IMG/VR virus record: IMGVR_UViG_3300020044_005872 | Span: 1-30,027 of that record | DNA: 30,027 bases | Source: a virus | Taxonomy: Duplodnaviria; Caudoviricetes | Strand: one strand, 5' to 3' | Part shown: piece by piece, positions 1 through 30,027 of the stretch | How positions within the stretch are numbered: the stretch's first letter is position 1 | Layout of the letters: each line of letters begins with the position of its first letter | Notes under the pieces: generated by a model | Seen by the model: only the letters and a program-made list of their open reading frames with translations | Database searches by the model: none | What the model was told of the DNA's origin: nothing | Program-made: the position numbers and the translations under genes

Positions 1-121
1 CCAACTAATACTCCTACGGAAAGTGTTAGTCCTACACCTACGCCTTCTATTACCCCAACAATTACATCAAGTCAAACTCCTACCACAACTCCTACGATTA
101 CACCTACTGAAAGTGTAAGTC
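1..121 (+). repeat. Terminal direct repeat, left copy (matches 29907-30027)
   Basis: 120/121 identical by eye; one synonymous difference, T108 vs G30014 (ACT vs ACG, Thr). Confidence 0.95.
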
Positions 122-1068
122 CAACTCCTACGATTACTCCAACCAACACTCAAACTCCTACGGAAACCCCAACCCAAACGCCGACTAATACTCCAACCGA
201 GAGTGTTAGTCCTACACCTACGCCTTCTATTACCCCAAGTGTTAGTCCAACCCAAACACCGACTAATACACCGAGTTCAACTCCTGTTTTAACACCGAGT
301 TCAACTCCTACTAATACACCAACACCATCAGCAACTCCATCAACTTTTGATTGTAGTTGGAGTGCGATTACTGAAGTATGGTCGTCAAATAGTAATACTT
401 GGAGTGATTGCCAACCAGTACCTCCATTTAGTCCAACTCCAACGCCTACACAAACCAAGACCCCTACACCTACGGCAACCCCAAGTTCTACACCTGGTTT
501 AAGTCCAAGTCCTACACCGACTAATACTCAAACTACAACTCCAACTAAAACACCAACTACAACTCCAACTACAACTCCAACTAATACCCCAAGTCAAAGT
601 GTTAGTGCTACTTCAACTCCAACACCTACGGCAACCCCAACTCCTACTTCATCACCATTACCACCTTTAACCTTCTTGGTTTCTTCAGCATCAACTCAAG
701 ATGACGCTTGTGAAATAGCACCATACTTTAATGTTTATGCTCAAGATTTGGGTAATTGTGCCCCTTGTGCTCCTCTTACTTGTTGGGCTTGTTTAACAAC
801 AGCACAACAGGTTTATTTAGACCCTGCTCTTACAATACCTGTTCCAACAGCATATTATTCAAATCAAATGTCTCCAGGTAATTACGCGACTTGGTATATT
901 GTTGGTGGTTTCCCACAACCAGCAGGATTTAATGGTTGTGGTTCAACACCTGATAGTGATGCGACAACTTACTTGAACGCAGTTGTTAGTGCGGGTGGAA
1001 CTTTAAGTCCAACAATATCAGCAGCAACTTATACATTATTTGCCGAGTTGAAGGATAATAGTTTGTAG
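1..1068 (+). CDS. Continuation of the Thr/Pro-rich virion protein that starts at 28971; interrupted by an in-frame TAG at 1066-1068
   Basis: Frame +1 is open from base 1 (PTNTPTESVSPTPTPS...) and in phase with ATG 28971 across the repeat. The TTG start at 676 in the ORF track is an artefact. Confidence 0.85.
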   Translation, partial: PTNTPTESVSPTPTPSITPTITSSQTPTTTPTITPTESVSPTPTITPTNTQTPTETPTQTPTNTPTESVSPTPTPSITPSVSPTQTPTNTPSSTPVLTPSSTPTNTPTPSATPSTFDCSWSAITEVWSSNSNTWSDCQPVPPFSPTPTPTQTKTPTPTATPSSTPGLSPSPTPTNTQTTTPTKTPTTTPTTTPTNTPSQSVSATSTPTPTATPTPTSSPLPPLTFLVSSASTQDDACEIAPYFNVYAQDLGNCAPCAPLTCWACLTTAQQVYLDPALTIPVPTAYYSNQMSPGNYATWYIVGGFPQPAGFNGCGSTPDSDATTYLNAVVSAGGTLSPTISAATYTLFAELKDNSL

Positions 1069-1695
1069 AGTAATTTACAAATCTTCTATCCAACCTTGGG
1101 TGGGACTTCAGCATCAACCGCAATTAACGCAAAGAACCCTGGCACATTTACGATGACTTGGAATGGTGGTATTACATTTACCCCTAATGGAGTTGTTGGT
1201 AATGGTGTGAATGGTTATGGTAATACAGGTTGGATTGAAAACACTAATGGAGTTGGTGAAACTGGTTTGGGTGTTTATTCATCAGGTTATACCAACGGAA
1301 CTCTAACCACTTACGATATGGGAGCTCAAACGGCTTCTCGTAGAACTTTTATGAATATCAAAACAAGTGGTAATCTATATGGAACTATAAGTGATGATTT
1401 AACAGGTATTCAATACGGATATGCGAACCCTAATAGTAGTGGTTTAGTAATCTTACAAAGAAAAGATGGCACTGATGTTGAGGGTTATTCTAACGGAACA
1501 AGTTTAGGAAATGAAGCAATCGTTAATGCTGGTAAAACAACTAACAATATGTGGGTGATGAAAGCTAATGGAGTTGGTGGATATAGTGCTAGACCTTATA
1601 ACTGGTTCCAAGTAAGTAGTGATTTAACAGATGCTAAAGTATCCACATTAAACACAATTATAACTAACTTTAATACAGCGTTAGGCAGATTATGA
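1069..1695 (+). CDS. C-terminal beta-rich (possibly lectin/LamG-like) domain of the same protein, after the amber codon
   Basis: Same frame as 1-1068: ...LKDNSL*SNLQIFYPTLGGTSAS...; paralogous to the uninterrupted C-terminal domain of 27530-28969. Confidence 0.75.
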   Translation, partial: SNLQIFYPTLGGTSASTAINAKNPGTFTMTWNGGITFTPNGVVGNGVNGYGNTGWIENTNGVGETGLGVYSSGYTNGTLTTYDMGAQTASRRTFMNIKTSGNLYGTISDDLTGIQYGYANPNSSGLVILQRKDGTDVEGYSNGTSLGNEAIVNAGKTTNNMWVMKANGVGGYSARPYNWFQVSSDLTDAKVSTLNTIITNFNTALGRL

Positions 1696-1907
1696 TATTA
1701 GTAGGAAAACTTACAGAACAACAGAAGACCGATTTGGAGGGACAATTAGTTCAACCCGATTGGTATTTCTATCCCGTTTTAGACGGAAACACACCTTCTA
1801 ATTGGATTATATCCCAAGAAGAAATAAATGGGTCAATATACCCCCAAAATGAATGGGTAAAAAACTTACCCCTAATTGAATGGGTTGAGCCGATAATTAT
1901 AGAATAA
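1692..1907 (+). CDS. Small hypothetical protein, possibly fibre-associated
   Basis: ATGA overlap with the upstream stop; 71 aa, Trp/Pro-containing. Confidence 0.8.
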   Translation: MILVGKLTEQQKTDLEGQLVQPDWYFYPVLDGNTPSNWIISQEEINGSIYPQNEWVKNLPLIEWVEPIIIE

Positions 1908-1918
1908 CAAATACACAG

Positions 1919-2731
1919 ATGGCAGATTTATCATCACAACAAATCAATCAATCATACCCTGGTCTTTTGACCTTGGCTAATTCCACAACGGGTATTACAA
2001 ATACAACACAATCAGTTCAAGATGGTCTTGGAAATGATACGGGATTACAAATATCGGAAAACTATTTGGGTGGTTCTTCTTTATTTCCTGCTTATAGAGA
2101 AACATTAGCAAAATATTATGGTTCATCACATAGTGGTAATTTTGGTAGTCCATTTGAAGCCACTTCAGTAGATTTACTAAACTCTGTAGCATTTTATGAT
2201 AAAGGTGATGTTGTTTATTCAGCAATTACGATAAATGTAATGACCGAGAGCACTACAGGTGATGAAATGACTTTTGGTATTTATGATTATCAACAATTAA
2301 ATCCATATGGTATTCAACCAAAAAATATTATTGTTTCGGGACTAACACTAACCGCAACAGATTTATCAACAACAGGCGCAAAAACAATTATCTTCCCAAC
2401 ACCAACTTCATTAGGAAAAGGTGGGGCAAAGTTTTTATGTTATGTAATTACAAATAGTGGTTCTACAAGTCCTTCTATGAATATTAGTGAACCATTTTAT
2501 ATTCAAGAACAAGTATCTTCTTTGGGAACTATGTATGGTTGGGCTGCTGACTATGGATTTGGTTTAACCTATCAAAACCCATTTGCGGGTCAATATTATA
2601 CTCCTACATTATGCCAAGTTTATACAGGACAAACAGGAAACCTTTTAGCGACCTATGGAACTGATATTGGTAGTAAAGGGTCTTCATTTACATCTACAAG
2701 TATTGGATTTCTATTACACACATCAATCTAA
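1919..2731 (+). CDS. Putative virion fibre/decoration protein
   Basis: S/T/G-rich; N-terminal QSYPGLL...GITNTTQSVQDGLGN motif resembles phage fibre attachment segments (recognition from memory); lies in a structural block. Confidence 0.6.
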   Translation: MADLSSQQINQSYPGLLTLANSTTGITNTTQSVQDGLGNDTGLQISENYLGGSSLFPAYRETLAKYYGSSHSGNFGSPFEATSVDLLNSVAFYDKGDVVYSAITINVMTESTTGDEMTFGIYDYQQLNPYGIQPKNIIVSGLTLTATDLSTTGAKTIIFPTPTSLGKGGAKFLCYVITNSGSTSPSMNISEPFYIQEQVSSLGTMYGWAADYGFGLTYQNPFAGQYYTPTLCQVYTGQTGNLLATYGTDIGSKGSSFTSTSIGFLLHTSI

Positions 2732-2735
2732 AAAG

Positions 2736-2742
2736 TATTTAT
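2736..2742 (+). promoter_or_regulatory. TATTTAT element, putative phage promoter (first of 8 intergenic copies)
   Basis: 5 nt before the portal ATG; recurs at 4861, 7133, 9575, 12620, 13409, 25006 and 25623. Confidence 0.55.
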
Positions 2743-2747
2743 AGAAT

Positions 2748-3866
2748 ATGAATAATGTAAATAAACAAATCTTCAACTCATACAATTTAGCACCTGGTGA
2801 TATGTATAGGCTTGATGTTCGTGAGAATGTTGAGCGTAGTATCAAAAAGGACGAATGGTTGTGGTGGGGTGATATGAACGACTACCCCCAATTCGTATTA
2901 GAGTTGATGGAAAAATCTGCTACATTAGCAGTATGCTTAAATAGTAAAATCACCATCAGTTTTGGTAAAGGTGTAGAGATTGAAGGTATGGGAAATACGA
3001 TGGTAAATCGTTATGAAAGTATTAGTGAATTATATTATAAATTACTTGCTGATGTATGGATTTTCGGTGGATTTGCTATTGAGGTAATATGGTCTAAAGA
3101 TGGTAATAATGTTGAAAGTATTTACCACTTACCATTCCAAAATATTAGGGTTAAAAAACCTTTGGAAGAGCAACACGAAAGAGATATTGAAAATTATTAC
3201 TATTGTGAAAATTGGAAGGCTCAAAGAAAAATTATTACTCGTTTTGACGGGTTAAATCCTGTAGATAGAAATGGAAGACAAATCTACTATTGGAAAAATT
3301 ATACACCAAGTAATAACAGGTTTTACCCATTATTACCTTGGCAGTCAGGGGTTAATTCTGCTGTATTGGAAAGTGAAATATGGGAGTTCCACAAGACCAA
3401 CCTTGCCACATCACTTTTACCGAACTTAAATGTGTCTTTGATAGGTTCTCCTACCCCACAGGAAAAAGAAGAAATCTACGAGGAATTGATTAGGTCTTAT
3501 AGTGGTAAATGGGGACAGAAGTTGATGTTGTCGTTTAGTGATAGTCCTGATACAAGACCTGTGATTGAAACGATTTCAAACAACGCAAACTCGTCGTTGT
3601 ATATTGATGTATTAACCTTGGCACAATCTGCGACGATTTCGGCTAATCAAATCTCCTCACCATTATTGATTGGGGCTCATATTGGGGTCGCAAATGGTTT
3701 TTCTTCCAACGCAGATGAAATCAAAACAGCAACACAACATTTGGTAGATTTCGTTATTAAACCACAGATTGAAAAAATGAATATGGGACTTGAAAATGTA
3801 TTAGCATTAAAATACAATAAACCAGTCCAAATTATTAACCATTTCCAGAATACAGAAAACTTATGA
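2748..3866 (+). CDS. Portal protein
   Basis: Motifs WGxxNDYP...S.T..CLNSK...G.G, DxxIFGGFAIEVIWSKDG, YHLPFQNIR and EIxEFHxxNL resemble portals of Bacteroidota phages; 372 aa. Confidence 0.85.
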   Translation: MNNVNKQIFNSYNLAPGDMYRLDVRENVERSIKKDEWLWWGDMNDYPQFVLELMEKSATLAVCLNSKITISFGKGVEIEGMGNTMVNRYESISELYYKLLADVWIFGGFAIEVIWSKDGNNVESIYHLPFQNIRVKKPLEEQHERDIENYYYCENWKAQRKIITRFDGLNPVDRNGRQIYYWKNYTPSNNRFYPLLPWQSGVNSAVLESEIWEFHKTNLATSLLPNLNVSLIGSPTPQEKEEIYEELIRSYSGKWGQKLMLSFSDSPDTRPVIETISNNANSSLYIDVLTLAQSATISANQISSPLLIGAHIGVANGFSSNADEIKTATQHLVDFVIKPQIEKMNMGLENVLALKYNKPVQIINHFQNTENL

Positions 3867-4447
3867 TTTATTATATCAGCACCGATTATGTCCGTAATAA
3901 TTTACCTGTAGATTATTCTTTATTGGAAGGTAATATTTTACCTGCTTTACAACAGGCTCACTTCATAGAAGCAAGAGATTTGTTGGGAGACCGCTTGTTT
4001 AATCAAATTAACGAAATGATTGAGACAGGAACTATTACAGACCCTGAAAATCATAATTACAAATATCTTTTGGATAATTACCTCCAAGATGTCGTATTGT
4101 ATGCGACACAGGTTTATTTAACAACAAACCTTTTGGCAAAGTATGCCAACAAGGGATTACAAAGTCCTTCAAGTGAGTTTTCAACATCTGCTGACCTTGG
4201 CGTTTATAGACAGATGAAACAAGAGTGTAGGGACTTATCTACATACTATAGTGAAAGATGTAAGAACTGGTTATTCTGGAACCAAAACTTCTTCCCTGAA
4301 TATACATTTATGATTATTTCGGGGCAACAACCCTCAAATCCTAGAGACAAATATGCTGCGGGTGGTATGGTATTGGGTCAAAGAGCTCGTTGGAGTAGAA
4401 ACAACCAAGCATTCAATTCTTGGTCTTCTTATGGTTGTTGTGGATAA
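3863..4447 (+). CDS. Putative head-tail adaptor/connector
   Basis: Coupled to the portal (ATGA overlap); helical; motif ILPALQQA...LLGxxLF...YKYLLDNYL. Confidence 0.65.
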   Translation: MIYYISTDYVRNNLPVDYSLLEGNILPALQQAHFIEARDLLGDRLFNQINEMIETGTITDPENHNYKYLLDNYLQDVVLYATQVYLTTNLLAKYANKGLQSPSSEFSTSADLGVYRQMKQECRDLSTYYSERCKNWLFWNQNFFPEYTFMIISGQQPSNPRDKYAAGGMVLGQRARWSRNNQAFNSWSSYGCCG

Positions 4448-4665
4448 TGGCAAATTACTTTCCAACATATCGTCGTGGTGAAAGCCTTACAGGGTATGCT
4501 CAACGATGCTCAAGTAGTCCTGATTTGGTAAAGGTTGTCCCATCACCAAGTGCTCGTATTGAAGTTTGTAGAGAACACGCACAGGAAGTGAGGGAGTTTT
4601 CCCCGAGCCAACCATTTTCACAAAATGGTAAAAGCGTTCCATCAGTCCGTGATGTGAATGGTTAA
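4447..4665 (+). CDS. Small two-Cys protein (72 aa, MANYFPTYRRGES...)
   Basis: TAATG overlap gives a start at 4447; the GES...RC...A..C motif also occurs as a module in 22633-24993. Confidence 0.7.
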   Translation: MANYFPTYRRGESLTGYAQRCSSSPDLVKVVPSPSARIEVCREHAQEVREFSPSQPFSQNGKSVPSVRDVNG

Positions 4666-4801
4666 ATTGGTGGTATTCCCTCCCATATTTTAGATAGAAA
4701 CATTCATAGGTAATCTTACCTGTGTGCGTGGATTGTAATACATTTACCTTGAAGTAATTATCCTTCAGGGTTATTGTCGTGCTCCTAACTATTTCTACCA
4801 T
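4487..4801 (-). CDS. Hypothetical protein; the only supported minus-strand gene, probably leaderless
   Basis: ATG lies 4 nt downstream of a minus-strand TATATTTG; fills the otherwise empty 4666-4801. Confidence 0.55.
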   Translation of the reverse strand: MVEIVRSTTITLKDNYFKVNVLQSTHTGKITYECFYLKYGREYHQFNHSHHGLMERFYHFVKMVGSGKTPSLPVRVLYKLQYEHLVMGQPLPNQDYLSIVEHTL

Positions 4802-4805
4802 ACCA

Positions 4806-4836
4806 CAAATATAGGTAAAATATTTTTATGCTCCAA
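4806..4836 (-). promoter_or_regulatory. Bacteroidota-type promoter TTG-N20-TATATTTG
   Basis: Plus strand shows CAAATATA at 4806-4813 and CAA at 4834-4836. Confidence 0.6.
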
Positions 4837-4837
4837 C

Positions 4838-4867
4838 TTGACTTTTGATACAAATGGAACTATTTAT
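4838..4867 (+). promoter_or_regulatory. Putative early promoter TTGACT-N17-TATTTAT, back-to-back with the minus-strand promoter
   Basis: AACTTGAC is shared with the promoter at 8453; TATTTAT at 4861-4867. Confidence 0.55.
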
Positions 4868-4879
4868 TGTTATACCGAA

Positions 4880-5059
4880 ATGATTATGAAAGACAAAGAA
4901 AACAAAACCCCACAAAATCTTCGTTCTAACGAAGTCAAAAAGACATTACACATAAGAGCATCAAAAGATGTCCGTGATGAGTTATACACACGGGAAAAGA
5001 ACTTGAAACGGGAGGATTACTTCCTCAACCTACAAGACCAATTAACCTATCTAAAATAA
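4880..5059 (+). CDS. Small hypothetical early protein (start 4880 or 4886)
   Basis: ATG downstream of the promoter; the TTG at 4838 is part of the promoter. Confidence 0.7.
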   Translation: MIMKDKENKTPQNLRSNEVKKTLHIRASKDVRDELYTREKNLKREDYFLNLQDQLTYLK

Positions 5060-5067
5060 ATTAAATT

Positions 5068-5301
5068 ATGGCACACCTTAAACTAACCGCACAGAAAGTA
5101 AGAAACATCAAGAAACACATTCTTACAGGAGAATTAACACACGAAGAAATCGCTAAAAAGTATGGAGTAAGTCGTCCGCTCATTACCAAGATACATTTGG
5201 GAATGATTGACCCTACTCACAAAAACGCTCGTTGGGGACATATTGTGGTTCAACCTGAAGAAAACCTTGAAGAGATTTTTAAGGTAAGTGATTTTAAGTA
5301 A
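5068..5301 (+). CDS. Helix-turn-helix DNA-binding protein
   Basis: LTHEEIAKKYGVSRPLITKI HTH pattern. Confidence 0.8.
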   Translation: MAHLKLTAQKVRNIKKHILTGELTHEEIAKKYGVSRPLITKIHLGMIDPTHKNARWGHIVVQPEENLEEIFKVSDFK

Positions 5302-5302
5302 T

Positions 5303-6034
5303 ATGTCTAAAACAGGATACATAATATTTAACAATTATTTTGATTTCAAGAACTATGAAAATATCCTAATGTCTTTGATTGTAGGATTACATCGTTCAGG
5401 AAAAAGTATTTGTTTCAGTAATGGATATGCCGCTGTAAAATGCGGTGTATCCACCCGAACAATTACTGATACTTTGAAACGATTTGTTGATGAGGGGTTT
5501 ATTTCCATTCACTTCTTGAAGGGGAATTACAGAATAATCAAATTGTTAAAGACCCCTCTAATCTATGAGGATACTGAAGAATGTGGTATAGAAAACAATT
5601 CTACACCTATAGAAGAGAGTTCTACACCTATAGAAGAGAGTTCTATACCTATTGAACTGGGTTCTACACCTATAGAACACACTTCTAACAATAATATAGA
5701 TAATAATAAAGATTATAATACGCAACATACGACGAATGAGATTTTGATTGAGTGGAAGGAAGACAAGAGGTTCTGTAAAGTCGCCAGTATGTTTCCTGAA
5801 AACAAATTGAAGGAAGTAAAACGAGCGTATGATTATTTCTGGTTATTCTTACCTGAAAACGATAAGTTGGAAATTGAGAGGACACTACCTACCTATATCC
5901 AACGAAACCAAAGTAATAAAAATTACATAAAACAAATTGATAAGTATTTTGAGAGTAGATTTTGGATTACTGACGAAACAACTTTATCTTTGTTAAAACC
6001 AAAACAAGTTCAACCGAAAAGATTTATATTTTAA
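5303..6034 (+). CDS. Replication initiator, lambda O-like architecture
   Basis: N-terminal winged HTH (FSNGYAAVKCGVSTRTITDTLKRFVDEGFI), internal iterons, and a C-terminal helical domain ending YIKQIDKYF. Confidence 0.8.
   Translation: MSKTGYIIFNNYFDFKNYENILMSLIVGLHRSGKSICFSNGYAAVKCGVSTRTITDTLKRFVDEGFISIHFLKGNYRIIKLLKTPLIYEDTEECGIENNSTPIEESSTPIEESSIPIELGSTPIEHTSNNNIDNNKDYNTQHTTNEILIEWKEDKRFCKVASMFPENKLKEVKRAYDYFWLFLPENDKLEIERTLPTYIQRNQSNKNYIKQIDKYFESRFWITDETTLSLLKPKQVQPKRFIF
5599..5687 (+). repeat. Four 21-bp iterons (TTCTACACCTATAGAAGAGAG consensus), probable replication origin
   Basis: Copies start at 5599, 5620, 5641 and 5662; TTCTA-N6-TAGAA dyad (imperfect in copy 3); followed by an AT-rich tract at about 5688-5720. 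Confidence 0.85.
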
Positions 6035-6036
6035 TT

Positions 6037-6732
6037 ATGAAAACAAAATACACAGAAGACGGAAGGAAATATCTTATTTCCCCTGATGAGTTCCTTGAAG
6101 GATTGAGTTTATCAATCATCTTCAACCTACACAAAGTAGAAAATCCTGAAGCAATTACACTCAAGGATAAACTATGGGAAGCTGCATACATTTACCTTGA
6201 TGACGCACCAACGAATAGTGCGATATTCACTCACACTATGATTGGTTTTGATAATAAAGACGAGATGGTTTATTTTTGGATTAAAGAAGCGATTACGGCG
6301 ATTTTAAGTCATATACCCTTCAAGGAAAAGAAAGTAAAACTGGCGTGGGGAAAACCATATAAAACGGATAAATCCCTATTGGTAAGAGAAACCACCGACG
6401 GAAAGTATATTGCGTTGAAGTTCTTTACCAACGGAATTGTAATGAATAAGAAGGACTATACTATCTTATTGGAAGATTTGGGTGTGGAACTCAACGACAT
6501 TACACCAGTTCAATTTAACCGATTAGAATACGCAATCAGGAGTAGTATTGGAGACCATAGTTATTTTACCCGATACAAGAGTTTAAGATGTTTCTACGAG
6601 AGTGTTTTGACCGAGAAGGGTATTACCACAACTCAAACGAAAAGAGAGGTCAAATACGATATAAACAGAGGATTAGTTCAAGAGAACTATTTTGATTTAG
6701 AACTTGATAAAAATATTTTTATAGATATTTAA
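6037..6732 (+). CDS. Hypothetical protein following the replication initiator
   Basis: 231-aa ORF, tightly packed; no motif recognised. Confidence 0.8.
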   Translation: MKTKYTEDGRKYLISPDEFLEGLSLSIIFNLHKVENPEAITLKDKLWEAAYIYLDDAPTNSAIFTHTMIGFDNKDEMVYFWIKEAITAILSHIPFKEKKVKLAWGKPYKTDKSLLVRETTDGKYIALKFFTNGIVMNKKDYTILLEDLGVELNDITPVQFNRLEYAIRSSIGDHSYFTRYKSLRCFYESVLTEKGITTTQTKREVKYDINRGLVQENYFDLELDKNIFIDI

Positions 6733-6736
6733 TATC

Positions 6737-6816
6737 AAGGGGGGGAGGTTTGTCTTATTTTATCTTTAATCTATGACTTTCGGTTCGGCATATATTTTTT
6801 TTACTCCCCCCCTTTT
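6737..6816 (+). ncRNA. Candidate hairpin small RNA A (11-bp stem, 56-nt U-rich loop)
   Basis: AAGGGGGGGAG 6737-6747 pairs with CTCCCCCCCTT 6804-6814; loop contains TTCGGCATATATTTTTTTT. Confidence 0.5.
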
Positions 6817-6824
6817 ATAAAGTT

Positions 6825-7130
6825 ATGGAAGAACAACCTGATTTAATTGTAAGAAGAAAACGAGTTAATGACTTCGGTGAGTGGGAACACGAGTGCGTGG
6901 ATTGTGATAAATGGCTTCCCAAGAGTAAGTTTTCGGGGTGTGTTGAAAAGATTGATGCGTATGGTAATTGTTTGGTATGTGCGTCGTGTCGTCAAAAGAA
7001 CTCCAACAGAAAACGAGCAAATACAATACAAAAACAAACAGAAGAGTTTTTACTATCTATTGGATACGATAGTAAATTAGAAAAACCCATCTGGCAACAA
7101 TTCAACGATAAACACGGATTTCCCTATTAA
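6825..7130 (+). CDS. Zinc-finger-like protein
   Basis: CVDC...F..C and CLVCASC motifs. Confidence 0.75.
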   Translation: MEEQPDLIVRRKRVNDFGEWEHECVDCDKWLPKSKFSGCVEKIDAYGNCLVCASCRQKNSNRKRANTIQKQTEEFLLSIGYDSKLEKPIWQQFNDKHGFPY

Positions 7131-7144
7131 AATATTTATAAACT

Positions 7145-7432
7145 ATGAATGAAGTTATTATAACGGCTGTTATTAGTTTTATATCAACGATTGTAGGATA
7201 CAAAGTTGGTTCAAAGAAAAACAAAGCCGAAGCAAACAAAATAGAAATTGAAAATGTAAAAGAGGTTATTAGTGTCTATGTGGATACAATAAATGACCTG
7301 AAAATTGAGGTAAGAGAATTGAAGGAAAGATTGGCGACTTACCAAAAACATATTGAAAAATTAGAAGGAGAATTATATTCTTTTAGACAACAGATGGCAC
7401 CGACCACATCAAGACGAAGAACCACCAAGTAA
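7145..7432 (+). CDS. Membrane-anchored coiled-coil protein, holin-like candidate
   Basis: N-terminal hydrophobic helix VIITAVISFISTIVGY, basic patch, then heptad coiled coil. Confidence 0.55.
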   Translation: MNEVIITAVISFISTIVGYKVGSKKNKAEANKIEIENVKEVISVYVDTINDLKIEVRELKERLATYQKHIEKLEGELYSFRQQMAPTTSRRRTTK

Positions 7433-7716
7433 TGAAACTCACAATCCAAGATGTAGATGTTAAGGACATATTCAATTTACCGATTGAAGACCGAAAAGAA
7501 TTGGTAAGACAGGGAGTAGATTTGTTCTTACAACAAAGTAAAATAGGGGCATTAGTCCTCAACACATCGTTAGATGCGTATATTGATAGACACCTTATGA
7601 TACTTGAGGCAGATATGGAAAGAGAACAAAAAAACGAAAACTATGAAATGGTATGGTATTATAACGAAATTATTTGGGCGATACACGAAAAAAGAGATGG
7701 AAACTGGAATATCTAA
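7432..7716 (+). CDS. Hypothetical protein
   Basis: TAATG overlap; 94 aa. Confidence 0.75.
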   Translation: MKLTIQDVDVKDIFNLPIEDRKELVRQGVDLFLQQSKIGALVLNTSLDAYIDRHLMILEADMEREQKNENYEMVWYYNEIIWAIHEKRDGNWNI

Positions 7717-8146
7717 TTTGGAAGTAAAAAGGGACGGGACGATTTACTATAATGGTAAATTAAAGAAACCATACAATCATTCAAAGGGATACGATGTTGT
7801 GTGGTTGGAAGGTAAGAACAAAAAGGTTCATCGTGTCGTGGCAGAAACTTACATACCAAACCCCTTAAGAAAATGTTGTATAAACCACATAAACGGGGAT
7901 AAGAAGGACAATCGTGTTGAAAACTTGGAATGGGTCAGTTCAAGACAAAACAACGAACACGCACGATTAAATGGACTTCAAGAATTAAAACAACAGGGAA
8001 TACCCGACCTTACCACAGATGAGGTAAAATACATTCGTAATGAGTGTGGTAAAACCAAGAGTTGTTATAGATTAGCCAAGGAGTTCAACAGGGACTATAA
8101 AACAATAGAAAGGGTGTGTAAGGGATTGTCTTACACAGATATTTAA
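7697..8146 (+). CDS. HNH endonuclease with C-terminal HTH
   Basis: VHRVVAETYIPNP...INHINGDKKDNRVENLEWV...N; start more likely at 7697 (METG). Confidence 0.9.
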   Translation: METGISNLEVKRDGTIYYNGKLKKPYNHSKGYDVVWLEGKNKKVHRVVAETYIPNPLRKCCINHINGDKKDNRVENLEWVSSRQNNEHARLNGLQELKQQGIPDLTTDEVKYIRNECGKTKSCYRLAKEFNRDYKTIERVCKGLSYTDI

Positions 8147-8161
8147 TTTATATTTTAACCT

Positions 8162-8347
8162 ATGTGTTCCTGTAAGCAAACACCTTTCCAACGATTAGAA
8201 CGACGACTGATTAGTAGTGGTTGGTCTTCTATGACGCAGAGTGATTATCAATTACTCGGTGAATATATTTTTGGTAGATTAGGGGTAAGACCCAAAGACA
8301 ACCAAGAAACACAAATACTATATCCTGAAGCAAAAAAGGTGAAGTAA
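8162..8347 (+). CDS. Small hypothetical protein (MCSCK...)
   Basis: 61-aa ORF fitting between the HNH gene and the hairpin/terminator. Confidence 0.7.
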   Translation: MCSCKQTPFQRLERRLISSGWSSMTQSDYQLLGEYIFGRLGVRPKDNQETQILYPEAKKVK

Positions 8348-8350
8348 TTA

Positions 8351-8403
8351 AAAATCCATCTTATCTTTCTGCTGTGCCATTTTGTATGTAGATGGTGGAT
8401 TTT
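8351..8403 (+). ncRNA. Candidate hairpin antisense RNA B
   Basis: AAAATCCATC 8351-8360 pairs with GGTGGATTTT 8394-8403 (one G-U); loop 8372-8383 is the exact reverse complement of 8701-8712. Confidence 0.55.
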
Positions 8404-8405
8404 AT

Positions 8406-8431
8406 TGGGGGAACTATCCCCCATTTTTTTT
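8406..8431 (+). terminator. Intrinsic terminator
   Basis: TGGGGGA-ACTA-TCCCCCA followed by a T run. Confidence 0.85.
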
Positions 8432-8452
8432 ATAAAATGTTCCTTATGGAAC

Positions 8453-8482
8453 TTGACTTATCACAAAATGTATCTATATTTG
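8453..8482 (+). promoter_or_regulatory. Bacteroidota -33/-7 promoter TTG-N19-TATATTTG
   Basis: TTG at 8453-8455 and TATATTTG at 8475-8482 match the TAnnTTTG consensus; directly after a terminator. Confidence 0.8.
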
Positions 8483-8511
8483 TAGTATAATTAAAAACAA
8501 AACGAAACAAA

Positions 8512-8691
8512 ATGAAAAAAGAAACTTTGACCTTTGACGACTACGGAGTAATGTTGAACCTTCTTATCGCACAGAAAAACAATTTGGACTTGTTCCCCAC
8601 ACAGAACTTGGAAGTAAGAAATCAAATTGAGGCGATGATGAAGCGTTTGAAGAACACTATGGGTGAAGTAAGTAAAAACGAACAATTCTAA
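8512..8691 (+). CDS. Small hypothetical early protein, 59 aa (MKKETLTFDDYGVMLNLL...), absent from the ORF track
   Basis: Translated by hand; A-rich leader after the promoter. Confidence 0.8.
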   Translation: MKKETLTFDDYGVMLNLLIAQKNNLDLFPTQNLEVRNQIEAMMKRLKNTMGEVSKNEQF

Positions 8692-8703
8692 TATTATAAA
8701 AAA

Positions 8704-8907
8704 ATGGCACAGACAAAAGACAGACAAATCGCAGCACAGAGTTCTATGAAACTCATTCTTGATTGGAGTAATTCCTGTAATAAATGTTTAACCCTCAAAG
8801 AACTAATCGCAATTAGTAATGTAATTGTGGATTATGTGGAAAATGGTTATTCCAAAGAGATTGGGGAGAGATGTGAAAAAATACAAGAACATTTAGATAG
8901 TAAGTAA
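8704..8907 (+). CDS. Small hypothetical early protein (MAQTKDRQIAAQSSMK...)
   Basis: A-rich start region; 67 aa. Confidence 0.8.
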   Translation: MAQTKDRQIAAQSSMKLILDWSNSCNKCLTLKELIAISNVIVDYVENGYSKEIGERCEKIQEHLDSK

Positions 8908-9062
8908 TGAAGAACAAGTTTATACTTTTTGCTGAATGGGTGGGGGAAAATCATTACCATCTTTTCAACATCGCAGAAGGGGTCTATTATTGGAAAAACG
9001 AACACGACACCAAAACAACGGAAGAATTGTTTGATTTATATTTGGACGAGGTTTATATTTAA
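8907..9062 (+). CDS. Small hypothetical protein, 51 aa (MKNKFILFAEW...TTEELFDLY), absent from the ORF track
   Basis: TAATG overlap; translated by hand; the FAEW...TTxEL pattern resembles small proteins of Flavobacteria phages (from memory). Confidence 0.75.
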   Translation: MKNKFILFAEWVGENHYHLFNIAEGVYYWKNEHDTKTTEELFDLYLDEVYI

Positions 9063-9066
9063 TATT

Positions 9067-9453
9067 ATGAAACAATCCTTTTATTACCCCTTTACAGACC
9101 ATACCAACGACAATAACCTAATCGTATATGTCCGTGATGAAGATAGTGTCCCTGTGATGATTTGGAACTTCTTTGGAGGTCAAGAAAGAGTGGGTTTCCT
9201 ACACATTCTATTTGAGATGAGTGATGAAGATGGTAAAGATTGTGGTAAGGGTAGTTTGATGAAAAAAATAATCTTTAACGAAGAGTTTGATTATGAAACA
9301 ATAAAATCAAACATCGGGACAATTTGGACTACAACTGACGATTATAATTTACTATCTTTTATACAAGAAGAAAAACTCGTTGGAATGTATGACGACGAAT
9401 ACTTCAACAAAAGGGTTGAGGTTTTGGATAATCTTATTGAAAATGGTGAATAG
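9067..9453 (+). CDS. Acidic hypothetical protein (MKQSFYYPF...)
   Basis: ATG 4 nt after the upstream stop; ends in TAG. Confidence 0.75.
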   Translation: MKQSFYYPFTDHTNDNNLIVYVRDEDSVPVMIWNFFGGQERVGFLHILFEMSDEDGKDCGKGSLMKKIIFNEEFDYETIKSNIGTIWTTTDDYNLLSFIQEEKLVGMYDDEYFNKRVEVLDNLIENGE

Positions 9454-9527
9454 TCATTTCGGTTTTGTTTTCATTCTATAGAACCATTTTGAAGGTAAGA
9501 AAAAAAGTAGTGCTCCCATCATTACTT
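9432..9527 (+). ncRNA. Candidate hairpin antisense RNA C plus a second small hairpin
   Basis: AAAATGGT 9440-9447 pairs with ACCATTTT 9483-9490, extended by 9432-9437/9495-9500; loop complementary to 4874-4887 and 6037-6048; small hairpin 9505-9527. Confidence 0.55.
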
Positions 9528-9557
9528 CCCCCATCTAATTCAGGTGGGGGTTTTTTT
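9528..9557 (+). terminator. Intrinsic terminator
   Basis: CCCCCATCT-AATTC-AGGTGGGGG followed by T7. Confidence 0.85.
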
Positions 9558-9585
9558 ATTTTTGGGGTGTGTTATATTTATCAGT

Positions 9586-10056
9586 ATGGCAGAAGAAAAA
9601 AGAGGTAAAGGAAGACCAAGAAAAACTATTGAGGCATTAGTCCATAGAGGTATTATTCCTAACACTTGGAAAGAGGACATTTTACAGATGGGTAGAGATG
9701 GTAAGAATAAATTACACTTCGCCAATCATCTTGGAATTACCAGAGATTTAATGTATCGTTTGATGGATAGAGACCAAGATTTTTCTGGCACTATTCATTT
9801 GGCACTTGAATATTCGCAGCAGTGGTGGGTTGATAAAATCCGTGATGGATTTGAGAACGACAAGTCCTCAAAGATGAATGCTCAACTATGGAAGTATTAT
9901 GTTGAGAATGTGTATAGAAAAGATTGGAGACCAGCCGAACAACAGATAGACATTACCACAGGGGGAGAGAAATTAAATAATCCCGACAATAAGATTATTG
10001 TGGATATTGTATTACCGAAAAAAGATGAAGACAAAGATGGAACAACACTTAATTAA
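9586..10056 (+). CDS. Terminase small subunit
   Basis: GRPRK N-terminus, HTH (FANHLGITRDLMYRL), C-terminal QQIDITTGGEKL motif; upstream of TerL. Confidence 0.8.
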   Translation: MAEEKRGKGRPRKTIEALVHRGIIPNTWKEDILQMGRDGKNKLHFANHLGITRDLMYRLMDRDQDFSGTIHLALEYSQQWWVDKIRDGFENDKSSKMNAQLWKYYVENVYRKDWRPAEQQIDITTGGEKLNNPDNKIIVDIVLPKKDEDKDGTTLN

Positions 10057-10918
10057 TGGAGACAGCGCAGATGTCTTAAAAACCTTAAAAGATAATAGTG
10101 TGGATTTATTAGCCACAGACCCACCATATGGAATTGAGTTTATGGGGAAGAGTTGGGATAAGGTATTACCCCCAAAAGAGATATGGGAGGAATGTTATAG
10201 GATATTAAAACCAGGTTCATTCATCGCAGTTATGTCCTCACCAAGAAGTGATGTATTGTATCGTATGATAAAGGACTTGGAAGATGCGGGGTTTGATATG
10301 TCGTTCTCACCTATCCTATGGACTTATCATACAGGGTTTCCAAAGGCAAGTGATACATCAAAGATGTTGGATAAAAGAGGGGTTGATTTAGATGGTAAAT
10401 ATGAAGGTAGTAAATTAGGCTTCCAACCCAAACCTGCGGTGGAACATATCATTATTGGTATGAAACCACACGGGTCAAAAAGTTATATTGATAATGTCCT
10501 AAACTTTGAGGCATTACCTGATAGTGTTAAAATGACTTATCCATTCCTTCAAGTTCCAAAACCAGCAAAGAAAGAAAAGGACTTTGGACTGACTGGTGAG
10601 GACATAGTATCACAAAAATTAAAGATGCCACACAAAGTTCAACAAGATGGAACAATAACAGAAGGAATACCAACAAGTCGTAAAAACATACACCCCACCA
10701 CAAAACCAGTTAAACTAATGTCCTACATCATCACCCTATTCACAAGGGAGGGGGATTGGGTATTAGACCCGTTCTTGGGTAGTGGAACAACTGGTATAGC
10801 ATCAAAACTTATCAACAGACAATTCATCGGTATTGAAAGGGAAAAAGAATACTTTGATATATGTGAGGAACGACTATTTGTGGATAGAGATGAACTTATT
10901 AAGTTTTTCAAGAAATGA
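10037..10918 (+). CDS. N6-adenine/N4-cytosine DNA methyltransferase, beta class
   Basis: DPPY catalytic motif N-terminal; HPTTKP and VLDPFLGSGTTG SAM-binding motif C-terminal. Confidence 0.92.
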   Translation: MEQHLINGDSADVLKTLKDNSVDLLATDPPYGIEFMGKSWDKVLPPKEIWEECYRILKPGSFIAVMSSPRSDVLYRMIKDLEDAGFDMSFSPILWTYHTGFPKASDTSKMLDKRGVDLDGKYEGSKLGFQPKPAVEHIIIGMKPHGSKSYIDNVLNFEALPDSVKMTYPFLQVPKPAKKEKDFGLTGEDIVSQKLKMPHKVQQDGTITEGIPTSRKNIHPTTKPVKLMSYIITLFTREGDWVLDPFLGSGTTGIASKLINRQFIGIEREKEYFDICEERLFVDRDELIKFFKK

Positions 10919-11301
10919 GATACTCAAAAGGTGTAATGTGGTTGGACGATTGTAGAATACCATTTGTTGATGAGCGGGATTTACAGAAAAGATTAGATGA
11001 GGAAAATAGTAGAAAGAGTGATAAGATTAGAGAAGGGTTTAGTAAAACTAAAGCAATACCAAACTTGGAACAACAAGGTAGATTCACCCCCAACCTACTT
11101 GTCTGTGATGATATGTTAAATGATGGTAGTGTGAGTAAGGGTAATAAACCTGCAAAGAGAAATAAGAACTACAGATATAGTATGGACTATGGATTGAAGG
11201 TATTTGATGGTATGGATATTATTGGATATGCAGATACAGGTTCATCTTCAAGATTTTATGACCTTGATATGTGGTTTGATAAAATGATAGAGAGTTTATG
11301 A
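10915..11301 (+). CDS. Separately encoded methyltransferase internal segment
   Basis: KGVMWLDDCRIPF, GRFTPNLLVCDD and GSSSRFYDLD resemble motifs I recall lying inside this MTase family; ATGA overlaps at both ends. Confidence 0.65.
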   Translation: MRYSKGVMWLDDCRIPFVDERDLQKRLDEENSRKSDKIREGFSKTKAIPNLEQQGRFTPNLLVCDDMLNDGSVSKGNKPAKRNKNYRYSMDYGLKVFDGMDIIGYADTGSSSRFYDLDMWFDKMIESL

Positions 11302-12473
11302 AGATACAGGCGACTAAAATATTCGCAGACATCAATACCGCCGTAGAGGACAACAAACGATACATCTTTTTAAGGGGTAGTTCAAGAAGTTCCAAAACAA
11401 CATCAGGGGTTCAATACATCATCGTAGAAGCACTCAAAACCCCCAACATATCCATTACCATAGCCCGAGCAACACAAGTGTCTATAAAGAATACTATTAT
11501 GGTTGATTTCATAGAGATATTAGACCAGATGGGTATTCTACATACGGGTAAGTTAAACAAGGTGGATATGACCTATACATTCCCAAATGGTAGTGTGATA
11601 AGGTTTGTGGGGCTTGACGATACGACAGGTCGTCTTCGTGGATTAAAAAGCACTTATGTTTTAATTGACGAATACAATACCATAGACAGAAATAGTTTCG
11701 TTCAGTTAGACATACGAACAGAAAAGTATATCATCGCTTGTTATAACCCTGAAGTAGAAGAAGATTTTTGGGGGTTTGATTACGAGAAGAAAGACAACGC
11801 AGCACTCTTCGTTTCTTCGTGGCGTGATAATCCATTTCTGTCCCAAGAAATCATCACATCAATTATGGAGTTGAAGGACATAGATTATGACCTATGGCAG
11901 ATTTATAGTGAGGGTAAATTAGTCCCCCCTCGTGAAAAAATATTTATCCAACCCGAGACATTTTCAGGGACACCAAAGAACATCAAGGCATCTTACATAG
12001 GAATTGACTTTGGATATGGAAGCGACCCCTGTGCTGTAATCAGGGTTGATGTATCAAGTGATAATAAACTATACGCCACCGAACTCCTATACGAACACGG
12101 ACTTACCAACCAAGATTTAATCTTCAGGTTGAATGAACTTGGTATATCCAAAGCCATAGACATAATCGGGGACAGCAGCGAACCCAAGAGTATTGAAGAA
12201 ATCCGTAGAGCAGGTTTCAAAATCAGGGGGGTCAAAAAAGGTGATGGTTCAGTATTATTTGGGATACAGAAAATGCGAACATTTAAGATATTTGTTAATG
12301 AACTATCAACAAACTTAATCGCAGAGTTCAAGGGATATAAGTTCAAGAGGGACAGAAGTGGTCGTCTTACATCAACCCCTGAAGGAGCACTTGGAGACCA
12401 CTTAATAGACGCCTTGAGGTATTCTGTTATGGAGTTTGTGGATAAACCAAAACCAACATATTCATTTAGATAA
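11298..12473 (+). CDS. terL: Terminase large subunit (PBSX/Terminase_3-like)
   Basis: Walker A RGSSRSSKT, Walker B VLIDE, YNP coupling motif, nuclease motifs GIDFG and DHLIDALRY. Confidence 0.95.
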   Translation: MKIQATKIFADINTAVEDNKRYIFLRGSSRSSKTTSGVQYIIVEALKTPNISITIARATQVSIKNTIMVDFIEILDQMGILHTGKLNKVDMTYTFPNGSVIRFVGLDDTTGRLRGLKSTYVLIDEYNTIDRNSFVQLDIRTEKYIIACYNPEVEEDFWGFDYEKKDNAALFVSSWRDNPFLSQEIITSIMELKDIDYDLWQIYSEGKLVPPREKIFIQPETFSGTPKNIKASYIGIDFGYGSDPCAVIRVDVSSDNKLYATELLYEHGLTNQDLIFRLNELGISKAIDIIGDSSEPKSIEEIRRAGFKIRGVKKGDGSVLFGIQKMRTFKIFVNELSTNLIAEFKGYKFKRDRSGRLTSTPEGALGDHLIDALRYSVMEFVDKPKPTYSFR

Positions 12474-12616
12474 TGGCAAAAGCAAAATCAACAAGTAGTG
12501 TAAAAACTTACCGAGCAAAACCCAAGAGGAAGAGACCTGGTATTCACGCAAAGACAAAATCGTCAAAACATAAACACGGAAGAAACTATGTTAAGGTTTC
12601 CGTCGGGCAGGGGTAA
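12473..12616 (+). CDS. Small very basic protein, 47 aa (MAKAKSTSSVKTYRAKPKRKRPGIHAK...GQG), absent from the ORF track
   Basis: TAATG overlap with the TerL stop; K/R-rich; translated by hand. Confidence 0.8.
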   Translation: MAKAKSTSSVKTYRAKPKRKRPGIHAKTKSSKHKHGRNYVKVSVGQG

Positions 12617-12630
12617 AACTATTTATTAGT

Positions 12631-13230
12631 ATGAAAATACAAATTGGCGAAACAGAATATCCTATTAGAGATTTAACCATAGAACAATATATGGTGTTAA
12701 ATCAAATCAAAGAATTAGATGATTTGGACTTCGTTGCCTTGATGACGGGAGCACCAAAGGACATACTAAAAAAGGTTAAGGTTCAAGACCTTTTATTCGC
12801 ATCAAAATACCTTAAAAACGACATCGCATTCCAAGATGAAATTGGTGAGTTGGATTTAGTAATTGAGGTGAATAATGTAAGGTATGGACTTATCAAACCA
12901 AGTGAAATGACCTTTGATGAGTTCGTCAATTTGGAAATCTTTATGGCGGAGAAACCCCTTGACTTACCAAAGATTGCGGTTCATTTATACAGACCAGTAA
13001 AGGACGATTATATCGGTGAAAATAGAAACCTTATTGAGTATGATTTACAGGAGTGTTTAAGTAGAATGGACGAGTTCAAAAAACACTTCCCCATTAAGAA
13101 ACTGATGTCGGCGCTTTTTTTTTTAATAACTTTCGGCAAAACACTTACCGACAATTTGCTAGAGTTTATGGAGACGACCAAGACCGAAGAGAAAACGCAA
13201 AACACGACGACCGAACTTCCCAAGAAATAA
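12631..13230 (+). CDS. Putative tail assembly chaperone (gpG-like), short form
   Basis: Acidic 199-aa protein containing a T10-A slippery site with an open -1 frame. Confidence 0.7.
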   Translation: MKIQIGETEYPIRDLTIEQYMVLNQIKELDDLDFVALMTGAPKDILKKVKVQDLLFASKYLKNDIAFQDEIGELDLVIEVNNVRYGLIKPSEMTFDEFVNLEIFMAEKPLDLPKIAVHLYRPVKDDYIGENRNLIEYDLQECLSRMDEFKKHFPIKKLMSALFFLITFGKTLTDNLLEFMETTKTEEKTQNTTTELPKK

Positions 13231-13403
13231 CCCAAAGTGTAATTGACTTTTACTACTCAACTTTGATGTTCGCATCGGGTGAAGACCTACTCAAAGTGGA
13301 GGGTATTGGAAAACAAAACATCTACGCTGTCCTACAATTTATCGCATACAAAATAGATAAAGAAGACAGAATGAGACGGGCACAAGAGAAGGCTGTTGGG
13401 TAA
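13119..13403 (+). CDS. -1 frameshift extension (gpGT-like) of 12631-13230
   Basis: T TTT TTA at 13119-13125; -1 frame reads FNNFRQNTYRQF...FYYSTLMFASGEDLLKVEGI...KAVG and stops at 13401-13403. Confidence 0.75.
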   Translation, partial: FFNNFRQNTYRQFARVYGDDQDRRENAKHDDRTSQEITQSVIDFYYSTLMFASGEDLLKVEGIGKQNIYAVLQFIAYKIDKEDRMRRAQEKAVG

Positions 13404-13429
13404 AATAATATTTATCAAAAAATAGTAAG

Positions 13430-13879
13430 ATGACCTATAAAGATTTAATGACTTTATTTCAAGCATTCGCAACTCAACACCCCTTCTTAAAGGGTCATTT
13501 TAGTTGGGGTAATATGAGTGATTACCAACGAAACGAATATATCCAAAAATACCCAGCGATGCACGCTGTTCCATTAACGAGTTCATTACAAGATACGGCA
13601 ACATACTTCACCTTTTCAATACTGATGTTTGATATAAACAACGAGTGGGCGGATATGTCCCAAAACTCAAATCAGTTAGATAGTTTGAGTATGTGCCACG
13701 AAATATTAAATGACTTCTATAACTGGTTCATAAACCAAATCAACGACAGAGATTTTTATTTGGAGACACCTGTGGCATTTACACCCTTCTTGGATAAGTG
13801 GAAAGAAGATGTGGTAGGTGTTGAAGCGACAATAACAATCATCAGTCAGCAGACCGCTTGTATCCCACCTCTATTGTAA
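13430..13879 (+). CDS. Putative tail terminator/completion protein
   Basis: 149 aa; YPAMH strand, acidic, size and position typical of a tail terminator. Confidence 0.55.
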   Translation: MTYKDLMTLFQAFATQHPFLKGHFSWGNMSDYQRNEYIQKYPAMHAVPLTSSLQDTATYFTFSILMFDINNEWADMSQNSNQLDSLSMCHEILNDFYNWFINQINDRDFYLETPVAFTPFLDKWKEDVVGVEATITIISQQTACIPPLL

Positions 13880-13880
13880 A

Positions 13881-14477
13881 ATGGAAGAACAATTCTTAAT
13901 CGCTCTTGGTGAGTATATCAAGTTAAGGGTTCGTAAGGCAATTAAAGACCCTAACAGAGCCCGTTATACAAAGATGGGGAGAATACCAAAGAACCCCCCA
14001 AGATATAACACCTACGCTTCAGGAAAACTATACAATAGCGTAGATTATAGAGTGATGGACGGATTGATTTATTTGTTTATGGAGGACTATGGTGTGGATT
14101 ATGTTTTTAACGATTTGTTGGACGAACAAGCAGGTTCATTTCCTGGTCAGGGTCGTTGGGCTAAAGACACAAGAGCACCTGAAGCAAAGGGGACTACAAG
14201 TCCATTACTCAACGCACTTATGAAGTGGATTGTGGATAAGGGAATACCGACCACAAATGTTAAGGGTATGGCATTCGCTATTAGAAAAAATATGTTTAAG
14301 GCAGGTTGGGCAGGAACACCATTATTTACCCCTGATGTTAATAGGGACATCTTAAACGAAAGTGAAAGATTACTTGGACTACCCGAGTATCAAGGTTTCG
14401 TAATAAACGACATATTAGACAGATTTGCTCTATTGAGTAAATCAAGTGCCCAATTTAATTTAGGAATAAATCTATGA
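13881..14477 (+). CDS. Putative neck/tail completion protein
   Basis: Basic; ASGKLYNSV and LMKWIVDKGI...AFAIRKNMFKAG motifs. Confidence 0.55.
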   Translation: MEEQFLIALGEYIKLRVRKAIKDPNRARYTKMGRIPKNPPRYNTYASGKLYNSVDYRVMDGLIYLFMEDYGVDYVFNDLLDEQAGSFPGQGRWAKDTRAPEAKGTTSPLLNALMKWIVDKGIPTTNVKGMAFAIRKNMFKAGWAGTPLFTPDVNRDILNESERLLGLPEYQGFVINDILDRFALLSKSSAQFNLGINL

Positions 14478-16741
14478 TTACATTTTTATCACAACCCAAT
14501 ACGATTGAACCAGTTTATGGAAACTTGGTTTTTCAATTTTCATCAACAGCCGCAACTGACCCCACATTATACAGATATAGATATGTGGTAAATGTTTTTA
14601 CACAAGACGGGGAAGTAGCACAACTAAAGATTACACCTTCAACTGAAGGTTGGGGGCAGTGTGATTTATCCCCAATTTTAATGAATTACACACACTCAAA
14701 ACCTGTGAATGTAGGTTGTAGTGGTGCGACCCCATTACACCAAGCAGCGTGGGGTGTATTAAGTGATAATATGATTAACTACTCCATTATGGTAGGTGAA
14801 GAATACGCAACGACACCTGATGGAGTTTTGACCCTTTACGATGGTGAAGGTAATGTCGGTGTCCCTGTGGTTAGAGGTAATGTCTGTTTCGCATACAACG
14901 GGGTAAAGGAATGGTTTAATGGTAAGAATTACAATTTCAATCCATTCTTACTTACAGGTTCAACAACCTTCAATTCAGGGGTTGATAGATTTATGACGAA
15001 CTCCCCTCGTAGTAGATGGATTAGAACGGGGGACTATATGACCTTGGCTGCTCTTAACTGGTTTGATGTTGAGGGTGATGTTAATTCAAGACAGGTGTAT
15101 TCAGCCTTGTTTAAGTTCTATGATGAGGGTAATAATTTAATCCAATCTTCAAGGACTTATAATGTGGAAAGTTTGTGTGGAACAAGACCATTCTGTAATT
15201 ACTACGACCACTTTTGGACTAACCCAACCAACTTCGCAGAGGAGCAGGTAATCTACTTGGGGGTTGGTGTCCCGAACATTACATCGCACGGCATCGTATT
15301 CCCTGATGATGTAAAATACTACTCTGTAGAACTTGAAGCCACCTTAAACCAACCTACCCCACCTGCTCCTGAAATTGATGAGTTTGATGGTTGTTCTTGT
15401 TATAACTACCAGTTGTATAACCCCTCATTAGAGGCACAAATCATCATAGATTACTTGGATTGTTTGGGTGATGAGCAAACCCTAACGATTAACCCTGAAA
15501 CTTTTGGTAATTGGTGTGCGTGCCAGAACACCAATACATTTGTTTCATCACCAACATATTCAATTACGGGAACGGGTTATTGTAATGCGTGTGTATGTAA
15601 GACCTACAGAGTGGCAAACAGCGACCCTGATTTCCCTGCGTTATTTACTTACACATCTTGTAGTGGTTCAACAGAAACGGGTTCAGTCCCTGCTGATGAC
15701 TTCGTAGATGTATGTGCGTGTGAAGGGACGATTGAAGCACCAGGATTGTTTGTATCTTTATTGGGTGATTGTCCTTTACCATTTAGTGCGGACTGCCATA
15801 ACTTCGGTGTATCCACAAGTGTTGGATATGTCTTACCAATCACCTTTACGGGTTGTTGTGGAACGGAACAAACCATTAACATTCCTCCTGGCGTAGGGGT
15901 GATAGTTAAAGCAAATAACCCATTCCCAACTTCTGTTCTATGGACTGCGGTTGATTTGGGTTCAACACCTGTGGGTGTATGTCCCCCAATTATACCACCA
16001 ACACCTCCATTTACCGCAGATACGGGAACAGCAATCGTTGGTAGAAACTTGTGTGATAATACCCTAATGTATTTCTTGTATTCGGGTGAAACAATTGCTC
16101 AAGGTCAATATTTCAACTATGAAGATGACCCTTACCTATTTGAAACTTTAGGTGGTGGTGGATTAGTTCCGTTGAATGTCCCTTACATTTTTGATAGTGA
16201 AGCGGAGGTATTATCTGCGTTTCCTTGTCCTACATTTGCTGGTGATTTGTGTTTAGAAACCACCATTATCAGCGAACCATTCTTTTTCTACCTTGATGGT
16301 GAATGCTCACCTGGTGATAGATTGATTTACTTTATGAGTAAGTTTGGAACTTGGGAGACCTACAACTTTAGAGCAAGAGAAGATGTTGGTTATTCAACGA
16401 ATAAGGAGGTTTTACAGACCGCTCCTGAACTCTATAGTCAAGGTTGGGACACTCCGTCATACAACGGGTGGAATAGTCAAAGAAGAGTATGGTATAACAA
16501 GGTGGCAAAGTCAGGTGTTCTTTACACGGACTATATGCCTCAAGGTGAAATGTTATGGTTGAGTGAGGAGTTATTCCAATCCCCATCTGTGTATATGGTA
16601 AATGACGAGGGTTATTTAGAACCAATCGTAATAACCAATACGGAGGTTGTGATGCCTAATTACCAAATCAATTCAAACAAATACCAAATCAGTATTGAAT
16701 ATAAATCATCTTACGATACGATAAGACAAAACCAAGAATAA
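14474..16741 (+). CDS. Tail-tip/distal tail-like structural protein with a Cys-rich insertion
   Basis: C-terminal YFMSKFGTWETYNF...LYTDYM...EELFQSPSVY core; central Cys-rich repeats. Confidence 0.6.
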   Translation: MITFLSQPNTIEPVYGNLVFQFSSTAATDPTLYRYRYVVNVFTQDGEVAQLKITPSTEGWGQCDLSPILMNYTHSKPVNVGCSGATPLHQAAWGVLSDNMINYSIMVGEEYATTPDGVLTLYDGEGNVGVPVVRGNVCFAYNGVKEWFNGKNYNFNPFLLTGSTTFNSGVDRFMTNSPRSRWIRTGDYMTLAALNWFDVEGDVNSRQVYSALFKFYDEGNNLIQSSRTYNVESLCGTRPFCNYYDHFWTNPTNFAEEQVIYLGVGVPNITSHGIVFPDDVKYYSVELEATLNQPTPPAPEIDEFDGCSCYNYQLYNPSLEAQIIIDYLDCLGDEQTLTINPETFGNWCACQNTNTFVSSPTYSITGTGYCNACVCKTYRVANSDPDFPALFTYTSCSGSTETGSVPADDFVDVCACEGTIEAPGLFVSLLGDCPLPFSADCHNFGVSTSVGYVLPITFTGCCGTEQTINIPPGVGVIVKANNPFPTSVLWTAVDLGSTPVGVCPPIIPPTPPFTADTGTAIVGRNLCDNTLMYFLYSGETIAQGQYFNYEDDPYLFETLGGGGLVPLNVPYIFDSEAEVLSAFPCPTFAGDLCLETTIISEPFFFYLDGECSPGDRLIYFMSKFGTWETYNFRAREDVGYSTNKEVLQTAPELYSQGWDTPSYNGWNSQRRVWYNKVAKSGVLYTDYMPQGEMLWLSEELFQSPSVYMVNDEGYLEPIVITNTEVVMPNYQINSNKYQISIEYKSSYDTIRQNQE

Positions 16742-16742
16742 T

Positions 16743-19250
16743 ATGGTAGAATTGTGGCTTCAATCAAACATTACTGATGCTTGGATTTCGGTAGATGTTG
16801 ATAATTCTTTATCAATTTCCCTTAACAAAAGTTTTGAGGAGATAGAGGATTTTACAACAAGAAAATCTAACTTTACCAAGACATTTAATATCCCCCAAAC
16901 CAAACGAAACAACGACTTTTTTAAGAGTTGTTTTATGGTGAATAGTTCCAATTTCCAAGACGCAATCGTCGTAAATGGTGTGGTAAAGTATGGGGGTGCT
17001 GATGTATTCAACGGACAACTACGATTAAACAAAATCATCAACGACGCTAATGGTGGTTCGTATGAGGTGTTTATGACCGAGACCATACCTGACTTGTCTA
17101 TCAACCTACAGGAAATAAAACTTACCGATTTAGATTTTACCGATTTAACACACGAACTCAACTACGACAACATCGTATCAACCTGGTCTTACACAGGTGG
17201 TTCTTATTCAAACTATACGGGTTTAACGGGGACAATTCTATATCCGTTGGGACACTATGGTTATGACTTGAACCAGTATTACTCTTTGTTTAGTGCGGGG
17301 ACATTTGGTTTCACCTATAGTGGTAGTCCATTACCAACGACGCAATTTGCGATGTGGGTGAATGTAAAATATTTGATAGACCAAATGTTTAACAGAATAG
17401 GTTTTACCTATGAGAGTGATTTTTTTGATAGTGAGTATTTTACTGGTCTGTTTGCCTTGGCAAAGAACACAGACACGATGGGTGCCAGACAAGTATCAGG
17501 AAGCACCGATAATGCGAATGTCTTTAGGGCTACAGACAACAGAACCTACATAGATTTTGCTGATGGTAATTTTGATAATGCCTACTTCAAAGGGTTCATT
17601 TTACGAAATGAAGTAAATGACCCTCTAAACATATTTTCCCCATCGGTTTCATTCCAAAACAGAGGACACTTTTTTACCACAGCGGTTGCGGGTGAATATA
17701 AGTTTAAGTTTGGATTTGAGGCTGCGGTAAGGTTCAGTTATTTACCTGCGACATATTTGAATGTTGCGATTAAAGATGTTGATGACGGGACAATCTATGC
17801 CAAGATTGAAGCCCTTACCATTTTCAACTTATCGTCCCCCACACAATACGGGGACATTTACCTCAACGCCACAATACCTGCTGGTCGTAGGGTTGCTCTG
17901 TATTATTCACGAAATAACGGAGCAGGAGACCCCACCGCAGAATTGTATATTAACTCTGCGTATTGGGAGTTATGGACTTCACCGATTATCAACACATCAC
18001 AGAATGTTCTTTTACAAGACAACCTACCACAACAAGCATCTTGTTTGGACTTTTTTAAGGGGATTGTAGAACACTTTAACCTTGTGGTTATACCTACAGC
18101 TGAAAAGAGCGTTTCCATTCAATCTTGGAACGATTATTTCAGTTCAGGTAGGGTATTGGATTGGAGCCAGAAATTAGATATTTCAAGTTCATATACCCTT
18201 GAACCTACCAACACATTACAGAAAGAATACATCTTGGAGTTTAGAGATAGTGATGACTATTTGTCTTGGTTGAATAAGAACAACCGAAACCAACAATTCG
18301 GGACATACCGATATATTGATACGGCACCATTCCATCGGGGTATAATCACACAAACATCATTCTTCCAACCATTACCGATTTCTACCTACGACAATCAAAC
18401 TGAAAGTAATATCCTAATCCCCCATCTTTATAATTGGGTTTCTAACGCATCTACGATTGAAGGTCAGGCACAACCTACAGGTAGTGAATTAAGATTGGGT
18501 TGGTTTCAAGGTATGTTAGATGCTACGATTGAGGGGAGCCCTGTTGATATTTGGATTTTGAGTGGTATTACCGCAGTCCCACATTCAACCTATCCCGCAA
18601 TATCACACCTGTCGTCGTATGAATATTCAGCATCAACATTTAGTGATTTGAACTATGGTAATCAGTATGACTTCTGGCAAGCACCGAATGATACTTATGT
18701 TGGATTTACCACACACGATGTGTATAACGATTTTTGGGCTGGTAGATTTACACAACTCTACGAGGTTGATACAAAGATATTTCAGGGTAGTTTCAAACTC
18801 ACTCCTGAAGAAATTAAAGACATTCAATTTAACGACAAGGTATATTTCCAAGAAGCATATTGGAGGTTGTATGAAATGAGTGATGCGGACATTACCGACT
18901 TGTCTTTGGTTGAGTGTAAGTTCATAAAATTACCTTATGATTTATCCCCTGTGGATTTAATACCCCCAACTTACGAACAATCTGTATCACCAGTTATTCC
19001 TACTCCTACAGGAACGACTTATCAACATTTGTTCTATAGTGATACTTCAACTCTGTTAATGTGTAATGAGACGGCACCGATTTACCCATACTGGTCTAAC
19101 TGCTCTACCATAAGTGCGGGTTGTTCTTTATACACCACAAGTGGAGCAACCACTTATGTAAGTGAAGGAACACTCGTTAAGGAAACGGGTAGTAATAGTA
19201 TTTATCAAATAATAGAATATGGTATTCTAACAAATCTAACCACTTGTTAA
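16743..19250 (+). CDS. Tail-tip/baseplate hub-like structural protein
   Basis: N-terminal IEDFTTRKSNFTKTFNIPQTKRNN motif; DFFKGIVEHFNL; adjacent to the tape measure gene. Confidence 0.65.
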   Translation: MVELWLQSNITDAWISVDVDNSLSISLNKSFEEIEDFTTRKSNFTKTFNIPQTKRNNDFFKSCFMVNSSNFQDAIVVNGVVKYGGADVFNGQLRLNKIINDANGGSYEVFMTETIPDLSINLQEIKLTDLDFTDLTHELNYDNIVSTWSYTGGSYSNYTGLTGTILYPLGHYGYDLNQYYSLFSAGTFGFTYSGSPLPTTQFAMWVNVKYLIDQMFNRIGFTYESDFFDSEYFTGLFALAKNTDTMGARQVSGSTDNANVFRATDNRTYIDFADGNFDNAYFKGFILRNEVNDPLNIFSPSVSFQNRGHFFTTAVAGEYKFKFGFEAAVRFSYLPATYLNVAIKDVDDGTIYAKIEALTIFNLSSPTQYGDIYLNATIPAGRRVALYYSRNNGAGDPTAELYINSAYWELWTSPIINTSQNVLLQDNLPQQASCLDFFKGIVEHFNLVVIPTAEKSVSIQSWNDYFSSGRVLDWSQKLDISSSYTLEPTNTLQKEYILEFRDSDDYLSWLNKNNRNQQFGTYRYIDTAPFHRGIITQTSFFQPLPISTYDNQTESNILIPHLYNWVSNASTIEGQAQPTGSELRLGWFQGMLDATIEGSPVDIWILSGITAVPHSTYPAISHLSSYEYSASTFSDLNYGNQYDFWQAPNDTYVGFTTHDVYNDFWAGRFTQLYEVDTKIFQGSFKLTPEEIKDIQFNDKVYFQEAYWRLYEMSDADITDLSLVECKFIKLPYDLSPVDLIPPTYEQSVSPVIPTPTGTTYQHLFYSDTSTLLMCNETAPIYPYWSNCSTISAGCSLYTTSGATTYVSEGTLVKETGSNSIYQIIEYGILTNLTTC

Positions 19251-19262
19251 TAGAAGAAAAAT

Positions 19263-22200
19263 ATGGCTAAAGAAATAGCGTTAAGTATTAAGGTAAATGT
19301 TAATGGAACTGAAAAGGTAATTTCCAACATTCAAGACACGGAAAATGCGGTAAGAGCATTAAGAGAAGAACTGGCAACCACCTCCTTTGGGAGTGCTAGA
19401 TTTGATGCTATAACAAACGACTTACAGAAACTCCGTGCTCAACTTGAAAATGTGGATAAAGCCACAGAAGGTTTGGGGGTTGAAAAAAGATTAAGAGCAA
19501 TCAACGACGCCACAAACTTATTAACAGGTTCGTTTTCTTTATTAACAGGAGCACTCACTTTGGCATCGGCAAACGAGGAGGACTTGATAAAGGTTCAACA
19601 AGCCGAAGCAAAGGCGATGGCTGCCGTCAATATTGTATTGGGGGTAAGAGCTATTGGTGAAGGACTTTTGGAAAGTAGAGTTCTTCGTCGTGAGGCGGCA
19701 GAAAAAGCATCAATCGTCACTAGCAAGATTTATATTGGGACAGCCAAAAGTATATCAGCAACCCTCAAGGCAGTTGGTATTAACGCAGGGGTCGCATCTA
19801 CAGGTGTAAGAGCATTAACATCAGCGTTATTTGCTTTGGGTATTCCTGCTTTGATTGCTGGTTTGGGTCTATTGTATGAGTATCTTACCGACACCAACGA
19901 AGCGTTAGAGAGTAAGGCACCGATGACCGCAAAGGAATATTACGATGAACTTTCTAAAACTATTGATGAGTTTAATACAAAACAACAAGTCAATCTTGAG
20001 AACTTTAAGGCATCAGGGGCTAGTGAAAAAGAAGTATTGGAACAGAGGGTTAGAAATACTCAATCCTCTTATGATAAGTTAAATCAGGCTAATAATGATT
20101 TATGGAACAAATACGCACAATTAACAGGTGAGGCAGCTAGAAATGAAGATGGTTTTTTCTTCAAATCAAAAACTAACTATCTAAATCAAGCAAAGGTTGT
20201 TAAGGCAAGTATTGATAAAATTACTCAAGATTTAACCAAGGCTGATACTGAAAGAAAAAATGCTGAAAAAGACCTTACCGATTTCACCACAAAACAGGAA
20301 GAAGAAAGAGCTAAAAAAGCTAAAGAAGCCGCTGATAAAATCAAAGCAATTAAATTAAAAGACATTCAAGATAGATTAGCAATTCAGTTAAAATATATTG
20401 AATATCTTAAGGGTTTGGGTGATACTGAAGTAAAGGTTGAGGCTGATGTTATTGAAAAGGTAAAACAAGTAATCGCAGACCAAAATCAGTTATTAGAATT
20501 AAGAGCCAAGAACGCTCAATCCGCCAAGGAAAAATTGGAGGAAGAATTGAAGATTGACTTGTTTAAGGTCATTCCAAAAGAGGACGAAAAGAAGTTATTT
20601 CTTGATACATTCTTAACCATCTTTACCACACTCAACAAAGAACTTGAGGCTGGTAATACTGAAATATTAGCGGGAACAAACAAGACATTAGACCAGTTGG
20701 TAGAATTGGCTATTAAGATTAAACAGGCTGACCCGTTGAGTTCAATTACAAGTGATGCTGGTTTAACTCAATTAGAAGAGTATTCTAAACGCAGCAAACG
20801 AATTGGTGAAATCAACGAGGAGCTCGGTAAAACATTCACAGGGACATTTGATGAAATGGCGTCGCACGCTATGAAGACGATGGTATTGAGGGAGGAGTTA
20901 GATAAATTAAAGAAAGAACAGGATAAGTTATTCACAGAAGAAGGTAGAAAATCTTTGGTGAATTACTTTAATACTTTTACTCAATACGCAAAGGAATTAT
21001 CAAGTAAAAACCTCAAGGCACTATTCCAAATTGAAATTAGTGAGGGGGACGCTTTGAAAGCACTACAGAATGTAGTAAATAAAGCACAGGACATTTTAGA
21101 GAATGAAACCATCTTACCAGGTGATTTACCCCGTGTTTTAGCAGACAGAGTTGTTGATGAGTTAAAAACTCTTGGATTGGTTTATAAATCAACCGCAGGA
21201 TTGAATGAAGTTGCCAAGGCGGAAGCAGAGGCATACAACAAAAAACTTGAGGAGTTTGTGGGTGTATTGGTTCAACTCGGTATTACCTCGGCAAACACTC
21301 GTCTTGATGTTGCCAAAGTTGGTGAGGAATTAAAGACCCTTACCAAAACAAGTGAAGAAAACGAAAAGGCATTAAGAAGACAGGGTAAGACCTTGAACGA
21401 TGTATTGGATTTATCTGCTGCGGAGTTTGATAATGTTGCGGAGAAAATACGAACCGCCGCATCAGCAAGTCCTCAAGCATTTACAGAGTTCGTCCAAGAT
21501 TTAATCCAAAACACAGGTGCTGTTAGAGAGGTTGTTGATGAGACAGGTAATGTCGTTGTAAAAGGTGTTAAGGGAATTAGAGACCAGTATTTAGAGATTT
21601 TGTCCCCCGACCGATTGATTAAACTTTTACAAGAGGGAGCAAAGGGTCTTAAAGATGTTAATTTTGAAACTGAAAAAGACATCACCGATTTAATTACCAC
21701 ACTTACCAATTTAGAGTTAATGTTGGGGGATAGTATTACAACTACCATCAACAATATTGACGGGACTACAGAAGTGGTTGGTAGTGGATATGCTAATTTT
21801 GTTGATATTATTGAAGAACTTAAAAAGAAATTAAAAGAACTCCAAGAAGAAAACAAAGATACTGGTAAGAGTTTTGAGGAGATTTTTAGTGAGAGTAAGT
21901 TTAAGAAAATTGCGGATATGATATTATCCATCTTTACTGATTTATCACAAAGAATTAGTGATGTGTCTGCTCAACAATCTTCACTTATGTTGGAGAAATT
22001 AGAGTATGAAAAAGAAGAAACTTTAGCAAAAATCGGTGAGGCGAATACCAAGAGTGATAAGGAGAATAAGAAGATTTTGGAGGAAAGAGCCAAGATTGAA
22101 AAACAATATGCTAAAGACAAGTTTAACGCAGACAAAAATGCTAGAGTAAGCGAACTTCAATTTGGTTTAGCAAACGCAGTAGCACAATCGGCACAGGCTA

Positions 22201-22631
22201 TTATCAACACCTACGCAACATTACCAATCCCCGCAGCAATACCATTTTCATTATTGTTGGCGGGTATTACCATAGCACAGATTGCGACCATTAACGACCA
22301 ATTACAATTTACTAAATCTAAACAATTCATAGGAAGACGAGGCGGACTTATACAGGGCAATACACACGAAGACGGCGGTGTTCCTGCTTTACTTGAAGGT
22401 GGAGAGTTCGTGATGTCCCGTGCCGCTGTAGATACTTATGGAGATACTCTTGGAATGATGAACGCAAGTGTGGGTGCCCGTCCTTTAGCGATTGACGACA
22501 GCCGTATCGTCCAAGCAATCGCAAAACAAAATACATCTACAAAAGTTCCGTTAAAAACTTATGTTTTGTATAACGACATACAGAATACGGAAAAATTAAA
22601 TAATAAAATTGAGCAATTAGCACGACTATAA
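19263..22631 (+). CDS. Tail tape measure protein
   Basis: 1122 aa, Ala/Leu/Lys/Glu-rich helical with hydrophobic segments; C-terminal GGLIQGNTHEDGGV...EGGEFV motif. Confidence 0.88.
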   Translation: MAKEIALSIKVNVNGTEKVISNIQDTENAVRALREELATTSFGSARFDAITNDLQKLRAQLENVDKATEGLGVEKRLRAINDATNLLTGSFSLLTGALTLASANEEDLIKVQQAEAKAMAAVNIVLGVRAIGEGLLESRVLRREAAEKASIVTSKIYIGTAKSISATLKAVGINAGVASTGVRALTSALFALGIPALIAGLGLLYEYLTDTNEALESKAPMTAKEYYDELSKTIDEFNTKQQVNLENFKASGASEKEVLEQRVRNTQSSYDKLNQANNDLWNKYAQLTGEAARNEDGFFFKSKTNYLNQAKVVKASIDKITQDLTKADTERKNAEKDLTDFTTKQEEERAKKAKEAADKIKAIKLKDIQDRLAIQLKYIEYLKGLGDTEVKVEADVIEKVKQVIADQNQLLELRAKNAQSAKEKLEEELKIDLFKVIPKEDEKKLFLDTFLTIFTTLNKELEAGNTEILAGTNKTLDQLVELAIKIKQADPLSSITSDAGLTQLEEYSKRSKRIGEINEELGKTFTGTFDEMASHAMKTMVLREELDKLKKEQDKLFTEEGRKSLVNYFNTFTQYAKELSSKNLKALFQIEISEGDALKALQNVVNKAQDILENETILPGDLPRVLADRVVDELKTLGLVYKSTAGLNEVAKAEAEAYNKKLEEFVGVLVQLGITSANTRLDVAKVGEELKTLTKTSEENEKALRRQGKTLNDVLDLSAAEFDNVAEKIRTAASASPQAFTEFVQDLIQNTGAVREVVDETGNVVVKGVKGIRDQYLEILSPDRLIKLLQEGAKGLKDVNFETEKDITDLITTLTNLELMLGDSITTTINNIDGTTEVVGSGYANFVDIIEELKKKLKELQEENKDTGKSFEEIFSESKFKKIADMILSIFTDLSQRISDVSAQQSSLMLEKLEYEKEETLAKIGEANTKSDKENKKILEERAKIEKQYAKDKFNADKNARVSELQFGLANAVAQSAQAIINTYATLPIPAAIPFSLLLAGITIAQIATINDQLQFTKSKQFIGRRGGLIQGNTHEDGGVPALLEGGEFVMSRAAVDTYGDTLGMMNASVGARPLAIDDSRIVQAIAKQNTSTKVPLKTYVLYNDIQNTEKLNNKIEQLARL

Positions 22632-22632
22632 A

Positions 22633-24993
22633 ATGAGGGTTTTTGAACTTTTAATTGACGACGAAGACGATATTTCAGGAATTGAAAAATTATCCATCGT
22701 GAAATCACCTGCGACACAAATGTCGTGGGAAATCTTCAACAATAAATTACCACATCAGGAATGTTTTTTTGAGGAAGATATTAACCCCGATTTATTGGGA
22801 GTAATTGATAATTACGGAACGGAACTTACACCAGACCTTTTAGAAGGTGTTGAGGTAATGGAGATTGAAGAATACAACCATAAGTTCTATTCAGTATCAT
22901 CTACCCCCAACAGAAAAGACCCTCTAAACGATTTATCTTTGGATAGTATCACAAGATATATCTATGTGATAGATAGTGGTGCTGGTAGTGTCCTAAAACC
23001 TGAAAGCAGACAATTCTGTCGTAAAATGATAGGTGCTGGTCGTGTGTATTCACGAGCTGATTTAGAGCGTATCAGTAATGAAATTGCTAGTGATAGTAAT
23101 ACCTTCAAAATTATACCTCGTCCAAAGTCAATTCCTGATGTTGATGTGTATAACTTCAAAGGTGGCAAAAATTGTTATCATCGCTATAAAGCGTTAGTTT
23201 TCAACTTGAAGGAGGGGGAAACTTACGAACAATTATTGGCTCGTATCCCAAGTCAAGCAGCTCGTGGAGTTGGTATGGCAGATGTGGTATATGAGGGAAG
23301 TGATAGACCATTCTTGAGTGAGGCATTACACTACAATATGTCCTCACAAAATGAGTTCAAGGCAAACAATTTCTTTATGGGATTATTCTACTATCCGTCC
23401 GTTATGGCGGCGTTGGTAAATGAACCCGCAGTCCGTCATTTCACAAAGGTAAAGTTTTGTGGATATGAAGGCTGGTGTCCTATGTATATCGGTGATGAAT
23501 ACTTTGAAGGTAAAGCATCGGTAATTGATAGATTTGAGGTTAGAGAAAAGTTTGAAGTCCCCACCCAAGAAATCCAAGAAATCGGTAAAAGGGTTGTTAA
23601 ATGGACTGAAGAAAATGGTTGGGGAGATTGTGGAACTGCTGTGGGTAAGACCAGAGCAAACCAACTCGCTAATGGTGATAATCTATCCCTTGAAACGATT
23701 ACCCGTATGTATTCGTATCTGTCCCGTCATAAAGTAGATTTGGAGAGTTCAACATCTTATGAAGACGGGTGTGGAAAACTTATGTATGATAGTTGGGGTG
23801 GAGAACCTGCTTTGGAGTGGAGTAAAAGAATTGTAGAAAGAGCATCACAAAAAGAGCAAACATTCGCTGTTAATAATTACAAAGGTGAAATCACCGCCGT
23901 AGTATTTGAACCTGATACATACATCTACAGATTTAGTGAGGGTAAATCCTACTATGTGTTTATGTCCGCAGAGACCATCAAGAAGGCTCTTATGAAAGTG
24001 TCCCGTTTGAAAGAAATGGGAAAACTTACCAACCTCATCAACCTTGAGCATAGTGATTATGTATTCAGCGCTGAAGATGTTTATACCTACGAAAACTGGT
24101 TGGTAGGTGAAAATCCAAAGGAGGATAAGTCATACCAAATCTTCGGTCAGGAAATGAAACCTGGCACTTGGATTACCACCATCGCATTTAAGGACAAAGA
24201 AATCTTTGAAAAGTATGTGTTGTCTAACGCTACTACTGGTATTAGTTTGGAGGGTTTTTTCCAAGAAGTCCCATTTAATTTTGGTGATGTTTCCCGTGAA
24301 AGTTTTGTTGAACCAAGAGCTGGTGAAAGTCAGGACGATTTCATTTCAAGATGTATCCCCGTGTTAATTGGTGAGGGTAAAACTCAAGACCAAGCTGCGG
24401 GAGCGTGTTATGGTATGTGGGGTCAAAAGATGGAGGTTGAAATCAACGAAGATAAGGAAATGGTTGATGGTGTAATTGACTTACTATTGAAGGTTGAAGA
24501 CCTTGAAAATAGAACAGAAATTGCTAAAGAAATTATCAGGGATTTTGCTTTGGAAGGTGTATCGTATGATTACGATGATTTCTTAAGAAGAGTTGGATTG
24601 GTTAATTTTGGTTTTGATTTTCCTGACGGAACTTGTTGGAGTGGATACGAGCCATACGGAACAAAAATCGTAGGTGGTAGAGAAGTTCCAAATTGTGTCC
24701 CGATTAAAGCATCAATTAACACAAATGGTATGACCCCTTACCTTACACCCAACGAAGATGAGTTGGAAACAAAAGAGGTCTTTGGATTTATCGGTGATAT
24801 AGGTGGGGCTCCCGCTTATTCAACGGAAAGTGGTGCCGATAGTAAGGCAAAAGAAATGGGTTGTGAAGGAACGCACTATATGGAAGGACAGGGATATTTC
24901 CCTTGTAAGACACATAAAGAGGCTGCAGACCTTTATCAATCACAAAAAATCTACGAGATGATTGTAGAAGTAATGAGTAATTACAAACAATAA
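22633..24993 (+). CDS. Multi-module prohead protein with an XkdF-like (S78-type) putative protease domain
   Basis: GIEKLSIVKSPA; YIYR...YYVFMSAETIKK...NLEH...ENWLV...GTW...GISLEGFF; directly precedes scaffold and capsid genes. Confidence 0.75.
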   Translation: MRVFELLIDDEDDISGIEKLSIVKSPATQMSWEIFNNKLPHQECFFEEDINPDLLGVIDNYGTELTPDLLEGVEVMEIEEYNHKFYSVSSTPNRKDPLNDLSLDSITRYIYVIDSGAGSVLKPESRQFCRKMIGAGRVYSRADLERISNEIASDSNTFKIIPRPKSIPDVDVYNFKGGKNCYHRYKALVFNLKEGETYEQLLARIPSQAARGVGMADVVYEGSDRPFLSEALHYNMSSQNEFKANNFFMGLFYYPSVMAALVNEPAVRHFTKVKFCGYEGWCPMYIGDEYFEGKASVIDRFEVREKFEVPTQEIQEIGKRVVKWTEENGWGDCGTAVGKTRANQLANGDNLSLETITRMYSYLSRHKVDLESSTSYEDGCGKLMYDSWGGEPALEWSKRIVERASQKEQTFAVNNYKGEITAVVFEPDTYIYRFSEGKSYYVFMSAETIKKALMKVSRLKEMGKLTNLINLEHSDYVFSAEDVYTYENWLVGENPKEDKSYQIFGQEMKPGTWITTIAFKDKEIFEKYVLSNATTGISLEGFFQEVPFNFGDVSRESFVEPRAGESQDDFISRCIPVLIGEGKTQDQAAGACYGMWGQKMEVEINEDKEMVDGVIDLLLKVEDLENRTEIAKEIIRDFALEGVSYDYDDFLRRVGLVNFGFDFPDGTCWSGYEPYGTKIVGGREVPNCVPIKASINTNGMTPYLTPNEDELETKEVFGFIGDIGGAPAYSTESGADSKAKEMGCEGTHYMEGQGYFPCKTHKEAADLYQSQKIYEMIVEVMSNYKQ

Positions 24994-25038
24994 ACTTTAA
25001 TAACATATTTATTAAGCAAATAAAAAATTATTTCAATT

Positions 25039-25620
25039 ATGACTAAAGACGAAATCTTAAACAAAGTCGCTGACCTTATTGGAATGAAGTTTTCTACTCC
25101 TAAAGCACAAAAGTTTAACGAAGTTGAATTAGAAGGAGGATACATAATCACCAACCAAAAACCAGATACGGATTTTGTAGTGGGTGATACTATCTACCTT
25201 GTTAATGACGACCAAACTTATTCTATCGTGGGTGCGGGAACTTGGAAGTTTCTTGATGGTGAAAAAATCTTTGAAACTGACGAGGAAGGAAAACTTGTAT
25301 CAATCAAAAGTGGTGAAGAAGCCGCAAACGAAATCGCTGATGTAGAAGAAGCGAATGACTTGGCTGAAACTATGGAGATTGAAATTGAAGACAAGGACAG
25401 CAGAATTGTTGATGCTATTATTGAGGCTTTAATGCCGATGGTAGAGGAAATGAAAAGCTTAAAAGAAGAGATGGGTAATCTTAAAAAAGATTATATGTCC
25501 TTCAAACAATCGGGAACACACAACCCATTAAAAGACGACAAAATCGTTTCTAACGCTTTCAATAGCGACGAGAGATATGAAGTATTCAAGGCTCTTAAAG
25601 AAGCGAAGAGACGCAAATAA
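25039..25620 (+). CDS. Putative capsid scaffolding protein
   Basis: Acidic with a C-terminal coiled coil; lies between the protease and capsid genes. Confidence 0.7.
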   Translation: MTKDEILNKVADLIGMKFSTPKAQKFNEVELEGGYIITNQKPDTDFVVGDTIYLVNDDQTYSIVGAGTWKFLDGEKIFETDEEGKLVSIKSGEEAANEIADVEEANDLAETMEIEIEDKDSRIVDAIIEALMPMVEEMKSLKEEMGNLKKDYMSFKQSGTHNPLKDDKIVSNAFNSDERYEVFKALKEAKRRK

Positions 25621-25655
25621 ACTATTTATTAACAAAATTAAACAACATTAAAATT

Positions 25656-26603
25656 ATGAAAAAATATTCTTTTGATTTTAATACTGCTGGAATGGTTGAT
25701 TTCCTTAACGCAAATGCGGACTTATTGCTTCACAAAATCGTTATGGATACTACCGAGGCGCAGTATATGAAAGTTTTACCAGGAATTAAATACGGCGAAT
25801 TGGTGCCTGTTTTTGAAACAGGAAACATAGACGGAATTGCTACTTTGGGTAATGGTTGTGGTGAGTTCTCTACAGGAACTGGAACTACTATCACTATGAC
25901 TGAAGTAGAATTAAAAGTTGCTTCTTACCAAATTGAAAAATCTTGGTGTGAGGCTGACCTAAACAATACCATTATGTCTGTGCGTTTGCGTCCAGGTTCT
26001 TATGGTGAAGAAGTTGGTGGCGGATTTGAGCAAGCTATTATGGACGATGTATCAAAGAAGGCTAATGTATTCGCTTCAAGAAAGATTTGGGGTGCTACTT
26101 CAGGTGCTGATGGCGTATCAGGTTTGATTGAGCAGTTGGAAAGTCCATCTATTTCAGGTTCTGTAGTGAATGTATCTTACTCTGCAATCACCGCAAATGC
26201 TGCTGGTATTAATGTAGTCAATTCTTATGTATTGAACTTACCAGACCCATTAAAAACTATCCCTACTATCCTTTGGTTGAACCACAGCGATTTTCAGGCT
26301 TACCAATTAGCACTCGTAGCGGCGAACTTATACCACTTTGACCCAATCCAATTGGCAAACGGACAAATGGCTATTAGAGTTCCTTTCACAAACACAATCG
26401 CTGTATCTTGTGAAATCGGTGCTGTAGGTTCTTACGCTGTATTGTCTAACTACGACAACTTACTTTTGGGAACTGACCTTTTGAGTGATATTACTTCACC
26501 TATTTCTTGGTATTCACAAGATTTCGGTCAATACAGAATGAAGTTGGTAATGAAAATCGGTGCGGCTGTAGCATTCGGTAGTCAAGTTGTTTTCGCATCT
26601 TAA
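25656..26603 (+). CDS. Major capsid protein
   Basis: 315 aa; PGIKY, EKSWCEADL, NLLLGTDLLSD and C-terminal RMKLVMKIG motifs; position after the scaffold. Confidence 0.85.
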   Translation: MKKYSFDFNTAGMVDFLNANADLLLHKIVMDTTEAQYMKVLPGIKYGELVPVFETGNIDGIATLGNGCGEFSTGTGTTITMTEVELKVASYQIEKSWCEADLNNTIMSVRLRPGSYGEEVGGGFEQAIMDDVSKKANVFASRKIWGATSGADGVSGLIEQLESPSISGSVVNVSYSAITANAAGINVVNSYVLNLPDPLKTIPTILWLNHSDFQAYQLALVAANLYHFDPIQLANGQMAIRVPFTNTIAVSCEIGAVGSYAVLSNYDNLLLGTDLLSDITSPISWYSQDFGQYRMKLVMKIGAAVAFGSQVVFAS

Positions 26604-26650
26604 TCTACTAAAAAAATAAACACTTACAAAAATTAAAATATTAAAAAACT

Positions 26651-27238
26651 ATGGCTTCAAATTGTGTAGTGCAACAAGGTCTTTCATTAGCATCGTGTAG
26701 CAACAATGTCCCTGGAATTTCGCAGGTGTGGGTTCTTACCTCAACTGGTGATAGTGCGACATTTTCAACAATTACTTATGGCACCACAGGTGCTACAAAA
26801 AATCAGGTTTTGAGTGTAAGTGGTGCTTCAACTGGTTTAGAGTTCAAACAAATTGATATAGTTAGAAACTCAAGTGCTGCTCTTAACGAGGACACTTCTA
26901 TCAACCTTGAGAGTTTAGGTTTTACCTACAACACACACCTCTTATTCACCATTCCTGGTATAACACAAAATCATACTGATTTATACGAACAACTCGTTCA
27001 ATGCACAGAGAGTTATTTTATCGTTCTTCTTAAGACAGGTAAATACTTCTTGGCAGGACACGACGGAGGTATGTTTATATCTTCAGCGTCTATTGCTTCA
27101 GGTTCTCTACCAGGTGATGCGCAATTATTTTCTTTAGACCTTGTGTCTAACGGAGCTTCAAGCGTTCCTGAAATGTATGTTCCTACTACATTAACTGCTT
27201 TCTTGTCGGGTTCAGGCATCACTATTGATAGTGAGTAA
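26651..27238 (+). CDS. Major tail tube protein
   Basis: 195 aa, S/T/G-rich; C...G....C....PGI..V and G.YFLAG..GG motifs; followed by a terminator. Confidence 0.7.
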   Translation: MASNCVVQQGLSLASCSNNVPGISQVWVLTSTGDSATFSTITYGTTGATKNQVLSVSGASTGLEFKQIDIVRNSSAALNEDTSINLESLGFTYNTHLLFTIPGITQNHTDLYEQLVQCTESYFIVLLKTGKYFLAGHDGGMFISSASIASGSLPGDAQLFSLDLVSNGASSVPEMYVPTTLTAFLSGSGITIDSE

Positions 27239-27259
27239 TCAATAACACTAATCAACATT

Positions 27260-27288
27260 AAGGGGGGGGTAAAACCCCCCTTTTTTTT
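27260..27288 (+). terminator. Intrinsic terminator after the capsid/tail tube genes
   Basis: AAGGGGGGGG-TAAAA-CCCCCC followed by T8. Confidence 0.85.
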
Positions 27289-27291
27289 AAT

Positions 27292-27543
27292 ATGGAATTG
27301 GAAGTTAAAACGAATAATTTGCGGTTGAAAAGAGGTAATACTTTTATTAAGATTACAAAGTATATTATTTCTAATTTAATATTAGATTTGATAAATCCTC
27401 AAGTCAAAATTGAGGTTGAATTATACAAAGATGATTTGCTAGTAGATACACGATATATTTATTTTAGTGAGACCACAGGTGAGGTTAATGTAGATAATCT
27501 AATAATTCAAACGAAAGAAATACTATCTAATGGCGAAATATAA
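27292..27543 (+). CDS. Hypothetical protein
   Basis: 83-aa ORF overlapping the next gene by 14 nt. Confidence 0.65.
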   Translation: MELEVKTNNLRLKRGNTFIKITKYIISNLILDLINPQVKIEVELYKDDLLVDTRYIYFSETTGEVNVDNLIIQTKEILSNGEI

Positions 27544-28969
27544 ATCATTACAAACAACATTCCTTAATGGTGATGAGTTATTCAATTTTGGGGGTTTTGT
27601 GCCTCCTGTATTGTTTCCTGATACTCAACCAGCTACTCCAACTCCTACGCCGACGCCAACCAAAACACCTACGCCTACACCGAGCACAACTCCTGCTTCG
27701 GTTTCCCCAACGCCTACTACAACTCCTACCACAACACCTACTCAAACCACTACACCTACTATAACTCCTACTCAAACTACTACTCCTACGATTACACCTA
27801 CCAACACGATTACTCCAACCAAAACAACTACTCCAACGCCGACAAAAACTCCTACTCCATCGCCAGTAGTTTATAGTGAATACTTCGGTTCAGGAACGAC
27901 AGCATCTTTAGCGTGTGCTGCGGCTGAAACATTAGAATTATACTCTAATCAACCATTCTTCACTTTTGACCAGCAAGTATTCCAAGACAGCACTTTAACA
28001 ATACCAGCACCAATAAACTCTTATTTATCTGCGGGTGATGTTGTCTATTTCGTCAATACATTTTATAGAATTGGAAATGCTGTGGCTTGTCCTGCTCCAA
28101 GTCCAAGTCCTACACCTACGATGACGATTACCCCAACCAAGACCCCTACTCCTACGCCTACTTCAACACCTACGATATTCACAGCTGAATACAACGCAAT
28201 TCTTTCAAGAGCATCAGGATTGGGATACGCAGCACCATCTTACGCACAACAGGTATTACAGAACCAACTTATAGTTGATTTGAAAGCCGCTGGTTATTGG
28301 GCTAAACTTGGTAATCTGTATATGTTTAAGGTTAATTTAACAGGGGGTGGAAGTTCCGCATTTACCCTTATCAACTGGATTACACCAGCAAACCCAACTT
28401 GTGCTTTATTACTCCACACAGGAGGGGTAAATCCACCAGTTCATACTATGGGAGGTTGGAGATTTACCAACGAGAACTATATGAGAATGGGTAATAATGG
28501 TTCAAGTGTAAATAATATTTCAACAACAAGTGTTAGAAATAGTGAAGGAACTTATGTTGCTGACTTTGTGGCAAACTCTTCATCAGGAACAAATGCGATG
28601 TGGAGCACTAATAATAACTCTTGGAACACAGCACTTTACAATATTTCAGCATCACACAGAATATACAGAGGTATTGGATTGACTGATAGTTTTGACTTCA
28701 CGGGTCTTGGATTTAAGGGAGCTACTATTGATGGAGTTGTAACTAGTGATACTACAATCTTCTTCCAAAATGGAGGAACACAAACACCAAAAACCAAAAC
28801 GGCAACTGATGTTGGTATTGCGGGAGGTGATATGTTCCTCAACTTTAATGGTGGTAATGCCACCTCAAGTTTCAGTTGGACTTCGGGTATGTGGTTCTTT
28901 GGAGCGGGTTTATCGTCGGGAGATATGCCAGGTTTCCAATCCATCATTACAAATTATATGAACGCATAA
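27530..28969 (+). CDS. Thr/Pro-rich fibre/decoration-like virion protein
   Basis: Two TP-repeat linkers, a small Cys module and a C-terminal beta-rich domain paralogous to 949-1692. Confidence 0.75.
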   Translation: MAKYKSLQTTFLNGDELFNFGGFVPPVLFPDTQPATPTPTPTPTKTPTPTPSTTPASVSPTPTTTPTTTPTQTTTPTITPTQTTTPTITPTNTITPTKTTTPTPTKTPTPSPVVYSEYFGSGTTASLACAAAETLELYSNQPFFTFDQQVFQDSTLTIPAPINSYLSAGDVVYFVNTFYRIGNAVACPAPSPSPTPTMTITPTKTPTPTPTSTPTIFTAEYNAILSRASGLGYAAPSYAQQVLQNQLIVDLKAAGYWAKLGNLYMFKVNLTGGGSSAFTLINWITPANPTCALLLHTGGVNPPVHTMGGWRFTNENYMRMGNNGSSVNNISTTSVRNSEGTYVADFVANSSSGTNAMWSTNNNSWNTALYNISASHRIYRGIGLTDSFDFTGLGFKGATIDGVVTSDTTIFFQNGGTQTPKTKTATDVGIAGGDMFLNFNGGNATSSFSWTSGMWFFGAGLSSGDMPGFQSIITNYMNA

Positions 28970-28970
28970 G

Positions 28971-30027
28971 ATGATATACATTCAACAAAACTCAACCAAC
29001 CAAATATTCGTAAATGTTAGTGAGTTCAAGACACTAGCAACTCCATATTATTTGTGGAGATTACAGAATGCTCAAACAAGAGAAATTATATCATTTATAC
29101 CACGAAATATTACCTCAATTTATCCATCATTTTATGCCAACAAATATGATGTATTTGAGTTCAACACTTTTTTAAGTGGTGCTACTAATTTCATTTATAG
29201 TGCGGGGACACCTGTAAATCTAAATCTTACGGCGAATAACGAATATTGGTTGGGGATTTATGAAACTCCAAATCCATCGCTAAACATCAATTTTGCTGGT
29301 GAAAAGTTATTAACAAGTTTATCGTTCATCTTCGTTGAAGAAAATAATGAGTTCTACACAGGTAATACTCAAAACTTCGCAAATAATGTAATCTACAATC
29401 CAAATGCTACACCAATAGCACCAAGTCCATCACCGACGAAAACTCATACCCCTACACCGACGAAAACCCCTACGATGACCCCAAGTATCACTCCGTCGGT
29501 TTCGTTGTCTCCTACCCCAACAAAAACCCCTACCACGACACCTACGAATACTCCAAGTGTTAGTCCATCGGTAAGTCCAACCAAGACACCGACACAAACC
29601 ACTACGCCTACTACTACACCGACCAAGACCCCAACCAATACTCCTACTCACACGCCTACATCGTCTCTAACACCTTCAATTACTCCTACCAATACAACGA
29701 CACCAACGACCACTAAAACTCCTACCACAACTCCTACGAACACCCCTACTCCAAGTCCAAGTGGTAGTCCTGGTGCGAGTGCTACTCCAACACCTACAAC
29801 AACTTCTACACCTACTACAACACCTACTCATACCCCTACTTCAACTATAACGAGCACACCGACTTATACACCGACTAATACCCCAAGTATTACTGCGTCT
29901 ATAACTCCAACTAATACTCCTACGGAAAGTGTTAGTCCTACACCTACGCCTTCTATTACCCCAACAATTACATCAAGTCAAACTCCTACCACAACTCCTA
30001 CGATTACACCTACGGAAAGTGTAAGTC
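28971..30027 (+). CDS. N-terminal part of the long Thr/Pro-rich virion protein (MIYIQQNSTNQIFVNVSEF...), continuing at base 1
   Basis: ATG at 28971 with no stop to the window end; about 145-aa globular N-terminus followed by TP repeats; absent from the ORF track. Confidence 0.88.
   Translation, partial: MIYIQQNSTNQIFVNVSEFKTLATPYYLWRLQNAQTREIISFIPRNITSIYPSFYANKYDVFEFNTFLSGATNFIYSAGTPVNLNLTANNEYWLGIYETPNPSLNINFAGEKLLTSLSFIFVEENNEFYTGNTQNFANNVIYNPNATPIAPSPSPTKTHTPTPTKTPTMTPSITPSVSLSPTPTKTPTTTPTNTPSVSPSVSPTKTPTQTTTPTTTPTKTPTNTPTHTPTSSLTPSITPTNTTTPTTTKTPTTTPTNTPTPSPSGSPGASATPTPTTTSTPTTTPTHTPTSTITSTPTYTPTNTPSITASITPTNTPTESVSPTPTPSITPTITSSQTPTTTPTITPTESVS
29907..30027 (+). repeat. Terminal direct repeat, right copy (matches 1-121)
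   Basis: Direct comparison, one mismatch. Confidence 0.95.

Follow-up and report, generated by a model that had tools for sequence, protein, structure and literature searches.

Do the hairpins in the non-coding gaps of the early region of this uncultured phage act as antisense RNAs against phage genes? The window, by which we mean the whole analysed stretch of 30,027 nucleotides, contains three such gaps, whose sequence and coordinates were given correctly in a preliminary description. As judged from sequence, this phage and dozens of its relatives keep hairpins with loops that mirror the regions around the start codons of certain phage genes. Since the largest loop, that of element A, changes in step with the starts that it mirrors, A is likely a small antisense RNA blocking their translation. 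With moderate confidence we regard A and B, both sense-strand hairpins whose loops are complementary to certain phage starts, as trans-acting antisense RNAs that would block translation initiation. The sequences show the structure and its conservation in the family, the strand polarity, the promoter-like box, the covariation of loop A with its targets and the match of B in the window; we infer that the elements are transcribed into discrete RNAs, that these pair and repress in the cell, and that the host belongs to the phylum Bacteroidota. To our knowledge, trans-acting antisense RNAs of phages are known mostly from temperate enterobacterial phages. If true, our reading would add a conserved antisense family from phages that are small, apparently lytic and probably hosted by Bacteroidota.

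Architecture of the three gaps

The preliminary description saw one shared design in the three gaps, but folding revealed a long-loop stem at A, a hairpin plus separate terminator at B, and a weak hairpin (C1), a small hairpin (C2) and a terminator at C (Table 1). Region 6735-6820 (A) folded at -23.7 kcal/mol (z -2.8) and region 8345-8435 (B) with z -4.0. The fold of C1 was weak (z -0.9), with its 5′ arm within the last codons of the overlapping ORF, and region 9500-9560, with the small hairpin and terminator, gave z -5.1. The terminators behind B and C2 show the G/C stem, 3-8-nt loop and U tract of intrinsic terminators; A has the stem and U tract, but in its family a loop of 42-87 nt. A pairing motif in a 3′ UTR directly before an intrinsic terminator was found at the B and C2 positions, not at A.

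Table 1. Positions of the elements, promoter-like sites and predicted targets in the window.
Feature	Position	Strand	Remarks
P1 promoter-like site	4838..4866	+	TTGACT, 17 nt, TATTTA; before 4880-5068-5303(rep) operon
Start region of gene 4880	4867..4900	+	First gene of operon; predicted target of loop A 5′ part
Start region of HTH gene 5068	5050..5085	+	Family-level target of loop A 3′ part; mismatched here
TATTTA promoter-like box	6726..6731	+	5 nt before element A
Element A	6737..6816	+	11-bp G/C stem (6737-6747 with 6804-6814), 56-nt U-rich loop 6748-6803, short U tract
GGCAU seed in loop A	6787-6791	+	
Gene 6825	6825..7130	+	Conserved, Cys-rich, downstream of A in all lineages (alignment)
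Element B	8351..8403	+	3′-UTR hairpin after gene 8162; seed 8372-8383 in apical loop
Intrinsic-terminator-like hairpin and U tract behind B	8406..8431	+	Folding
P2 TAnnTTTG box	8475..8482	+	Bacteroidota sigma-A type; opens next gene cluster
Start region of gene 8704	8686..8721	+	Predicted target of B
C1 weak long-loop hairpin	9432..9500	+	Overlaps ORF 9067-9453 at its end; restricted to the window and relative L042
C2 small hairpin, GCUCC core	9505..9527	+	Conserved part of C gap
Hairpin and U tract resembling an intrinsic terminator, before gene 9586	9528..9557	+	Folding

Of the 65 regions lying upstream of genes of the 6825 family, 57 had a G/C stem closing a U-rich loop, preceded by a promoter-like box and followed by a U tract. 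Stem and U tract are the best conserved features of the element family, with a helix of -13 kcal/mol or better in 31 of 33 lineages compared to 0 of 330 shuffles. G-U pairs favour the plus strand (6 vs 1) and the U tract lies at the 3′ side, which also speaks against minus-strand mini-ORFs in the loops, a candidate that we rejected because their length and frame vary between lineages. The TATTTA box precedes A in 33/33 lineages (1/33 in a control window), and the same box stands 5-6 nt before the ATG in 50 of 781 starts. An ATG follows 7-21 nt behind the A stem in all 33 lineages, and in four of six regions without A the box directly abuts the ATG, so that A looks inserted into the 6825-family leader. 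We predict that A is an ~80-nt RNA as well as the leader of gene 6825, with a promoter, short RNA and terminator placed before the operon. Three RNA runs gave no placed reads, which has no bearing on whether the elements are expressed. The idea that the hairpin RNAs are derived from 3′ ends does not fit A, which appears as a 5′ leader behind its own promoter-like box. The protein adjoining A shares 41-70% identity across lineages in alignments; the product of gene 6825 is probably zinc-binding, and its confident structure model gave no PDB fold match at E<=0.001.

Covariation of loop A with two gene families

Across lineages, pairing of an A loop is better with the 4880- and 5068-family starts of its own genome than with those of foreign genomes (z 3.6-4.0, P ~1e-4). 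By family, own-versus-foreign permutation gave z 3.7 for the HTH family (n=22), to which both PHROGs and Atlas assign gene 5068, and z 3.4 for the first-gene family (n=8), and no such signal was seen in 13 control gene families (P 0.054-0.97). The result was robust to three scoring methods and to leave-one-out, and with one member per protein cluster the median P was 0.003-0.018 at 60%. It peaked in the start-codon window (z 3.6 and 4.0, compared to at most 2.2 at 14 other offsets), with two controls leaking weakly, namely the HTH interior (z 2.2) and the reversed loop with the first gene (z 2.0). The anticipated co-variation of loops with target starts thus appeared for A and was missing at the C position, where none of 11 gene families showed a bias towards its own genome. 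In lineage L134 the HTH gene lies on the opposite strand and still ranks 1/58 among starts for pairing with A; this pairing cannot be intramolecular.

CAU as such, pointed out earlier as a common property of the loops, is not enriched in A-type loops (28/33 vs 24.3 expected), but specific seeds are, with UCCCAU in 17/33 and GGCAU in 8/33 (1.0 expected for each). These mirror the commonest HTH starts, ATGGGA (10/32) and ATGCCA (12/32), and ATGCC opens 1.4% of 1803 starts. Among 21 lineages, just 10 had a seed matching a start pentamer of their own genome (6.8 expected, P 0.06), three of these 21 loops had no CAU, and predicted A targets were among the top four starts in only 5 of 13 genomes.

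In the window itself, loop A and the 4880 start form a predicted duplex of -18.0 kcal/mol, or -14.5 kcal/mol with the presumably transcribed part only. Gene 4880 ranks second among the partners, and no exact antisense match of at least 11 nt to start regions was found for A. The duplex with 5068 reaches -9.3 kcal/mol (rank 16/22); this gene starts with ATGGC in the window and ATGCC in the sister lineage L157, and the GGCAU seed mismatches the window's own 5068. The P1 pattern, presumably a promoter, is kept in 24 viral contigs, with its box 13 nt before the ATG of 4880.

Elements B and C

The proposed match of B to the start of gene 8704 held up, with 12 nt of exact antisense and a duplex of -19.3 kcal/mol. 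When best scores over 36 starts were compared with those of shuffled loops, B was reached by 0/40 shuffles, and C1 (11/40), A (26/40) and C2 (38/40) did not stand out. Gene 8704 was the best of the 36 starts for B by 8 kcal/mol, and 0/12 unrelated genomes reached the match length; when only the apical part of B was used, the score was reached by 8/40 shuffles. The GCCAU seed occurred in 10 of 18 B-position lineages (0.4 expected), 0/16 C-position lineages and 0/28 other terminator 3′-UTR lineages, and 36 of 43 8704-family genes start with ATGGC. Own-versus-foreign comparison for 8704, one of 10 families tested, gave P 0.011 by match length and 0.16 by energy (n=8), and two lineages retain GCCAU though their own 8704-family gene starts with ATGAA. 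Comparative evidence for antisense pairing with phage starts is thus available for A, with target families that the preliminary description had not assigned to it, and to a moderate degree for B with 8704. Pairing of B with HTH starts (P 0.001 by energy) was not accepted, since two HTH families were mixed and the duplexes were heterogeneous. The 8704 product has 67 aa and three helices, and its confident structure model had no match in PDB.

For C, the described matches to the starts of 4880 and 6037 do exist: 12 nt exact antisense to the 6037 start and, in gene 4880, a 10-nt match spanning the start, which extends to 14 nt if one G-U is allowed, besides a 12-nt match at +19..+30. They are at chance level, given the shuffled C1 loops and 12-nt matches in 3/12 unrelated genomes, and the pairing with 6037 was rejected. 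With a gene start of L042, the window's C1 loop has an 18-nt match, compared to only 12 nt in its own genome. The C2 core is conserved (8/16 vs 0.07), and no own target was found for C2; overall, C failed all target tests run (unrelated genomes, shuffled loops, own-versus-foreign). A genome-wide antisense network was not apparent either, as 5 of 156 coding-strand gaps in 18 genomes had an own match of at least 12 nt, compared to 3.0 expected from foreign genomes, counting exact matches only. Unconstrained duplex scans of whole contigs were swamped by G-U-rich noise.

Possible functions and comparison with known systems

In the antisense reading, A would be transcribed from its own promoter, the TATTTA box, with a 5′ end near 6737, and its first and last bases would pair to form a G/C stem serving also as leaky terminator, read-through yielding the 6825 operon mRNA. 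The loop would carry up to two modules, a 5′ part directed at the 4880-family gene that opens the replication operon and a 3′ part directed at the 5068-family HTH gene. B would form the 3′ terminus of the transcript 6825-8162, with its anti-AUG seed directed at the 8704-family start in the next cluster. A far-reaching and quite improbable extension would make A a two-way switch that silences the first replication-operon genes, while binding of their mRNA decides read-through into its own operon. In this extension B, as the 3′ end of that operon, would then silence a gene of the next cluster, forming an RNA relay that times infection where Shine-Dalgarno sequences are absent, and seeds with mismatches as well as C1 and C2 would perhaps target rival phages with other start-codon alleles. 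Control by RNA would here work without Shine-Dalgarno use, by covering the AUG and the second codon. The naturally covarying RNA-target pairs of the family could be tested directly with reporters in Flavobacterium, and the compact layout of promoter, stem, free loop and terminator within ~80 nt would offer a scaffold for knock-down tools in Bacteroidota.

The elements might instead be terminators or stabilising hairpins with U-rich filler, the matches arising because A-rich starts meet U-rich loops, or through inverted duplication of neighbouring DNA long ago. The unremarkable frequency of CAU in A-type loops, the lack of a match excess over all gaps, the shuffle results for A and C of the window and the conservation of stem and U tract above all else are consistent with this. 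We nevertheless consider it unlikely, as the specific C-rich seeds are 8- to 25-fold enriched at fixed positions and missing from the 28 other terminator 3′-UTR lineages, and the covariation is confined to two gene families and the start codon, across lineages in which the neighbouring protein shares only 41-70% identity. Alternatively, A could be an mRNA-sensing attenuator, a natural molecular beacon in which the 5′ end of 4880 or HTH mRNA binds the nascent loop and keeps the terminator stem open, so that transcription or translation of the 6825 operon proceeds. The constant position between promoter-like box and ATG, the apparent insertion into the leader and a loop far longer than those of ordinary terminators point in this direction. 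The pairing is, however, centred on the start codons of two genes, as needed for repression and not for sensing, the closed hairpin is stronger than the predicted duplex (-14 to -18 kcal/mol), and B is left unexplained, which makes an attenuator rather unlikely. Loops aimed partly or mainly at foreign mRNAs, be it of co-infecting related phages with other HTH start alleles or of host genes, would account for the 11 of 21 lineages without a seed matching their own start, for seeds fitting another common HTH allele in four lineages (L111, the window, L205 and L147), for the longer C1 match in L042 and for the conserved C2 core. Overall, however, pairing is better with own than with foreign starts, and mosaic module exchange would leave similar mismatches, and we regard such targeting as very doubtful.

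The sar RNA of P22 is cis-encoded and copied from the strand opposite its target, whereas A and B lie on the sense strand, 0.3-2 kb from their predicted targets, with imperfect complementarity; the longest exact loop-start match was 12 nt in the window and 14 nt in relatives, unlike the full complementarity of an opposite-strand antisense RNA. Among the relatives, A of L118 and of L124 gave matches of 14 and 12 nt. As described in PMC12197685, pairing by sar prevents translation of a phage gene from being initiated, which is what we propose for A and B. The same source describes c4 RNA of P1 and P7 as pairing through its loop sequences with a ribosome-binding region of phage mRNA without being encoded opposite its target, and A and B resemble it in their predicted complementarity to phage ribosome-binding regions (PMC12197685). 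There c4 acts on ant (icd-ant) mRNA in a temperate immunity circuit, whereas the targets here are the 4880, HTH and 8704 families in a genome with no integrase hit (PMC12197685). Shine-Dalgarno sequences are described as not used in such hosts (PMC7797042), and the TAnnTTTG box of P2 is given as the Bacteroidota sigma-A consensus (PMC9723704). Unlike those of c4, the targets here are start codons that lack Shine-Dalgarno sequences and are located upstream or on the other strand, and A is a single giant-loop hairpin. The c4 covariance model RF01695 had no hit in the window up to E 5, nor in a second search, in which the control genomes gave none either, and neither an integrase nor an antirepressor was matched among 37 proteins. 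An Rfam search gave six weak matches, none reaching the gathering score; the best, Termite-leu (31.9 vs 51 bits), aligned to the G/C stem alone and was rejected. No match was found in the GenBank phages searched, and our literature search found no description of this hairpin family.

Small RNAs derived from 3′ UTRs form a class that resembles the proposed B, with a 3′-UTR motif before a terminator and pairing with a translation start. In icaR of Staphylococcus aureus, a short C-rich 3′-UTR motif is described to pair with the Shine-Dalgarno sequence in the same mRNA's 5′ UTR, whereas the partner predicted for B is the AUG region in the next, separately promoted cluster (PMC3868564). StxS is described as a trans-acting sRNA produced when a lambdoid late transcript terminates early, and A resembles it as a short RNA between promoter and terminator before an operon with proposed trans action (PMC7547250). 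StxS is described as dependent on Hfq, processing and Q antitermination, whereas A is predicted from sequence, and unlike in StxS the terminator stem of A encloses the whole pairing region (PMC7547250).

The hairpins in the window

Comparison with related phages favours reading the hairpins as a genuine variant of phage antisense RNA that seems not to have been described before; this reading is well supported for element A at family level, moderately for B, and not for C as first described. All three stretches are present in the window sequence. The preliminary description gave them one design, and their folds do not bear this out: A forms a single 11-bp stem with a 56-nt loop (z -2.8), B is a hairpin followed by a separate terminator (z -4.0), and C opens with a weak hairpin that extends into the last codons of ORF 9067-9453 (z -0.9), followed by a second part of small hairpin plus terminator (z -5.1).

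Coordinates of the elements and other features
Feature	Position	Basis or remark
A	6737-6816	hairpin stretch
B	8351-8431	hairpin stretch
C1	9432-9500	first part of C
C2	9505-9527	small hairpin in the second part of C
Portal	2748	protein scans
HTH	5068	protein scans
Replication initiator (rep)	5303	protein scans
HNH	7697	protein scans
DNA methylase	10037	protein scans
Large terminase	11298	protein scans
P1	4838..4866 (+)	promoter-like site before the 4880-5068-5303 operon
104-aa ORF	4487-4801 (-)	divergent from P1
Near-tandem units	~5598-5690	rep gene interior
Contig ends	28969-30027, 1-1695	strongly C-skewed

Each loop was co-folded with 36 starts, with 40 shuffled loops as control. The proposed match of B to the start of gene 8704 held: its longest exact antisense match is 12 nt, and its co-fold (-19.3 kcal/mol; next best start -11.0) was equalled by 0 of 40 shuffles, the apical part alone by 8 of 40. 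A had no exact antisense match of at least 11 nt in the window; its best start reached -15.5, with 4880 second at -14.2, and 26 of 40 shuffles did as well. The matches of C to 6037 (12 nt) and over the 4880 start (10 nt), put forward earlier as targeting, are at chance level, with 11 of 40 shuffles as good for C1 and 38 of 40 for C2. Judged from the window by itself, B is the one element whose matching exceeds chance.

Element A in related phages

Element A lies in front of gene 6825, which encodes a Cys-rich protein. After removal of loci with less than 130 nt upstream or without an ATG, 65 distinct regions upstream of this family were compared. A long-range helix was found in 59 and a loop of at least 40 nt in 57, which fall into 33 loop lineages; in four of the six regions lacking the helix a promoter-like box abuts the ATG. 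The helix reaches -13 kcal/mol or lower in 31/33 lineages versus 0/330 shuffles, at least five T occur in the 8 nt after the stem in 31/33, and the ATG follows 7-21 nt behind it. Pairing is kept between lineages while the letters differ, with isolated non-canonical pairs (G-U on the plus strand six times, A-C once); because the detector selects for pairing, the weight lies on the comparison with shuffles and on the constant position. TATTTA precedes the stem in all 33 lineages (control window 1/33). This box stands 5-6 nt before the ATG at 50 of 781 starts, and from its spacing the 5′ end of A is predicted at ~6737, the first stem base. The placement of box, stem and T tract means that A is best read as a promoter, an ~80-nt RNA and a leaky terminator, and not as the 3′-end product originally supposed. 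More distant phages have long-loop hairpins of a similar kind, with different anti-AUG-like seeds (L007 1279-1337, G004 6438-6494, G003 24722-24779, L038, L039 2538-2607 and L035); no own target was found for these six.

CAU as such, noted at first in all three loops, is not enriched (28/33 A loops, 24.3 expected). UCCCAU occurs in 17/33 and GGCAU in 8/33, each against 1.0 expected. HTH-family starts read ATGCCA (12/32) or ATGGGA (10/32), and ATGCC opens 1.4% of 1803 starts. When A loops were swapped among lineages, own start-region pairing exceeded foreign pairing in two families, HTH (n=22, z 3.7) and 4880, the gene just upstream (n=8, z 3.4); 13 other families gave P 0.054-0.97. Revised sets (21 HTH, 9 first gene) gave z 3.2-4.0 whether scored by co-folding, by local alignment or by the energy of the duplex. 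When each protein cluster at 60% was represented by a single member (11 and 6 groups), the median P was 0.003-0.018. The signal survives leaving out any pair and the use of presumably transcribed bases only (P 0.0007). Along both genes the highest z (3.6 and 4.0) falls on the start codon; the 14 other offsets stay at 2.2 or below, and 25 rounds of shuffled loops at 2.4 or below. The covariation of loops with target starts that had been predicted is thus found for A, although control values for the HTH interior (z 2.2) and reversed loops (z 2.0) indicate that the statistic also picks up a little of relatedness or composition.

Pairing with the first gene tends to involve the 5′ part of the loop, and pairing with HTH its 3′ part; one clade has exact 12-14-nt matches over the first gene's AUG. 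In L134, L140 and L205 the HTH gene lies on the opposite strand, 420-460 nt from A; its start ranks first of 58 for the A loop in L134, where the pairing must therefore be in trans. In G010 no rep operon was called nearby. For bases 1-44 of the window loop, the predicted duplex with the 4880 start is imperfect (-18.0) and that with 5068 poor (-9.3); the latter gene starts ATGGC here and ATGCC in the sister L157. Seeds match an own start pentamer in 10/21 lineages (6.8 expected, P 0.06). Of 13 genomes, not all of them complete, 5 have the predicted targets among their four best-ranked starts.

Elements B and C and the proposed mechanism

Of 104 gene-end terminators surveyed, 87 had 30-130 nt of 3′ UTR in front of them. 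GCCAU is present in 10/18 lineages where the terminator ends the 6825-8162 operon (0.4 expected), at the C position in 0/16 and elsewhere in 0/28. Starts of the 8704 family are ATGGC in 36/43. L157 and G008 carry close homologues of B; in G008 the stems have changed and a 10-nt core of the loop is retained. The own match is 12 nt long in the window, 14 nt in G005 and 10 nt in L057. In the own-versus-foreign comparison (n=8) match length gave P 0.011 and energy 0.16, which is not significant once the 10 families are taken into account; GCCAU also persists in two lineages that lack an ATGGC start. 8704 is a likely target of B, less well shown than those of A.

C1 was found only in the window and in L042, where stem letters differ and pairing is kept. 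Its loop (9453-9482) is an exact 18-nt mirror of an L042 gene start (1567-1584), with 12 nt the best in its own genome; a 12-nt match to the C gap is also reached by 3 of 12 unrelated genomes. The conserved feature of this position is C2, with GCUCC in 8/16 lineages (0.07 expected), often without CAU, and the word complementary to its core is scattered among start regions. Own bias of C-position elements appeared in 0/11 gene families, and with the chance-level matches this leaves the antisense role first ascribed to C without support. A loops of L078, L147, L150 and L155 contain the C2 core as well, and in L150 it pairs with the first gene's leader.

We lean, on sequence comparison, towards trans-acting antisense repression at start codons, in which A would act on the first two replication-operon genes and B on the 8704 family. 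With 5068 ending 1 nt ahead of the start of rep, its repression could extend to rep via translational coupling. That the elements are plain terminators with incidental matches we consider unlikely. In its favour, all 156 coding-strand gaps of 18 genomes held no excess of long own matches (5 versus 3.0 expected). An mRNA-sensing attenuator at A appears slightly less probable again, and loops aimed at foreign targets the least probable of these.

Antisense elements A and B would resemble c4 RNA (PMC12197685) in loop-borne pairing with ribosome-binding regions. Membership in that family was not borne out: Rfam gave no match for the window elements, and the 37 scanned window proteins none for an integrase or antirepressor. 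Unlike sar, A and B are not cis-encoded. A would be like StxS in origin (PMC7547250) and B like the icaR 3′ UTR (PMC3868564). PMC2864571 catalogues motifs from Bacteroidetes along with c4, the majority under an Rfam accession. Literature searches brought up no published description of this hairpin family, which does not prove its absence.

Host and further features of the window

The window is a complete virus record of 30,027 bases. Its start regions are A-rich, and in 18 related genomes a TAnnTTTG box lies 4 nt before the ATG at 19 of 781 starts; from both we infer a host in the phylum Bacteroidota. PMC9723704 has TAnnTTTG as sigma-A consensus, and PMC7797042 describes Bacteroidota initiation as dependent on low structure and upstream adenines. 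The placement of TATTTA and TAnnTTTG close to the ATG suggests two promoter classes and many leaderless mRNAs. Such placement before the ATG is seen in the window at 2748, 7145, 9067, 9586 and 12631, and in relatives.

The ORF divergent from P1 starts 4 nt downstream of a TAnnTTTG box, has similar genes in G008 and G009, and is possibly an early regulator. Within the rep gene one ~21-nt unit is repeated three to four times almost in tandem, an arrangement that we take to resemble the iterons of a lambda-type origin. Because G008 has an 852-aa ORF at the place matching the contig ends, these probably interrupt a gene or are joined by one that continues from one end to the other.
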